Assembly: GCA_903880005.1 (NCBI GenBank)
Contig: CAIRNV010000203.1
Coordinates: forward strand, 1 to 63,349
From: an uncultured Verrucomicrobiota bacterium
Lineage (GTDB): Bacteria; Verrucomicrobiota; Verrucomicrobiia; Limisphaerales; UBA9464
DNA length: 63,349 nucleotides
Direction: 5' to 3'
Shown: piece after piece, positions 1 through 63,349 of the stretch
Layout: every line of letters begins with the position of its first letter
Position numbering within the stretch: the first letter of the stretch is position 1
Made by a program: the position numbers and the translations under genes
Notes under the pieces: model-generated
Database searches by the model: none
The model's input: the letters and a program-made list of their open reading frames with translations, nothing else
Told to the model about the DNA's origin: nothing

Positions 1-158
1 ATTTCGTGTATTTCGTGGTTCCACAAACGCTGAGCTGTGGACCCCCTGCATGCAGGGTCGCGTGGTGGCGTGCTTCCTCGGGTAGGTGCATGGGAGCCAT
101 GCGAGGTGCTTGAGCGCGGCGAAGGGTTGGAACCACGAAATACACGAAATACACGAAA
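1..158. repeat. Inverted pair of 9-nt (CACGAAATA) tandem repeats
   Basis: 1-23 is the exact reverse complement of 128-150 (TGGAACCACGAAATACACGAAAT); a third partial unit runs to 158. Confidence 0.9.
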
Positions 159-248
159 AAGAGGGTCTTCTCGTGCCCGCGGATCGTGTCCGTGGACTCG
201 AGTCTTCGCGGGCCGTCCATGGTGCTCGGTTCCCCTGACGGGGAGATG

Positions 249-293
249 AAGCAGATCGAGCAAGCACGACCGATCCAACTGAATCGTTCCGGC
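249..293. mobile_element. Truncated end of the 165-bp MITE (family B)
   Basis: AAGCAGATCGAGCAAGCACGACCGATCCAACTGAATCGTTCCGGC nearly matches the reverse complement of the start of the 40272 copy; followed by TAA and overlaps the DUF1501 stop codon. Confidence 0.8.
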
Positions 294-1777
294 TAAGCCA
301 GCAGGTCCTTCACCACGTTTCCGTGGACGTCGGTGAGGCGGAAGTCGCGTCCTTGATAGCGGTAGGTCAGCCGCTCGTGATCGATGCCCAGGGTGTGGAG
401 GATGGTGGCGTTGAGGTCGTGAACATGGACGGGGTTCTCGGCGACGTTGTAGCCGAAGTCATCGGTTTGGCCGTAGGTGAGCCCGCCGCGGACCTTGGCT
501 CCGGCCATCCAACCGGAGAAGCAGCGGGGGTGATGGTCGCGGCCGTAGTCCTCCTTGCCGAGCTTCCCCTGGGAGTAGCTGGTGCGGCCGAACTCGCCGC
601 CCCAGACGACGAGGGTGTCGTCGAGGAGGCCGCGCTGGCGAAGGTCGGTGAGCAAGCCGAAGGAGGGTTGGTCGGTCTCCTTGCATTGCTGGCGGATGCC
701 GCCAGGGAGGCCGCCGTGCTGGTCCCAGCCTTGATGGTACAACTGGATGAAGCGGACGCCGCGCTCGGCAAGGCGTCGGGCAAGGAGGCAGTTGGCGGCG
801 AACGTCCCGGGCTTGCTGACGTCGGGGCCGTAGAGGTCGAGGACGGACTGGGGTTCCTTGGAGAGGTCCACGGCCTCGGGCACGGAGGATTGCATGCGGT
901 AGGCCATCTCGTACTGGGCGATGCGCGCGTCGATCTCGGCGTCGCCGGACTGCGGGCGTTGCAGGTCGTGGAGGTCGCGCAGTCGGTCGAGCATGGCGCG
1001 GCGGGAGGCGTCGTCGATGCCCGGGGGGTTGGCGAGGTAGAGCACGGGCTCGCGCCCGGCGCGGAACTGGACGCCTTGATGGCCGGACGGGAGGAAGCCG
1101 GGGCCCCAGAGTCGGGAGTAGAGCGGTTGATCGACCTTGCCGCGGGTGACGAGGACCACGAACGCGGGGAGGTTGGCGTTCATGGAGCCGAGCCCGTAAT
1201 GGACCCAAGCGCCCAGGCTGGGGCGACCGGAGATCTGGGATCCCGTCTGGAGGAAGGTGATGGCGGGGTCGTGGTTGATGGCCTCGGAGAAGTACGAGCG
1301 CACGACGCAGATGTCGTCCACGACCTTGGCGGTGTGGGGGAGCAGCTCGCTGACCCAGGTGCCGGCCTTGCCGTGGCGCGCGAACTTGAAGGCGGACCCT
1401 GCGAGCGGGAGCGTGGCCTGGTTGCCAGACATGCCGGTGAGACGCTGGCCGCGTCGGACGGAGTCGGGGAGTTCCTGCCCGTGGCGCTCGTTGAGGACGG
1501 GCTTGTAGTCCCACGTCTCGAGGTGGGATGGCCCGCCGCTCATGAAGAGGTAGATGACGCGCTTGGCGCGGGGCGCGTGATGGGTGGACCTGAGGAACGC
1601 GCCCTCGCCCACGACGGAAGGCGTCCCGGCCGCGTGGGCTCCAGGGCCCATGAGGTCGGCGAGGGCCATGGCGCCGAGGCCCATGCCGAATCGGTTCAGG
1701 AACTGGCGCTTGCTCAGGCCGAGGGCGGGCGCGGGCCCGGTGCAATGGGGGTCGTGGGCGTTCATGGGGAGGTTCAT
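293..1777 (-). CDS. DUF1501 domain protein (sulfatase-like, PVC-typical), Tat-like leader
   Basis: SKRQFL leader, AKRVIYLFMSGGPSHLETWDYKP, WDQH, GGEFGRT, GRDHHP, RLTDVHG; ATG at 1777 overlaps the upstream stop (ATGA). Confidence 0.9.
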   Translation of the reverse strand: MNLPMNAHDPHCTGPAPALGLSKRQFLNRFGMGLGAMALADLMGPGAHAAGTPSVVGEGAFLRSTHHAPRAKRVIYLFMSGGPSHLETWDYKPVLNERHGQELPDSVRRGQRLTGMSGNQATLPLAGSAFKFARHGKAGTWVSELLPHTAKVVDDICVVRSYFSEAINHDPAITFLQTGSQISGRPSLGAWVHYGLGSMNANLPAFVVLVTRGKVDQPLYSRLWGPGFLPSGHQGVQFRAGREPVLYLANPPGIDDASRRAMLDRLRDLHDLQRPQSGDAEIDARIAQYEMAYRMQSSVPEAVDLSKEPQSVLDLYGPDVSKPGTFAANCLLARRLAERGVRFIQLYHQGWDQHGGLPGGIRQQCKETDQPSFGLLTDLRQRGLLDDTLVVWGGEFGRTSYSQGKLGKEDYGRDHHPRCFSGWMAGAKVRGGLTYGQTDDFGYNVAENPVHVHDLNATILHTLGIDHERLTYRYQGRDFRLTDVHGNVVKDLLA

Positions 1778-4700
1778 CGCTTCATCACGAACTCGTCGTG
1801 GTTCATCAAGGTGGAGACGACCACCGTGGCGGCGGCCAGCTCGGGGGCGGGGATGGCGGGGTCGGCGGGCATCTCGCCGACCTTGAGGTATTGCTGGGCG
1901 GACTCGGGGTGGCTGTTGAAGACGGCGCGTTGCTGTTCGAGAAGGCGGGCGAGGACGCCGGCCTCGGCGGGGGAGGCGTCGCGGCCCATCACGCGGCGGA
2001 AGACGCGGGCGAGCCGCGCGGCGTCGTCGCGGCTGCCGGCCTCGCGCCATGCTTGCTGGGCCAGGACTCGGGCGGTTTCGAGGAACTGCGGGTCGTTGAG
2101 GAGAACGAGCGCCTGGAGGGGCGTGGTGGTGGGCTCGCGCTTGGCCGTGCAGACCTCGCGCGACGGCGCGTCAAACGTGAGCATCGACGGGGGCGGGGCG
2201 GTGCGTCGCCAGAAGGTGTAGAGGCTGCGGCGGTAGAGGGCCTCGCCGTGGTCCTGGGAATAGGACTTGCCGGTGCCGGCATCCTCCCAGACGCCGGCGG
2301 GTTGATAGGGCTTGACCGAGCGGCCGCCCACCTTGCCCGCGAGCAACCCGCTCGCCGCGAGCGCGCGGTCGCGCAGCACCTCGGCGGGCCACCGATGCCG
2401 GGGGCCGCGCGAGAGCCACGTGTTCTCCGGATCCTTGGCGCGCGACTCGGGTGTGCCGGCGGAGGATTGCCGATAGGTGGCGGACGTCACGATGAGGCGG
2501 TGCAGGCCCTTGCGGTCCCAGCCGGACTCGATGAAGCGGTGGCAAAGCCAGTCGAGGAGCTCGGGGTGGGAGGGCGCGCGGCCTTGGTTGCCGAAGTCCT
2601 CGACGGTCGAGACGAGGCCGCGGCCGAAGTGGAGCTTCCATGCGCGGTTGACGGCGACGCGGGAGGTCAGGGGATGGGACGGGTGGGTGAGCCAACGGGC
2701 GAAGCCAAGCCGGTTGCGTGGCAGGTCGTCGGGCATGGGGAAGATGCGGGAGGGGACCCCGCGTTCGACGGCGGCGCCGGGGGCGTCGTAGGCGCCGCGC
2801 GCGAGGACGTGGGTGGGGCGCGGCCGTTCCATCTCCCTCATCACCATCATTTCCTTGAGGCCGGTGACGAAGGCGTCCTCGTCGGCGCGTGCCTTGGCGG
2901 CGGCCTCGCGGGCGGCGGCGATGTTGGGGTCGGCGCGATGGGCATGCCACGCGAGGAGGTCGGAGGGCGACGGGGCGGACGTGCCGCCGGCGAGGCGCGA
3001 GACCTCCCATGGGGTGAGGGCGGCGCCATGCACGACGAGGTCGTCGATGCGGCCGTTCTTGAAGCCGTTGTCGCGAAAGCGTGCGCCGAGGGTGAGCGAG
3101 AGGGATCCGGCGCCCGAGTCACCCCATTCGCCACGGTGGCGGATGTCCTTGTAGAGGTGGTCGCGCACCACCTCGGCGTCGGCGCGTCGGCCGTTGACGT
3201 AGAGGGCGACGCCGGCGGCCTTGCTGGAGCCGTCGTAGGTGACGGCGACATGGGACCATTGGCCCACGGGGAGCTTCTCCAAGGCGCGGACGGCGACGGC
3301 GTTGCCGGGCCAGAAGTGGATGAGCCCGAAGAACGGGCGGCCGGCGTCGAGGACCAACTCGTAGCCGCGGGAGCCGGAATCGGTCCAGGCCTGGGAGAGG
3401 TGGAGGACGACGGCGCGCGGGCGGGCCTCGGCGGGCTTGACCCAGAGGCTGATGGTGAAGGGGTCGTTGCGGCCGAAGCGACCGATACCGGGGAGGGAGA
3501 CGGAGTCGTCGCCGTTGAACTCCAGGGCCTTGCCACCGCGATCCTCGACGAGGCGGACGGCTCCCTCGGCGGCGCCGTTGGTGGAGACGCCATTGGGGGA
3601 CTTGCCGGCGGTGGCCGTGTCGAAGGCATAGGACGCGAGGGGCGCGGGAAGCGCGGGGACGGGCGGCGGGTTGGGGAGGACGGAGGCCTGGAGGGCGGCC
3701 GCGAGCCGTTGGTGGGCGAGGGCGAGGGCCTGCTTGAGATCCTCGTGCCGCCGTCGTTCACCCTCGCGGTAGAGGAACATCGTGGGCGTGGGCGTGGCGC
3801 TGGTGAAGTGCGAGTAGAGGCCGGACTCGTCGATGCTGTTGAAGAAGGCGGCGATGGCGTAGTAGTCGCGCTGGGAGACGGGGTCGTACTTGTGATCGTG
3901 GCAACGGCTGCACTCCATGGTGAGGCCGAGCATGGCGGTGCCCACGGTATGGACGCGGTCGGCGACGTATTCCTGGCGCCATTCCTCCTCGATGCTTCCG
4001 CCCTCGTTGGTTTGGCGATGGAGGCGGTTGAAGGCGGTGGCGAGGACCTGTTCCTCGCTGGGGTTGGGGAGCAGGTCCCCGGCCAGTTGCCACGTGAGGA
4101 ACTGGTCGTAGGGAAGGTTCCCGTTGATCGCCCGCACCACCCAGTCGCGCCACGGCGACATGTCGCGCTCGACGTCCGACTGGAACCCGTAGGTGTCGGC
4201 GTAGCGGGCGAGGTCGAGCCATTCGCGGGCGAGGTGCTCGCCGAAGCGCGGGGAGGAAAGCAAGCGGTCCACGTAGGCCTCGTAGGCGGCCGGGGACGGG
4301 TCCGACGCGAGGAGACGAAGGTCGTCGTCGGAGGGCGGGAGGCCGGTGAGGTCGAGGGCGACGCGCCGCGCGAGGTCGTTGAGGGCGGCCGGTTGGGAGG
4401 GCTTCAGGCCCTCGGCTTCGAGGCGTTGGAGGACGAAGCGGTCGATGTCGTTGAGGGCGGGTCCGGTGGCGCGGGGCGTGGGGACGGGAGGCAGGCGAAC
4501 GGGTTCAAAGGCCCAGTGCTTGCCCCAGGGGGCACCCTCGGCGACCCAGCGCTTCAAGGTGTCCTTCCGGGCCTTGGACAACGGCTTGTGCGTCTCGGGA
4601 GGCGGCATGATCTCGTCGGGATCGTCGAGGTCGAGGCGCCGGACGAGTTCGCTGGCCTCGGGCTTGCCGGGGACGACGGCGGCGCGGCCCTTCTTGTTGG

Positions 4701-4905
4701 AACGGACGGCCTCCTCGCGGAGGTCGAGTCGAAGCCCGGCCTTGCGACCCGTCTCGGACGGGCCGTGGCAATGGAAGCAATGGTCGGACAGGATGGGCAG
4801 GATCTCGCGGGAGAAGTCCACGGGAGCGGCGGTGGCCGCCCAATGAAGGCATCCCAGGAGCCATGCAAGCCGCGCCCAGCGAGTGGAAGTGGTGCCCATG
4901 CGCAT
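1774..4905 (-). CDS. Planctomycete cytochrome c / DUF1549 / DUF1553 (PSD1) protein with LamG-like insert
   Basis: CFHCH and CSRCHDHKYDP heme-type motifs, WLDLARYADT, PSHPELLDWL, TTPLQALVLLN; LamG-like W.HVAVTYDG...LYVNG; signal peptide; start 4905 or 4899. Confidence 0.9.
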   Translation of the reverse strand: MRMGTTSTRWARLAWLLGCLHWAATAAPVDFSREILPILSDHCFHCHGPSETGRKAGLRLDLREEAVRSNKKGRAAVVPGKPEASELVRRLDLDDPDEIMPPPETHKPLSKARKDTLKRWVAEGAPWGKHWAFEPVRLPPVPTPRATGPALNDIDRFVLQRLEAEGLKPSQPAALNDLARRVALDLTGLPPSDDDLRLLASDPSPAAYEAYVDRLLSSPRFGEHLAREWLDLARYADTYGFQSDVERDMSPWRDWVVRAINGNLPYDQFLTWQLAGDLLPNPSEEQVLATAFNRLHRQTNEGGSIEEEWRQEYVADRVHTVGTAMLGLTMECSRCHDHKYDPVSQRDYYAIAAFFNSIDESGLYSHFTSATPTPTMFLYREGERRRHEDLKQALALAHQRLAAALQASVLPNPPPVPALPAPLASYAFDTATAGKSPNGVSTNGAAEGAVRLVEDRGGKALEFNGDDSVSLPGIGRFGRNDPFTISLWVKPAEARPRAVVLHLSQAWTDSGSRGYELVLDAGRPFFGLIHFWPGNAVAVRALEKLPVGQWSHVAVTYDGSSKAAGVALYVNGRRADAEVVRDHLYKDIRHRGEWGDSGAGSLSLTLGARFRDNGFKNGRIDDLVVHGAALTPWEVSRLAGGTSAPSPSDLLAWHAHRADPNIAAAREAAAKARADEDAFVTGLKEMMVMREMERPRPTHVLARGAYDAPGAAVERGVPSRIFPMPDDLPRNRLGFARWLTHPSHPLTSRVAVNRAWKLHFGRGLVSTVEDFGNQGRAPSHPELLDWLCHRFIESGWDRKGLHRLIVTSATYRQSSAGTPESRAKDPENTWLSRGPRHRWPAEVLRDRALAASGLLAGKVGGRSVKPYQPAGVWEDAGTGKSYSQDHGEALYRRSLYTFWRRTAPPPSMLTFDAPSREVCTAKREPTTTPLQALVLLNDPQFLETARVLAQQAWREAGSRDDAARLARVFRRVMGRDASPAEAGVLARLLEQQRAVFNSHPESAQQYLKVGEMPADPAIPAPELAAATVVVSTLMNHDEFVMKR

Positions 4906-5077
4906 TCTGGAAACGATGTCCAAGGGTGCGCCTCAATTCATCCCCAATCTTGCCGGGCGGGAAACATTTCGAGGGCCGTCCCAAGCCACACGCGGCACGG
5001 GGTCCCTGTGGATTCGGCGTTGCCCTGCGTGGGCGTGGGCCCATAGCCTCGGCGACATCCCACGAGCATTTGTCGTC

Positions 5078-6433
5078 ATGAGACCTACCTACACGCGTGT
5101 CTTTGGTCGTCGTCAATTCATCCAGTCCGCCGCCAGCGCGGCCTTTGCCTTCAGCCTGGTTCCCGCCCGGGTTTGGGGCGCGAACGAGCGGCTGCGCGTC
5201 GCCGGCATCGGCGTGGGAGGGAAGGGGTCGGGCGACCTCGATCAAGCTGCCAACCATGGCGACGTGGTGGCGTTGTGCGACTGCGACGACACGTCGCTCC
5301 AGGCGAAGCTGAGGAAGTTCCCCGCGGCGGCGGGGTTCCATGACTTCCGCCAGCTCTTCGACAAGATGTCGGGCAAGATCGACGCCCTGACGGTCAGCAC
5401 GGCGGACCACAACCACGCGCTCGCGGCGGCCATCGCCATCGAGCACGGGATCCACGTGTACGTGCAGAAGCCGTTGACGCACGACGTGTGGGAGGCGCGC
5501 TGGCTGCGGGACCTGGCCCGCAAGCACAAGGTGGCCACGCAGATGGGGAACCAAGGCACGGCGGAGGACGGGCTCCGCGCCGGGGTCGAGGCCATCCGCG
5601 CTGGCGTCCTGGGCACCGTGCAGCACGTCCACGTCTGGACGAACCGGCCCGTGTGGCCGCAGTCGCCGTCGGTGGTGGCGCGTCCGGCGGGCACGCCGGC
5701 CATCCCGCCGCACATCCATTGGGACGCATTCCTGGGCACCGCGCCCGAGCGCCCGTATCACCCCGACTACCACCCCTTCAAGTGGCGCGGGTGGTGGGAC
5801 TTCGGCACGGGTGCGCTGGGCGACATGGGCTGCCACACGGCGAACCTCCCGTTCATGGCGTTGGAGCTGGACCATCCCACGCGCATCGTCGCGGAATCGG
5901 AGAAGCCCAACCCCGAGACCTGCCCGGGCTGGGCGACGGTCCGGTACGACTTCCCCGCGAAGGGCAAGCGCCCCGCCGTTGGGGTCACGTGGTACGAGGG
6001 CAAGTTGCCGTCCGGCACCAAGAATCTTCCGCCCATGGACCTGTTCCATGGCGAGAAGCCGGCGGACTCCGGCTGCCTCATCGTTGGGGACAAGGGCGTG
6101 ATGTACTCGCCGTCGGACTACGGCTCGAGCTGGAAGCTCCTGCCGGGCGACCGTTTCAAGGACTTCGTGGCCCCGGCGCGGACGCTGGCGCGCAATGGCA
6201 AGGGCGACCAAGGGATGAAGGACGAGTGGGTGGCGGCGATCCGCGGCGGGCCCAAGGCCTTCTCGAACTTCGACTACGCCGGGTTGCTCACCGAGTTCAT
6301 CCTGCTGGGCAACGTCGCGATCCGCGCCCAGACCGAGCTGAAGTGGGACGGCCCGAAGTTCCGGCTGACGAGCGGCGCGGCGGCGGCGAAGCAGTACCTC
6401 AAGCGCCCGTACCGCAAGGGCTGGACGGCCTAG
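5078..6433 (+). CDS. Gfo/Idh/MocA family oxidoreductase, Tat-exported
   Basis: RRQFI Tat motif, GIGVGGKG, HVYVQKPLTH, QMGNQG, GALGDMGCH. Confidence 0.9.
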   Translation: MRPTYTRVFGRRQFIQSAASAAFAFSLVPARVWGANERLRVAGIGVGGKGSGDLDQAANHGDVVALCDCDDTSLQAKLRKFPAAAGFHDFRQLFDKMSGKIDALTVSTADHNHALAAAIAIEHGIHVYVQKPLTHDVWEARWLRDLARKHKVATQMGNQGTAEDGLRAGVEAIRAGVLGTVQHVHVWTNRPVWPQSPSVVARPAGTPAIPPHIHWDAFLGTAPERPYHPDYHPFKWRGWWDFGTGALGDMGCHTANLPFMALELDHPTRIVAESEKPNPETCPGWATVRYDFPAKGKRPAVGVTWYEGKLPSGTKNLPPMDLFHGEKPADSGCLIVGDKGVMYSPSDYGSSWKLLPGDRFKDFVAPARTLARNGKGDQGMKDEWVAAIRGGPKAFSNFDYAGLLTEFILLGNVAIRAQTELKWDGPKFRLTSGAAAAKQYLKRPYRKGWTA

Positions 6434-6585
6434 CGGGTGCGATTCAGCCGGGAATGCATCGGAGAGGCGGCGGCCGCAATGCGTCGCCAGCGCCGGGCAA
6501 GGCAACGGCAACAAGGGCCCGGCAAGGATTCGCAAGGGGCAGGGAGCCCGCGCGGCGGTCGTCGTGGCACGATGACCGGCGCAAC

Positions 6586-8751
6586 ATGAAGTCGAAGTTG
6601 AACAGGAAGGCTCCATGCCCGCGCCGCAGGGATTGGCGGCTCGCGGTGGGGTTGGTGATTGCGGGATATGCAACGGCCCATGCGGACGCCCCGGTGGATC
6701 TGGCCCGGCAAGTCATCGTGGGAGAGGCGGAGTTCGAGGAGTTGGTGCAGACACCCTACATGCCCCCCGTCTTCGGGACCCAGGTGTACTCGGGGAAGAA
6801 GACGACGGTGCTGGACCTCGACGACCTTCCGCCGGTCCTGAACAACAATTATCGGCAGGCGTTGACGAAGGCCCCGGGCCTTTTGCTGAGCGAGGAAACG
6901 ACCCCGTTGGTGAGCGTGGGCTACCGCGGGTTGAACCCGCATCGGATGCAGTTCACGCAGGTGCTCAAGGACGGCATCCCGATCCATGCGGACCCGTTCG
7001 GGTACCCCGAGGCGTACTACACGCCTCCCTTGGACACGGTGGATCGACTGGAGTTCGTGCGGGGTGGAGCCTCGTTGATGTACGGGCCGCAACCGGGTGG
7101 TTCCCTGAACTACGTCACGCACCGGCCGCGGTTGGACCGTCCGTTTTCCGCGCGAACTCAGCATGTCCTCGGGTCGGACAACCTCTACTCGACGTACACC
7201 TCGATGGACGGGACGTCCGGGCGCCTGGGGTATTACGCCTACTTCAACCATCGGCGCACCGACGGGTTTCGATCCGCGAACAGCGACGTGGCCCTCTACA
7301 CGGGGAGCGCGAGGCTGGTGTTGGATGCCAAGACCGACAGTCGATGGCACCTGACCTACGACGGGTATGGGGAGGAGCACGGCGAGCCGGGTGGTCTTGC
7401 GGCGGCCCCGGGCCCGGGCGCGGTGGAGTATGCGCGGGACCGAACGGCGGCCACGCGTCCCTTCGATCGGTTCCTTCTGGACCGGCACTTCGCCGCCCTC
7501 GCCTGGGAGAAGGACTTCGCGGAGGACTCGCGGGCGACGGTGACGGGTTGGGGTGGGTATTACTCCCGGGTCAGCCGACGCCAGACCGGGGGAGGCTTCG
7601 GGGTCTTGGCGACCGGCCAGGGCAACACGATCGAGGACCAGCGCTTCTTCACGCAGGGATTGGAGGGTCGGGTCCGGCATGGGTGGGGGTGGGACGAGAA
7701 CCAGCACGCCTTCGCTGCGGGCGCGCAGGCGTACCACACGGCCTCGCCGCGCGTGGACCTTCGCGGGGCGAGCCCGGTGGCGACGTCGGGGACGCTGTTG
7801 CGGGACACGGACCGCTCGGTGTTGTACACGCCGGTTTTTGCCGAGAACCGGTTCGTGTTGGGGGACCTCTCGATCACGCCGGGGGTTCGGCTGGAGAACA
7901 TTTGGCAGGGCGTACGCGAGAACGTGAACGTGGACAAGGCGTCGCGCGGGACGCCCTTGGGAGACGTGCGCGACCATGACTTCGTCCCGCTGGGCGGCCT
8001 TGGGTTGGAGTACACCTTGCCCCGCGAATCCACGGCCTACGCCAACTTGTCGCAGGCGTATCGCCCGAAGCTCTACACGGAGGCGGTGCCGACATCGGGC
8101 GGGGCGGTGGCCAACCAGGACCTTGCGCCGGGCCAGAGCTGGCAGGCGGACGTGGGGCTTCGTGGGCGGCCCCTGCCGTTCGTGCACTGGGACACCAGCG
8201 TGTTCTGGATGAACTTCGACGACCAGTTGGGGACGGTGGGCAACACGGTGCAGAACATCGGGCGCACGGTGCATCGCGGGTGGGAGGCGTCGGTGGAGTT
8301 GGAGTTGGTGGGGTTGACGGATCGGCTGCAAGGCGGCGAAGGGCGGGGTGGGGAGCAGGAATTCGCGCTGCACGCGAACGTCATGTGGCTCCATGCCGAG
8401 ATCGAGTCGTCCGCGAACCCGGCGTTGGTGGGCAACACGCCGGCGTATGCACCCGGCCACCTCGTGCGGGCGGGGGCCGTGTACCGGTGGCTGGGACGGG
8501 GCAAGGTGGCGTTCACGGGGACGGTCGTCGGCGAGCACAACGCCAACGAGAGCAACGCGGCGGCCTACGCCGTGCCGTCGTACATGACCTGGGACCTGAC
8601 CCTGGAATGGAAGGTGTGGCAGGACCGGCTCAGCGTGTTGGGGGGCGTCAACAACCTCCTCGACGAGCGGTACTTTGCGCGGGTGCGTCCGGACGGCATC
8701 GATCCCGCCTACGGTCGCAACTTCTACGCGGGGCTGATGTTGGCTTTCTGA
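6586..8751 (+). CDS. TonB-dependent receptor (FecA-like)
   Basis: Plug motifs LKDGIP...DRLEFVRGGASLMYGPQPGGSLNY, NNLLDERY, C-terminal aromatic strand ending in F. Confidence 0.9.
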   Translation: MKSKLNRKAPCPRRRDWRLAVGLVIAGYATAHADAPVDLARQVIVGEAEFEELVQTPYMPPVFGTQVYSGKKTTVLDLDDLPPVLNNNYRQALTKAPGLLLSEETTPLVSVGYRGLNPHRMQFTQVLKDGIPIHADPFGYPEAYYTPPLDTVDRLEFVRGGASLMYGPQPGGSLNYVTHRPRLDRPFSARTQHVLGSDNLYSTYTSMDGTSGRLGYYAYFNHRRTDGFRSANSDVALYTGSARLVLDAKTDSRWHLTYDGYGEEHGEPGGLAAAPGPGAVEYARDRTAATRPFDRFLLDRHFAALAWEKDFAEDSRATVTGWGGYYSRVSRRQTGGGFGVLATGQGNTIEDQRFFTQGLEGRVRHGWGWDENQHAFAAGAQAYHTASPRVDLRGASPVATSGTLLRDTDRSVLYTPVFAENRFVLGDLSITPGVRLENIWQGVRENVNVDKASRGTPLGDVRDHDFVPLGGLGLEYTLPRESTAYANLSQAYRPKLYTEAVPTSGGAVANQDLAPGQSWQADVGLRGRPLPFVHWDTSVFWMNFDDQLGTVGNTVQNIGRTVHRGWEASVELELVGLTDRLQGGEGRGGEQEFALHANVMWLHAEIESSANPALVGNTPAYAPGHLVRAGAVYRWLGRGKVAFTGTVVGEHNANESNAAAYAVPSYMTWDLTLEWKVWQDRLSVLGGVNNLLDERYFARVRPDGIDPAYGRNFYAGLMLAF

Positions 8752-8807
8752 TGCGGGGTGTTCGGGGAAGGACCCGAGGAAGACGAGGATAAAGAGGAGG
8801 AGGAAGA

Positions 8808-8883
8808 TGGTGGCCGGGGGCGGGATCGAACCGCCGACACTGCGATTTTCAGTCGCATGCTCTACCAACTGAGCTACCCGGCC
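8808..8883 (-). tRNA. tRNA-Phe(GAA)
   Basis: GGCCGGGTAGCTCAGTTGGTAGAGC...TGCGA-CTGAAAA-TCGCA...GGTTCGATCCC...CCGGCCACCA; 76 nt with encoded CCA. Confidence 0.97.
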
Positions 8884-8955
8884 ACCGAAGGCCCGACATG
8901 GAACCGGGCGAGGTGGCGGGTTGGCAAGGGAAATTCCGCGCGAAAACAAGGGCGG

Positions 8956-9108
8956 GTGCATCCCGAGGTTGTGGGCGGGAGTTGGGCGGGCAACGGAGAT
9001 CGGACCGGTCCCGCGGTGCGGGAGCATGGAGTGGCGGCCGGGGACGGCCGCGCTCCCAGGATTGAGCGCACACGACGCCTTCGAGAACACCCACATCCTC
9101 GCGACGCG
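8956..9108 (+). repeat. Family A element (TIR GTGCATCCCGA with internal REP-like hairpin); right TIR degenerate
   Basis: GTGCATCCCGAGG...GACCGGTCCCGC...GCGGCCGGGGACGGCCGCGCTCCCAGG...CACACGACGCCTTCG, shared with the 29751 copy. Confidence 0.85.
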
Positions 9109-9174
9109 ATGCGTTTCCTCGGGAGGCAACGTTCCAGCTTGGAGGCGATGTAGGCGGCGGGCATGGTCGTTCCG

Positions 9175-10905
9175 ATGTCATTGTTGCCATTGGGTGAATT
9201 GCCTGCTCATACGCCCCGCCGGTTTCTCCCGAATTCGGTGGACCTGGGGACCTGGGCGGCCTTGGAGCCGCATTTCGACCGATTGGAGGCGGCGGGTCGC
9301 GCCTGTGGCACCGTCGGGGAGCTGGAGCGGTGGCTGGTGGACCTGGGCGAGGTGACGTCCGCCATCGATGAGGAGCGTGCGAGGCGGTACATCGCGATGA
9401 CGTGCCACACGGAGGATCCGGCGGCGGAGAGGGCCTACCTGCAATTCGTGGAGGAAGTGGAGCCCCCGATGAAGCCCCGGATGTTCGCATTGGCGAGGTT
9501 GTACTCGGGGCATCCGCTGCGTGGGTTGCTGGACCCGGCACGCTATGGGGTCCTGGACCGAGCCAAGCTTTTGGAGGTGGAGTTGTTCCGGGAGGAGAAC
9601 GTGGCGTTGGAGACGGAGGAGGCCCGGGTGGCGCAGCAATACCAGAAGCTGACCGGCGGGCTGACGGTTTGGTTTGACGGCGCCGAGCGCACGGTGGCGC
9701 AGATGGGGCGTTACCAGGAGGAGACGGACCGGACGGTGCGTGAGGCGGCATGGCGGGCGGTGGCGGACCGATGGCTGAAGGAGGAGGAGGCCTGCGATGG
9801 GTTGTTCGACACGCTGCGGGGACTGCGTGAGAAGGTGGCGGCGAACGCGGGCTTCGGGGATTACCGGGCGTATGCGTTCAAGGCGCGCGGCCGGTTTGAT
9901 TATGGGCCGGACGACTGCCTGCGGTTTCATGATGCGATCGAGGAGGTGGTGATGCCGGTGGTGCGTCGATTGCAGGGGCGGCGTCGGTCACAGATGGGCC
10001 TGGATGCCTTGAGGCCATGGGACACTGGCGTGGACCCTCTGGGTCGGCCGCCGCTGCACCCGTTCACGGAGACGGCGGAGCTTGAAGAAGGTGGCCAGAG
10101 GATCTTCGACCGACTCGACCCCGTGCTGTCCGGCGAGTTCAGGAGGATGCGGGAGCTTCGGCTGCTGGACTTGGCGAACCGCAAGGGCAAGGCGCCCGGC
10201 GGGTACCAGTACACGCTGAGCGAGGCCCGGCTTCCCTTCATCTTCATGAATGCGGTGGGGTTGCAACGCGACGTGGAGACGTTGCTGCACGAGGCCGGGC
10301 ACGCCTTTCATGCGTTGGCCTCGCGGGACGAGCCGTTGGCGCCGTACCGGGAGTGCCCGATTGAGTTTTGCGAGGTGGCGTCCATGGCGATGGAGCTGCT
10401 GGCGGCCGACAAGCTGGATGAGTTCTACGGCGAGGCGGAGGCGCGGCGGGCGCGGCGGACGCATCTGGAGGGGGTGGTAGGGGTGTTCCCGTGGATTGCG
10501 ACGATCGACGCGTTCCAGCATTGGGCCTACACGAACCCCTCGCATGGGCGGGAGGAGAGGCGCGCGGCGTGGCTGGCGTTGATGGATCGCTTCGGCGGCG
10601 ACGTGGACTGGGCCGGGCTGGAGCCCGTGCGCGGATGCCGTTGGCATCGGCAGCTCCATGTGTTCATCCACCCGTTCTACTACGTCGAGTACGGCATCGC
10701 GCAGTTGGGTGCGTTGCAAGTGTGGGCCAATGCCGGGAAGGACGCCGCCGGGGCCTTGGCGAGATATCGCCAGGCACTGGCGCTGGGAGGCTCCCGGCCA
10801 TTGCCGGAGTTGTTTGCGACGGCGGGCTGCCGATGGGATTTCAGCAAGGAGACGCTCCGGCCGTTGCTGGGCGCGGTGGAGGAGGAGTTGGAACGATTGG
10901 GGTAG
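9175..10905 (+). CDS. M3 family oligoendopeptidase (PepF-like)
   Basis: HEAGH zinc motif, KAPGGYQ, EFCEVASMAME, PFYYVEY; start 9163 or 9175. Confidence 0.9.
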   Translation: MSLLPLGELPAHTPRRFLPNSVDLGTWAALEPHFDRLEAAGRACGTVGELERWLVDLGEVTSAIDEERARRYIAMTCHTEDPAAERAYLQFVEEVEPPMKPRMFALARLYSGHPLRGLLDPARYGVLDRAKLLEVELFREENVALETEEARVAQQYQKLTGGLTVWFDGAERTVAQMGRYQEETDRTVREAAWRAVADRWLKEEEACDGLFDTLRGLREKVAANAGFGDYRAYAFKARGRFDYGPDDCLRFHDAIEEVVMPVVRRLQGRRRSQMGLDALRPWDTGVDPLGRPPLHPFTETAELEEGGQRIFDRLDPVLSGEFRRMRELRLLDLANRKGKAPGGYQYTLSEARLPFIFMNAVGLQRDVETLLHEAGHAFHALASRDEPLAPYRECPIEFCEVASMAMELLAADKLDEFYGEAEARRARRTHLEGVVGVFPWIATIDAFQHWAYTNPSHGREERRAAWLALMDRFGGDVDWAGLEPVRGCRWHRQLHVFIHPFYYVEYGIAQLGALQVWANAGKDAAGALARYRQALALGGSRPLPELFATAGCRWDFSKETLRPLLGAVEEELERLG

Positions 10906-10908
10906 GGG

Positions 10909-11616
10909 ATGGCCATGGGAGAGGGGCAAGGGAAGGTGGGGGATAGCCGGGAATTGCGGCCCGTGGACGGGGTGCAACGGGAGGTCACGTTGGCGTTGAT
11001 CGCGCTGAACGTGTTCGTGTTCCTAATTGAGCCGGCGGTGCGGGATGCCTCGCGGGGTTGGTTTGAAGCGCGGTATTCGTTGGCGGTCTCGGGGTTGAAG
11101 GCCGGCTACTGGTGGCAGTTGGTGACCTTCCAGTTCCTCCACGGCAACTGGCTGCACCTGGGCACCAACCTGGTGTTGTTGCATTCGATGGGCCCGGTGC
11201 TGGAGACGTCCCTGGGGCGTCGTCGATACCTGTTGCTGTACATGGGTTCTGGGGCGCTGGGCGGTTTGGTGCAGATCGGGGCGGCCTTCGCGTGGCCCTC
11301 GCATTTCAGCCATGCCGTGGTGGGGGCGTCGGCGGGGTTGTGCGGGTTGCTGGGCGCGCTCGGCTACCTCTACGCGGACGACGTGGTTCGCGGGTTGTTG
11401 TTCTTCGTCATCCCGTTTCGCGTGAAGGCCAAGGTGATGCTGCTGCTGGCCGGCGTGATCTCGATGGTGGGAACGGTGCTTCCCTTTGGCCGGGTGGCGC
11501 ACTTTGCCCACCTGGGTGGGTTGGTGGGAGGGTTGCTGCTGTTGCAGGTCATGCGCGTGAAGGCGACCTCGCTGGCGGGCGACGACGGCGAGGAGCCCAG
11601 GCCGGGGAACACCTGA
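10909..11616 (+). CDS. Rhomboid family intramembrane serine protease
   Basis: WWQLVTFQFLHGNWLHLGTN, GASAG (catalytic Ser), AHFAHLGG (catalytic His), multiple TM segments. Confidence 0.9.
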   Translation: MAMGEGQGKVGDSRELRPVDGVQREVTLALIALNVFVFLIEPAVRDASRGWFEARYSLAVSGLKAGYWWQLVTFQFLHGNWLHLGTNLVLLHSMGPVLETSLGRRRYLLLYMGSGALGGLVQIGAAFAWPSHFSHAVVGASAGLCGLLGALGYLYADDVVRGLLFFVIPFRVKAKVMLLLAGVISMVGTVLPFGRVAHFAHLGGLVGGLLLLQVMRVKATSLAGDDGEEPRPGNT

Positions 11617-11640
11617 CGGGGCGTGGGAAAGGAGGCGTGG

Positions 11641-12468
11641 ATGGCCGGCATGATGGACGGAAAGGTGGTGGTGATCATCGGGGGCACGTCGGGCCTTGGC
11701 CTGTCGGCGGCGGGTGCGTGCGTGGCGGCGGGGGCGAGGGTGGTGGTCACGGGCCGGGATGCGGCCAAGGTCAGGTCGGTGGAGCAGGCCTTGGGTGACG
11801 CCGTAAGGGGCGTTGTGGGCGATGCGCGCGAGCCGGGTGCGGCGGAGGCGGCGATCGAGGCGGGCCGGACCGCGTGGGGACGCTTCGACGGGCTTTATCA
11901 CGTGGCGGGCGGCAGCGGGCGGCGGCATGGGGACGGGCCGTTGCACGCGCTGACGGATGACGGTTGGGCACGGACGCTGGAGTGGAACCTGGGTTCGGTG
12001 TTCCTGAGCAATCGAGCGGCGGCGCGGGCGCTTCGCGAATCCGGCCACGGCGGGTCCGTGGTGAACTGCGGGTCGGTGCTGGGTTGGTCGCCGTCGCCAC
12101 GCCACTTCTCCACGCATGCCTATGCGGCCGCAAAGGCGGGCATCATTGGGCTGACGCGTGCGGCGGCGGCGACGTATGCGCCGGATTCGATTCGGTTCAA
12201 CGTGGTGGCCCCTGGATTGGTGGCGACGCCGATGTCGGCGAGGGCGCAGGCGGACGAGGAGATCCAGGGGTACATCCGAGGCAAGCAGCCCTTGGACGGG
12301 GGGCGCATGGGCCAACCGGAGGACTTGGACGGCGTGGTCACGTGGTTGCTGTCGGACGCGGCGCGGTTTGTGACGGGGCAGGTGATTGCGGTGGATGGCG
12401 GTTGGGGGGTCAGCGACGGGGGCGGGCTGCCCGGATTGTCGGGTGGCATGGGGCGGTCAAGCGGGTAG
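11641..12468 (+). CDS. SDR family oxidoreductase
   Basis: GGTSGLG, YAAAK, NVVAPG, VTGQVIAVDGG. Confidence 0.9.
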   Translation: MAGMMDGKVVVIIGGTSGLGLSAAGACVAAGARVVVTGRDAAKVRSVEQALGDAVRGVVGDAREPGAAEAAIEAGRTAWGRFDGLYHVAGGSGRRHGDGPLHALTDDGWARTLEWNLGSVFLSNRAAARALRESGHGGSVVNCGSVLGWSPSPRHFSTHAYAAAKAGIIGLTRAAAATYAPDSIRFNVVAPGLVATPMSARAQADEEIQGYIRGKQPLDGGRMGQPEDLDGVVTWLLSDAARFVTGQVIAVDGGWGVSDGGGLPGLSGGMGRSSG

Positions 12469-12480
12469 GCTTTGCCGAGC

Positions 12481-14550
<2,070 letters not shown>

Positions 14551-14595
14551 AGCGGGGCCCCTTGCGATGGGCGCCCCGGCGGAGGGCATCCCTCA

Positions 14596-14760
14596 GCCGG
14601 GACGATGCAGTTGGGAGGGGAGTGATGGCGCCGCAGATTCTTTCGCAAGACGAGGAGTGAGCGAGGCGCGGGCCAGTGCCAGGCCCGTAACGAGCGAAGG
14701 ACGAAGCTCTTGCGAAAGAAGATCCAGCAAGCACGACCGACCCAAGTGAATCGTTCCGGC
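14596..14760. mobile_element. 165-bp MITE (family B) with TCA target-site duplication
   Basis: TIRs GCCGGGACGATGCAGTTGG / CCAAGTGAATCGTTCCGGC; TCA at 14593-14595 and 14761-14763. Confidence 0.88.
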
Positions 14761-16326
14761 TCAGGGGTTCGCCGCGCCCAGCTTGCGGCGCAGCACGGAG
14801 ACCAGCTCGTGGGCTTGGGGGACTCCGGTCCGAAGGCTGGCGACCAGGTAGGCGGCCAACGCGATCACGGCCGGGACGAAGACGGCGCCGGCCTGCCGTG
14901 CCTTGCCTTCATGGCCGACGGCCGATTCCCACGCCGCGTGACAGCCCCATCCCACGACCCCCGCCATGGCCGCGAGGGCGCCGATGCGGGCGACCGACGG
15001 CGACAGGTGCCGCAGGTCGAACTTCGGCACCTTGCGCGTGAAGGCGTAGAGCAACAGGGCGACGTTGATGATGGCGGTGGCCGCGTTGGCGGCGGCGAGG
15101 CCCGCCTGCTGGAAGGGAAACGCGAGGACGAAGGCGAGCACCACGTTGGTCCCGAGGCAGAACATGCCCACGCGCATCGGGGTGCGGGTGTCGTCGAGGG
15201 CGTAGAAGGCGCGCGAGACGATCCCGGTCAGCGACGTGGCGAGCAGGCCGGGGGCCAGGTAGCGGAGGGCCATCGCCGCCCGCGCCGTGGCCAGCGGCGT
15301 GAAGCGCCCGTGCTCGAACAGCAATCGCACGATGGGCTCCGCCAGGACGATGAGGAGGACCGAGGCCAATCCATTCAGGAAGCACAGGTGCAGCATGCCC
15401 TCGCCGACCATGCGACGGAACTCGGGGTACTTCTTGTCCGCCGCGTGGCGGCTCAGCTCGGTGAGCAAGTAGGTGGCGACCGACACGCCAATGACACCCT
15501 GGGGCAGTTCCAGTAGGCGCACGGCGTAATTGTACGAAGCCAGCACGTGGTCGGCTTGCGACATGCCGATGATCTGCGTGGCCATGACGTTGAACTGGTA
15601 GGCGGCCACCCCCAACGTCGCCGGCATCAACCGCTGGAATGACTCCCGCACGGTCGGGTCCTTCCAGGGGTTCCCCCATGTGAATCGGAACCCCTCACGT
15701 CGCAGGGCGGGCCACTGGAAGGCGGCTTGGGCGATGCCCGCGATGATGACGCCCACGGCCAAGCCCATGACTTGTTGCTCCAACGTCGTCCCAAACAACG
15801 GGGCGAGCCCGTACACCGAGCCGATCATGACGAGGCTCATCGTGGCGGAGCCCAGCGCGGGCACGAAGTAATGGCCGCGCGCGTTGAGCATGGCCATGAA
15901 CACCGCCGCCACGCACATGAAGGCCGCGTAGGGAAGCATCCACCGCAGGAGCCTCAGCATCAGCTCGCGCTGCAACGGCATGGGCACCCATTCCACCATG
16001 ACCGTGGCCAACAACGTGATCAGCACGACGCCCGCCGTGCACAACCCGGCCACGGCCAGGGTCACCGCCGCGCCGCCGCGCATGGCCGCCTCCCGCCCGG
16101 CCTCCCGCTCGCGTCGCGCGAACGCGGGCACGAACACCGCCGTCAGGGCACCCTCGCCCAGCAGGCGCCGGAAAAGGTTTGGGATGGTGAACGCGGCCAC
16201 GAACGCGCTCGCCACCGCCGTGTCGCCGTAGAAACCGGCGTAGGCGGTCTCACGCAGGAATCCCAGCACGCGGCTCGCCATCGTCGCCGCCGCCGCCGCC
16301 CCTGCCGCCTTGATGAGCTTCGACAT
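14761..16326 (-). CDS. murJ: Lipid II flippase MurJ (MviN)
   Basis: SRVLGFLRE, AFTIPNLFRRLLGEGAL, RLLELPQG, AFYALDDTRTPM; about 14 TM segments. Confidence 0.96.
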   Translation of the reverse strand: MSKLIKAAGAAAAATMASRVLGFLRETAYAGFYGDTAVASAFVAAFTIPNLFRRLLGEGALTAVFVPAFARREREAGREAAMRGGAAVTLAVAGLCTAGVVLITLLATVMVEWVPMPLQRELMLRLLRWMLPYAAFMCVAAVFMAMLNARGHYFVPALGSATMSLVMIGSVYGLAPLFGTTLEQQVMGLAVGVIIAGIAQAAFQWPALRREGFRFTWGNPWKDPTVRESFQRLMPATLGVAAYQFNVMATQIIGMSQADHVLASYNYAVRLLELPQGVIGVSVATYLLTELSRHAADKKYPEFRRMVGEGMLHLCFLNGLASVLLIVLAEPIVRLLFEHGRFTPLATARAAMALRYLAPGLLATSLTGIVSRAFYALDDTRTPMRVGMFCLGTNVVLAFVLAFPFQQAGLAAANAATAIINVALLLYAFTRKVPKFDLRHLSPSVARIGALAAMAGVVGWGCHAAWESAVGHEGKARQAGAVFVPAVIALAAYLVASLRTGVPQAHELVSVLRRKLGAANP

Positions 16327-16416
16327 CGTCGGGGGCAGGATGCGGTTGGGTCGCGGTGCTTCCCAGTTCCAACTTGTTCCTTTTCACCGGGGCGCATCCG
16401 CGCATGATGTGGCGTC

Positions 16417-16833
16417 ATGCGCATGGTTCGTTTCCTTTCCCTGGCTTGGGTGCTCGTCCTGACGTTGATGCCCGTGGTGCGCGCGGAGGAAAACGTCCGG
16501 TCGGATGGCAAGCCGGCGTTCGCCAACCTCGATGTCCCGCAGTTTGAGAAGCTGCGTGCCGACACCAACCACGTGGTGCTCGACGTCCGCACCAAGGCGG
16601 AGTTCGACCTCGCCCACATCCCCGGGGCGACCAACCTGGACGTCAACGGGCCCGACTTCGAGCAGCAGGTCGGGAAGCTCGATCGTTCCAAGGTGTACCT
16701 GGTGCATTGCGCATCGGGCATCCGCAGCATGAAGGCGTGCAACATGATGAGGCCGCTGGGTTTCACCAACCTGCACAACCTCCAGGGCGGCTTCCGCGCA
16801 TGGGACAAGGCGCAGCGAGCCGGCAAGAAGTAG
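16417..16833 (+). CDS. Exported single-domain rhodanese-like protein
   Basis: Signal peptide, LDVRT..EF...HIPGA, active-site loop CASGIRS, NLQGG. Confidence 0.85.
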   Translation: MRMVRFLSLAWVLVLTLMPVVRAEENVRSDGKPAFANLDVPQFEKLRADTNHVVLDVRTKAEFDLAHIPGATNLDVNGPDFEQQVGKLDRSKVYLVHCASGIRSMKACNMMRPLGFTNLHNLQGGFRAWDKAQRAGKK

Positions 16834-16880
16834 CCGCTGGTCGTCCGCCTCCCCCACCGCCCTTCAATCCACGCCGAGCC

Positions 16881-17339
16881 ATGACCGTGGAAGAACGACT
16901 TGCGCAGGCCGGCCTGGTGCTGCCCTCGCCGCCCCCGGCCGTGGCCTCGTACGAGCCGTGGACCCGGGCAGGGGAGTGGGTCTTCACGTCGGGACAATTG
17001 CCCTGGCGGGACGGCGTGATGGCCTATGCCGGTCGGCTGGGTGCGGAATTGGACGTGGATCAAGGCTACCAGGCGGCCCGGTTGTGCGCCCTCAATGCGT
17101 TGGCCCAGGTCAAGGCGGCCGCGGGCTCGCTGGACCGAGTCGTCCAGTTGGTCCGGGTCGAGGGCTACATCCACTGCGCCCCGGGCTTCCGCGGGCATCC
17201 CCAGGTGCTGAATGGCGCCTCCGACCTCTTCAATGCCGTGCTGGGCGACGCCGGCCGCCATGCCCGCCTCGCCGTGGGCATCGCGGACATGCCGTTGGGC
17301 GCGGCCGTGCAGGTGATGGTGACCGCGCGGGTTCGATGA
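16881..17339 (+). CDS. RidA/YjgF family protein
   Basis: FTSGQLP, LNGASDL, GRHARLAVG..DMPLGAAV. Confidence 0.88.
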   Translation: MTVEERLAQAGLVLPSPPPAVASYEPWTRAGEWVFTSGQLPWRDGVMAYAGRLGAELDVDQGYQAARLCALNALAQVKAAAGSLDRVVQLVRVEGYIHCAPGFRGHPQVLNGASDLFNAVLGDAGRHARLAVGIADMPLGAAVQVMVTARVR

Positions 17340-17434
17340 GGCCCCGCCGGAGACCGTCGGTTCGACAGGAGGGCTCCCGTCGCGTGCGGGCCGCCGTGGT
17401 GAATCATTCTGGGCTGGGGGAGTCGGAAGCAAAC

Positions 17435-18724
17435 ATGAGAAGACAAGGCATGAGGACCGTGGCGTGGGTCATGGGGGCGGTTGCAACCTTGCTGGCCTCC
17501 GTGGCGGGTTGGTGCGCGGAACCCGAGAAGGATGCGGTCCTGCGTGAGGGGAGGCCCGGCGTTGCGGCAAGGGGCTTCCACGCATCCCCGGGGGGCGCGG
17601 GCCATCGCCTGACGCTGACCAACGGGGACGTCCGGGTTCCGTTGGTTGTGGTTCGCGGCAATTCGAGGCAAATGGGCTGGCATCTTGGGCGCCTGATGAA
17701 GGACGAGATGGCGCGCCTGGTGCCTGCCGCGGTGGCGGGCTTCAAGGCTGAGCTCAAGGTGGACGACGCGGTGCTGGACCATGCATGGGCCGCGACGGCG
17801 GCCCACACGGACGCCCGATTGCTGCATCAGCTCGTGGGGTTGGCCGAGGGCAGCGGCATCGACGTCCGGTTGCTGCAGCACGTGCATTGCCTGCCGCTCC
17901 TGATGCCGTACTCGTGCAGCAGCATCGCGGCCTGGGGGCAGGCGACCCAGGACGGCCACCTTTACCAGACCCGCAACCTGGACTGGTCGTTGCGTGCCGG
18001 GGCCCACGAGTTCCCGGTGGTGGTCGTGTACGTGCCGGAGTGGGGGCAGCCGCATGTGACGCCTTCGTTCGCGGGCTTCATCGGGGCGCACTGCGGGATG
18101 AACGCGGCGGGCATCGTGCTGTCGGAGATCGGGGACGCGTCGGCGAAGGAGATGCCGTATGACATCCACGCGCCGCATTTCACGGCGTGGTTCAGGACCT
18201 TGCTGTTCGATGCCACGACGCTCTCGGAGGCAGTTTCGGGCTTTCACCGTGTCCGGCCGACCAAGCGTTACCATTTCGTGTTCGGCGACGGCCTGACGGA
18301 GCGGCGCGCGGTCAAGGTCCGGGCGCATACGGGGCCGGGGCTCGCGGCGCCGCAGGTCGATGAGTGGCGCGACAACGACCCCCGGGACGAGCTCGCGCCC
18401 GCTGTCGTGTCGTGCGCCGTGTACCATGACGAGGGCCGTGGCGTGTTCCCGGGCTTGAAGGCGGGCCTGGGCAAGCTCGACGGGGATCGCATGATCGCGT
18501 TGGCCAACAGCATTCCGATCAAGGGGGGCAACGTCATGAACGCCGTGTTCGACGCGACGGGCCTGCGTTTGTGGGTGAGCTACGCCGGGGGATCCCATGA
18601 GGCCTACCAGCGCCCGTATGTGCACCTGGACCTATCGCGGTTGGATGCCGACGCAGACGGGCGTCCTGATTTCCAGAGGCACCGCCCGAGCTCGGTCCCG
18701 CTGGTGCCCGAAACGCGACCTTGA
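17435..18724 (+). CDS. Exported C45 family autoproteolytic acyltransferase/hydrolase (Ntn fold)
   Basis: Signal peptide; CSSIAAWG..TQDGHLYQTRNLDW, GMNAAGI. Confidence 0.8.
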   Translation: MRRQGMRTVAWVMGAVATLLASVAGWCAEPEKDAVLREGRPGVAARGFHASPGGAGHRLTLTNGDVRVPLVVVRGNSRQMGWHLGRLMKDEMARLVPAAVAGFKAELKVDDAVLDHAWAATAAHTDARLLHQLVGLAEGSGIDVRLLQHVHCLPLLMPYSCSSIAAWGQATQDGHLYQTRNLDWSLRAGAHEFPVVVVYVPEWGQPHVTPSFAGFIGAHCGMNAAGIVLSEIGDASAKEMPYDIHAPHFTAWFRTLLFDATTLSEAVSGFHRVRPTKRYHFVFGDGLTERRAVKVRAHTGPGLAAPQVDEWRDNDPRDELAPAVVSCAVYHDEGRGVFPGLKAGLGKLDGDRMIALANSIPIKGGNVMNAVFDATGLRLWVSYAGGSHEAYQRPYVHLDLSRLDADADGRPDFQRHRPSSVPLVPETRP

Positions 18725-18762
18725 ATCTCGGTGGGGCTTTGGCAGCCTTTGCCAAGAAGCGC

Positions 18763-18837
18763 GCCAGCTTAGCTCAGCGGTAGAGCGGCAGTTTTGTAAA
18801 CTGCGGGTCGTCGGTTCAATCCCGACAGCTGGCTCCA
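18763..18837 (+). tRNA. tRNA-Thr(TGT)
   Basis: GCCAGCTTAGCTCAGCGGTAGAGC..GCAGT-TTTGTAA-ACTGC..GGTTCAATCCC..AGCTGGCTCCA; 75 nt. Confidence 0.97.
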
Positions 18838-18928
18838 GCCCCCCAAGCCAAATGGCTAGCCAAATATCGTCGGCCCTCCGTGCTGATTTTGGTTTGCACA
18901 GGACGCCGTCCTTGGGATTTCCTCCGGC

Positions 18929-19879
18929 GTGCGACGCAATTCTGGAGAGGGTGGCTGGTCCAAGTACCTTCGCGGCCCCTACGTGCTGGCATTTCTGGTC
19001 TTGGTCTTCTGCGTGCTGTTCGTCGGGCAGATGGGTTTCTTCAAGAAGGCCCCCACGACGAACAACCCGCCGGTCTTGTCCGTCCAGCCGGCGGTGGCGC
19101 CGACCAACCAGAGCTCCCAGGGTGGGGCGACGGCCGAAGACGAATTGAGGCAGGCCCACGCCTTGGCGAAGAGCCTCGGGGCCTCCATGGACGCCCTTCA
19201 GTCACGGCACAAGGCCCTCTCGGTGGAGGCCGTGCGCTTGTCGAATTTGCTGACGTCCGTGACCCAAAGCTCCGAGGCCTTTCGCAAGCAGGCTGCGGCC
19301 TCGTTGGAGGAGGCCAAGGCCGAGTTGTTGGCCCGGTCGAAGCGCATCGAGACGCTGGAGCGAGAGCTGGGAGCCTTGAACCAGCAATTGCGAGACTTGG
19401 GCGAGCGCATCGCGCGCCAAGATGCTCGCATTGCGGAAACCGAGCGCCGCGCGGCGACCTCCGAGGAGGCGCGGGTGGCCCTTCGCGCGTCATTGGAATC
19501 GATGCAGGCCGAGAAGCGCGAGTTGGAAAGCCGGTACCGGACCAAGGAATCCATGGTCGCCCAGGTCACCAAGCTCCGGAACGGCGAGGTTGCGGCACGG
19601 GACTCCTTGCTGCGTCGCAGTTGGCTGGGAAGCCTGGGATCCAAGGGCGCCTCCAAGGGGGCGAAGGCCAACACCCCCAAGCCCTCCCCCGGGACCGTGA
19701 AGAGCACCAAGCCCAGGGTGGAGGTTGCGGATGTCGCCTCGCCGCGCGCCAAGGCAAACCAGCCCGCGGTCGGGATCAGGAGTTCCGCTGTCGTGCCGCC
19801 CTCGGACCGCCTCAACGTGAGAACCAACGTCCCGACCACTGTGCGGCCGGGTGGTGGCGCGGAAAGACGGGGGCGATAG
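18929..19879 (+). CDS. Hypothetical membrane-anchored coiled-coil protein
   Basis: One N-terminal TM segment, long heptad-rich helix, basic Pro-rich tail; GTG start uncertain. Confidence 0.7.
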   Translation: MRRNSGEGGWSKYLRGPYVLAFLVLVFCVLFVGQMGFFKKAPTTNNPPVLSVQPAVAPTNQSSQGGATAEDELRQAHALAKSLGASMDALQSRHKALSVEAVRLSNLLTSVTQSSEAFRKQAAASLEEAKAELLARSKRIETLERELGALNQQLRDLGERIARQDARIAETERRAATSEEARVALRASLESMQAEKRELESRYRTKESMVAQVTKLRNGEVAARDSLLRRSWLGSLGSKGASKGAKANTPKPSPGTVKSTKPRVEVADVASPRAKANQPAVGIRSSAVVPPSDRLNVRTNVPTTVRPGGGAERRGR

Positions 19880-20059
19880 CGAAACAGCGGGCCCCGGCAG
19901 GGTTTGCGGACGACGGTGCGCTTCCCGCGCCTGGGTATCCTGGCTGAACAGGGCACGGGATCGCGAAATCTTGCCGTCGCGCCGAATGCTGCGGGCTCTG
20001 CTGTAGTCCGCAGTCCCTCACGCCGAGGCTAGATGGGCCCTGCTGGCTCGATTTTCTTG

Positions 20060-20175
20060 GCCGGGACGATGCAGTTGGATCGGTCGTGCTTGCTGGATCT
20101 TCTTCCGCAAGAGCTTCGTCCTTCGCTCGTAACGGCCCCGGTACTGGCCCGCGCCTCGCTCACTCCTCGTCTTGC
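20060..20175. mobile_element. Truncated family B MITE
   Basis: GCCGGGACGATGCAGTTGGATCGGTCGTGCTTGCTGGATCT...CCTCGCTCACTCCTCGTCTTGC; second TIR absent. Confidence 0.85.
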
Positions 20176-20201
20176 TTCAGGCTTCAACCCCTCCCGCAGG
20201 A

Positions 20202-21359
20202 CTAGAGGGTTTCCTGGTACAATTGCCGGAAATCCGACTCCGTGACCGGCACGGCATTGGTCTTGTGGCACGGGTCCTCCAGCGCCTGGCCGACCAAGTC
20301 TTCCAGCCGCGACGGATCCGCACCGTGGTCGCGGAGGCGTCCCTTCAATCCAATCCCGGCGAGAAAGTCGGCGATGAACCGGATGGTGGCCGCGTCGGAC
20401 TCGGCGTCGGGCATGGTCGCAACGGGAAGGCCACAGGCCGTTCCAACCCTCCGGTACAAGCCCGGCTTGCGTGCGGCGCAAAATCGCATGCCGGCCGTCA
20501 GGCACAGCGCGTTGGCGAGCCCGTGGTGCATGCCGAACAACGTGGATAATGGGTGCGCCATGGAATGGACGACGCCCAGGTCCTTTTGGAAGGCCACCGC
20601 GCCCATTGCCGCCGCCACGAGCATCCTCCCCCGAGCGTCCAGGTCCTTGCCGTCCCGGACGGCCCTCGGCAGCGCCTCGATCACCAGCGAGATTCCCTCC
20701 AGGGCAATCCCGTCGCACATCGGGTGAAACGCCGGGCACGTGTAGCTTTCGATGCAATGCGTGAGGGCATCCGCGCCCGTGGCGGCCGTCAGGTGCGGCG
20801 GCAGGCCCACCGTCATTTCCGGGTCGAGGATCACCAGCTTCGCCATGAGTTCCGGATGGAACAGCACCGCCTTGCGTCGCGTGGCATCCAGCGTGATCAC
20901 CGAGCTCCGGCCCACCTCGCTCCCCGTGCCTGCCGTCGTGGGGATGGCCACCAGGGGGGCCAGGCCCGTCCAGTCGTGCGGCACCTCGTAGAAGCGAGCC
21001 AGGTCGGCCCACGGATTCTTTGCCAGCAACCGCGCCGCCTTGCCCGCATCGAGAGGGCTCCCGCCGCCGATGGCGATGACGCCGTCACAGGCCTTCTCCC
21101 TCATGATCGACGCGGGGATGCGAACGTCCTCCTCGATGGGGTTTGGGTGGACGCCATCAAACACGAACCAGTCGCGACCGCGTCCCGAGGGTCCAAGCAC
21201 CGACTCCAGAAGCCCGAAGGCGGGCGTGCGGGCCAGGCCGGCGTCGGTGACGACCAGGGGGCGTCGCACGCCGAGCCGGGCCAGGTGAGAGGGCAATTCG
21301 CGGAGGGCACCGGCGCCGAAGCGCGTGGGCGTGGGGAATGAGAATCCAATGACGGACAT
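20202..21359 (-). CDS. Iron-containing alcohol dehydrogenase
   Basis: GGGSPLD, IPTTAGTGSE, DALTHCIE, HSMAH, HHG. Confidence 0.93.
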   Translation of the reverse strand: MSVIGFSFPTPTRFGAGALRELPSHLARLGVRRPLVVTDAGLARTPAFGLLESVLGPSGRGRDWFVFDGVHPNPIEEDVRIPASIMREKACDGVIAIGGGSPLDAGKAARLLAKNPWADLARFYEVPHDWTGLAPLVAIPTTAGTGSEVGRSSVITLDATRRKAVLFHPELMAKLVILDPEMTVGLPPHLTAATGADALTHCIESYTCPAFHPMCDGIALEGISLVIEALPRAVRDGKDLDARGRMLVAAAMGAVAFQKDLGVVHSMAHPLSTLFGMHHGLANALCLTAGMRFCAARKPGLYRRVGTACGLPVATMPDAESDAATIRFIADFLAGIGLKGRLRDHGADPSRLEDLVGQALEDPCHKTNAVPVTESDFRQLYQETL

Positions 21360-21430
21360 GATGGGCCAAGGTTGGCCCGACGGGCCATCGGCGGCCAACC
21401 ATGAAACGTGGCGGGAAGTGCGGCGGGGAG

Positions 21431-21498
21431 CTGACCGGTCCCGCAGGGCAGGAGCATGGAGTGGCGGCCGGGGACGGCCGCGCTCCCAGGGTTGAGCG
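21431..21498 (+). repeat. Family A element, core only (REP-like hairpin, no TIRs)
   Basis: CTGACCGGTCCCGC...GGAGCATGGAGTGGCGGCCGGGGACGGCCGCGCTCCCAGGGTTGAGCG, near-identical to 9003-9068. Confidence 0.85.
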
Positions 21499-21551
21499 AC
21501 GCAACGCCGGGCTCGCCAGCCGAGCCGGCCCGCAGGCATGATTCGCCCACG

Positions 21552-22730
21552 ATGATTGTTCGACCGAAGACGAGGGGCTTCATCTGCGTGACGGCCCATC
21601 CCGACGGATGCGCGGCCCATGTTCGGGAGTGGATCGACCGGACGCGTTCCCAGGCCCCGCTCGTGGACGGGCCCAAGCGCGTGCTGGTGGTGGGGGCATC
21701 GACGGGGTACGGCCTTGCTTCCCGGGTGACGGCGGCCTTCGGGTCCGGCGCGGACACGCTCGGCGTGTTTTTTGAGAAGCCCAGCGAGCCGGGCGCGCTC
21801 GGCACGGCGGGTTGGTACAACACGGCGGCCTTCGAGCGCGCGGCGAGGGCGGCGGGCCTCAAGGCACGAAGCATCAACGGCGACGCGTTCTCCGATGCCA
21901 TCAAGCAGCAGGCCGTGGAGGCCATCCGGGCCGACATGGGATCCATCGACCTCCTCGTGTACAGCCTGGCGTCGCCGCGACGGACCCATCCGCGCACGGG
22001 CGTGACCCACAAGTCCACGCTCAAGCCGCTGGGCGAGGCATATGCGTCCAAGACGGTGGACACGGACAAGGGGACCGTGGGGCCGGTGGCCATCCAGCCT
22101 GCAACCGAGCAGGACGTCGCGGACACGGTGGCCGTGATGGGGGGTGAGGATTGGCGGATGTGGGTGGACGCGATGGAGGCGGGCGGCGTGTTGGCCCCGG
22201 GGTTCTCCACGGTGGCGTATTCGTACATTGGACCCGACCTGACGTGGCCGATCTACCGGGCGGGCACGATTGGCAAGGCGAAGGAGGATCTCGAGGCGAC
22301 GGCCCATTCCTTGGCCCACCGCCTTGCGGGTTCTGGCGGCCGGGCGTTGGTCTCCGTCAACAAGGCCCTCGTGACCCAGGCCAGCTCGGCCATCCCCGTC
22401 GTTCCCCTCTACATCTCGCTTCTCTACAAGGTGATGAAGGCTCAAGGCCTGCACGAGGGTTGCATCGAGCAGATGAACCGGTTGTTCGCGAGGCTCTATC
22501 GTGAGCGCCCGACGCCCCTTGATGCCGAGGGACGCGTTCGACTGGATGACTGGGAGATGCGCCCGGACGTCCAGCAGGCCGTCGCAGAGCTCTGGCCGCA
22601 GGTCACGACGGAGAACCTAGCCGCGCTTTCGGACATCGCCGGGTATCGGGCGGAGTTCCTCAAGTTGTTTGGGTTTGGCCTTGCGGGCGTGGACTACGAG
22701 AAGGACGTGGATCCGCACGTGACGCTTTGA
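21552..22730 (+). CDS. fabV: Enoyl-ACP reductase FabV / trans-2-enoyl-CoA reductase
   Basis: MIVRPKTRGFICVTAHP.GC, GASTGYGLASR, YSLASPRR, KALVTQASSAIP, LFGF. Confidence 0.95.
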   Translation: MIVRPKTRGFICVTAHPDGCAAHVREWIDRTRSQAPLVDGPKRVLVVGASTGYGLASRVTAAFGSGADTLGVFFEKPSEPGALGTAGWYNTAAFERAARAAGLKARSINGDAFSDAIKQQAVEAIRADMGSIDLLVYSLASPRRTHPRTGVTHKSTLKPLGEAYASKTVDTDKGTVGPVAIQPATEQDVADTVAVMGGEDWRMWVDAMEAGGVLAPGFSTVAYSYIGPDLTWPIYRAGTIGKAKEDLEATAHSLAHRLAGSGGRALVSVNKALVTQASSAIPVVPLYISLLYKVMKAQGLHEGCIEQMNRLFARLYRERPTPLDAEGRVRLDDWEMRPDVQQAVAELWPQVTTENLAALSDIAGYRAEFLKLFGFGLAGVDYEKDVDPHVTL

Positions 22731-22822
22731 AGCCCGGTGAACAGGGCCACGTCGGCCCCCGCGTGGACGGGACGATGACGAGCATGAGCGATCTGGTCGG
22801 GGAAGGTTCGATGGGGACGGTC

Positions 22823-25800
22823 ATGGATGCCGGGTCGTCTCCGGTCGGCCTTGCGACGAGCACGGGACCCGGCAGGCCTGACGGCCTCTACGGCGCCCGG
22901 TGGATCCTGGGCTTGGCAGGTATGGCTTGGATGTCCGTCGTGGTTTCCGTCCACGCGAGGGCGGAGGACATCGGGATCGAGTTCTTCGAGAGGAACGTAC
23001 GACCGATCTTGGCCGAGCATTGCCTGGGTTGCCATGGGTCCGGCCCCGCCGCGCCCAAGGGCGGGCTGCGTTTGGACACGAAGGCGGGCTGGCAGGCGGG
23101 CGGTGGCCACGGTCCCGCCGTCGTCCCGGGCAAGCCCTCGGAGAGCCTGGTGTTCAAGGCCGTGCGTCGTGAAGGAGGCGTGGAGGCGATGCCGCCCGCC
23201 GGCGAGGGGCGACGGCCGCTCACGTTGCAGGAGGTCGGCGCGATCGAGAGTTGGATCGCCATGGGCGCACCCGACCCACGCGAGGGCGCGGCCGTTGTGA
23301 GGAAGGTGGATCCTTCTGGACACTGGGCATTCCAGCGCCCGGTCGATCCACCCCGGCCGGAGGTGAAGGATGCCTCGTGGCCGCGACGGGAACTCGACTT
23401 CCACGTGCTCGCAGGACTGGAGCGCAAGGACCTCCGGCCTGCTCCCGAGGCCGACGGCCGCACATGGCTACGTCGCGTGACCTATGACCTCACGGGCATG
23501 CCTCCCTCCATGGAGGAGGTGGGGGCGTTCCTCGGGGATGGCGAAGCGGGTGCCCACGAGCGGGCCGTCGATCGTTTGCTGGCCTCGCCAAGGTTTGGGG
23601 AACGTTGGGGGCGTTGGTGGCTGGACGTGGCCCGGTATGCGGACTCCAAGGGCTACGTGTTTGAGGAGGAACGACGTTACGCCTACTCGCACACGTATCG
23701 CGACTGGGTGGTTCGGGCGTTCAATCGGGACCTTCCCTACGATCGGTTCCTGGTGGAACAGATGGCGGGGGACCGGTTGGCGACGACCGAGGATCCGTGG
23801 CCGAAGGCGGCGCTGGGCTTCCTGACGCTCGGGCGTCGTTTCCTTAACAACGCGAATGACATCATCGACGACCGGATCGACGTGGTCTTCCGGGGCACGC
23901 AGGCCCTGACCGTGGGTTGTGCCCGGTGTCACGACCACAAGTCGGACCCCATCCCCACGGCTGACTACTACTCCTTGTACGGGGTGTTCGCGAGCAGCGA
24001 GGAACCTGCGGAGAAGCCGTTGCTCGGGGCGAATCCGAACCCCCACCAGGCTGCCTTGTACGAGGCCGAGCGAGCCAAGCGCCAAAAGGAGCTGTCGGAT
24101 TACCGCGCCGAGCAGACGCAGGTCGTGCTCCGCAAGCTCCGCGAGCGGATCGGCGACCAGTTGCTGTGCGCCGAGGAGGCGCGTTCGATGGACGGGGCGG
24201 CCACCGAGGCCTTGGCCCGGACCCGCAGCCTGGACCCGGGGCTGATTTCCTCGTGGAAGGACTACCTGGGCAAGTCCCGCGGCCAGACGAACGCCGTCCT
24301 CGGCCCGTGGCACGCCTTGGCGTCGCTGGGGGGCCAAGACTTCGCGCCCCGCGCGGCCGGCATGGTGGACGCATGGTCCAAGGCTCGTGACGGCAAGGTG
24401 AACCCTTGGGTGCTCGAAGCGTTGCGCGAGGCCGCACCCACCAACATGGCGGCGGTGGCTGTTGCGTTTTCAAAGGCCTTTGGGCGGGCGGACAAGGCCT
24501 GGGCCTCGGCCAAGGAAGCCTCCGCCAAGGCGAGCCAGCCCGATCCTTCGGGCCTGGATGATCCGGCCGCCGAGGCACTGCGCGTGATCCTGCACGGTCC
24601 GGACTCCCCCATCGTCACCAGCACGCGCGACATCAATCGGTACTTCGAGACCTCGGTTGCCCAACGGAGCCGGGCGTTGGTTCGCAAGCTGGAGGAACTC
24701 GACGCGACCCACCCAGGCGCTCCCCTTCGCGCGATGGCCTTGGTGGACAAGGCCAGTCCTTCCGAGCCCGTGGTCTTCAAGCGTGGCAACCCGGGCAACC
24801 ATGGCCCGCGGGTGCCGCGACAGTTCCTCTCGGTCTTGTCCGGGCCTGGCTCCCGGCCGTTCACGGATGGCAGCGGGCGCCTCGAGATGGCCCGCAGGAT
24901 CGCCAGCGCGGACAACCCGTTGACCGCCCGGGTGTTCGTCAACCGGGTTTGGGGGCAGTTGATCGGGATCCCGTTGGTGGCCTCGGTGTCGGATTTTGGC
25001 GTCCGCACGGAACCGCCCGTGCACCCGGCATTGTTGGATCATCTCGCATCGCGCTTCATGGCCCAGGGCTGGGGCATCAAGGAACTCATGCGAGACATCG
25101 TCCTGTCCGCCACGTACCGGCAGGCCAGCGACCCCGGGCCGGATCCCGATGCCATCGCGGCGTTTCGCCGCAACGTTTCGGCGGATCCCGCCAACGCCTG
25201 GCACGGTCGCATGAATCGCAAGCGCATGGACTTCGAGGGGTTGCGCGACTCGCTGCTGGGCGCGTCCGGGACGCTGGACATGTCCATCGGCGGGCAGCCC
25301 GTCGAGATGTTTGAGTCCGTGCGTTCGTCGCGCCGGACATTGTACGGCTTCATCGATCGCCAGAACCTCCCGGCCGTCCTGCGGTCGTTCGACTTCGCCA
25401 ACCCGGATGCAACCGTCGCGCGTCGGTTCCAGACCACGGTGCCGCAGCAAGCCTTGTTCATGCTCAACAACGGTTTCGTTGCCGAGGCCGCCCGCGCCGC
25501 CGCCCGCGCCTCGGCGGGTGCTCGCGACGGCGGTGGCCCCCTCGACGTCGCAAGGGTTCGCTGGCTTTACCGCGCCTGTTTTCAACGCGAACCGGACGCC
25601 GAGGAAATCCGGACCGCCCTGATGTTCGTGGCCGCCCAGGGGAAGGCGGTGCCCGAGCCGCGTCCGGCGGCGACGTGGACGCATGGGACGGGCCGTTGGA
25701 ACGACACGACCCTTCGATTGGAGGCGTTCGCCGCGTTCCCGATCTTCAAGGACAAGGAGGCCCGGTGGCAGGCGTCCAAGGAGTTCCCGGGCGAAGGCCA

Positions 25801-26287
25801 GATTGGCTTCGCGTACCTGGGTGCGAGCCGGGGGCATCCGGGGCGCAGCAAGGAGGTCTCGGTGGTCCGCCGATGGACGGCCCCGTCGGCCTTGGAGGTT
25901 GAGGTTTCCGGCGAGATCTCCCACGTGTCCAAGTCCGGCGACGGCGTCGAGGCCATCGTGGTCTCCGGCAGCCGGGGCGTTCTGGGAAGGTGGCGCGTGC
26001 ACCACGGCAAGGTTTCCACCACCACGCCCCCCTTCTCGGTCCAGCGGGGCGAGGTCGTGGATTTCGTGGTCGCTCCCGGCGGGACCGACGACTCGGACAC
26101 GTTCGACTGGGCGCCGGCCCTCCGCTCTGCCGCGAGCCAGGGAGGCCCATGGGCCGGGATGGGGATTCGGAGCTGGGAGGCGCAGCGGGACTTCAGGGGT
26201 CCTGCGACGGACCCGGCCCCGTTGGATGCCTGGGGTCGTTACGCGCAGGTCCTTCTCTCCTCCAACGAGTTTGTCTTCATCGATTGA
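22823..26287 (+). CDS. Planctomycete cytochrome c / DUF1549 / DUF1553 (PSD1) protein
   Basis: FFERNVRPILAEHCLGCH, WLDVARYADSKG, CARCHDHKSDP, QQALFMLNN, SNEFVFID; start uncertain (22727-22931). Confidence 0.9.
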   Translation: MDAGSSPVGLATSTGPGRPDGLYGARWILGLAGMAWMSVVVSVHARAEDIGIEFFERNVRPILAEHCLGCHGSGPAAPKGGLRLDTKAGWQAGGGHGPAVVPGKPSESLVFKAVRREGGVEAMPPAGEGRRPLTLQEVGAIESWIAMGAPDPREGAAVVRKVDPSGHWAFQRPVDPPRPEVKDASWPRRELDFHVLAGLERKDLRPAPEADGRTWLRRVTYDLTGMPPSMEEVGAFLGDGEAGAHERAVDRLLASPRFGERWGRWWLDVARYADSKGYVFEEERRYAYSHTYRDWVVRAFNRDLPYDRFLVEQMAGDRLATTEDPWPKAALGFLTLGRRFLNNANDIIDDRIDVVFRGTQALTVGCARCHDHKSDPIPTADYYSLYGVFASSEEPAEKPLLGANPNPHQAALYEAERAKRQKELSDYRAEQTQVVLRKLRERIGDQLLCAEEARSMDGAATEALARTRSLDPGLISSWKDYLGKSRGQTNAVLGPWHALASLGGQDFAPRAAGMVDAWSKARDGKVNPWVLEALREAAPTNMAAVAVAFSKAFGRADKAWASAKEASAKASQPDPSGLDDPAAEALRVILHGPDSPIVTSTRDINRYFETSVAQRSRALVRKLEELDATHPGAPLRAMALVDKASPSEPVVFKRGNPGNHGPRVPRQFLSVLSGPGSRPFTDGSGRLEMARRIASADNPLTARVFVNRVWGQLIGIPLVASVSDFGVRTEPPVHPALLDHLASRFMAQGWGIKELMRDIVLSATYRQASDPGPDPDAIAAFRRNVSADPANAWHGRMNRKRMDFEGLRDSLLGASGTLDMSIGGQPVEMFESVRSSRRTLYGFIDRQNLPAVLRSFDFANPDATVARRFQTTVPQQALFMLNNGFVAEAARAAARASAGARDGGGPLDVARVRWLYRACFQREPDAEEIRTALMFVAAQGKAVPEPRPAATWTHGTGRWNDTTLRLEAFAAFPIFKDKEARWQASKEFPGEGQIGFAYLGASRGHPGRSKEVSVVRRWTAPSALEVEVSGEISHVSKSGDGVEAIVVSGSRGVLGRWRVHHGKVSTTTPPFSVQRGEVVDFVVAPGGTDDSDTFDWAPALRSAASQGGPWAGMGIRSWEAQRDFRGPATDPAPLDAWGRYAQVLLSSNEFVFID

Positions 26288-26353
26288 TCCGGGCGTCCGG
26301 TCTCGTTGTGGAGGGGAGGGAGGGGTCGGCGAGTCCCGCGGTCGTCCAGCGGG

Positions 26354-27253
26354 TTACTTGGCCGGGGCAACCTGCTTGGGGAGCTGGGCGATCCAGTCCA
26401 ACGACTCGCGTTGCCATGCGTCCCAGGAGGGGCCCTTGTAGCCATTGAGGCCATGGCCGCCGTTGGGGAGTTCCAGCAGCTTCACGGGGACCCCATGCGC
26501 CTCGCATGCCGCCCGATGGCGGCGGCTGTGCTCGATCACCACGCCGGTGTCGTCGATGGCGTGCGCGATGAACGTGGGAGGGGTTTGGCTCGTGACTTGC
26601 CGGTCGCAGGAAAAGCGTTGCACCAGCGAAGGAGTCTCGCCCGCGCCGAACAGGTTCCTGCGGATGCCCTCATGCGTGAGCGAGTCCATGGCGATCACCG
26701 GGTAGATCAAGATGGCGAAGTCCGGCCTCGCCGAGACGCGTGCGACGGGGTCGTTGGAAGATGCCTCGCCGGGGCTGATCAAGGTGCTCGCCGTGGCCGC
26801 GAGGTGTCCGCCGGCGGAGAACCCCATGATGCCCACCTGTGCGGGATGGCCTCCCCATGTGGAGGCACGGTGACGCGCCACCTGGATGGCTCGCCGCGCG
26901 TCGAGGAGAGGCACCTCGGGACGCCCGGCTGGCAGTCGGTACTCGAGGACCACGCCCGTGATGCCGTGACGATTCAGCCAAGCGGCAATCCCATGGCCTT
27001 CCGCCCCGGTCACCTGCATCGCGTAGCCGCCTCCCGGGCAAATGACGACGGTCGCCCCGGTCGGCTTCGGCGCGGGATGGACCGTGATGTAGGCCTGGCC
27101 CTTGGCGTCGGATGCACCGGCTCCATCGGGCGGTGGCCCGTCCCATAGAGGCGTGCGTGGGGGTCGGGCGTCGGATTGCCCGAAGGCTCCCGACGAGGCG
27201 ACGAGGGACACCAGCAGGACGGCGAGCGACAGGAGATAGGATGGCTTCTTCAT
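26354..27253 (-). CDS. Exported alpha/beta hydrolase (BD-FAE/esterase-like)
   Basis: Signal peptide, CPGGGY, GFSAGGH nucleophile elbow, RPDFAILIYP, GGHG. Confidence 0.9.
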   Translation of the reverse strand: MKKPSYLLSLAVLLVSLVASSGAFGQSDARPPRTPLWDGPPPDGAGASDAKGQAYITVHPAPKPTGATVVICPGGGYAMQVTGAEGHGIAAWLNRHGITGVVLEYRLPAGRPEVPLLDARRAIQVARHRASTWGGHPAQVGIMGFSAGGHLAATASTLISPGEASSNDPVARVSARPDFAILIYPVIAMDSLTHEGIRRNLFGAGETPSLVQRFSCDRQVTSQTPPTFIAHAIDDTGVVIEHSRRHRAACEAHGVPVKLLELPNGGHGLNGYKGPSWDAWQRESLDWIAQLPKQVAPAK

Positions 27254-27314
27254 GTTGTGGATTGGGGGGATTCCATCGGCGCACGGGCCACCGCATCGAG
27301 GCAACCTCATGGGG

Positions 27315-28223
27315 CTACAAGAGGCCTTGGTAGGCCAGCCACAAGCCACGGAAGTAATGCATGACCCGCAACGGGTCCGGGCTCTCGGGGATCTCGGCCA
27401 GGGTGTAGCCCCGGTAGCCGGATTGGATGAGCCGCTGGAACAGGCGGCGGAACGGGTACTCCGTCAGCGACAAGTCACGGAGATGAACCTCGAGGATCCG
27501 GTCCTGGACGAGGTCGAAGTTGGCGTCGAACCCGGCGCCATCGAGGTCCGTTTGGTTGGAGTTCCAGCAGGCGCCGACCGCCTTGTGGTGGGCCTCGTCG
27601 AGGATGCGGCGGATGCGGGGCAGGGAGGCGGTTTGATGGCCATGGACCTCGAGGCGGATGACCAGCCCGAGGCCGGCGGCGGCCTCGCCCAGCTCGCGCA
27701 GGGATCGGCCGATCTGCGCCAAGGTCACCTCCTCGGGGACGCCCTTGGGCAGGTCGTTGGGGCGAACCTTGATCCCGGATGCCCCCACGTCATGGGCCAG
27801 TTGCAGGTACGCCTTGGTGGCCTCGATGTCGCGACGGAGCTTGCTGGCATCCGGCGTGTGGTAGTCGAACGCGGACCCCAGCGAGAACAGCTCAACGGGC
27901 GAATCGGCGAAGCGCTTGCGAACCTCCGCCCGCTCGGCGGCGGGCAGGGAGACCTCGACGCCGTGCTTGTGCGTTGTCCGAAGCTCCACGCCCTCGAAGC
28001 GGGCCTTGCTGCAGTGGGCGATGATCGTGGGAACGTCCCAGTCCTTGGCCAGGTTGTAGGTCACGAGCCCCAGCTTCATCTGGCTTGCCTTGGCGAAGCC
28101 ATCCTGGCCGTGGGCACCGCCTGACGTAGCGGCCGAGCCGACGGGACCCGTTGCGGTGGCGACGGCCACGACGGGCACCGTGGCGATGCTGGAGGCTAGG
28201 AACGAGCGACGTGTGGTCTTCAT
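27315..28223 (-). CDS. Tat-exported sugar phosphate isomerase/epimerase (TIM barrel)
   Basis: TRRSFL Tat motif, GVELRT, RLEVHG, EVHLRD. Confidence 0.85.
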   Translation of the reverse strand: MKTTRRSFLASSIATVPVVAVATATGPVGSAATSGGAHGQDGFAKASQMKLGLVTYNLAKDWDVPTIIAHCSKARFEGVELRTTHKHGVEVSLPAAERAEVRKRFADSPVELFSLGSAFDYHTPDASKLRRDIEATKAYLQLAHDVGASGIKVRPNDLPKGVPEEVTLAQIGRSLRELGEAAAGLGLVIRLEVHGHQTASLPRIRRILDEAHHKAVGACWNSNQTDLDGAGFDANFDLVQDRILEVHLRDLSLTEYPFRRLFQRLIQSGYRGYTLAEIPESPDPLRVMHYFRGLWLAYQGLL

Positions 28224-28247
28224 GGGTTCAAGGGCTTGGGAACGGGG

Positions 28248-29678
28248 CTAGAGCAATGAGTAGGCGATCCAAGAAAACGCGAACCCGGCCACGCCGACGA
28301 GCGTCTCGCACACCGTCCAGGTGCGCAGCGTCTGGCCGACGGTGAGCCCGAGGCATTCCTTCACCATCCAAAAGCCGGCGTCGTTGAGGTGTGACAAGAA
28401 CAACGAACCGCATCCGATCGCCACGACGACCAACGCCATGTGGTTGGCATCCAGGGTGATTCCCTGGGTGCGAAGGTATTCCGGAATCAGGAGCGCGGCG
28501 GTCGTGATGGCCACCGTCGCGGAGCCGGTCGCGACGCGGATGAAGCAGGAGATCACCCAGCCAAACACGAGCGGCGACATCTTGAACGCCGCCCCGAAGT
28601 GCCCGATGGCCTCCGCGACGCCGCTGTCCCGCAGGACGCGGGCGAACCCGCCGCCACCGCCGATGACCACCAAGGTCATGCCGATGGATGCGACGGCGCC
28701 CTCCGTGAACTTCAGGACCTGCGGCGACGAATAGCCGCAGCGCATGCCGAGCGTCCACCCTCCCAGCAACACGGCCGCCACGAGCGCGATCGTGGGGTTG
28801 CCGACGAACGAAAGCGTCTCGCGGAGGTGGTGTCCCGGCGGGTAGATCAATTCCCCCGCCGTCGCGACCAGCATGAGCAACACCGGCAGGATGAGCGTGA
28901 ACAGCGTGACGCCAAAGCCCGGCAGGGAACGGCCCGCCTCCAGCGCCTTGGCTCGGTCCGGGGCAGGGGGCGCTTCGGCGTGCACCTTCCCCACGATGAA
29001 CCGTGCGTAGAGAGGCCCCGCCACGGCGGCCGTGGGCAGGCCAATCACGAAGCCCCATGCCAGCACCAAGCCCATGCTTACGCCCAGCTTGTCGGCGGCC
29101 AGCGCGGGCCCCGGGTGCGGCGGCATCACGCCGTGCATCACGGACAAGCACGCCAACAACGGCAGGAACAGCAGGAGGAAGGGCTGCCTCGTCTGGTGCG
29201 TCAGGGTCAGGAGGATCGGGGCCAGCAACACCAACCCCACCGCAAACCACGTCGTCAGCCCGATCGTCAGCGCCAAGGCCATCAGGCAAAGCTGGATGCG
29301 CGACGGCCCGAAGACGTCGATGAACCGGCGAGCCAGCACCTCCGCCCCGCCGGACTCCGCCAGCAAGCGTCCCAGCATCGTCCCCAGCGCCACCATGGCC
29401 GTCACCCCGCCCAGCGCGGAGCCCACGCCGTCGGAGAACGACTTCACGACGCCCAGCATCGAGTAACGCGGCGTTGCCCCGCCGGTCGCGGCCTTGAGGA
29501 CCATCCCGCCCGCGTCGCGCGCCGGCACGTCCAGCCAAAACACGGCCCCGGACCCCACCACCAGCGCGGCGCAGGCCAACGCAATGAAGGCGTTTACCTT
29601 GAGCCGGGTCACCAAGACCACCAACGCGCCAATGGCCGCAATGGCCAGGCCCACGAGCTTCCAGTCGGACGGGGACAT
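28248..29678 (-). CDS. GntP family gluconate:H+ symporter
   Basis: LLAESGGA, HGVMPPHPGP, RVATGSATVA, SHLNDAGFW. Confidence 0.92.
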   Translation of the reverse strand: MSPSDWKLVGLAIAAIGALVVLVTRLKVNAFIALACAALVVGSGAVFWLDVPARDAGGMVLKAATGGATPRYSMLGVVKSFSDGVGSALGGVTAMVALGTMLGRLLAESGGAEVLARRFIDVFGPSRIQLCLMALALTIGLTTWFAVGLVLLAPILLTLTHQTRQPFLLLFLPLLACLSVMHGVMPPHPGPALAADKLGVSMGLVLAWGFVIGLPTAAVAGPLYARFIVGKVHAEAPPAPDRAKALEAGRSLPGFGVTLFTLILPVLLMLVATAGELIYPPGHHLRETLSFVGNPTIALVAAVLLGGWTLGMRCGYSSPQVLKFTEGAVASIGMTLVVIGGGGGFARVLRDSGVAEAIGHFGAAFKMSPLVFGWVISCFIRVATGSATVAITTAALLIPEYLRTQGITLDANHMALVVVAIGCGSLFLSHLNDAGFWMVKECLGLTVGQTLRTWTVCETLVGVAGFAFSWIAYSLL

Positions 29679-29750
29679 GGGAATGCCGGGAAGGCTTGCA
29701 CGGGGCCCGGGTCGTTGGGAAGCCGCTCGTGCCGCGATCTTGCATGGGCC

Positions 29751-29904
29751 GTGCATCCCGAAGTGGTCGGCGGGATCTGGATGTGCAGCGGAGCCCTGAC
29801 CGGTCCCGCTGGGCGGGGGCATGGAGAGGCGGCCGGGGACGGCCGCGCTCCCAGGTTGAAGCCCACACGACGCCTTCGTGACCACCAACAACCTCGGGAT
29901 GCAC
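29751..29904 (+). repeat. Family A element, complete
   Basis: TIR GTGCATCCCGA(AG) ... (CC)TCGGGATGCAC around the GCGGCCG-GGGA-CGGCCGC hairpin. Confidence 0.88.
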
Positions 29905-29982
29905 CGTTGCATGGGAAGGCCCGAACCCGGCCTAGATGCAGGGTTGCGGCAGGGGTCCGACGTGGGCAGCGTGAGCGTTCGT

Positions 29983-31791
29983 ATGTCAGGAAAGCCAGTC
30001 GTGGTGAGCAAGGGGCATGAGGGATTCTTTCCCATGACGCGGGTCGAGATGGACGCGCGCGGGTGGGAGCAGTTGGACGTGTTGATCATCACGGGGGACG
30101 CCTACGTGGACCACCCGTCGTTCGGTGCGTCGGTGGTGGGACGCGTCTTGGAGGCGGAGGGATACCGCGTCGGCATCATCGCCCAGCCGGACTGGACCCG
30201 GGTGGAGTCCATCCAAGGCATGGGGGCGCCGCGGTTGTTCGTGGGCGTGACGGCCGGGAACCTGGACTCGATGTTGTCCAACTACACGGCGGCGCGGCAC
30301 AAGCGGAAGGAGGACGTGTACAGCGAGGGCGGCGTGCCGGGGAAGCGCCCGAACCATGCGTCCATGGTGTACAGCCAGATGGCGCGGCGTGCGTTCCCGG
30401 GGGTGCCGGTGGTCCTGGGCGGGATGGAGGCCAGCATGCGGCGGGTCGCGCATTACGACTATTGGGAGGACAAGCTGCGGCCCTCGATCATGGCGGACGC
30501 GAAGGCCGACGTGCTCGTTTACGGGATGGCGGAACGCGCCGTGAAGGAGATCGCCGCGCGCTTGGCGGCGGGGCGCCGCGACTTCAACGGGATTCCGGGG
30601 ACGGCGTTGTTCCTGGGAGGCAAGGCTTCGGCGGCGGCGGACCTGGCGGGCTGCATCGTGCTGCCGTCCTGGGAGGAGTTGCAGGCGGACAAGCGCCACT
30701 TGATGCGGCTGACGAAGGTCGTGGAGGCCCAGCAGACGCCGTACAGCGGCAAGCGGTTGGTGCAATGGCACGGGAGCCGGCTTGTTTGGATGGAGCCGCC
30801 GGCCATGCCGCTGGACACGCCCGAGCTGGACGCCCTCTACGAGCTGCCGTTCCAGCGGGCGGCGCATCCTTCCTACAAGGAGCCCGTTCCCGGGTTCGCC
30901 ACGATCAAGGACTCGGTCATCGTGTCGCGCGGTTGCGCCGGCGGTTGCACCTTCTGCGGCCTCGGCTTCCACCAAAGCAAGTTCCTCTCCAGTCGCAGCA
31001 TCGAGTCCGTCCTCAAGGAGATCCGGCGCATCACCGAGCTCGGTTCCTTCCGGGGAACCATCTCCGACCTGGGCGGCCCGACCGCCAACCTGTACGCCGC
31101 GCGCAACGGCCACACCGAGGCCTGCAAGCAATGCCATCGGCCCAGCTGCCTTTGGCCGTCCATCTGTCCCCACTTCGAGATCAACGAGCAACCCCAGCTC
31201 GACCTCCTCCGCCAGGCGAGCTCCCAGCCCGGCGTGAAGCACGTCTTCGTCCAGTCCGGCATCCGCATGGATGTCGCGCTTCGCACGCCCGAGTACCTCA
31301 AGCAGCTCGTCCAGCGCCACGTCTCCGGCCACATGAAGGTCGCCCCCGAGCACATGCACCCCGATGTCCTCCGCCGCATGCGCAAGCCGGCCGGGGATTT
31401 CCCCGCCTTCATGGACAAGTTCTTCGAGCTGAGCGAGGACGCCGGCAAGGAGCAGTACCTCGTCCCCTACTTCATCTCGTCCTTCCCGGGTTGCTCCGAG
31501 AAGGAGATGGGGGCGGTGGAGCAATTCCTGCGGAAGGAGAACTGGAACCTCCAGCAGGTGCAGGACTTCATCCCGCTGCCCATGACCGGTGCGGCCGCCA
31601 TGTACGTCACCGGGCTGGACATCAATTCCGAGCAGCCCATCCCCGTGGTTCGCAACGCCGGTGATCGCGACCGCCAGAAGCGCATGCTCGCCCCCAACGC
31701 CAACCCCAGGCCGCTCGGCCGCCGGTCCTCCCACGCCCCGACCGCTTCATCGGGCTCGCCGTCCGAGCGGGACGTGGATGTCGTGGATTGA
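29983..31791 (+). CDS. ygiQ: YgiQ (UPF0313) family radical SAM protein
   Basis: TGDAYVDHPSFG, RRVAHYDYW, CAGGCTFC (CxxxCxxC), DLGGPTAN, KVAPEH, QVQDFIPLPMT. Confidence 0.92.
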   Translation: MSGKPVVVSKGHEGFFPMTRVEMDARGWEQLDVLIITGDAYVDHPSFGASVVGRVLEAEGYRVGIIAQPDWTRVESIQGMGAPRLFVGVTAGNLDSMLSNYTAARHKRKEDVYSEGGVPGKRPNHASMVYSQMARRAFPGVPVVLGGMEASMRRVAHYDYWEDKLRPSIMADAKADVLVYGMAERAVKEIAARLAAGRRDFNGIPGTALFLGGKASAAADLAGCIVLPSWEELQADKRHLMRLTKVVEAQQTPYSGKRLVQWHGSRLVWMEPPAMPLDTPELDALYELPFQRAAHPSYKEPVPGFATIKDSVIVSRGCAGGCTFCGLGFHQSKFLSSRSIESVLKEIRRITELGSFRGTISDLGGPTANLYAARNGHTEACKQCHRPSCLWPSICPHFEINEQPQLDLLRQASSQPGVKHVFVQSGIRMDVALRTPEYLKQLVQRHVSGHMKVAPEHMHPDVLRRMRKPAGDFPAFMDKFFELSEDAGKEQYLVPYFISSFPGCSEKEMGAVEQFLRKENWNLQQVQDFIPLPMTGAAAMYVTGLDINSEQPIPVVRNAGDRDRQKRMLAPNANPRPLGRRSSHAPTASSGSPSERDVDVVD

Positions 31792-31963
31792 CGCGGAACG
31801 ATGCGGTTGCGTCGGTCTTGCTTGCTGGATCTTCCTCCGCAAGAGCTTCGTCGTTCGCTCGCTGTGCCGCGCCCGTGGGACACCGGCCCGCACCTCGCTC
31901 ACTCCCCGTCTTGCGAACGAATCTCCTGCGCCATCACTCCCCTCCCAACTTCATCGTTCCGGC
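31792..31963. mobile_element. Degenerate family B MITE (172 bp)
   Basis: CGCGGAACGATGCGGTTG ... CCAACTTCATCGTTCCGGC; starts right after the ygiQ TGA and is followed by TCA. Confidence 0.8.
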
Positions 31964-32109
31964 TCAGCCGGAGCCATCCGGTCGGGGGCGAGATCATCGC
32001 GCCGCCGAGTCCCCGTCAGCCCAACGAATCCGTGGTCGAGTCGTCCGACGGGTGCTGAAGCCCGATCGATTCTTGCACGCGCACGCTGCGGCGGGGAATG
32101 CTCGCGCGC

Positions 32110-33915
32110 ATGCGATCAGGCTTTTTCCTCGGGCTGTCCAGGGCGTTGCTGTTGGGATTCCTCGTCGGCAAGTCCACGGCCCAGGAGGCATTGCAGGGTC
32201 CGTTTAGGCCTGGCACCGGCAACTGGACGTTGGTCAAGGATGGAGGCTTCGAGATTCCCCCTGGACCGCTGGTCGTTTCAGCGACGTATATCCTCGACGG
32301 CTCTTGGTTCGTGCTCAGGTCCCTCGGCAGCTCGGGTTCCGCCAGCGTGGACCCCGTTGCCGCCGCGCGCGGCAGCCAAGGCGTCGTCATCCGGCCGGGC
32401 GTGTTCGATGGCCCCGGCATCGGCCTGGCGCTTGGCACCACACTGCGGCTTCCTGCGGGTGTGCCCCACGTGCTGAGCGCTTGGGTTCGGCGCCCCAATC
32501 CCTCGCCCAAGAACCCCCAGATGTACCTCGACCTGTGGGATGCCCCCGGCGACATCGCGGTGCCGATCCCCGCCCGGCCCGGATGGCAGTTCGTCCATGG
32601 AGTCTTCACGCCGACGTCTGCGGCCGTGGGAATCCGGGCCGTCATCGATGGCAACGTGACCGAGCTCGACGAGTTGCATGTCGATGAGATGGCCATTACG
32701 CCGCTGTCCGAATTCCGGCCTCCCGAGCCGCTGCTGGCCTTCTTCAACGTGCGTTTCGGGACGGTTGACTCACCGATCCTGCGTGGTCCCGCAGCCTACG
32801 GAGAATCCACGAACGACTTCTGGAACCATTACTCGCGGGACGACGGCGCCGGGGGCTTCAAGACATCCGGCCTCGTGTCGCCGCTGATCGATGCCTCCGG
32901 CCAACCCTCCGCCGCCTCCCTGTCCATCGACAACGCGGCGGGCGCATGGGGCAGCGGGCTCTCCCACCCGCTGCTGCAAGTGTATCTCTACCCCCTCGGC
33001 GGCCCTGCCCGCATCACCCTCACCGTGACGAACCTGCCCACCGGTTCCTACGATGCCTACCTTTATGGCCACGGAGGCCCTCCCGACTCCTTCAACAGCG
33101 CGTTCACCGTCCTCTCCGGGCCCGTTTCCTATGGCACGCGCGTGACCACCACGAATGCCTCATGGCGCCTCCCCGAGTGGATCGAGGGCGCGCAATTCGT
33201 CCGGTTCACCAACGTCTTCGTCACGCGATCCGAGGCCCTCGTCATCCTGGCGGACAAGGATGCCCAGTACCATCCCAGCCTCAATGGCCTCCAGCTCGTG
33301 AGACGTTCCACCGAGCGATTCCGTGTCGGCCCCGAGTCCACCGCGTTTCGGGGTGCGCTCCAGGTGGTCGCCCAGCAGGATCCCGCCCTCGTCCTCCGTT
33401 ACTCCACCAACGGCACGGTGCCTTCCACCAACTCGCCGATCCTCCCGCCGGTCCTGCTCCTCACGAACTCCGTTCAACTTGCCGTGCAAGCCTTCGAGTC
33501 CAGCCAGCCCGTCGGGGCGCTGGTTCGTCGCGAGTTCGGGCTCATTCCCCAGCTTGACGACGGGATCCCGGCGGACTGGCGCATCCGGTATTTCGGGGTC
33601 AACGCATGGTCCGACCCGCGTTCCCAAGCGAACGCCGACCCCGACGGGGACGGGACGAGCAACCTGGATGAATTCAAGGCGGGGTCCCATCCGCTGGATC
33701 CCCTGGACGGCTTCGCATCCTCCGCGCGCCAAGTCCCTTCGATCCAGTGGAACAGCGTTGCGGGCGTCACCTATCGCGTCCTGAGGAAGGACCGGCTCTC
33801 GGACGCCCAGTGGACCGAGGTGCGGCGGATTCGCGCCGTGACGGCCCGGACGGAGTTCGTCGATTCGACGGTGGATGGGCAGCCGCGCTTCTACCGGATC
33901 GAGCCGGTTCGATGA
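32110..33915 (+). CDS. Exported multidomain protein (jelly-roll/CBM-like, Fn3-associated, TSP3-like Ca motif, FYR-type C-terminus)
   Basis: Signal peptide; DGGFE...VDEMAI, YSTNGTVP, DPDGDGTSNLDEF, WNSVAGVTYRV...FYRI. Confidence 0.7.
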   Translation: MRSGFFLGLSRALLLGFLVGKSTAQEALQGPFRPGTGNWTLVKDGGFEIPPGPLVVSATYILDGSWFVLRSLGSSGSASVDPVAAARGSQGVVIRPGVFDGPGIGLALGTTLRLPAGVPHVLSAWVRRPNPSPKNPQMYLDLWDAPGDIAVPIPARPGWQFVHGVFTPTSAAVGIRAVIDGNVTELDELHVDEMAITPLSEFRPPEPLLAFFNVRFGTVDSPILRGPAAYGESTNDFWNHYSRDDGAGGFKTSGLVSPLIDASGQPSAASLSIDNAAGAWGSGLSHPLLQVYLYPLGGPARITLTVTNLPTGSYDAYLYGHGGPPDSFNSAFTVLSGPVSYGTRVTTTNASWRLPEWIEGAQFVRFTNVFVTRSEALVILADKDAQYHPSLNGLQLVRRSTERFRVGPESTAFRGALQVVAQQDPALVLRYSTNGTVPSTNSPILPPVLLLTNSVQLAVQAFESSQPVGALVRREFGLIPQLDDGIPADWRIRYFGVNAWSDPRSQANADPDGDGTSNLDEFKAGSHPLDPLDGFASSARQVPSIQWNSVAGVTYRVLRKDRLSDAQWTEVRRIRAVTARTEFVDSTVDGQPRFYRIEPVR

Positions 33916-33945
33916 GCGAGGGCGGGCAAGTTGCAAGCTTCGCGC

Positions 33946-33974
33946 TTGGCCGGGCGAGGCGGGGTGCATAGCGT
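33946..33974 (+). promoter_or_regulatory. Possible sigma70-type promoter for moeB-trpB
   Basis: TTGGCC-N17-TAGCGT just upstream of the start codon; pattern match only. Confidence 0.3.
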
Positions 33975-33986
33975 GGGGCCTTGGAT

Positions 33987-35138
33987 ATGATCGAGCTTTC
34001 GAACGAGGAGATCCGCCGCTATTCGCGCCACCTCATCTTGCCGGAGGTGGGGATGGCGGGGCAGCGCAGGATTCGGAACACGTCGGTGCTGTGCATTGGG
34101 GCGGGCGGGCTTGGCAGCCCCATCGCGATGTACCTCGCGGCGGCCGGCGTGGGGCGAATCGGGATCGTGGACTTCGACACGGTGGACGTGTCCAACTTGC
34201 AGCGGCAGATCCTTCACACGGACGCCGACGTGGGGCGATCCAAGGCGGAGTCGGCGCAGGAGACGATCCGGGGCCTGAACCCGAACGTGGAGGTGGTGTT
34301 GCACAAGACGCGCATCAGCTCGGAGAACGCCCTCGACCTGATCCGGCCCTACGACATCGTGGTGGACGGCACGGACAACTTCCCGACGCGCTACCTGACG
34401 AACGACGCGTGCGTGTTGCTGGGGAAGCCAAACGTCTATGGGTCGATCTTCCGGTTCGAGGGGCAGGCGAGCGTGTTCGCGCCGTCGAAGGGCGGCCCTT
34501 GCTACCGTTGCCTGTACCCGGAGCCGCCGCCGCCGGGCATGGTGCCGAGCTGCGCCGAGGGCGGCGTGCTGGGCGTGTTGCCGGGCATCATCGGCTGCAT
34601 CCAAGCCACGGAGATCCTCAAGCTGGCCCTGGGCAAGGGCTCGTCGCTGGTGGGGCGGTTGATGCTTTTCAACGCGCTCGACATGAAGTTCCGCGAGCTG
34701 AAGCTGCGGCGCGACCCGAGGTGCCCGATCTGCGGCGACGCGCCGACGATCAAGGCGTTGATCGACTACGAGCAGTTCTGCGGGATCGTGCCGGAGCCGG
34801 CGGCCACGGGTGGCAACCCGGACGAGGTCACGGTGCAGGACATGAAGAAGGCCCTCGACAACCCCGCGCTGGGGATCCGCGTCATCGACGTGCGGGAGGC
34901 CGACGAGTTCGCGATCGCGCGGGTGACGGGCACGACGTTGGTGCCGTTGAGCCTCCTGCCGCAACGCTTCACCGAGCTGGACGCCAACGCCCAGTACTAC
35001 CTGCACTGCAAGGGCGGCGTGCGCTCCTTGAAGGCCCTGCAATTCCTGCGCGAGCGCGGGTACAAGTACGTCAAGTCGGTGAAGGGCGGCATCGGCGCGT
35101 GGTCGGACCAGATCGACGCGTCGGTGCCCAAGTACTAG
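33987..35138 (+). CDS. moeB: MoeB/MoeZ adenylyltransferase with C-terminal rhodanese domain
   Basis: RYSRHL, GAGGLG, SNLQRQ, DGTDNF, CYRC, SCAEGG, CPIC; rhodanese loop CKGGVRS. Confidence 0.93.
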
Positions 35139-35172
35139 CGGCGGCCCCACGCACGACACCCGAGGAGGAACC

Positions 35173-36402
35173 ATGACCGCCAAGCCTGATGTGATGTACG
35201 CGAGCCCGTCCATGCCGGATGCCGAGGGGCACTTCGGGCCGTTTGGGGGGCGGTACGTTCCGGAGACGCTCGTGCATCCGTTGCAGCAACTGGAGGACGA
35301 GTACTTCCGCGCGCAGCATGATCCGGCCTTCCAGAAGGAGTTGTCGTACTACCTGTCGGAGTTTGTGGGGCGTCCGACGCCCCTGTACCTGGCGGAGCGC
35401 CTGACCCGGGAGCTCGGCGGTGCAAAGATCTACCTCAAGCGCGAGGACCTGCTGCACACGGGCGCGCACAAGATCAACAACGCCCTCGGGCAGGTCCTTC
35501 TCGCCCGGCGCATGGGCAAGACCCGCATCATCGCGGAGACGGGCGCCGGCCAGCACGGTGTGGCCACGGCCACGGTGTCGGCGATGTTCGGGCTCCAGTG
35601 CGTCATCTACATGGGCGCGGTGGATTGCGAGCGCCAGGCGTTGAACGTATACCGCATGAAGATGTTGGGGGCGGAGGTCGTGCCCGTTCAGGCCGGCCAA
35701 CGCACCCTCAAGGAGGCCGTCAACGAGGCCATGCGCGACTGGGTGACGCACGTCCGGTCCACCCACTACATCCTCGGCACGGCCTACGGGGCGCATCCGT
35801 ATCCGCTGATGGTCCGCAACTTTCACCGGGTCATCGGGGACGAGGCACGCCGGCAGATCTTGGAGAAGGAGGGGCGTCTCCCGGATTGCCTGATGGCTTG
35901 CGTCGGCGGCGGTTCCAACGCCATCGGTTTGTTCTACCCGTTCCTCAATGACACCCATGTCCGGATGGTGGGCGTCGAGGCGGGCGGGCATGGAATCCAG
36001 CCGGAGCAACATGCGGCGCGTTTCCACGGCGGATCCCTCGGCGTGTTGCAAGGGACGCGGTCCTACATCCTCCAGGACGACCACGGGCAGATTCAGTTGA
36101 CGCACTCGGTTTCGGCCGGGCTCGACTACGCCGCCGTGGGTCCCGAGCACGCATGGCTCCATGACGCGGGACGCGTGGAATACACCTACGCCACGGACGA
36201 CAAGGCCCTGGAGGCGTTCATGCGGTTGGCGCGCACCGAGGGCATCATCCCTGCGCTGGAGTCGGCCCATGCCGTGGCCGAGGCCATCCGCCGGGCGCCC
36301 ACGATGGGGCGGGACCAATTGATCGTCGTCAACTTGTCCGGGCGCGGCGACAAGGACGTGATGCAGGTCGCCCAGAAGATCGGACTTCAGATGCCGGTGT
36401 AG
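35173..36402 (+). CDS. trpB: Tryptophan synthase beta chain
   Basis: HTGAHKINN (PLP Lys), [29 protein letters not shown]. Confidence 0.98.
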
Positions 36403-36461
36403 CAGGGGAGCTTGGCACGCCCTTCCGTGGCGGCCCCCCCTTCCATGCGGGTCGTGCAGGT

Positions 36462-36947
36462 CTAGCGAGGGTGGGGTGGCTCGCCTCCCTTGGGTGGGGC
36501 GGAATCGGCCGGGCCGGGAGGCTTGCCTTGGGGGCCGTTGCGGGTGCGCTCGCGTTCGGCTTGGCGCTCCCGGAACCACTTGTCCCGGCGCTCCTCCATC
36601 TCCTTGAACTTCTGCTGCTGTCCGGGGTCCAGGAGGCCGAGGATGCTGCGGTTGCAGTCCTGCATGATGGCGCCGGTCTGGCGAAAGTTTTCCCGGTGGA
36701 GGGCCCGCACCCGTTGGCTGGCCTCCTGGAGCATGGGCTCGATCTGCGCGACCTGGTTGGTGGAGAGGCCCAGCTCTCGGCTGTATTTCTCCAAGAGGTG
36801 GGAGGCCATGTCCCGGGGCGGGTGTGGCGGGCGTTGGATGGCGGCTTGCCGCCCCATGGGATAGCCCACGGCGACGCCGGCCGCCGCGCCGGCCACGAAC
36901 ACGGCGGCCAGGGACGCAAGGACTTGGTTGCGGTTCAGGCCGTTCAT
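36462..36947 (-). CDS. Periplasmic helical sensor-like protein (Spy/CnrX-like)
   Basis: N-terminal TM VFVAGAAAG, ELGLSTNQ and LLDPGQQQKF (LTxxQ-like); 4-nt overlap with the upstream gene. Confidence 0.65.
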   Translation of the reverse strand: MNGLNRNQVLASLAAVFVAGAAAGVAVGYPMGRQAAIQRPPHPPRDMASHLLEKYSRELGLSTNQVAQIEPMLQEASQRVRALHRENFRQTGAIMQDCNRSILGLLDPGQQQKFKEMEERRDKWFRERQAERERTRNGPQGKPPGPADSAPPKGGEPPHPR

Positions 36948-37258
36948 GGGAGCCATCCGGTGGTCATGGCAACCGCCAGCCCCGGGTCGTTGAGGACGTA
37001 GGGGTCGTTGGCCGAGTCCTCGATGTGGCTGGAGGCAAACCAACCGGCGGCCATGGCGACGACGGCCGTGGCGCACGCGGTGGCGAGGCCCACGCGCCAC
37101 GTGCGTTGCAACGCCATGGCGGCAGCCTCGTGGCTGCGGTGCCGGTAGGCGGCCAAGGCGCGCATCTCGGTGGCGAGGGACACAGGAGGTGCCTCGGCCT
37201 GCGGCGCACGCGCGGCGGCGCGCAGGAGTCGGTCGAGTTGCTGGTCGATCGGTTTCAT
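36944..37258 (-). CDS. Putative single-TM anti-sigma factor
   Basis: 104 aa, LDRLLRAAA N-terminus, one TM segment, translationally coupled to the ECF sigma gene. Confidence 0.6.
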   Translation of the reverse strand: MKPIDQQLDRLLRAAARAPQAEAPPVSLATEMRALAAYRHRSHEAAAMALQRTWRVGLATACATAVVAMAAGWFASSHIEDSANDPYVLNDPGLAVAMTTGWLP

Positions 37259-37842
37259 GGGTTGGATTCGCGGAGCAGGGCCTTGAGGCCTTGCTTCATC
37301 TTTTGGCGGGCTCGAAAGGCACGGACCTTGACGAGGGGGGTGCTCCAGCCGGTGACCTTGTGGATGTCCTCCACGGAGCGCCCCTCGAGGTGCAGCAGGG
37401 TGATGACGAGGCGGTCGGCCGGCGACAAGGACTCCAGGAGCTTGGCCACAATCTCGCGGGCCTCGAAGGCGTGGTCGTCTGGCAGTTCCGCAGTGGCCGT
37501 GGCCAGGTTCTGGATCACCTCGACCTCGGCCTCGGAAAGGTCGGCGTGGCGCAGCTCGGGGCGGACGCGCTCGCGGCTCAGCTCGTTGAAGCACGTGTTC
37601 ACGGCGATGCGCGAGACCCAATGGGCCAGGGGAACCTCCCCCCGGAACTGGTCAATCCGGGTGAACACCTTGGTGAAGACGGCTTGCACGAGATCTTCCT
37701 CGGAGGTGCGGCGCGGCAAGTGCGACCGCACGATCTTGACGACCAGCGGATGCAGGTGCCCCAAGAGGTCCCGGGCGGCGTCCTCGTCCCCTTCGCGCAC
37801 CCGCGCGACGCAGGCCTCGACGTCCAACTCCGGTTCATCCAT
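37255..37842 (-). CDS. ECF RNA polymerase sigma factor
   Basis: EDLVQAVF, WVSRIAVNTC (region 2), DRLVITLLHLEG...VKVRAFRAR (region 4). Confidence 0.93.
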   Translation of the reverse strand: MDEPELDVEACVARVREGDEDAARDLLGHLHPLVVKIVRSHLPRRTSEEDLVQAVFTKVFTRIDQFRGEVPLAHWVSRIAVNTCFNELSRERVRPELRHADLSEAEVEVIQNLATATAELPDDHAFEAREIVAKLLESLSPADRLVITLLHLEGRSVEDIHKVTGWSTPLVKVRAFRARQKMKQGLKALLRESNP

Positions 37843-37990
37843 GAAGCGACTCCGGCAGCATCTCCACCGAGCAAGACCGTTGGCAAGCCCTGGGGTTACG
37901 GGGACATGACGACCGGTGGCCCCTTGGTGACGATGCCCACCGGGCCTCGCGACGTGGCACCTCTCCGGCCCGCCTCGCTCCGGATGCCCC

Positions 37991-38113
37991 GTGCATCCCG
38001 AAGCGGTTGGCGGGATCTGGACGAGAGCATGGGTTGGCGGCCGAGGACGGCCGCGCTCCCAGGGTCGGGCGACCCAAGACGTTTTCGGGATCACCCCCAA
38101 CTTCGGGATGCGC
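37991..38113 (+). repeat. Family A element, complete but internally shorter
   Basis: TIR GTGCATCCCGAAG ... CTTCGGGATGCGC, hairpin GCGGCCG-AGGA-CGGCCGC-GCTCCCAGG. Confidence 0.85.
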
Positions 38114-38177
38114 CGGTGGATGACGCGCCCCGAAATTAGGTGTTGCCGTCGCAAGTTCATCTGCGTAACCCAAGCCC

Positions 38178-39071
38178 ATGAGCAAGCGCACGAGGTTGGC
38201 GAACCGGGGTTTACGGGCTGTCGCGGCCATTTCCATTGGCTTGGCATCGATCCCGGCAGGACGGGTCGAGGCGCTGATTTTTTATTCGTCCGGTTCGACC
38301 ACCTTCAACACGGCGGCGCCCTCGGGCTCCCTCGCTGGCAGCGGATGGCAGTTCCAAGGCCGCTGGGGCAGCTTCCTCGGCACGCCGGTCGCGCCGAATT
38401 TCTTCATCGCCGCCAAGCACGTCGGGGGCAAGGTTGGTGACGTTTTCAGCTGGAACGGGGTCTCCTACACGACGGTGGCCAAGGTGCCGCATCCCACGGC
38501 GGACTTGGTGCTCTGGAAGGTTTCTAGGGCTTTCCCCTCTTATTCACCCCTTTACACGGCCTCGAACGAGACGGGCCGTTCCCTGGTGGTGTTTGGTCGA
38601 AGCGCGGCCCGCGGGGCTGAGGTCTCGGTGACCAACGCGTCGCCTTCGGCGCTTCGCGGTTGGAAATGGGGCGGACCCGGCGGAGGCACGATTCGCTGGG
38701 GTCAAAACGCCGTCCATAGCGTCACGACGATGGGTGGTGCCAGCTACTTGGTGGCGGGTTTCGACCGGGCCGGAGGCGTCAATGAGGCGACCTTGGCGAC
38801 CGGGGACTCCAGCGGGGCCGTGTTCATCAACGACGGCACGGGCTGGAAGTTGGCCGGCATCAACTACGGGGTTCAGGCGGACTTCGCCATGACGGCAACC
38901 GCCCCGTCGTTCAGGGCGGCCATCTTTGACGCGGGCGGCTTGTACGTCGGCGCGACGGTCAGCCAAAGGTTCTTCTTGCCAGACCAGGCGGCCGACATGA
39001 GCGCGGCATGGTTCGCCACGCGGATCTCGTCCTACGCGGCTTGGATCAAGACCACGGCGGGGCTGCCTTGA
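38178..39071 (+). CDS. Exported trypsin-like serine protease
   Basis: Signal peptide; AAKH (His), ADL (Asp), GDSSG (Ser), WKLAGINY, TRISSY. Confidence 0.75.
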   Translation: MSKRTRLANRGLRAVAAISIGLASIPAGRVEALIFYSSGSTTFNTAAPSGSLAGSGWQFQGRWGSFLGTPVAPNFFIAAKHVGGKVGDVFSWNGVSYTTVAKVPHPTADLVLWKVSRAFPSYSPLYTASNETGRSLVVFGRSAARGAEVSVTNASPSALRGWKWGGPGGGTIRWGQNAVHSVTTMGGASYLVAGFDRAGGVNEATLATGDSSGAVFINDGTGWKLAGINYGVQADFAMTATAPSFRAAIFDAGGLYVGATVSQRFFLPDQAADMSAAWFATRISSYAAWIKTTAGLP

Positions 39072-39193
39072 TTTGGTGAGATCCTCCCGTTGCGCAGGGC
39101 ATCCACGGGAAGACTGAGGAGGTCGGGGGGGGAAACCGGCGCATCGCGAGCGCGGCAGTTTGCCATTCTTGCGACTGGGGGCACGATGCCTAG

Positions 39194-40153
39194 GTGCTTG
39201 GACTGGATGACTTGGCGGCGTTGGCGGCGGCCCATGACGAGGCCTTGAAGGCTCGCGTGGCCTCGTTCGAGGTGTGTGGCCGGCGCTTCGACGGCAACGA
39301 ACGGCCCGAGTTGATGGGGGTCGTCAATCTTTCGTCGGACTCCTGGTACCGTGAGAGCGTGAGCCTTTCGGCGGAGGCTGCCATCCGGCGCGGGCGAATC
39401 CTCGTCGAGCAAGGGGCCGCGATCGTGGACATCGGGGCCGAATCCACCTTGGAGCATGCGGAGCGTGTGGAGGAGGCGCGGCAAAACAGCCGCTTGCTCC
39501 CCGTGGTCCGCGAACTGGCCGGCGCAGGCGTGGTCGTCTCCGTGGAGACCTACCATCCCGAGGTGACGCGGGCGTGCTTCGAGGCGGGCGCCCGCGTGTT
39601 GAACCTCACGGGCAATGCTCGGACGCCCGAGATGTTCCGGATGGTGGCGGACCACGATGGGGCCGTGATCTTGTGCCACGTGCAGGGAGCCAACGTCCGC
39701 GAGGTGGGCGACTTCGACTTCGGGGCGGATCCGGCGGCCATGTTGTACGAGCACTTTGCCCGGCAGTTGGAAATGGCGACGTCGCAGGGCGTGCGGCGTG
39801 CGTGGATCGATCCGGGGTTGGGGTTTTACTACCGCAACCTGGCGGATTCCGCGACGCGTATTCGCCACCAGATGCGGGTGTTCCTCAACACGTTCCGCCT
39901 GCGACGGCTGGGCTTCCCGACGTGCCACGCGTTGCCGCATGCGTTCGAGTGCTTCGAGGACGACGTCCGTTGCGCCGAGCCCTTCTTCGCGGTCTTGGCG
40001 GCGCTGGGGCGGACGGATTTGTTCCGGACCCACGAGGTGCCGCGCGTGCGCGCCGTCCTGAAGACGCTGGGGTTGTGGGACGGCGGCGCGGGCTCTGGCG
40101 GCCTTCCCGCGCCTCGTCCTGCGGTGGAGGCGTTGACGCCTCGTGCGGGGTGA
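39194..40153 (+). CDS. Dihydropteroate synthase-like pterin-binding TIM barrel (divergent)
   Basis: MGVVNLSSDSW, DIGAEST, DPGLGF, RTHEV; lacks the SRK motif. Confidence 0.8.
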   Translation: MLGLDDLAALAAAHDEALKARVASFEVCGRRFDGNERPELMGVVNLSSDSWYRESVSLSAEAAIRRGRILVEQGAAIVDIGAESTLEHAERVEEARQNSRLLPVVRELAGAGVVVSVETYHPEVTRACFEAGARVLNLTGNARTPEMFRMVADHDGAVILCHVQGANVREVGDFDFGADPAAMLYEHFARQLEMATSQGVRRAWIDPGLGFYYRNLADSATRIRHQMRVFLNTFRLRRLGFPTCHALPHAFECFEDDVRCAEPFFAVLAALGRTDLFRTHEVPRVRAVLKTLGLWDGGAGSGGLPAPRPAVEALTPRAG

Positions 40154-40271
40154 CAGGCCGGGGCCTCTGATCGGAAGCACGGGAAGCGGCACCCATCCCG
40201 TCGCGCAGGGGGCATCCCACCGCCCTCGGCCTTTGAGGGGCGACGGAAGGTTGGGGCGTGCTGGGTCCTTA

Positions 40272-40436
40272 GCCGGGACGATGCAGTTGGATCGGTCGTG
40301 CTTGCTCGATCTGCTTGCGCAAATCCTTCGTTGTTCGCTCGTTACGGGCCTCGAACCGGCCCGCGCCTCGCTCACTCCTCGGCTTGCGCAAGCATCTGCT
40401 TCGCAATCACTTCCCTCCCAACTGAATCGTCCCGGC
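40272..40436. mobile_element. 165-bp MITE (family B) with TTA target-site duplication
   Basis: TIRs GCCGGGACGATGCAGTTGG / CCAACTGAATCGTCCCGGC; TTA at 40269-40271 and 40437-40439; opposite orientation to the 14596 copy. Confidence 0.9.
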
Positions 40437-40445
40437 TTAGCCTGG

Positions 40446-41333
40446 CTACAACAACTCCCCCTGGAGGGCAGGTCCCTCCGGGCCCAGGGCCGCCAGGAGG
40501 CTTCGGAAGTTCCAACGTTGATACATCGGGCGAAGGAGCGCGGGGTCGCCGGGGCGCGGCGTCAGTTGGTCGAGGGCCGGGCCGCCGGGCAGGTCGCATT
40601 TGAGCCGGACCATCACGGCGTTGCGACGCAGGGTTTCGGCGGCTCCCAGGAGTTCCGCTCGGAGTTTCTCGGCCTTGATGGACGGGGCGGCTGCAAGGAC
40701 CCCTTGGGCGGAGCCAAATCGCCGAAGAAGGTCTGCGGCGGTCTTGGGGCCGACGCCGGGGATGCCCGGGATGTTGTCCACGGAATCCCCGACCAACGCG
40801 AGCCAGTCGGCGACCAGGGTGGGTGGCACGCCGGTCTTGGCCTCGACCTCGGGGGGGCCCCACGGGCGCTCGGATTTGTCGTTGGGGTTGAGGAGACGGA
40901 CCTCGGGCGTGACGAGTTGCATGAAGTCCTTGTCGGCGGAGGCGATGGTGACGGCCCAGGCGCGTGCCGAGGCTTGATGGGCGAGGGTGCCGATCCAGTC
41001 GTCGGCCTCGGTGCCGGGCCTGACGAACTGGGGCCAGCCGGCGGCGTCGAGCCAGGCGACGATCTGGGGGATTTGGGCGGCGAGGTCCTGGGGCGTCTCG
41101 GATCGGTTGGCCTTGTAGGCGGGCCATTCACGCGTCCTTTGCTCGTCCAGCCCTCCATCCCAGACGACGCACACGTGGGTGGGGGAGAGGATGCCGACGA
41201 TTTTCTGGAGCGTCTTGATGAAGCCGAAGATGGCGTTCGTGGGGGTGCCGTCGGGCGCATGGAGCGAACGGATGGCATGGAACGAACGGAAGGCGTAATG
41301 ATGGGCGTCCACGAGCAACAAGTGCGACGTCAT
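40446..41333 (-). CDS. Stand-alone 5'-3' exonuclease / flap endonuclease (PolA N-terminal-like)
   Basis: LLVD, PTNAIFGF, YKANR, EADD, SADKD, GDSVDNIPGIPGVGPKTA. Confidence 0.92.
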   Translation of the reverse strand: MTSHLLLVDAHHYAFRSFHAIRSLHAPDGTPTNAIFGFIKTLQKIVGILSPTHVCVVWDGGLDEQRTREWPAYKANRSETPQDLAAQIPQIVAWLDAAGWPQFVRPGTEADDWIGTLAHQASARAWAVTIASADKDFMQLVTPEVRLLNPNDKSERPWGPPEVEAKTGVPPTLVADWLALVGDSVDNIPGIPGVGPKTAADLLRRFGSAQGVLAAAPSIKAEKLRAELLGAAETLRRNAVMVRLKCDLPGGPALDQLTPRPGDPALLRPMYQRWNFRSLLAALGPEGPALQGELL

Positions 41334-41435
41334 GGGCGGAGGTTCGGCCGGGGCGCGGGCGTGTGCGAGCGGCAAATCCGGGAACGTTCTTTCCACGCGG
41401 GCGTCCTGCGGGTTACAAGACGGCTTCACGCATCT

Positions 41436-44400
41436 ATGCCGCCTCGTCCAGAAGTTGCCGCCCCGCGTCCGCGCCGTGAGTTCAGGAAGCTCATGGCGGC
41501 CAACCGTTCCGAGATCGCCATCCGCATCTTCCGCGCGGCCACTGAGCTGGGCATCCCGACGGTGGCGGTGTTCGCGCAGGAGGACCGCTTCTGCATGCAT
41601 CGGTTCAAGGCCGACGAGGCCTACCTGGTGGGGCAGGGGAAGGGGCCCGTGGCGGCCTACCTGGACATGGACGGCATCGTGTCGCTGGCGAAGGCGCGCG
41701 GCGTGGACGCGATCCACCCTGGGTACGGCTTCCTGTCCGAGAACCCGGCGTTCGCGCGGGCGTGCGCGGCGGCGGGGATTGCGTTCGTGGGCCCGCGTCC
41801 GGAGCTGCTGGAGATGATGGGGGACAAGACGGCGGCGCGCGCGGTGGCGAAGCGGATTGGCGTGCCCGTGTTGGAGGGCACGGAGGAGCCGGTGACGGAC
41901 CGCGACGAGGCGTTGAAGGTGGCGCGCTCGATTGGGTTCCCGCTGATCATCAAGGCGGCCTTCGGCGGCGGCGGGCGGGGCATGCGGGTGGTGCACAAGG
42001 CCTCCGAGTTGTCCGGCTTGCTGGACGAGGCGCAGGCGGAGGCGGGGAGGGCGTTCGGCAACCCGGCGGTGTTCCTGGAGAAGTACATCCCGCGCGCCAA
42101 GCACATCGAGGTGCAGATCCTGGGCGACCAGCACGGCAACGTCATCCACTTGCACGAGCGCGACTGCTCGGTGCAACGGCGGCACCAGAAGGTGGTGGAG
42201 GTGGCGCCGAGCTACGGCCTGCCGCCCGGGGTGATCCGCGAGCTGTGCGAGGCGGCGGCCCGGATCGCGGGGGACATCCGCTACGACAACGCGGGCACGA
42301 TCGAGTTCCTGTACGACCTGGACCGGCACGAGTGGTTCTTCATCGAGATGAACCCGCGCATCCAGGTGGAGCACACGGTCACCGAGGAGATCACGGGGCT
42401 GGACCTGGTCCGGGCGCAGATCCGGATCGCCGAGGGGCACTCGTTGCACTCGCCGGAGGTGGGGATGCCGCGGCAGGAGGACGTGCCGCGAAACGGGTTT
42501 GCCATCCAGTGCCGCGTCACCACGGAGGACCCGGAGAACAAGTTCACGCCGGACTACGGCCGTCTGCTGGCGTATCGGTCGCCGGGCGGGTTTGGGATTC
42601 GACTGGACGGCGGGATGGGGCATTCCGGGGCGGTGATCACCCCGTTCTACGACTCGATGCTCGTGAAGGTGATCGCGAGCGGCCAGACGTACCACCTGGC
42701 CTGCGACCGGATGCACCGGGCGTTGTCCGAGTTCCGGATCCGTGGCGTGAAGACGAACATCCCGTTCCTCGAGAACGTGATTGGGAACGGGACGTTCCGG
42801 GACGGGCAGGCGACGACGACGTTGATCGACACGACGCCGGAGTTGTTTGCGTTCAAGCCCAAGAAGGACCGGGCGAGCAAGCTGCTGGGTTTCCTGGGCA
42901 ACGTCGTCGTCAACGGCAACCCGCATGCGAAGGGGTTCAAGCCGGCGCGTCCGTTCGACGTGCCCGTGGCGCCCAAGGCGGACCTGTCGTCGCCCATCCC
43001 CAAGGGCACGCGGGACCTCCTGCACGAGCTGGGGCCGCGTGGGTTCGCCGAATGGGTCTCCCGGCAACGGCGCTTGCTGGTGACGGACACGACGTTCCGC
43101 GACGCGCACCAGTCCCTGATGGCCACCCGCGTGCGCACCTACGACATGCTGGCGTGCGCGGATGCCATCGCCCGCCGCCTGGGCGACGTGAAGACGGGCC
43201 TCTTCTCGCTGGAGATGTGGGGCGGCGCGACGTTTGACACGACCATGCGGTTCCTTTGGGAGGATCCATGGGAGCGCTTGGCGCAACTGCGGGCGCGGAT
43301 CCCCAACATCTGCTTCCAGATGTTGTTCCGTGGATCCAACGCCGTCGGCTACTCCAACTACCCCGACAACGTCGTCGCCGGGTTCGTGCGCCACGCGGCC
43401 GCGTCCGGCATGGACATCTTCCGGATCTTTGACTCCCTCAACTACCTGCCCAACCTGCGCGTCGCGATGGAGGCGGTGCAGGGGACGCGGTCCCTGTGCG
43501 AGGCGGCGGTCTGCTACACGGGCGACATCCTCGACCCGGCCCGCGACAAGTATCCGCTGAAGTACTACGTCGGGATGGCGAAGGAGCTGGAGCGCATGGG
43601 GGCGCACATGCTCGCGATCAAGGACATGGCGGGCCTGTGCCGCCCCATGGCCGCGCGCAAGCTGGTCAAGGCGCTCAAGGACGAGGTCGGCATCCCCGTC
43701 CATTTCCACACGCACGACACCTCCGGCGTCCAGGCGGCGGCCGTCCTGCAAGCCAGCGACGCCGGCGTGGACGTCGTGGACCTCGCCATCGCGTCCATGT
43801 CGGGCAGCACCTCGCAGCCCAACCTCAACTCCATCGTGTGCGCCCTCGAGAACACGACGCGCGACACCAAGCTGGACCCGGGCGTCCTCGGGGAGCTTTC
43901 GGACTACTGGGAAAAGGTCCGCGAGACCTACGCGCCCTTCGACACCGCCCCCAAGACCGGGTCGGCGGAGGTGTACCTGCACGAGATGCCGGGCGGCCAG
44001 TACACCAACCTCAAGGAACAGGCCGCCAGCATGGGCGTGTCCCATCGGTGGCCCGAGATCGCGCGCACCTACGCCGAGGTGAACCAACTGTTCGGCGACA
44101 TCGTCAAGGTGACGCCGTCGTCCAAGGTCGTGGGCGACATGGCCTTGTTCTTGTTCAGCCGCGGCATCCGGCCGGCCGACGTCGTCAACCTCGAGCCCGG
44201 CGTCACCCCGTTCCCGGAGTCCGTCGTGGACATGTTGTCGGGCGGCCTCGGCTGGCCCCCCGGCGGATGGCCGGAGACCGTGTCCCGCGTCGTGCTGGGC
44301 GAGAAGCGCCATGCCGAGGCCCGTCGAAACTTCGAGCGCGGCGTCGTGCCGGGCTCCGTCGCCGTGCCCGCCGCCCTCGACAAGATCCGCGAGGAGGTGG

Positions 44401-44957
44401 CCTCCAAGACGCGGCGGCCCGCCTCCGACGACGACCTCTACTCCCACCTGATGTACCCGCAGGTCTTCGCGGACTTCGCGCGGCACCAACGCGACCACGG
44501 CGACGTCGCCGTCCTGCCCACCACGGCCTTCCTGTACGGACTGAGGCTGGGCGAGGAAATCAGCGTCAACATCCAGGAGGGCAAGACCCTCATCATCAAG
44601 CTCGTGACCGTGGGCGAACCCGACAAGGACGGCCGCCGCACCGTCGCCTTCGAGCTCAACGGCATCACCCGCGAGGCCTACATCACGGACAAGAGGGTCG
44701 CCCCCCAGGCCAAGGTCCGGCCCAAGGCGGACCTTGCAGACCCCACGCAGGTGGGCGCGCCCATCCCCGGCCTCGTCGCGGCGTTGTCGGCCACCGTCGG
44801 CCAGAAGGTCGCGAAGGGCGACAAGCTGCTCATGATGGAGGCGATGAAGATGCAAACCACGGTGACGTCCCCGGTCGATGGCGTCGTGGAGTCGGTCCAC
44901 GTCGCCTTGGGCGAGACCGTCGAGAGCAAGGACCTGCTCGTGAAGCTGAGGGCCTGA
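41436..44957 (+). CDS. pyc: Pyruvate carboxylase
   Basis: ANRSEIA, HPGYGFLSEN, RDAHQS, WGGATFD, KDMAG, HEMPGGQ, biotin site EAMKM. Confidence 0.98.
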   Translation: MPPRPEVAAPRPRREFRKLMAANRSEIAIRIFRAATELGIPTVAVFAQEDRFCMHRFKADEAYLVGQGKGPVAAYLDMDGIVSLAKARGVDAIHPGYGFLSENPAFARACAAAGIAFVGPRPELLEMMGDKTAARAVAKRIGVPVLEGTEEPVTDRDEALKVARSIGFPLIIKAAFGGGGRGMRVVHKASELSGLLDEAQAEAGRAFGNPAVFLEKYIPRAKHIEVQILGDQHGNVIHLHERDCSVQRRHQKVVEVAPSYGLPPGVIRELCEAAARIAGDIRYDNAGTIEFLYDLDRHEWFFIEMNPRIQVEHTVTEEITGLDLVRAQIRIAEGHSLHSPEVGMPRQEDVPRNGFAIQCRVTTEDPENKFTPDYGRLLAYRSPGGFGIRLDGGMGHSGAVITPFYDSMLVKVIASGQTYHLACDRMHRALSEFRIRGVKTNIPFLENVIGNGTFRDGQATTTLIDTTPELFAFKPKKDRASKLLGFLGNVVVNGNPHAKGFKPARPFDVPVAPKADLSSPIPKGTRDLLHELGPRGFAEWVSRQRRLLVTDTTFRDAHQSLMATRVRTYDMLACADAIARRLGDVKTGLFSLEMWGGATFDTTMRFLWEDPWERLAQLRARIPNICFQMLFRGSNAVGYSNYPDNVVAGFVRHAAASGMDIFRIFDSLNYLPNLRVAMEAVQGTRSLCEAAVCYTGDILDPARDKYPLKYYVGMAKELERMGAHMLAIKDMAGLCRPMAARKLVKALKDEVGIPVHFHTHDTSGVQAAAVLQASDAGVDVVDLAIASMSGSTSQPNLNSIVCALENTTRDTKLDPGVLGELSDYWEKVRETYAPFDTAPKTGSAEVYLHEMPGGQYTNLKEQAASMGVSHRWPEIARTYAEVNQLFGDIVKVTPSSKVVGDMALFLFSRGIRPADVVNLEPGVTPFPESVVDMLSGGLGWPPGGWPETVSRVVLGEKRHAEARRNFERGVVPGSVAVPAALDKIREEVASKTRRPASDDDLYSHLMYPQVFADFARHQRDHGDVAVLPTTAFLYGLRLGEEISVNIQEGKTLIIKLVTVGEPDKDGRRTVAFELNGITREAYITDKRVAPQAKVRPKADLADPTQVGAPIPGLVAALSATVGQKVAKGDKLLMMEAMKMQTTVTSPVDGVVESVHVALGETVESKDLLVKLRA

Positions 44958-44992
44958 GGGCCCGGGCGTGGCCGTTCATCGCGCGGCGATTC

Positions 44993-45196
44993 ATGGACTT
45001 CATCATCGCCAACGGCCAGAGGGAGGAGGTCCGGCTTCCCTGCACCATCGAGGCCTTCCTGGTCTCGCGCGGCCTCGCGCCGCGACACGTCGTCGTCGAG
45101 CACAACGGCGACGCCGTGCTGAATTGGGAGTTTGCCTCCCGCTCGCTGGCGTCCGGCGATCGGCTCGAGGTCGTCCGCATCGTTGCCGGCGGTTAG
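44993..45196 (+). CDS. thiS: Sulfur carrier protein ThiS
   Basis: 67 aa, VVVEHNG, GDRLEVVRIVAGG with C-terminal GG. Confidence 0.88.
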   Translation: MDFIIANGQREEVRLPCTIEAFLVSRGLAPRHVVVEHNGDAVLNWEFASRSLASGDRLEVVRIVAGG

Positions 45197-45370
45197 TCTG
45201 GCGCCTCCCATCCTTCTCGTGCGCTCACGAGCGTCGTGACGGGCGGGGACCCGTCCCGGCGTGGGCCCATCGCCAGGACCGATGCAACGCGATGGTCTCG
45301 CCGGGGCGAACGCGCCCCGCTTTTCGCCGGTTGCCAACCTCTGATGGCATTGGGTTCAGTCGTTGGAGGC

Positions 45371-45844
45371 ATGTTGGACAAGAAGCGGGTGATCGAGGGG
45401 GTGACGGCACGACTGGAGGCGGACGTCGCCTTGTACCTCCGCGCGGCACGAACGGCGGCGGCGGAGGCGACGGACGAGCAAAGCAAGGCCGAGAACAAGT
45501 ACGACACGCGCGGCCTCGAGGCCTCGTACCTCGCGCGCGGCCAATCGCGCCAGGCGGCGGAGGCGGAGCGCGCCGTGGCCGTGTTTCGGGGGTGGTTGGC
45601 CCGCGTGCCGGAGGCGGGCCCCGTGGTGGCGGAGGGAACCTTGACCTGCCTGGCGCAAGGACGATCCAAGGCGTGGTACCTCGTGGCGCCCTGCGCCGGC
45701 GGCACCGAGTTGGAGTGCGATGGCGTCGAGGTGACCGTCATCACGCCCTCCTCGCCCCTGGGCAGGCTCTTGGTGGGGCGCAAGACCGGTGACGGGGTCG
45801 TGCTCCCGTCCGGCGCCGAGGCCCGCATCCGGGAGTTGGGCTGA
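45371..45844 (+). CDS. GreA/GreB family-like protein
   Basis: KAENKYDTRGLEASYLARGQ coil tip, ITPSSPLGRLLVG C-terminal domain. Confidence 0.8.
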   Translation: MLDKKRVIEGVTARLEADVALYLRAARTAAAEATDEQSKAENKYDTRGLEASYLARGQSRQAAEAERAVAVFRGWLARVPEAGPVVAEGTLTCLAQGRSKAWYLVAPCAGGTELECDGVEVTVITPSSPLGRLLVGRKTGDGVVLPSGAEARIRELG

Positions 45845-45939
45845 CCTCGCGTCGCCCAAATGCGCTGTAACCCGCGCGGCTTCCGGCAAGTCTGCTCCAC
45901 CAAGCAGTTCATTTCATCGCAACGAAAGACCCTAATCCT

Positions 45940-46503
45940 ATGAAGTCACTCGTACGCATCCTTTCGATGGCCATCCTTGGAGTGGTGGTGTCGTCCCATG
46001 TCCTCGCCCAAGACGGCAACGCCGACAACGCCGGCGGCGGCGGCGGTCGTCGCAACCGCGGCGGCCAGGGCGGCGGCCCTGGCGGTCCCGGTGGTGGGAA
46101 CTGGGATCCCGCCCAGATGCGCCAACGCATGATGGAACGCATGCGCGAGCAATTTGCCGTGAAGGACGACGCCGAGTGGAAGCTGATCTCCGATCGCATC
46201 GAGAAGGTCAATGACGCCCGCCGCGAGTCCATGATGCGCGGCATGGGCATGATGTTTGGCGGCGGGCGCGGCGGCCGGGGCCCAGGCGGGCAGGGGGGTG
46301 GAGAGGCCATGCCGGAGCAGGAGGCCCTCCAGAAGGCGATCGAGGCCAACGCCTCGGCCGACGAGATCAAGTCCAAGCTGGGCAAGTATCGCGAGGCCTT
46401 GAAGGCCAAGGAGGCCAAGCTGACCAAGGCCCAGGACGAGTTGCGCGAGGTTCTTTCCGCCAAGCAGGAGGCCCAGGCCGTCCTGATGGGCCTGCTCAAG
46501 TAA
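45940..46503 (+). CDS. Exported Gly-rich helical hypothetical protein, first gene of the T2SS cluster
   Basis: Signal peptide (VLA|Q), Gly-rich segments, coiled C-terminus LREVLSAKQEA. Confidence 0.8.
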   Translation: MKSLVRILSMAILGVVVSSHVLAQDGNADNAGGGGGRRNRGGQGGGPGGPGGGNWDPAQMRQRMMERMREQFAVKDDAEWKLISDRIEKVNDARRESMMRGMGMMFGGGRGGRGPGGQGGGEAMPEQEALQKAIEANASADEIKSKLGKYREALKAKEAKLTKAQDELREVLSAKQEAQAVLMGLLK

Positions 46504-46573
46504 GGATGTCGTCGTTGCCTCCATCCTGACGCCATCCTTGGGGGCGCCTTGGCGCCCCCCTTTCCTTCACCCC

Positions 46574-48340
46574 ATGGCCGCCGACAACACCCTCGACGCA
46601 CTCCTCGGGCGCATGGTCGCCGAACGGCAGTTGTCGGCAGCCGACGCCGAGCAGTACCGGTCTTCGCCGTCTTCCGTGGCCGGCGCGGACCCTGCCGAGC
46701 CCGACGTGCTTCGCTGGCTGGCCGCCGAGTACGCGGTTGGTTTCGACACGCTCGACGCCATCGACCCCGAGAAGGATCTACTGGGCCACTTCCCGGCTCG
46801 AATCCTCCTGCGCGAGGAATTGCTTCCCCTCCGGCAGTCCAACGGCCACGTCGAGGTCGCCACGGCCCGCCTCTTTGCCACGCAGGGCCTTGATGCGCTG
46901 CGTTCGTTGACCGGCCTTCGCCTCCAGCCCGTCCTCGCGCCGCGCGAGGCCATCCAGCGGGAGATGAAGAAGCATCTCGGCATCGGCGCCGACACGCTGG
47001 GCACGCTCGAGGAGGAGTCGGGCCTTCAGGTCGTGGACGAGGAGGGCGTGGGCGACACCGACCTCGACAACGCGGCCGAGGACGCGTCGATCATCCGGTT
47101 CGTGAACCAGGTGTTGCGTGACGCGATCGAGCTTCGCGCCTCGGACATCCACCTGGAACCCTTCGAGACCGAGCTTCGCATCCGGTACCGCATCGACGGC
47201 GTGTTGCAGGAGGTGCCCGTCCCGGCGCAGATCAAGCGTTTCCAGCCCGCCATCGTCTCGCGCGTCAAGATCCTCTCCCACCTCAACATCGCCGAGAAGC
47301 GGCTCCCCCAGGACGGCCGCATCAAGATCCGCATCGACGACGCCGAGGTGGACATCCGCGTCTCCGTCATCCCCATGCTCCACGGCGAGGCCGTGGTCAT
47401 GCGCTTGCTGCGCCAGAACTCGACCCTCCGTGGGATGGGCGAGCTCGGTTTGTCCGCGCGGGACCTCAAGAGCTTCCGCCGCGTCCTCGCGCTGCCGCAC
47501 GGGATCATCCTCGTCACGGGACCCACGGGCTCCGGCAAGACCTCGACGCTGTACACCGCGCTCAACGCCATCAACGACGCCGACACCAAGATCATCACGA
47601 TCGAGGACCCCATCGAGTACCAGCTCAAGGGCGTGAACCAAATCCAGGTGTCCGAGAAGTCCGGCCTCACCTTCGCCCGCGGCCTTCGCGCCATCCTGCG
47701 CCACGACCCCGACGTGCTGCTCATCGGCGAGATCCGGGACCAGGAGACGGCGCAGATCGCCGTGCAGGCCTCGCTGACCGGCCACTTGGTCTTCTCCACC
47801 CTGCACACCAACGACGCCCCGGGAGCCCTGACGCGGCTCGTGGACATGGGCGTCGAGCCCTATCTCGTGGCCTCGTCGCTCGAGGCCGTCCTTGCCCAGC
47901 GTCTAGTCCGTGTCCTGTGCCCGCATTGCCGCCAGCCGGACTCTTCGCCCGCCGCCGACGCGCTGCGTGCCGAGCTTCGGATGCCGGCGAGCCAAGTGCT
48001 GTACAAGGCCGTGGGCTGCCGTGAATGCCGCCAAACCGGCTATCACGGCCGACGCGCGATCTTCGAGTGGATGGACACCACCCCGGAAATCCGCCGCCTC
48101 ATCCTCAAGAACGCCTCGTCCGGCGAGATTCGTGAATCCGCCCGCCGCGCCGGCATGCGGTCGTTGTCCGAGGACGGTTGGCGCCTCGTGGCGGAGGGCA
48201 TCACGACGCCGGAGGAGGTCTTGCGCGTCACCAAGGACCAGTCCTCGGAGGAGGAGGAGGAACGCACGGCCGGGCAGGCCATGGCCACCGAGGCGGTGGT
48301 GGCGGGCGGGGCACCCCACTCATCCGGCGGGGCAACCTGA
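46574..48340 (+). CDS. gspE: T2SS ATPase GspE
   Basis: ASDIHLEP, RLPQDGR, GPTGSGKT, EDPIEY, GEIRD, STLHTND, CPHC...CREC. Confidence 0.95.
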   Translation: MAADNTLDALLGRMVAERQLSAADAEQYRSSPSSVAGADPAEPDVLRWLAAEYAVGFDTLDAIDPEKDLLGHFPARILLREELLPLRQSNGHVEVATARLFATQGLDALRSLTGLRLQPVLAPREAIQREMKKHLGIGADTLGTLEEESGLQVVDEEGVGDTDLDNAAEDASIIRFVNQVLRDAIELRASDIHLEPFETELRIRYRIDGVLQEVPVPAQIKRFQPAIVSRVKILSHLNIAEKRLPQDGRIKIRIDDAEVDIRVSVIPMLHGEAVVMRLLRQNSTLRGMGELGLSARDLKSFRRVLALPHGIILVTGPTGSGKTSTLYTALNAINDADTKIITIEDPIEYQLKGVNQIQVSEKSGLTFARGLRAILRHDPDVLLIGEIRDQETAQIAVQASLTGHLVFSTLHTNDAPGALTRLVDMGVEPYLVASSLEAVLAQRLVRVLCPHCRQPDSSPAADALRAELRMPASQVLYKAVGCRECRQTGYHGRRAIFEWMDTTPEIRRLILKNASSGEIRESARRAGMRSLSEDGWRLVAEGITTPEEVLRVTKDQSSEEEEERTAGQAMATEAVVAGGAPHSSGGAT

Positions 48341-48346
48341 CGTCGC

Positions 48347-49804
48347 ATGGCCTCGTTCCATTATCGCGCGTTGCAGGCCGACGGGTCGGTTGCGGAAGGG
48401 CAACTGGACGCGGCGGACCGGCGCGAGGCTTTGCGCGTGATCGCGGCGAAGGGGATGAGGCCAGTAAGGCTCACCGATGCGGGTGCTTCCGCGTCGGCGC
48501 CCGTGCTTCCGGCGCGGGCCGTGGCTCCGAAGGCTGGGGCGGCCTCGGGTTCGGGTCCTGCGTCGTCCAAGGGCCTCGCAACGGCCACCGGGGCGCCCAG
48601 TCCCACCGGCGCCGTTCGGAGTCCTGTAGTTGCCGGTTCGGGCCGCGTTGCCAGCCGTCCTGCGTCCAGGCCCGTAGCGCGGCCGACGCCTGCGCCCAAG
48701 GCGGCGAAGGCGGCTTCCAAGGCGGACGCGCCAGGGGGCGGGCTGAAGCTGTCGTTGGGCGGCGACCGGATCACGCCGCGGGTGCTGGAGAACTTCACGC
48801 GCCTGCTTTCGAGCCTGCTCGCGGCGGGCGTCCCGTTGAGCCGCGCGCTCGTGATCCTGATGCGCGAGGCCGCCTCGCCGGTGGCCGGGGCGCAATGGAA
48901 GCAGGTGCACGACGCCGTGGTGGACGGACTGTCGCTGGCGGAGGCGATGGGTCGTTCGCCCCAGACGTTCCCGCGGGTGTACGTGGCGATGGTGGAGGCG
49001 GGGGAGACGGGCGGGTTCCTGGATGTCGTGCTGGGGCAGATCGCGGACTTCCAGGCGCGGGAGAAGGAGATGCGTGGCAAGGTCATGACGGCGCTCCTGT
49101 ACCCGGTGATCCTGCTGTTCCTTGCGATCGGCGTGCTGGTGTTCCTGCTCGTGTTCTTCATTCCCCGTTTCCAGGGGATCTTCTCCGGCTTTGGCGCTGA
49201 ATTGCCGTTGATCACGCAGGTCATCGTGGGCACGAGCGAGGTGTTGCGCACGTGGGGGATCCTGCTCCTCGTGGCGCTCGGCGTCGGCGGGTATTCCCTC
49301 CGAACGTGGCTGGTATCGGAGGCGGGGCGGCGCGTGTGGGAGGGCTTCATCCTCAGGGCGCCCGTGGTGGGGCCGCTGGTGGCCCAGTTCTCGATGTCGC
49401 GCTTTTGCCGGATGCTGGGGACGCTGCTGGGTGCCGGCGTCCCCTTGGTCAACGCGCTCAACGTCGCCCGACGTTCCATTGGCAACCAGATCCTCGTCGA
49501 TGCGGTCGCCAACTCCATCGAGCGCGTGAAGGAAGGCAAGCAACTGGGGCCGAGCCTCGGCGATTGCCGTGACCTCTTCTCCGGCTCCACCCTTGAGATG
49601 ATCTCCGTCGCCGAGGAGTCCGGTCGCCTTGACACCGAGCTGGTCCGCATCGCGAACGTGACCGAGGGCGACCTCGACCGTCAGCTACGCACGGCCGTGG
49701 CCCTGGCCGAGCCGCTGATGCTGTTCTTCATCGCCGGCTTCATCGGCTTCATCTTCATCGGCATGGTCATCCCGATCTTTTCCCTTCAAGACCACATCAA
49801 GTAG
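48347..49804 (+). CDS. gspF: T2SS inner-membrane platform protein GspF
   Basis: LLAAGVPL, AGETGG, LLYP, AEESGRLD, AEPLM; long Ala/Pro insert near the N-terminus. Confidence 0.93.
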   Translation: MASFHYRALQADGSVAEGQLDAADRREALRVIAAKGMRPVRLTDAGASASAPVLPARAVAPKAGAASGSGPASSKGLATATGAPSPTGAVRSPVVAGSGRVASRPASRPVARPTPAPKAAKAASKADAPGGGLKLSLGGDRITPRVLENFTRLLSSLLAAGVPLSRALVILMREAASPVAGAQWKQVHDAVVDGLSLAEAMGRSPQTFPRVYVAMVEAGETGGFLDVVLGQIADFQAREKEMRGKVMTALLYPVILLFLAIGVLVFLLVFFIPRFQGIFSGFGAELPLITQVIVGTSEVLRTWGILLLVALGVGGYSLRTWLVSEAGRRVWEGFILRAPVVGPLVAQFSMSRFCRMLGTLLGAGVPLVNALNVARRSIGNQILVDAVANSIERVKEGKQLGPSLGDCRDLFSGSTLEMISVAEESGRLDTELVRIANVTEGDLDRQLRTAVALAEPLMLFFIAGFIGFIFIGMVIPIFSLQDHIK

Positions 49805-49818
49805 GCAATCCTGATCCC

Positions 49819-50271
49819 ATGAACGTCATGCACCTGTCGTCCCGTTCCCGCCTTGGAGCCGCGCGTCACGCGGGCTTCACCCTCATTGAGCTCCTCCTCG
49901 TGCTGGTCATCCTCGGCATCTTGGCCGCGATCGTCGTGCCCAAGTTCTCCGGCCGCACGGAGCAGGCCCGCACCACGGCCGCCGCGTCGCAGATCGCGAC
50001 CTTCGGCACGGCACTGGACGCCTTTGAGGTGGACATGGGCTACTATCCAAAGGGGCGGAACGGCCTCAAGGAGCTGGTGGACACCCCGCGCGATTCGTTG
50101 AAGTGGAAGGGCCCCTACATGAAGAACGCCATCCCCCAGGACCCTTGGGACCAGGATTACGTTTACGAGTGCCCCGGGAAGCACAACCCCTCTTCCTACG
50201 ACCTCTACTCCGTCGGGCCCGATGGCCGTGCAGGGTCGGAGGACGACGTGACCAACTGGGCGAAGAAGTAG
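49819..50271 (+). CDS. gspG: Major pseudopilin GspG
   Basis: G|FTLIELL, WKGPY, DPW...Y.Y..PG, YDLYSVGPDG. Confidence 0.96.
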   Translation: MNVMHLSSRSRLGAARHAGFTLIELLLVLVILGILAAIVVPKFSGRTEQARTTAAASQIATFGTALDAFEVDMGYYPKGRNGLKELVDTPRDSLKWKGPYMKNAIPQDPWDQDYVYECPGKHNPSSYDLYSVGPDGRAGSEDDVTNWAKK

Positions 50272-50330
50272 GCCGGAAGGACGCGGTGCGGTCAGCACCA
50301 TGGCCCGCCGCCATTCCCGGCATCCCCCGC

Positions 50331-50993
50331 TTGAACGCCTCGCATTCCAGCAACCCCAGCGTCCCGGGCGTGGCGTTCACCTTGATTGAGCTGTTGCTCG
50401 TCATGGCGCTCCTGACCGTCGTCATGGCCCTCGTGTCGCCGTCGCTGGGGCCGTTCCTCCGGGGGCGGTCGCTGGGGTACGAGGTTCGCCGGTTCATCAA
50501 CCTGACGCACCTCGCCCAGTCGCGAGCCGCCCACGAGGGCGTGCCCATGCGTCTCTGGGTCGATCCGGACCTGCGGATGTATGGGATGGACCCGGAGTTT
50601 TCGCTCGAGGCCACGACGTCCACCACCACGCCGATCCCTGGCCAGCAGCAACCCGCTTCCGGCGGCCGTTCCATCGCGTACCCGCTGGCGTCGGATGTCC
50701 AGGTGGAGGCCGACCCGCGTTCCTGGGCTTCCATGTCGGGGAACACGTTCGCCCTCCAGTTCCGATGGGCCGCCGGACAGGGTGCCTTCGCGCAGGGACG
50801 CCGCATCACGTTCCGGTTCACGCCGGATGGTTCCATCGACGAAACGTCGCCGTGGGGGATTTGGTTCCGGAGCGACCGCGACCCCAGCTCCCGCCAAGCA
50901 GTCCGGCCTGGCGACGAGGTTTACGTGTCGCAGAACTACGCCCGTACCCGCTATGAGGTGCAGACGAACCAGCTTGCGATCCCGGTTCGCTAG
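50331..50993 (+). CDS. gspH: Minor pseudopilin GspH-like
   Basis: A|FTLIELLL prepilin motif, FRFTPDG; TTG start at 50331 or GTG at 50286. Confidence 0.75.
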   Translation: MNASHSSNPSVPGVAFTLIELLLVMALLTVVMALVSPSLGPFLRGRSLGYEVRRFINLTHLAQSRAAHEGVPMRLWVDPDLRMYGMDPEFSLEATTSTTTPIPGQQQPASGGRSIAYPLASDVQVEADPRSWASMSGNTFALQFRWAAGQGAFAQGRRITFRFTPDGSIDETSPWGIWFRSDRDPSSRQAVRPGDEVYVSQNYARTRYEVQTNQLAIPVR

Positions 50994-51363
50994 CGATGGG
51001 GCGGACCGGCGGGGTTTTACCCTGGCCGAGACCCTGGCCGCGCTCGCCTTCGTGGCGGTCGTGATCCCTGTCGCCGTGCATGGGGTGCGAATCGCCAACC
51101 TCGCCGCCCAGGTGGCCGATCGGCAGCTCGTTGCGATGCGCGTGGCGGATCGTGTCCTCAACGAGATCATCGCCACGGGGCGTTGGAACACCGCGGGCTC
51201 AGGGAGCGTCCAGGAGGGGCGTCACACTTTCGCGTGGCGTTCGCAGTCGGTCTCGTGGCAGCGGGCGACGCTTCGCGAGTTGACCGTCTCCGTCACCTTC
51301 AACGTCCAGGGGGTCGAAAGGGTGGCGAGGGCCTCGACCGTCGTGGATTCCGCCCAGCCATGA
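50953..51363 (+). CDS. gspI: Minor pseudopilin GspI-like
   Basis: G|FTLAETL, short protein, operon position. Confidence 0.75.
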   Translation: MRCRRTSLRSRFASDGADRRGFTLAETLAALAFVAVVIPVAVHGVRIANLAAQVADRQLVAMRVADRVLNEIIATGRWNTAGSGSVQEGRHTFAWRSQSVSWQRATLRELTVSVTFNVQGVERVARASTVVDSAQP

Positions 51364-52121
51364 AGGCCTGGCGTCCATGTCTCGATGGCCTGCGTCCCCA
51401 TCCCCGCATCGGGGCGTTCACCCTCATCGAGCTCCTGCTCGCCATCACCCTCTCCGCCATCATCATCTCGGCGACCGTCGCGGTCCTGTTCGGCGCGTTG
51501 CGGCTCCGCAACGAGACCGAGCGACGCTCCGATGCCTCGACGGCGCTGCAGCAGGCCCTGTCCGTCCTTCGACGTGACCTCGCCAACATCGCGCTTCCCG
51601 CCTCCGACTCGACCAACGCGATGGCCGGGGCGCTGGTGTACGGGGGCATCACGGGCATCAATGACCCGGCCGGCACCGGCATGCAGTTGTTCACCACCAC
51701 GGGCCTGGTGACCGACATGGCTCGCTGGGGCGACTTGCAGAAGGTGGGCTACGTGCTGCGCCTTCCCACCAATGCCGCGGCCAACCTGGGTCGTGACCTC
51801 CATCGTGTGGTGACACGCAACCTCCTGCCCGTCCTCGCCGAGGCCTACGACGACCAGCTTCTCCTGCAAAACGTCGAGTCCTTCCAGTTGTCATTCTTCG
51901 ACGGCACCACATGGCGCATCGCCTGGGGCGGCACCAACGAGACCGTCTCGCTCCCACGCGCCATCCGCGTCGATCTGGTCCTCAATGACATCGATCCCGC
52001 GGACCTGGCGCGGGGCAACCTGGGCAACCGAACCCAGCTTCCCTTCCAGTTGGTCGTGCCCGTCGTCGTGACCCCGGCCACCAACTCGACCTTCATCTCG
52101 GGCGCCGGGGGTGCACCATGA
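51360..52121 (+). CDS. gspJ: Minor pseudopilin GspJ-like
   Basis: A|FTLIELL, LRRDL, FFDGTTW...LPRAIRV. Confidence 0.8.
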   Translation: MKAWRPCLDGLRPHPRIGAFTLIELLLAITLSAIIISATVAVLFGALRLRNETERRSDASTALQQALSVLRRDLANIALPASDSTNAMAGALVYGGITGINDPAGTGMQLFTTTGLVTDMARWGDLQKVGYVLRLPTNAAANLGRDLHRVVTRNLLPVLAEAYDDQLLLQNVESFQLSFFDGTTWRIAWGGTNETVSLPRAIRVDLVLNDIDPADLARGNLGNRTQLPFQLVVPVVVTPATNSTFISGAGGAP

Positions 52122-53515
52122 ACGCGCGGCGAAGGTTTCACCGTGGCGGGCCGCAGGCACCGTCGCGGGGCTCCACGCTCGTCATCGTGCTGTGGATTGC
52201 CCTGGGATTGGTTTCCCTCGGGCTCTACTTCGGCCAGTCGTCCGCGTTGGCATTGCGGGCCTCCGACCAGCGGGCGGCCTCCATCGAGGCCGAGCAGGCG
52301 ATCCAAGGGGCCACGCGTTACGCGGCCTACGTCCTCACCAACCTCGACATCCCGGGCGTCCTCCCGCAGTTCCAGATCGCCCCCACCTTCCGCCCGGTGA
52401 CCGAGAACGTCCGGGTCGGGGATTCGGCGTTCTGGTTCCTCGGTCGTGACCCGGACCTCCTCGCCTCCACGCCGGGGCGCAACGTCCAGCCGGTGTTTGG
52501 ACTCGTGGACGAGGCGTCGAAGCTGAACCTGAACACGGCCACGCTTGAGATGCTGGAGGCGCTGCCTCGCATGACCCCGCAGCTCGCCGCCGCCATCATG
52601 GACTGGCGCGACGAGGACGACGAGGTCTCGACGGACGGCGCGGAGGAGAGCACCTACCAAAGGCTCAACCCCGCCTACCGCTGCAAGAACGCCCCGTTTG
52701 AGTCCATCGAGGAGCTTCGGCTCGTCTATGGCATGACCCTGGACATCCTCGCCGGCGAGGATGCGAACCGGAATGGCATCCTCGATCCCAACGAGGACGA
52801 CTACGACTCCACGCCCCCGCTCGACAACCGCAACGGGCGGCTCGAGCCCGGCCTGTGGGAGTACGTCACCGTTCACTCGCAGGAATCCCTCACCACCACC
52901 AACGGCACCGCCAAGGTCTCCCTGGGTGCACAGGGACGACAACAGCTCGCGACCCTGCTGCAGGAGCGGCTCGGAAACCAACGTGCCAACGAGATCCTCC
53001 AGCGCGTGGGCAACCAAAACCCGGCCGGTCTCCTCAACTTCTTCGTCCAGTCGGGAATGTCCGTGGACGAGTTTGCCCAGGTGGAGGGAGACCTCACGGC
53101 GGGTGATGGCCAGACGCCCCGGCAAGGACTCATCAACGTCAATTCCGCACCGGAGGCCGTCCTCGCCTGCATTCCGGGCATCGGCATCGACATGGCCCCG
53201 CAGCTCGTCTCCTACCGGCAATCCAACCCCAGCCGGCGCAATACGGTGGCATGGGTCGCCGAGATCCTTGGGACCCAACGTTCGCTGCAAGCTGGCCGTT
53301 ACCTCACCGGGCGCTCGTCGGTCTATTCGGCAGACGTCTGCGCCGTGGGTCACCTTGGAAGGGGCTACCGACGGTGCCGGATCATCTTCGACGCCTCCGA
53401 GGGAGGCCTCCGGATCGTCCAGCGCGCCGATTGGTCCCACCTGGGGTGGGCCTTGGGGTCGCAGACATGGCAGCAGATGCAACAGCAACGGCAATTGACG
53501 CAGAACACGCGATGA
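52118..53515 (+). CDS. gspK: Minor pseudopilin GspK
   Basis: RG|STLVIVLW (no Glu5), DEASKLNLN, AIMDWRD, SIEELRLV, INVNSAPEAVL. Confidence 0.88.
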   Translation: MNARRRFHRGGPQAPSRGSTLVIVLWIALGLVSLGLYFGQSSALALRASDQRAASIEAEQAIQGATRYAAYVLTNLDIPGVLPQFQIAPTFRPVTENVRVGDSAFWFLGRDPDLLASTPGRNVQPVFGLVDEASKLNLNTATLEMLEALPRMTPQLAAAIMDWRDEDDEVSTDGAEESTYQRLNPAYRCKNAPFESIEELRLVYGMTLDILAGEDANRNGILDPNEDDYDSTPPLDNRNGRLEPGLWEYVTVHSQESLTTTNGTAKVSLGAQGRQQLATLLQERLGNQRANEILQRVGNQNPAGLLNFFVQSGMSVDEFAQVEGDLTAGDGQTPRQGLINVNSAPEAVLACIPGIGIDMAPQLVSYRQSNPSRRNTVAWVAEILGTQRSLQAGRYLTGRSSVYSADVCAVGHLGRGYRRCRIIFDASEGGLRIVQRADWSHLGWALGSQTWQQMQQQRQLTQNTR

Positions 53516-54954
53516 TCGAACGGCTCAAGCCCCGCGGCAGCTCACCGGTCCTCGGCCTCTCCTTTGACGGGGCCGCCGTCGAGGCCGTCCTCGTGCGCCC
53601 CGGCAACGGGCAAGCCGAGGCGTCGGCGCCCGTGACGTTCCAGCTTCCGGCCGAAATCCTTTCAAGCGACCCGGTCGCGGTGGGCCGCGCGCTGCGGGAG
53701 TCCCTCGACAAGGCCGGGCTGGGCACCCGGCGTTGTGCCGTGGCCCTGCCGGCGTCCTGGGTCTTCGCATCCAGCATCCCGCTGCCCGACCTCGCGCCGG
53801 AGGATGCCGAGGGATTCGTCGAGCTCGAGGTCGAGCGATCCTTCCCACAAGGGTCCGATCAACTGGCCATTGCCCGGCATGAATGGAAGGACGCATCGGG
53901 CCTGCCCCAGATCACGCTCGTTGCCGTCCCGGTGGAGCACCTCGAGCGGCTCGAGCAGGTCCTGCGCGCCGCCCGCATGCAACCAGTCTCGATCGCGCCA
54001 GCCCTCACCGAGATGCAGCACCTGGTCCCCTCCGAGTCGCCGGCGCGCATCGACTTCCTTGCCTCGCCCACGTCCGTGGCCTTGGCCATCGGGTGTGGCG
54101 AGGGCCTCGTCCTGCATCGTTGCCTCGACGATGTCGTCGCCGTCGCGGGCGGCCAGCCCTCCGTCGCCCCAGACCGACTCCAACGCGAGCTGCGCGTCAC
54201 GCTGGGTCAGCTTCCCGACGCCACCCGGCAATCCCTGGCGCGAGCCCGCATTTTTGGCGGCGGCCCCCTCGCCGACGCCCTCCAGCAGGTCCTGGCGGCC
54301 ATCGCGCCTCGCCTTGCCATGAGCGTCGTCCGGGCCGACCGCGTCCCGGGCAACCGAGACGCATCGTTGCGCATCACGCCGGGGATTCCCGCGACCGCCG
54401 CCTTGGCCATCGCCGCGCGCCACCTTGGAGGTGGGCCGGCCTCGTTCGAGTTCCTGGCGCCACGCGTCTCCCCGTGGCAGCAGCTTGCCACCCGTTTTTC
54501 GTCCGGGCGCGCGGCGCACTACGGGCTCGCCGCCGCCGCCGTCGTCGCGCTCACGGCCGGGGCCTTCCTCGTCCAGCAAGTGCGGCTGATGTCCCTCCGC
54601 TCCCAGTGGAATGCCATCGCCAAGACCGCCGCCCACGTCGAGGAACTGCAAGCCAACCTCAAGAAGTACCGGCCGTGGTTCGACGAGTCGGTCCCGTCCC
54701 TCCTGGTCCTTCGCACCCTGACCATGGCGTTCCCCGAGGATGGTGCGCTGACGGCGAAGACGGTGGAGCTCCGCGAGGGGGCCATCGTCGTCTGCTCCGG
54801 CACGGCCAAGGATTCCTTCACCCTCAACAGCACCCTCGAGAAGCTCCGCACCGCGCCCGAGGTGCGCGACGTCACCGTGGACCAGATGCGCGGCAAGTCC
54901 CCCGTGCAGTTCTCCTTCAACTTCAAGTGGGACTCCTCCGCACGCACGCCATGA
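53512..54954 (+). CDS. GspL-like (PilM/PilN-like) assembly platform protein
   Basis: Actin-like cytoplasmic N-terminal part, single TM, short coil and ferredoxin-like periplasmic domain; operon position. Confidence 0.7.
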   Translation: MIERLKPRGSSPVLGLSFDGAAVEAVLVRPGNGQAEASAPVTFQLPAEILSSDPVAVGRALRESLDKAGLGTRRCAVALPASWVFASSIPLPDLAPEDAEGFVELEVERSFPQGSDQLAIARHEWKDASGLPQITLVAVPVEHLERLEQVLRAARMQPVSIAPALTEMQHLVPSESPARIDFLASPTSVALAIGCGEGLVLHRCLDDVVAVAGGQPSVAPDRLQRELRVTLGQLPDATRQSLARARIFGGGPLADALQQVLAAIAPRLAMSVVRADRVPGNRDASLRITPGIPATAALAIAARHLGGGPASFEFLAPRVSPWQQLATRFSSGRAAHYGLAAAAVVALTAGAFLVQQVRLMSLRSQWNAIAKTAAHVEELQANLKKYRPWFDESVPSLLVLRTLTMAFPEDGALTAKTVELREGAIVVCSGTAKDSFTLNSTLEKLRTAPEVRDVTVDQMRGKSPVQFSFNFKWDSSARTP

Positions 54955-55493
54955 ACCTGGATCCCGAGCAACGCAAGAAGCTGCTCCTCGTCGTCGCCCT
55001 CGTCGGCGTCGGCCTTCTTCTGGGCGACCGCGTCGTCCTCGGCCCGCTCCTCAAGTCGTGGAACGCCCGACAGGCGGAGATCACCGAGCTCAAGAAGCGC
55101 ATCGCCAAGGGCGAGCAGCTCGTCGCCCGCCTCAAGCCCGTCGAGGCCCGGTGGTCCGATCTGGCCTCCAACGCGCTCCCCAAGCTCACGTCCGCCGCCG
55201 AGGGACGGGTCCTGGAGGCCCTCGACCGCTGGTCCAAGGCCGCCGCCGTCAACGTCACGTCCGTCAAGCCGCAGTGGAAGCAGCTCGACGACGAGTACTC
55301 CACCTTCGAGTGCCACGTGGATGCCACCGGCAACCTCGCCACCCTCACCCGATTCCTCTACGAGGTCGAACGCGACAAGCTGGCCGTCCGGGTGGAGGCC
55401 ATCGAGCTCGCCGCCCGCGACACCGACGCCGCCCAGCTCACCCTCGGCCTCCACGTGAGCGGCCTCGTCCTCAACCTTCCCGAACGCCGATGA
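54951..55493 (+). CDS. GspM/PilO-like protein
   Basis: N-terminal TM, coil, ATGNLATLTRFLYEVE ferredoxin-like motif. Confidence 0.75.
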   Translation: MNLDPEQRKKLLLVVALVGVGLLLGDRVVLGPLLKSWNARQAEITELKKRIAKGEQLVARLKPVEARWSDLASNALPKLTSAAEGRVLEALDRWSKAAAVNVTSVKPQWKQLDDEYSTFECHVDATGNLATLTRFLYEVERDKLAVRVEAIELAARDTDAAQLTLGLHVSGLVLNLPERR

Positions 55494-56506
55494 ACTCCTT
55501 CCTCGAACGAAGCCGTGACGATGCAGGTGGGACGGTCGTGCTGGCCGGATCCGCTGCCGCAATCACTTCCCTCCCGGCTGAATCCTTCCGGGCCAGGCTT
55601 CTCGCCATCCGGGCGGCCATCGGCTTGCTCGCCGGGGCGCTCGCGCTTCAAGGGTTCGCCCAAGACGTCGGGGCACAGGCTGCCGCCAACGAGTCGCCCC
55701 GGATCGCGGTTTCCGCTCAGCCCGAGCCGGACGACACGGACGAGCCCGAGTCCTCCGACGAGGACGACGGCGGATCCACCAACGGCGTTCCCGTCCTCAC
55801 CGTCCCGGGATCAACCAACGCGCCCGGGACCAACGCGCCCGGCACGAACGCCCCGGCGCGCAGGTCCTCCCGACGCTCCTCCCGTCGTTCCCCTGAACGC
55901 ACCGGCATCGCCGATTGGCGCCCTTCCAGCCGCTCGGGCGCCTCCTCCCCCAAGGCCGCCTCCACCAACGGCCCCGCCTCGTCCGACTACGCCTTCTTCC
56001 AGGTCGTCAACGACCGCAACATCTTCAATTCCTCCCGCGTCCCCAACCGTCCCGACCGCCCGCGATCCACCGAGGCCCGTCGCACCCCCAAGGTCGAGTC
56101 GGTCTCGCTCGTGGGAACCCTGCGCTACGAGAAGGGCGTCCTCGCCTTCTTCGACGGCACGAGCTCCGACTACAGAAAGGCCCTCAAGCCCGGCGACGCC
56201 GTGGCGGGCCATCGCATCGTCTCCGTGACGGATTCCACCGTCCGCCTTGTCGTCCGGGACGGCGCCGTGGACCTCAAGGTCGGCAACCAACTTCGTCGCG
56301 AGGACGAGGGTGATTGGAAGCTGGCCGACGGCGTCACGCTGGGCGCCTCGTCCTCGACGGGCGTTGCAACCCCTTCATCCTCTTCCGCCTCCACGAACGC
56401 ATCATCCACCACATCGTCGGCTGCCTCGTCCGGTTCCTCCGGCGGCGGCGCCGAGGAAATCCTCCGGCGCCTTCGGGAGCGCCGTGCCCAGGAGAACAAG
56501 CAATGA
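55490..56506 (+). CDS. GspC/PilP-like protein with long disordered linker
   Basis: Hydrophobic N-terminal segment, acidic and Ser-rich linker, HR-like SLVGTL...LKPGDAVAGHRIVSVTDSTV; directly before the secretin genes. Confidence 0.6.
   Translation: MNSFLERSRDDAGGTVVLAGSAAAITSLPAESFRARLLAIRAAIGLLAGALALQGFAQDVGAQAAANESPRIAVSAQPEPDDTDEPESSDEDDGGSTNGVPVLTVPGSTNAPGTNAPGTNAPARRSSRRSSRRSPERTGIADWRPSSRSGASSPKAASTNGPASSDYAFFQVVNDRNIFNSSRVPNRPDRPRSTEARRTPKVESVSLVGTLRYEKGVLAFFDGTSSDYRKALKPGDAVAGHRIVSVTDSTVRLVVRDGAVDLKVGNQLRREDEGDWKLADGVTLGASSSTGVATPSSSSASTNASSTTSSAASSGSSGGGAEEILRRLRERRAQENKQ
55814..55855 (+). repeat. 15-bp coding tandem repeat (TNAPG x3)
   Basis: ACCAACGCGCCCGGG ACCAACGCGCCCGGC ACGAACGCCCCG. 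Confidence 0.8.
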
Positions 56507-58215
56507 ACAACAACATCCCTCGCCTCCCCATCCTCGCCCTCGTCGTCATCGTCGCCTTGGGCGCCCGGCTCCACGGCCAGGAGGTCACGCCCCCACCTGC
56601 GACGGCTGCGCCCCAAGCCAGCCCGACGGACAAGTCCAAGGCCGATGCCGCGCCGGCCGCGGCGGTCGCCGCCCCTGGCACGAATGCGCCCGTAGCCGCC
56701 CCGAAGCCGCCGCCGGAGCCCTTGCCGGCACCGGAGCCATTGCCCACCGCGCCCGACGGGACCCCCATGCTTCGCCTGAACTTCCGCGGCGCGCCCCTTG
56801 AGACCGTCCTGAATTACCTCAGCGAGGCCGCCGGCTACATCATCGTCCTCGACACCGAGGTGAAGGGGCGCATCGACGCGTGGTCCGCGCAGCCCGTCAC
56901 CCGCGACGAGGCGTTCCAAATCCTCGAGACGGCGCTCGCCAAGAACGGCTACACGGCCCTTCGCTCCGGCCGCACCCTCACCATCGTCTCCAAGGACGCC
57001 GCCAAGAAGCGCGACATCCCCGTCAAGTCCGGGAACAACCCCGACTCGATCCCGAAGGACGAGCAGGTCGTCACCCAGATCATTCCCATCCGCTTCATCA
57101 GCGCCACCGCGCTGACCACCGACCTCGCGCCGCTTCTGCCCTCCGAGGCCACGATGACGGCCAACGAGGCCGGGAACGCCCTCGTCATCACCGACACCCA
57201 AGCCTCCATCAAGCGCATCGCGGAGATCATCCGCGCCCTCGACACGTCCCTCGCCAACTCGTCCTCCATCAAGGTCTTCCCCCTGCGCTTCGCGGACGCC
57301 AAGGAGACCGCAACCGTCATCAAGGACCTGTTCCCCTCCACCGACTCACGGGCCGGCGGCAACGCCGGGGGCAACAATGGCGGACGCGGCGGTTTCGGAG
57401 GGTTTCCGGGCGGGTTCGGGGGATTCCCGGGCGGGGGCATGGGCGGCGGGGGTGCCGGCGGCGGCGGCCGGGGCGGTGCCTCCAGCTCCGGGGCGGGTAA
57501 TCGCGCGGCCGCCTCCAAGGTCGTCGCCGTCGCCGACGAACACTCCAACTCCGTCATCGTGAATGCCCCCGAGGATGCCATGCCCTCGATCGAGGAGCTC
57601 ATCCGCTCCGTGGACACCGACGTCCAGGACATCACGGAGCTCCGCGTCTTCCGCCTCGAGTTCGCCGACCCGACCGAGATGGCCGACGTCCTCTCGGGGT
57701 TGTTTCCCGACGACACCAACAGCCGCAGCGGCAACAACGCCAACAACCGCGGGCAACGGTTTGGCGGCTTTGGCATGTTCGGCGGCATGAACCGCGGGGG
57801 AGGCACGGGCGGGGCCAGCGGCAACTCCAGCGACCGCACCCTCAAGAAGGGCAAGGTCACCGCGGTGCCGGATGCCCGCACCTCCTCGATCATCGTGTCG
57901 GCCGACCGCACCCTGATGCCCCAGATTGCCGAGATGGTGAAGCAGCTCGACGCCAACCCGGCGCGCAAGCAGCAGGTCTTCGTGTACAGCCTGGACAACG
58001 CGGATCCCCAGCAGGTCCAGACCGTGCTTCGCGGGCTCTTCGAGCGCGCGGGCAGCAACAACCGGTCCACCCAGGGGCAGCAACAGCAAAGCTCCTTCCT
58101 CACCACCCGCTCCACCCAGCAACAGCAACAGCAGAACAACGTCAATCGTTCGTCCGGCTTCGGCTCCGGTGCCGGCGGCGGCGGCGGCGGCTTTGGCGGC
58201 GGCCGCGGCAACTGA
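56503..58215 (+). CDS. Secretin N-terminal subunit (N0, three N domains and half of a fourth; no secretin barrel)
   Basis: Signal peptide; LNFRGAPLETVL (N0), repeated xFxLxFAD...DxxSNSxIV...IxxLD units; ends in a Q/G-rich tail. Confidence 0.88.
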   Translation: MNNNIPRLPILALVVIVALGARLHGQEVTPPPATAAPQASPTDKSKADAAPAAAVAAPGTNAPVAAPKPPPEPLPAPEPLPTAPDGTPMLRLNFRGAPLETVLNYLSEAAGYIIVLDTEVKGRIDAWSAQPVTRDEAFQILETALAKNGYTALRSGRTLTIVSKDAAKKRDIPVKSGNNPDSIPKDEQVVTQIIPIRFISATALTTDLAPLLPSEATMTANEAGNALVITDTQASIKRIAEIIRALDTSLANSSSIKVFPLRFADAKETATVIKDLFPSTDSRAGGNAGGNNGGRGGFGGFPGGFGGFPGGGMGGGGAGGGGRGGASSSGAGNRAAASKVVAVADEHSNSVIVNAPEDAMPSIEELIRSVDTDVQDITELRVFRLEFADPTEMADVLSGLFPDDTNSRSGNNANNRGQRFGGFGMFGGMNRGGGTGGASGNSSDRTLKKGKVTAVPDARTSSIIVSADRTLMPQIAEMVKQLDANPARKQQVFVYSLDNADPQQVQTVLRGLFERAGSNNRSTQGQQQQSSFLTTRSTQQQQQQNNVNRSSGFGSGAGGGGGGFGGGRGN

Positions 58216-58265
58216 TGCCGTCCTTCCCATCCCCGGGTCCCAACTCGCAACACGCTCCACTCCTC

Positions 58266-59549
58266 ATGAATCGCCTTGCACAACGCGCCTCAGCGATCCT
58301 CCTCGCCGCCGCCTTCACCGCGCCCGCCCTCGCCCAGTTCCAGGGATTCGGCGGCCAGGGCGGAGGCGCCCGACGCTCCGGCTCCGGCTCCGGCTCCAGC
58401 ACCGCCCGCGAGTACCCCAACAACACCGACGTCGGCGACGCCATGATCTCCTTCGATCCGGAGACCCGGAAGATCATCGTCATCACCGACGACAAGACCA
58501 ACCTGCAGATCAAGGACGTCATCACCAGCCTCGACAACCCGCGCCCCCAGGTGCTCATCAAGGTCGTCTTCCTCGAAGTCACCCACAACGACGCCTCCGA
58601 CATCGGCGTCGAGGGCGGCTACACGCGGCAGCTCGGCAACACCGGCACGGGCAGCTTCGCCAATGCGTTTGGCGCCTCAGGCCTTTCCTCCGCGGCCACG
58701 TCCGCGGTGCCCAACGCCCTCGGCCAAAACGTCCAGAGCATGCTCCCGACGCCTCCGGGCGCCGGCCTCTACCAGGTCCTGGGCACGGACTTCCAAGCCA
58801 CCCTCCGTGCCATCGCCCAGGCCGGCCGTGCCGAGATCCTCTCGCGTCCCTCCATCCTCGCCCGCAACAACCAGCCCGCCACCATCTCCCTCGGCCAGCA
58901 GGTTCCCCTCGTCTCCAATACCCAGTTCAGCGCCATCAACGGACAGGTCAACACCGTCTCCTACCAGAACGTCGGCATCATCCTTCGCGTCACCCCCTTC
59001 ATCACCCCGCAGGGGCTCGTCGAGATGATCGTCTCCCCCGAGATCTCCTCCCTGGCCGAGCGCTCCACCTGGGTCCCCATCTCGGCCGGCGCCCTCGCGC
59101 CTGTCGTGAACTCCCGCGTTGCCGACACCGTCGTCGTGGTTCCCGACAGCCAAACCGTGGTCATCGGCGGTCTCATGCAAAACCAGATCTCCGAGTCCGA
59201 AAGCAAGATCCCGTACCTCGGCGACATCCCCTGGCTCGGGAACGCCTTCAAGCGAAAGCAGAAGTCGAACGTCAAGACCGAGCTGATGATCTTCCTCACC
59301 CCCATCGTCATCCCGGCACCGTCCCAGCTCGCCGCCATGTCGGCGGAGGAACGCTCCAAGATGATGCTGCGCCCGAAGTCCCTTCCCCAGATCCAGCTCG
59401 AGAACCTCGTGGATCAATTACCCGACAAATCCTCGGGCACGAAGCCCAGCAAGAAGACGACCTCCGTCCAGGACGCACCCCAGGCGCCCAAGGCCCCAAC
59501 CGTGCCCGACGCCAAGTCCAAGGCCGTCCCCGCCCCGGCGCGTCGGTAG
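58266..59549 (+). CDS. gspD: Secretin C-terminal subunit (half N domain and secretin barrel)
   Basis: Own signal peptide (ALA|Q); PQVLIKVVFLEV, NNQPATI.LG.QVP, VGIILRVTP, VVIGGL, KIPYLGDIPWLG, KTELMIFLTP; alternative start at 58215. Confidence 0.9.
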   Translation: MNRLAQRASAILLAAAFTAPALAQFQGFGGQGGGARRSGSGSGSSTAREYPNNTDVGDAMISFDPETRKIIVITDDKTNLQIKDVITSLDNPRPQVLIKVVFLEVTHNDASDIGVEGGYTRQLGNTGTGSFANAFGASGLSSAATSAVPNALGQNVQSMLPTPPGAGLYQVLGTDFQATLRAIAQAGRAEILSRPSILARNNQPATISLGQQVPLVSNTQFSAINGQVNTVSYQNVGIILRVTPFITPQGLVEMIVSPEISSLAERSTWVPISAGALAPVVNSRVADTVVVVPDSQTVVIGGLMQNQISESESKIPYLGDIPWLGNAFKRKQKSNVKTELMIFLTPIVIPAPSQLAAMSAEERSKMMLRPKSLPQIQLENLVDQLPDKSSGTKPSKKTTSVQDAPQAPKAPTVPDAKSKAVPAPARR

Positions 59550-59738
59550 GCGCGTGTCCCATCCATTCCCACACGCGACGGCGGATGGGTGGGCCGGCTG
59601 CCTCCAACCCTCGGAAACGTGGCAGGGCCGTCTTGGCCCTGGCGGGATCACGTCCAGCGGCAGGATGCCGCTGCCACTCTGCCCCCCGGCACGCAGAGGT
59701 GCGGCATCCTTCCCGCCACGTGAGGACACGCAGCCTAC
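59546..59738. repeat. Nested REP-like palindromes between convergent genes
   Basis: Outer GTAGGCGCGTGTCC ... GGACACGCAGCCTAC; inner GTGGCAGGGCCGTCTTGGCCCTG (59619) and AGCGGCAGGATGCCGCTGCCAC (59656-59677). Confidence 0.65.
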
Positions 59739-59899
59739 ATGGGCCGAGCCTTCGGCTCCACCGGAGGGTTTGGCTGATCCCCAGCCGAACGAACGTTTTC
59801 AGGTGCACCCCATGAACCGGGCTCCTGGGGTTGCGAGAAACCGCCAGGCGGGGAGGTGGCGCCCGGGACGGGTGCGATCCCACGGGACATGGTTGTGTT

Positions 59900-60901
59900 T
59901 CAGGACACGCGACCGGGCGCGTCGGTCCATCCCAGCGATTGCCGCACGAGATCCAGATGGTTCCCCTCGGGCGGCCATGGGGCGACGAGGTATCCGCCGT
60001 CCTTGAACAACTGGATCCCGCTGGGGGACGGGCAAAGGACGACGCGGAAGTCACGCCAGCACCGGGCATCGCGCAGGGCGGCGGTGCAACGGCGGACTGT
60101 GTGCCCCGCCCACGGGACGCAGGGCATCCCCGCGAGCCAACCGCACGCTCGCAGGATCCACGGGGTGTGCAGGTGCCCGATCACGGTCGCCGCGATGCAC
60201 GGAAGCGCCCGACGCACGCCGTCCAACCGCGCGAGGAAGGGAAGCGCGGTGGGGTCGTGGCAGAACAAGACCACCCTCCTTCCCCGCGTCGCCGCCTCCC
60301 CGAAGAGGGCGTCGATGGCCCCCAGGTGTTCTCGGTGGGCCCGTTCCCACGTCTCCTGTTCCCCCGCCAGGCCCTCCGCCCGGAACACCGGCCATGCGGC
60401 GAGCGTGGAGGTGATGCCCACCCACCTCCATCCGGGGAAATCCTCGTGCCACAGCCTCGGCAGGCCCAGCTCGGCCTCGCATCGCTCGAGGCTTCGCCAG
60501 CGCGGCCCGCCCGCGCCGCCCACGAGGCTTTTCTTGCCGAGTTCATGGTCCCCGATGACGCCCCGCACGCGGTGTCCATGGGCTGCACGCAACTCGCCCA
60601 AGGCCTCGGCCGCGCTTTCCATGGCGGCGTCGTCGCTCACCCCGACGAAGGCCGTGTCGAGGGAATAGTCCCCGTTGGCCACCACGCGCGTGATGCCCGG
60701 CTCGCGCGCGAGGATGTCACCGAGCCGATGGTTGTGGGCCATGGGGTCGGCCAGCCAGACGTACCGGCGCAGGAGGCGTGCTGTGGCGAGGGCCAGCCAC
60801 CCGGCGGGCAAGGCTTGGTCGAACCCGCGGCGCTGCCGCTCGCGGGGGCCGGCGCGGTGCAGGTCGCTCACCACCAGCAAGCGGCCGGCGTCGCGGTTCA
60901 T
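59900..60901 (-). CDS. Metallophosphoesterase (calcineurin-like)
   Basis: SDLH, NGDY, GDHE, FCHDP, IGHLH. Confidence 0.82.
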   Translation of the reverse strand: MNRDAGRLLVVSDLHRAGPRERQRRGFDQALPAGWLALATARLLRRYVWLADPMAHNHRLGDILAREPGITRVVANGDYSLDTAFVGVSDDAAMESAAEALGELRAAHGHRVRGVIGDHELGKKSLVGGAGGPRWRSLERCEAELGLPRLWHEDFPGWRWVGITSTLAAWPVFRAEGLAGEQETWERAHREHLGAIDALFGEAATRGRRVVLFCHDPTALPFLARLDGVRRALPCIAATVIGHLHTPWILRACGWLAGMPCVPWAGHTVRRCTAALRDARCWRDFRVVLCPSPSGIQLFKDGGYLVAPWPPEGNHLDLVRQSLGWTDAPGRVS

Positions 60902-61785
60902 CCCAGCGACTTCAGGGCGTTCCATGCCGACCCATAGGCCCCGGCCACGTCGCCGAGCTGCGGCGGCACCAAGCGAAGGCTCGCGCCCGCCGGACGCCAC
61001 TCGAACTCCGCGAGGTGTTGTTCCAAGGGGTCGAACAAGGCCGCGCCGGCCTTGGCGATGCCTCCGCCCACGATCACCGCCTCCGGGTCCAGGACGTTGG
61101 CGATGGATGCAATGCACGCGGCCAGCGCCTTGACCGACCGCAGCCACAGGCGGGTGGCCTCCGCGTCGCCCGCCAGGTGCGCCGCAACGAGGTCCCGGGT
61201 GGCCAGGAAACGCCCGGCGCTCCGGTCGCGGACCGTCTTGTTGCCAATCTCCAGCTCGATCGAGCCCGGCGTCCCGACGTCGTCGAGGGGCCCGTTGAAG
61301 TCCACCGTCATGTGCCCGAGGTGCCCCGCGCGACCGAGGTTCCCCTTCAGCAATCGACCGTCCACGATCGCGGCCCCGCCCACGCCCGTGCCCAGCGTCA
61401 GCATGGCGACGTCCGACAGGCCGCGCGCCGCGCCCATCCAGGCCTCGCCCAGCAACGCCGCGTGGGCGTCGTTCAACACGGGCACCACCGAGGGGCGCCC
61501 GAGGTACGTCGTCCAATCCAGCCCCTCCAGCCCGTCGAGCCGACCGGGCAGGTGCGCGATGGCCCGGCCCGAACGCGCGGCAAGGCCCGGCGCCGACACC
61601 CCGACGGCCGCCGCCGTCCCATGGCGCGCCTCGAACCGGGCGATGATGCCGGCCACGGCCCGCGCCCATTCCATGTCGCGGTCCACGAAGGGTTCGTTGG
61701 CCTCGCCCACCAACGTCCCGTCCTCGCCCACGACGACGGCCTTCACCGCGGAGCCGCCCAGGTCTATCCCAACGATCGTTCGCAT
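60898..61785 (-). CDS. ROK family sugar kinase (Cys-less variant)
   Basis: GIDLGGS, LNDAHAALLGE, LTLGTGVGG, VGGGIA. Confidence 0.9.
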   Translation of the reverse strand: MRTIVGIDLGGSAVKAVVVGEDGTLVGEANEPFVDRDMEWARAVAGIIARFEARHGTAAAVGVSAPGLAARSGRAIAHLPGRLDGLEGLDWTTYLGRPSVVPVLNDAHAALLGEAWMGAARGLSDVAMLTLGTGVGGAAIVDGRLLKGNLGRAGHLGHMTVDFNGPLDDVGTPGSIELEIGNKTVRDRSAGRFLATRDLVAAHLAGDAEATRLWLRSVKALAACIASIANVLDPEAVIVGGGIAKAGAALFDPLEQHLAEFEWRPAGASLRLVPPQLGDVAGAYGSAWNALKSLG

Positions 61786-61876
61786 GCCCGCGCCTCCCTC
61801 TCACAGACCCGGACCGGACGGAAGCCTCATTTGCGGGGGCAACCGCCTCGGGCGCTTCTCCGCCATGCCATGACGT

Positions 61877-62722
61877 TCAGACGTCGCAGGCGGCGGCGGC
61901 GTGGCGGAGGGCGAGGGCGCGGTCCTTCCACGTGGGAAGGAATTCCTGGGCGACGAAGCCCTCGTAGGGCGAGTCGGCGACGGCGCGCATGACGGCGGGA
62001 TAGTTGATTTCCTGGGAGTCATCGAGCTCGCCGCGCCCGGGCACGCCGGCGACGTGGAGGTGGCCGATGATGGGCAGCAACGCATGGAACCGGCGGGTCA
62101 TGTCGCCGTGCATCACCTGCACGTGGTAGAAGTCGAACAGGAGCTTCATGCGGGGCGAGTCCACGCGCCGGACCAGGCGGGCGCAGCGGTCGATGTCGTC
62201 GCCGAAGTAGCCGGGATGGCCCTTCATGGGGTGGCCGAGGTCGCGGCTGTTGAGGTGCTCGAGGCACAGGTCCACGCCGGCCTTTTCCGCCAGCGGCATG
62301 ACCTCCTTCCATGCCTCCACGCAGTTTCGCTCGGCGTCGGCGTCCGCGATGGAGGGGTCCCGCATCCCGGTGAAGGTGATGACGCGGCGGGCGCCGAAGC
62401 GCGTGGCGGTCTCGATGCCGCGCTGGAGGGCCTCGACAACCTTGGCGCGGAACTTGGGGTTGAGGGGCCCCTCGGAGAAGCCGTGCGAGCCCACGATGGC
62501 GATCTCCATGCCGAGTTCCCGGATGAGCGGGTAGTGCGAGGGATCGACGCCCTCCATGGCGGCGAACCCGATGTCCTTGCAGAGGCGCGCGAGGTCCGGC
62601 ACGGGCATGGGGTTGTAGGTCCAGCCCATGATGGATTGCCGGATGCGCCGGCGTTGGATGCGGTAGGCGGGGTCCGCCGCGGCGGGCGAGAGGAGGGGCA
62701 GGGGGGAGGAGACTTGGCCCAT
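61877..62722 (-). CDS. Hydroxypyruvate isomerase-like TIM barrel protein
   Basis: LCLEHLNS, LLFDFYHVQVMHGD, HVAGVPGRGE, EINY, AQEF; start uncertain. Confidence 0.88.
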   Translation of the reverse strand: MGQVSSPLPLLSPAAADPAYRIQRRRIRQSIMGWTYNPMPVPDLARLCKDIGFAAMEGVDPSHYPLIRELGMEIAIVGSHGFSEGPLNPKFRAKVVEALQRGIETATRFGARRVITFTGMRDPSIADADAERNCVEAWKEVMPLAEKAGVDLCLEHLNSRDLGHPMKGHPGYFGDDIDRCARLVRRVDSPRMKLLFDFYHVQVMHGDMTRRFHALLPIIGHLHVAGVPGRGELDDSQEINYPAVMRAVADSPYEGFVAQEFLPTWKDRALALRHAAAACDV

Positions 62723-62857
62723 TTGCCCGCGAGGTTGCCCCGGGGCAGGGGGACGGGTCCATCCCCGGATTTGCCCCCTGATTCGCGCGTAAGCCGTTTT
62801 TGAGTGCCCGGTTCTCACCGCACGCGGGGCCGCCGGTGGGTGGACCCAGCAGGATCT

Positions 62858-62963
62858 CTTCGTGTCTTCGCGGCTTCGCGTGATTCAAAAACCGCTTCTT
62901 GTTCGGCGATCCCGTGAGTGATGAAGCTGGAAATGGCTCACACGAGGACACGAAGACACGAAG
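62858..62963. repeat. Inverted pair of 8-nt (CACGAAGA) triple repeats
   Basis: CTTCGTGTCTTCGCGGCTTCGCGTGA (62858-62883) vs TCACACGAGGACACGAAGACACGAAG (62938-62963). Confidence 0.75.
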
Positions 62964-63100
62964 AAGGTGGGGACGTGGGTGCTCAAGACGGGGTTCATGC
63001 CCATCCGCTACGACGGCGTGTTGGCAGCCAGCCAGCCGTGATTCGCTGGGTTGTAGATCGAGAGGGTTCCTCCTGGTGACGCGGGGATTTGGGGGCTCCC

Positions 63101-63349
63101 GGTGCATGAGGGTGATCCGCCCGCAGAGACGCAGAGACGCAGAGTTCTTGCTGACACCTCCGCGTCTCTGCGCCTCCGCGCGCGATTCCCCCCCAGCCCA
63201 TTCCGACAATGGCCGATGCCGTGGGCGGCCGCCGAGGGGCGTCTCCTGGTGCATGAGGGTGATCCGCCCGCAGAGACGCAGAGACGCAGAGTTCTTGCTG
63301 ATACCTCCGCGTCTCTGCGTCTCCGCGGGCGATTCTCCCCCCCAGCCCA
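63101..63349 (+). repeat. Two ~100-bp direct repeats, each an inverted pair of (CGCAGAGA)x3
   Basis: 63101-63200 and 63248-63349 are nearly identical (period 147); each has CGCAGAGACGCAGAGACGCAGAG...CTCCGCGTCTCTGCGYCTCCGCG. Confidence 0.9.

Follow-up and report, generated by a model that had tools for sequence, protein, structure and literature searches.

A type II secretion secretin encoded by two adjacent genes in Verrucomicrobiota and divided within its barrel-proximal N domain

The stretch of DNA analysed here (the window, 63,349 nucleotides) comes from a freshwater verrucomicrobium, and many relatives of this host carry the same two-gene secretin. The genome assembly is fragmented, with 492 contigs. 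The gene pair coding for the split secretin forms the 3' end of a gspE-F-G-H-I-J-K-L-M operon, recognised by Pfam searches on the upstream open reading frames:

46574..48340, plus strand: gspE ATPase gene, first recognisable gene of the operon (T2SSE, E 3.2e-139, and MshEN)
48347..49804, plus strand: gspF platform protein gene (T2SSF, E 9.3e-56)
49819..50271, plus strand: gspG major pseudopilin gene (T2SSG, E 9.3e-32, and N_methyl)
50361..53515, plus strand: four minor pseudopilin genes, H-like 50361-50993, I 50986-51363, J 51360-52121 and K 52118-53515 (N_methyl, T2SSI, T2SSJ, T2SSK_1st/T2SSK)
53512-54954, plus strand: GspL/PilM-like gene (weak match to PilM_2, E 3.6e-04)
54951-55493, plus strand: GspM/PilO-like gene (weak match to T2SSM_b, E 8e-05, 22.9 bits against a cut-off of 21.7)
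55490..56506, plus strand: 338-aa protein, candidate GspC/PilP-like connector by position

The starts of the minor pseudopilin genes were picked by hand; the T2SSJ match has an E-value of 1.1e-13, and that to T2SSI (E 4.1e-05) is under the Pfam cut-off. For the 338-aa protein the Pfam search returned nothing at or above cut-off and no recognised family, and its place in the operon suggests the connector role. The stop codon of this reading frame overlaps the start of gene 1 (ATGA), and the two secretin genes follow:

56503..58215, plus strand: gene 1, GspD-N, 570 aa, periplasmic secretin part (reading frame, Pfam, TIGR02517, AF2 model)
56503..56577, plus strand: gene 1 signal peptide, residues 1-25, read off the sequence
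56767..57030, plus strand: N0, residues 89-176 (PF21305, E 2.8e-14; AF2 pLDDT about 90)
57067..57948, plus strand: three whole Secretin_N domains (Pfam; AF2)
57967..58050, plus strand: N4a, strand 1 and helix 1 of the barrel-proximal N domain, residues 489-516 (Secretin_N profile 1-26 of 69)
58051..58215, plus strand: gene 1 tail, Gln/Asn-rich and then Gly-rich, to the TGA stop
58216..58265, plus strand: intergenic spacer, 50 nt
58266..59549, plus strand: gene 2, GspD-C, 427 aa, predicted pore-forming secretin part (reading frame, Pfam, TIGR02517, AF2, structure matches)
58266..58334, plus strand: gene 2 signal peptide, residues 1-23, ending APALA|QFQ, read off the sequence
58335..58439, plus strand: Gly/Ser-rich linker, residues 24-58 (disordered at 19-53 in AF2)
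58440..58541, plus strand: N4b, strands 2-3 and helix 2 of the barrel-proximal N domain, residues 59-92 (Secretin_N profile 29-69 of 69)
58545..59315, plus strand: secretin barrel domain, residues 94-350 (PF00263, E 8.7e-49)
59316..59549, plus strand: Lys/Pro-rich C-terminal tail, residues 351-427, and stop codon, poorly conserved

In gene 1, the signal peptide is followed by a Pro/Ala-rich linker that extends to residue 88, and residues 1-63 are modelled by AF2 with low confidence. The PF21305 match covers residues 92-157 and provides the N-terminal N0 domain of a GspD, and Secretin_N (PF03958, E 1.2e-40) matches in four stretches, which constitute its tandem Secretin_N array. N1 (residues 189-249), N2 (255-370) and N3 (378-482) each display the order strand-helix-strand-strand-helix in the AF2 model, where N2 and N3 also contain a long, disordered Gly/Phe-rich loop running from helix 1 to strand 2 (residues 284-334 and 414-442). 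The gene 1 product matches N0-N3 of solved GspD chains. The last 87 residues match only positions 1-26 of the 69 in Secretin_N (E 0.0057, 17.3 bits), and there AF2 places a helix at 502-516, assigns no strand, and leaves helix 1 without a strand partner. An L-x-T/N-R motif is conserved in the tail, with L533 and R536 invariant in the orthologue alignment.

Gene 2 starts with a signal peptide of its own, modelled by AF2 as a helix at residues 3-16; the cleavage motif small-x-small|Q is found in 71 of 78 gene-2 orthologues and a Lys or Arg within the first 15 residues in 75 of them. The linker is closed by a conserved R-E-Y-P-N-N-T-x-V-G motif in which Y50 and G57 are invariant. Beyond it, gene 2 matches Secretin_N at positions 29-69 of 69 (E 0.012, 16.2 bits). 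Here the AF2 model (pLDDT about 80) shows two strands, 60-64 and 69-73, followed by a helix, 76-90, and nothing in cis supplies strand 1 and helix 1. The remainder is the C-terminal barrel of a GspD, as judged by PF00263 and by matches to solved secretins: the barrel matches XcpQ (5wln) with a profile E-value of 1.5e-56 and secretin folds with Z scores of 12-13, and the gene 2 product scores far better against GspD chains (E 1e-56) than against RcpA (2e-30). The C-terminal tail has a mean pairwise identity of 0.34, columns filled in 39 of 78 rows, and low AF2 confidence.

The two Secretin_N half-matches are complementary and do not overlap, gene 1 covering 1-26 and gene 2 covering 29-69, each alone scoring under the Pfam cut-off of 28.2 bits. 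Likewise, TIGR02517 is matched at positions 1-300 by gene 1 (227.6 bits) and at 287-599 by gene 2 (246.9 bits), so that both together span the whole profile and neither exceeds the 351.35 bits required of a single polypeptide. The break site is the loop from helix 1 to strand 2 of the barrel-proximal N domain. Gene 1 stops at TGA 58213-58215, its frame next meets a stop at TGA 58267-58269, and gene 2 lies in a different frame. A second ATG at 58215 overlaps the gene 1 stop, and the start conserved among relatives is ATG 58266, immediately ahead of the signal peptide. A GGC-rich repeat adjoins the break, and public contigs of other runs end at this repeat; the RNA-library contigs examined covered part of gene 1 only. 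A preliminary description of this DNA had read the pair as a split secretin and had given the reading frames, the layout of gene 1 (N0, three Secretin_N domains and half of a fourth), that of gene 2 (signal peptide, Gly/Ser linker, the complementary half-domain and the barrel) and the second stop reached by read-through of the first; all of these were borne out, as were the real split, the second signal peptide and the break in a loop. Its naming of the cut domain as N3 held in part: the domain is equivalent to N3 by position, and it is the fourth Secretin_N domain, not the N3 of a three-domain GspD.

The split arrangement was found in 19/19 and in 79/79 related loci holding both genes, two sets that share some genomes, and none was fused, which excludes chance. 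These loci carry labels of Pedosphaera/Limisphaerales and of Opitutales, that is, of at least two verrucomicrobial orders, between which each of the two halves retains 46-57% identity. All 79 loci of the larger set have the two genes side by side. TGA, TAG and TAA are all used as the gene 1 stop, relative frames vary, and spacers range between -4 and 168 nt, most of them measuring 14-45 nt; a single outlying locus, at which gene 1 ends early, has a spacer of 890 nt. In the window's order, a gene-2 orthologue was present in 100 of 151 sampled genomes, and 89 of these 100 orthologues lie in an open frame no longer than 600 codons. Internal stops are absent from 77 of the 78 gene-1 orthologues found and from all 77 gene-2 orthologues aligned; at one locus (L102) gene 1 stops early and was omitted from a gene-1 alignment. 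N4a is kept in 78/78 gene-1 orthologues aligned. Mean pairwise identity among 78 orthologues is 0.61 for N4a, 0.62 for N4b and 0.63 for the barrel, against 0.31-0.44 for the flanking tails; judged by this conservation, the orphan half N4a, as conserved as the barrel, is under constraint.

Close relatives yielded no fused form, whether in the two locus sets or among near-length relatives of each gene. For gene 1, the 120 best relatives of near length have N0 and Secretin_N, and none contains a Secretin barrel; for gene 2, the corresponding 120 have the barrel, and none contains N0. The best match among proteins of at least 749 aa reached 44% identity, and the nearest single-chain homologues are planctomycete GspDs with 34-44% identity to gene 2. 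In these the cut domain is intact, with a low-complexity loop of about 70-110 residues at the break point, in agreement with the earlier placing of the fission in this loop. Besides records from Tepidisphaeraceae and Phycisphaerae, these homologues include the 1027-aa protein P0004, labelled Humisphaera borealis, which aligns at 575-605 with gene 1 residues 490-520 and from 684 onward with gene 2 from residue 57, about 80 low-complexity residues separating the two aligned parts. These long planctomycete GspDs share with the verrucomicrobial pair the sequence pattern of the last N domain on both sides of the loop; they differ in being single-chain proteins that lack an internal signal peptide, and more N domains are present in several of them. 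In the tree, the 78 split forms constitute one side of a branch (SH-aLRT 100), and on this evidence the split arose once and the split forms are one clade.

The analysis shows the fission and its age, the two export signals, and that the halves complement each other exactly, and we think it likely that the pair is a functional T2SS secretin of two separately exported chains whose halves rebuild one domain in trans. A single-chain GspD of the Planctomycetes-Verrucomicrobia lineage, with a long disordered loop in its barrel-proximal N domain, would have been broken once, inside that loop, and the downstream piece would have acquired a start codon as well as a signal peptide for Sec export. GspD-C, with its half domain and barrel, would form the outer-membrane pore, and GspD-N, with N0, N1-N3 and the other half-domain, the periplasmic vestibule reaching the inner-membrane platform. 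GspD-N would contribute strand 1 and helix 1, and GspD-C strands 2-3 and helix 2; packed together in the periplasm, the two halves would re-form one strand-helix-strand-strand-helix domain, tying the vestibule to the pore without a covalent link.

Alternatively, both proteins could belong to the same machine without rebuilding the old domain. GspD-C would be a self-sufficient short secretin, and GspD-N a separate periplasmic ring or adaptor docking by other contacts, for instance the conserved tail motifs, or by the inner-membrane platform only. Solved short secretins with few N domains do exist (pIV 7ofh, RcpA 8odn), and on either side of the break stand new conserved motifs, L-x-T-R (gene 1) and R-x-Y-x-N-x-T (gene 2), which could mean that the joint is unlike a simple re-formation of the old domain. 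Against this, N4a keeps a hydrophobic strand-helix pattern and is conserved like the barrel (0.61 versus 0.63), which would be hard to explain if the domain were not rebuilt because a 26-residue piece cannot fold alone; furthermore, N4a is present in every aligned gene-1 orthologue and the genes are always adjacent. We therefore regard this alternative as rather unlikely.

An assembly or sequencing frameshift, or a recent pseudogene of a normal single-chain gspD, might be suspected from the GGC-rich repeat beside the break, where public contigs of other runs end, and from the fragmentation of the assembly into 492 contigs. Yet the break recurs in all 79 and all 19 loci, in many assemblies and with differing stops, spacers and frames; a conserved signal peptide follows it, and both halves are well conserved between orders with almost no internal stops. 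This explanation, which the preliminary description had already argued against, is very improbable and for practical purposes refuted. Programmed read-through, frameshifting or hopping giving one chain during translation, considered for the TGA/ATG overlap at 58213-58217 and for which no supporting evidence was found, is the least credible of all, as read-through meets a second in-frame stop, relatives show same or different frames, variable spacers and three stop codons, and joining the frames would leave the product with a signal peptide in the middle of a periplasmic loop.

Canonical GspDs (E. coli K12 5wq7, V. cholerae 5wq8 and P. aeruginosa XcpQ 5wln) have the same domain order, N0-Secretin_N-barrel, and the same gsp operon setting, and these solved chains match gene 2 from mid-N3 onward (E 1e-46 to 1e-56, Z 12-13). 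The verrucomicrobial pair differs from them in having two polypeptides, two signal peptides, one extra N domain and long Gly/Phe-rich loops in N2, in N3 and at the break. Split secretins as such have precedents, in rhizobial type III systems and in the mitochondrial type II system. According to the available text of PMC3574062 and PMC4311626, the type III systems of rhizobia (RhcC1/RhcC2) and of Pseudomonas syringae (HrcIIC1/HrcIIC2) have lineage-conserved N- and C-terminal secretin genes, RhcC1 and RhcC2 being separated by other genes or lying on different segments, and the RhcC C-part is attributed to partial gene replacement from a Tad locus, not to simple fission (PMC4311626, citing Abby and Rocha 2012). 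The verrucomicrobial pair, in contrast, has T2SS neighbours, and its best models and structures are GspD and not SctC. Membership of the Rhc type was rejected, as there is no T3SS cluster, the genes are adjacent in 79/79 loci and GspD scores far above RcpA. In the mitochondrial T2SS of some protists, as far as the account in PMC8134430 goes, GspD is 'split into multiple polypeptides' (GspD, GspDL, GspDN1-3), and GspDN3 and GspDN2 are the N- and C-terminal halves of one Secretin_N domain, so that the same domain is cut at about the same place. That set is described there as eukaryotic and nuclear-encoded, with import signals and without N0 and GspC, and its half-domains as free-standing small proteins, whereas in the verrucomicrobial pair one half is joined to N0-N3 and the other to the barrel. 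Compared by description, membership of the mitochondrial set was likewise rejected on account of the bacterial operon, the presence of N0 and half-domains that are not free-standing.

Returning to the two chains joined in trans, a further reading, which we consider doubtful, is that the non-covalent joint is a working breakpoint and not a neutral accident. The GspD-C pore would then self-assemble in the outer membrane, GspD-N held at the platform would dock reversibly by half-domain complementation, and only the engaged machine would extend across the envelope; the detachable or exchangeable vestibule suggested in the preliminary description is likewise hypothetical. In that case the vestibule may be filled by a flexible barrier made up of the Gly/Phe-rich loops in N2, in N3 and in the divided N4, and the cut of Secretin_N at this loop, as in GspDN2/GspDN3, possibly reflects a shared history or a general rule of division.

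The TIGR02517 profile was matched over its cut-off in 79 of 301 sampled genomes of the phylum, and since neither half of the split protein reaches this cut-off, automatic pipelines may report these T2SS as lacking a secretin. The barrel-proximal N domain is usually regarded as part of the stable secretin core. Its being kept cut in at least two verrucomicrobial orders provides a ready-made test system, which bears on how the vestibule and the gate are joined, on the order of secretin assembly and on whether a covalent link is needed, and it offers a bacterial counterpart to the half-domain GspDN proteins described for the mitochondrial system in the available text of PMC8134430.

Two adjacent ORFs at the end of a plus-strand gsp operon, identified by Pfam on the upstream ORFs, divide a type II secretion system (T2SS) secretin between them. 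Both ORFs coincide exactly with those of the preliminary description.

The secretin pair, its domains and its operon (domains from AlphaFold2)
45940-46503, plus strand: small protein immediately 5' of gspE; signal peptide, Gly-rich stretches, charged helical C-terminal part; no Pfam match
Operon order before the pair, plus strand: gspE, gspF, gspG, four minor pseudopilin genes (H-like, I, J, K), PilM/GspL-like, GspM/PilO-like
55490-56506, plus strand: 338-aa Ser/Thr/Pro-rich protein; membrane-like N-terminal segment, beta-rich C-terminal part; stop overlaps the gene 1 start
56503-58215, plus strand: gene 1 (GspD-N), 570 aa; signal peptide, then Pro/Ala-rich linker
Gene 1 residues 189-249: N1
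Gene 1 residues 255-370: N2
Gene 1 residues 378-482: N3
58266-59549, plus strand: gene 2 (GspD-C), 427 aa; signal peptide (cleaved between ...APALA and QFQ), then Gly/Ser linker

The Pfam matches of gene 1 are N0 (PF21305, E 2.8e-14) and, over four stretches, Secretin_N (PF03958, E 1.2e-40). Its AlphaFold2 model, built with 78 orthologues as input (mean pLDDT 69.1), consists of N0 and three complete strand-helix-strand-strand-helix domains, with long, disordered, Gly/Phe-rich loops between helix 1 and strand 2 of N2 (284-334) and N3 (414-442). Beyond N3 there is a helix alone (502-516), with no strand assigned at the expected strand 1 ahead of it, and then a low-confidence tail. Scanned by themselves, the final 87 residues match positions 1-26 of the 69-position Secretin_N profile (E 0.0057). 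We call this half-domain N4a (strand 1 and helix 1, residues 489-516), N4 being the fourth, barrel-proximal Secretin_N domain. Gene 2, downstream of its linker, matches positions 29-69 of the same profile (E 0.012), which defines N4b (strands 2 and 3 and helix 2, residues 59-92), and has the Secretin barrel (PF00263, E 8.7e-49). The AlphaFold2 model of gene 2 (mean pLDDT 66.9) runs from a signal-peptide helix (3-16) through disorder (19-53), two strands (60-64 and 69-73) and a helix (76-90) into the barrel. It matches solved secretins with Z of 12-13 from model residue 52-53; the counterpart in GspD chains is about residue 260-263, in the middle of their N3. For the profile of gene-2 orthologues, the match begins at residue 277 in XcpQ (5wln) and at residue 266 in E. 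coli GspD (5wq7). Gene 1 covers positions 1-300 of the GspD model TIGR02517 and gene 2 positions 287-599, and neither reaches the model's 351-bit cut-off.

The split is conserved in relatives. A secretin match was present in 41 of 41 genomes of relatives, about 30 of them with a clear gene 2 orthologue. Twenty loci were fetched, one of which is interrupted by a contig end; the other 19 have both genes, and the two-gene split that the preliminary description had proposed to look for was found in every one, gene 1 having its own stop, followed by a diverged spacer and then the ATG and signal peptide of gene 2. A second survey, of one genome per species, gave 80 loci, the last of which begins within gene 2; the remaining 79 were all split and none fused, although these counts and those of the 19 loci are not independent because the sets share genomes. 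Across the 79 loci, gene 1 ends in all three types of stop codon, spacers range from -4 to 168 nt (mostly 14-45 nt), and the relative frame of the two genes is the same in some loci and different in others; in one locus, gene 1 terminates early. Record titles in this survey were Verrucomicrobiota, Pedosphaera, Limisphaerales, Opitutales, Opitutaceae and Opitutus, with a few bins plainly mislabelled. Within the window's order, a gene-2 orthologue (E <= 1e-60) occurs in 100 of 151 sampled genomes and 68 of 99 genera, and in 89 of the 100 the best match is confined to a stop-to-stop frame of no more than 600 codons, which leaves insufficient room for both secretin parts.

Recoding, a pseudogene and an assembly error were each considered as the cause of the split, and all three were rejected. 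Read-through of the gene 1 TGA (58213-58215) meets a second stop in the same frame at 58267-58269, as had been pointed out. The second signal peptide, also claimed previously, holds across the family: 71 of 78 gene-2 orthologues have a small-x-small cleavage motif followed by Q, the remaining seven have ...HAA followed by QAP or similar, and K or R occurs within the first 15 residues in 75 of 78. Open frames of 900-1300 codons near some orthologues were examined as fused genes and proved to be empty GC-rich frames, with gene 1 in another frame or with its own stop. When contigs of four public runs were aligned to 57700-58700, none spanned the junction (58151-58340), and they stop at a GGC-rich repeat (58151-58203). 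Contigs from two RNA-library runs (X16, X17) contain parts of gene 1 only and are no proof of transcription. The 57700-58700 region is present, whole or in part, in 20 public runs from 11 studies, with at least half of the sampled words in 12; by label they come from lake water or freshwater metagenomes, and three of them may represent the source sample. We are all but certain that the split is a real and ancient feature of the whole lineage.

Searches among close relatives yielded no fused form. The searches score just the 8000 candidates with most query words in common, so that they are strong and not exhaustive. The best 120 near-length relatives of gene 1 (448-609 aa, 52-96% identity) all have N0 and Secretin_N and none has a barrel, with proteins of up to 998 aa eligible; the best 120 near-length relatives of gene 2 (340-462 aa, 57-94% identity) all have the barrel and none has N0. 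Among proteins of at least 749 aa there were 418 matches at E <= 1e-20, the best 120 of which are merely 34-44% identical; these are single-chain GspDs with planctomycete names, where given (Humisphaera, Tepidisphaeraceae, Phycisphaerae). In one of them, a 1027-aa protein labelled Humisphaera borealis, positions 575-605 pair with gene 1 residues 490-520 and gene 2 from residue 57 pairs from position 684, leaving about 80 Asn/Gln/Gly-rich residues between the aligned parts. When nine fused proteins, ten gene-1 tails and ten gene-2 heads were aligned as separate rows, the tails lay over strand 1, helix 1 and the early loop, and the heads over the remaining loop, strands 2-3, helix 2 and the start of the barrel, so that the two overlap in the low-complexity loop only.

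A maximum-likelihood tree of the gene-2 region (quick search) combined 78 split forms with 40 fused planctomycete sequences, taken as every third of the 120, and had two distant fused verrucomicrobial sequences as its outgroup. One branch, with SH-aLRT 100, separates all 78 split forms from the rest; the long branches of the outgroup leave the rooting uncertain. L107 and L108, single-chain GspDs from the same class but other orders, were rejected as close fused relatives, since they belong to a distant subfamily, and served as outgroup only; a gene 2 search of their genomes gave no match at E <= 1e-30. The simplest history suggested by these comparisons would be one fission in an already disordered loop, followed by vertical descent. 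Across the phylum, most other sampled Verrucomicrobiota have single-chain GspD matches (profile 1-597), two such genes in many genomes, and a match above the curated GspD cut-off occurs in only 79 of 301 genomes.

The two severed halves are as conserved as the barrel. Mean pairwise identity across orthologues is 0.61 for N4a, 0.62 for N4b and 0.63 for the barrel, compared with 0.31-0.44 for the flanking tails and 0.38-0.41 for the loops, and N4a is found in all 78 alignment rows. Only 26 residues long and with a conserved hydrophobic pattern, the strand-helix unit N4a is unable to fold alone; its most economical partner is N4b, its severed half. In the Secretin_N fold the sheet order is 1-3-2; strand 1 would therefore join the sheet at its edge, and assembly in trans is plausible on this basis. 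Co-folding of GspD-C 44-360 with GspD-N 484-545, using the orthologue alignments of both genes, scored 0.18 against a mark of 0.32 in a run without controls, and has no bearing on binding in either direction. The best-supported mechanism, and on the sequence evidence a probable one, is that N4a and N4b rebuild one domain in trans. Two motifs flanking the break, L-x-T/N-R in the gene 1 tail (L533 and R536 invariant) and R-x-Y-x-N-x-T-x-V-G in the gene 2 linker (Y50 and G57 invariant), are conserved in the split family and may contribute to the joint. A detachable or exchangeable vestibule is speculation. In the gene 1 alignment, columns for residues 339-405 (second half of N2 and first half of N3) are filled in just 39-44 of 78 orthologues; Opitutales-labelled orthologues appear to have one complete N domain fewer, with the orphan half-domain retained in all.

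Within the operon, the 338-aa protein preceding gene 1 had no family match in Pfam; from its position, it could be a candidate GspC/PilP-like connector to the N0 of gene 1. The genes 3' of the pair lie on the opposite strand (ROK kinase). A scan of 57800-60200 gave no promoter-like site; its single terminator-like site, within gene 2 on the minus strand, is not above the level in shuffles. The window's genome has five further secretin-domain loci, and the gene 1/gene 2 pair is the one in the gsp operon. Many related genomes have another secretin domain, with 35-42% identity to gene 2, within open frames of about 3600-4800 codons.

Secretin domains in long open frames (genome:contig:positions)
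G025:C16:32377-33249, related genome
G012:C7:115329-116123, related genome
G013:C8:18746-19528, related genome
About 15 more
G000:C358:18646-19209, the window's own genome, at a contig end

These frames may encode a giant secretin-domain protein, although long frames can also be empty in these GC-rich genomes.

The pair shares its domains and context with GspD-type secretins but not their single chain. Split secretins have already been published for two other systems. In rhizobial type III secretion, RhcC1/RhcC2 is described as a split secretin with non-adjacent genes, and Abby and Rocha 2012 are cited for the conclusion that a Tad locus was the source of the C-part (PMC3574062, PMC4311626). 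In the mitochondrial T2SS-derived system, GspD is divided among multiple polypeptides, GspDN3 and GspDN2 corresponding to the N- and C-terminal halves of one Secretin_N domain (PMC8134430). In the openly searchable full-text literature we found no report of a bacterial split T2SS secretin; the gene 1/gene 2 pair is a bacterial T2SS example of such a split.

The helix-1 to strand-2 loops of N2, N3 and the cut N4 are Gly-rich with regularly spaced Phe (GFGG, FPGG), a pattern retained in the 78-orthologue consensus.

Gly/Phe-rich stretches
57340-57510: N2 loop
57730-57830: N3 loop
58140-58212: gene 1 tail
58335-58370: gene 2 head

As each ring has numerous subunits, these loops would form a dense mass of flexible Gly/Phe-rich chain within the vestibule or around it.
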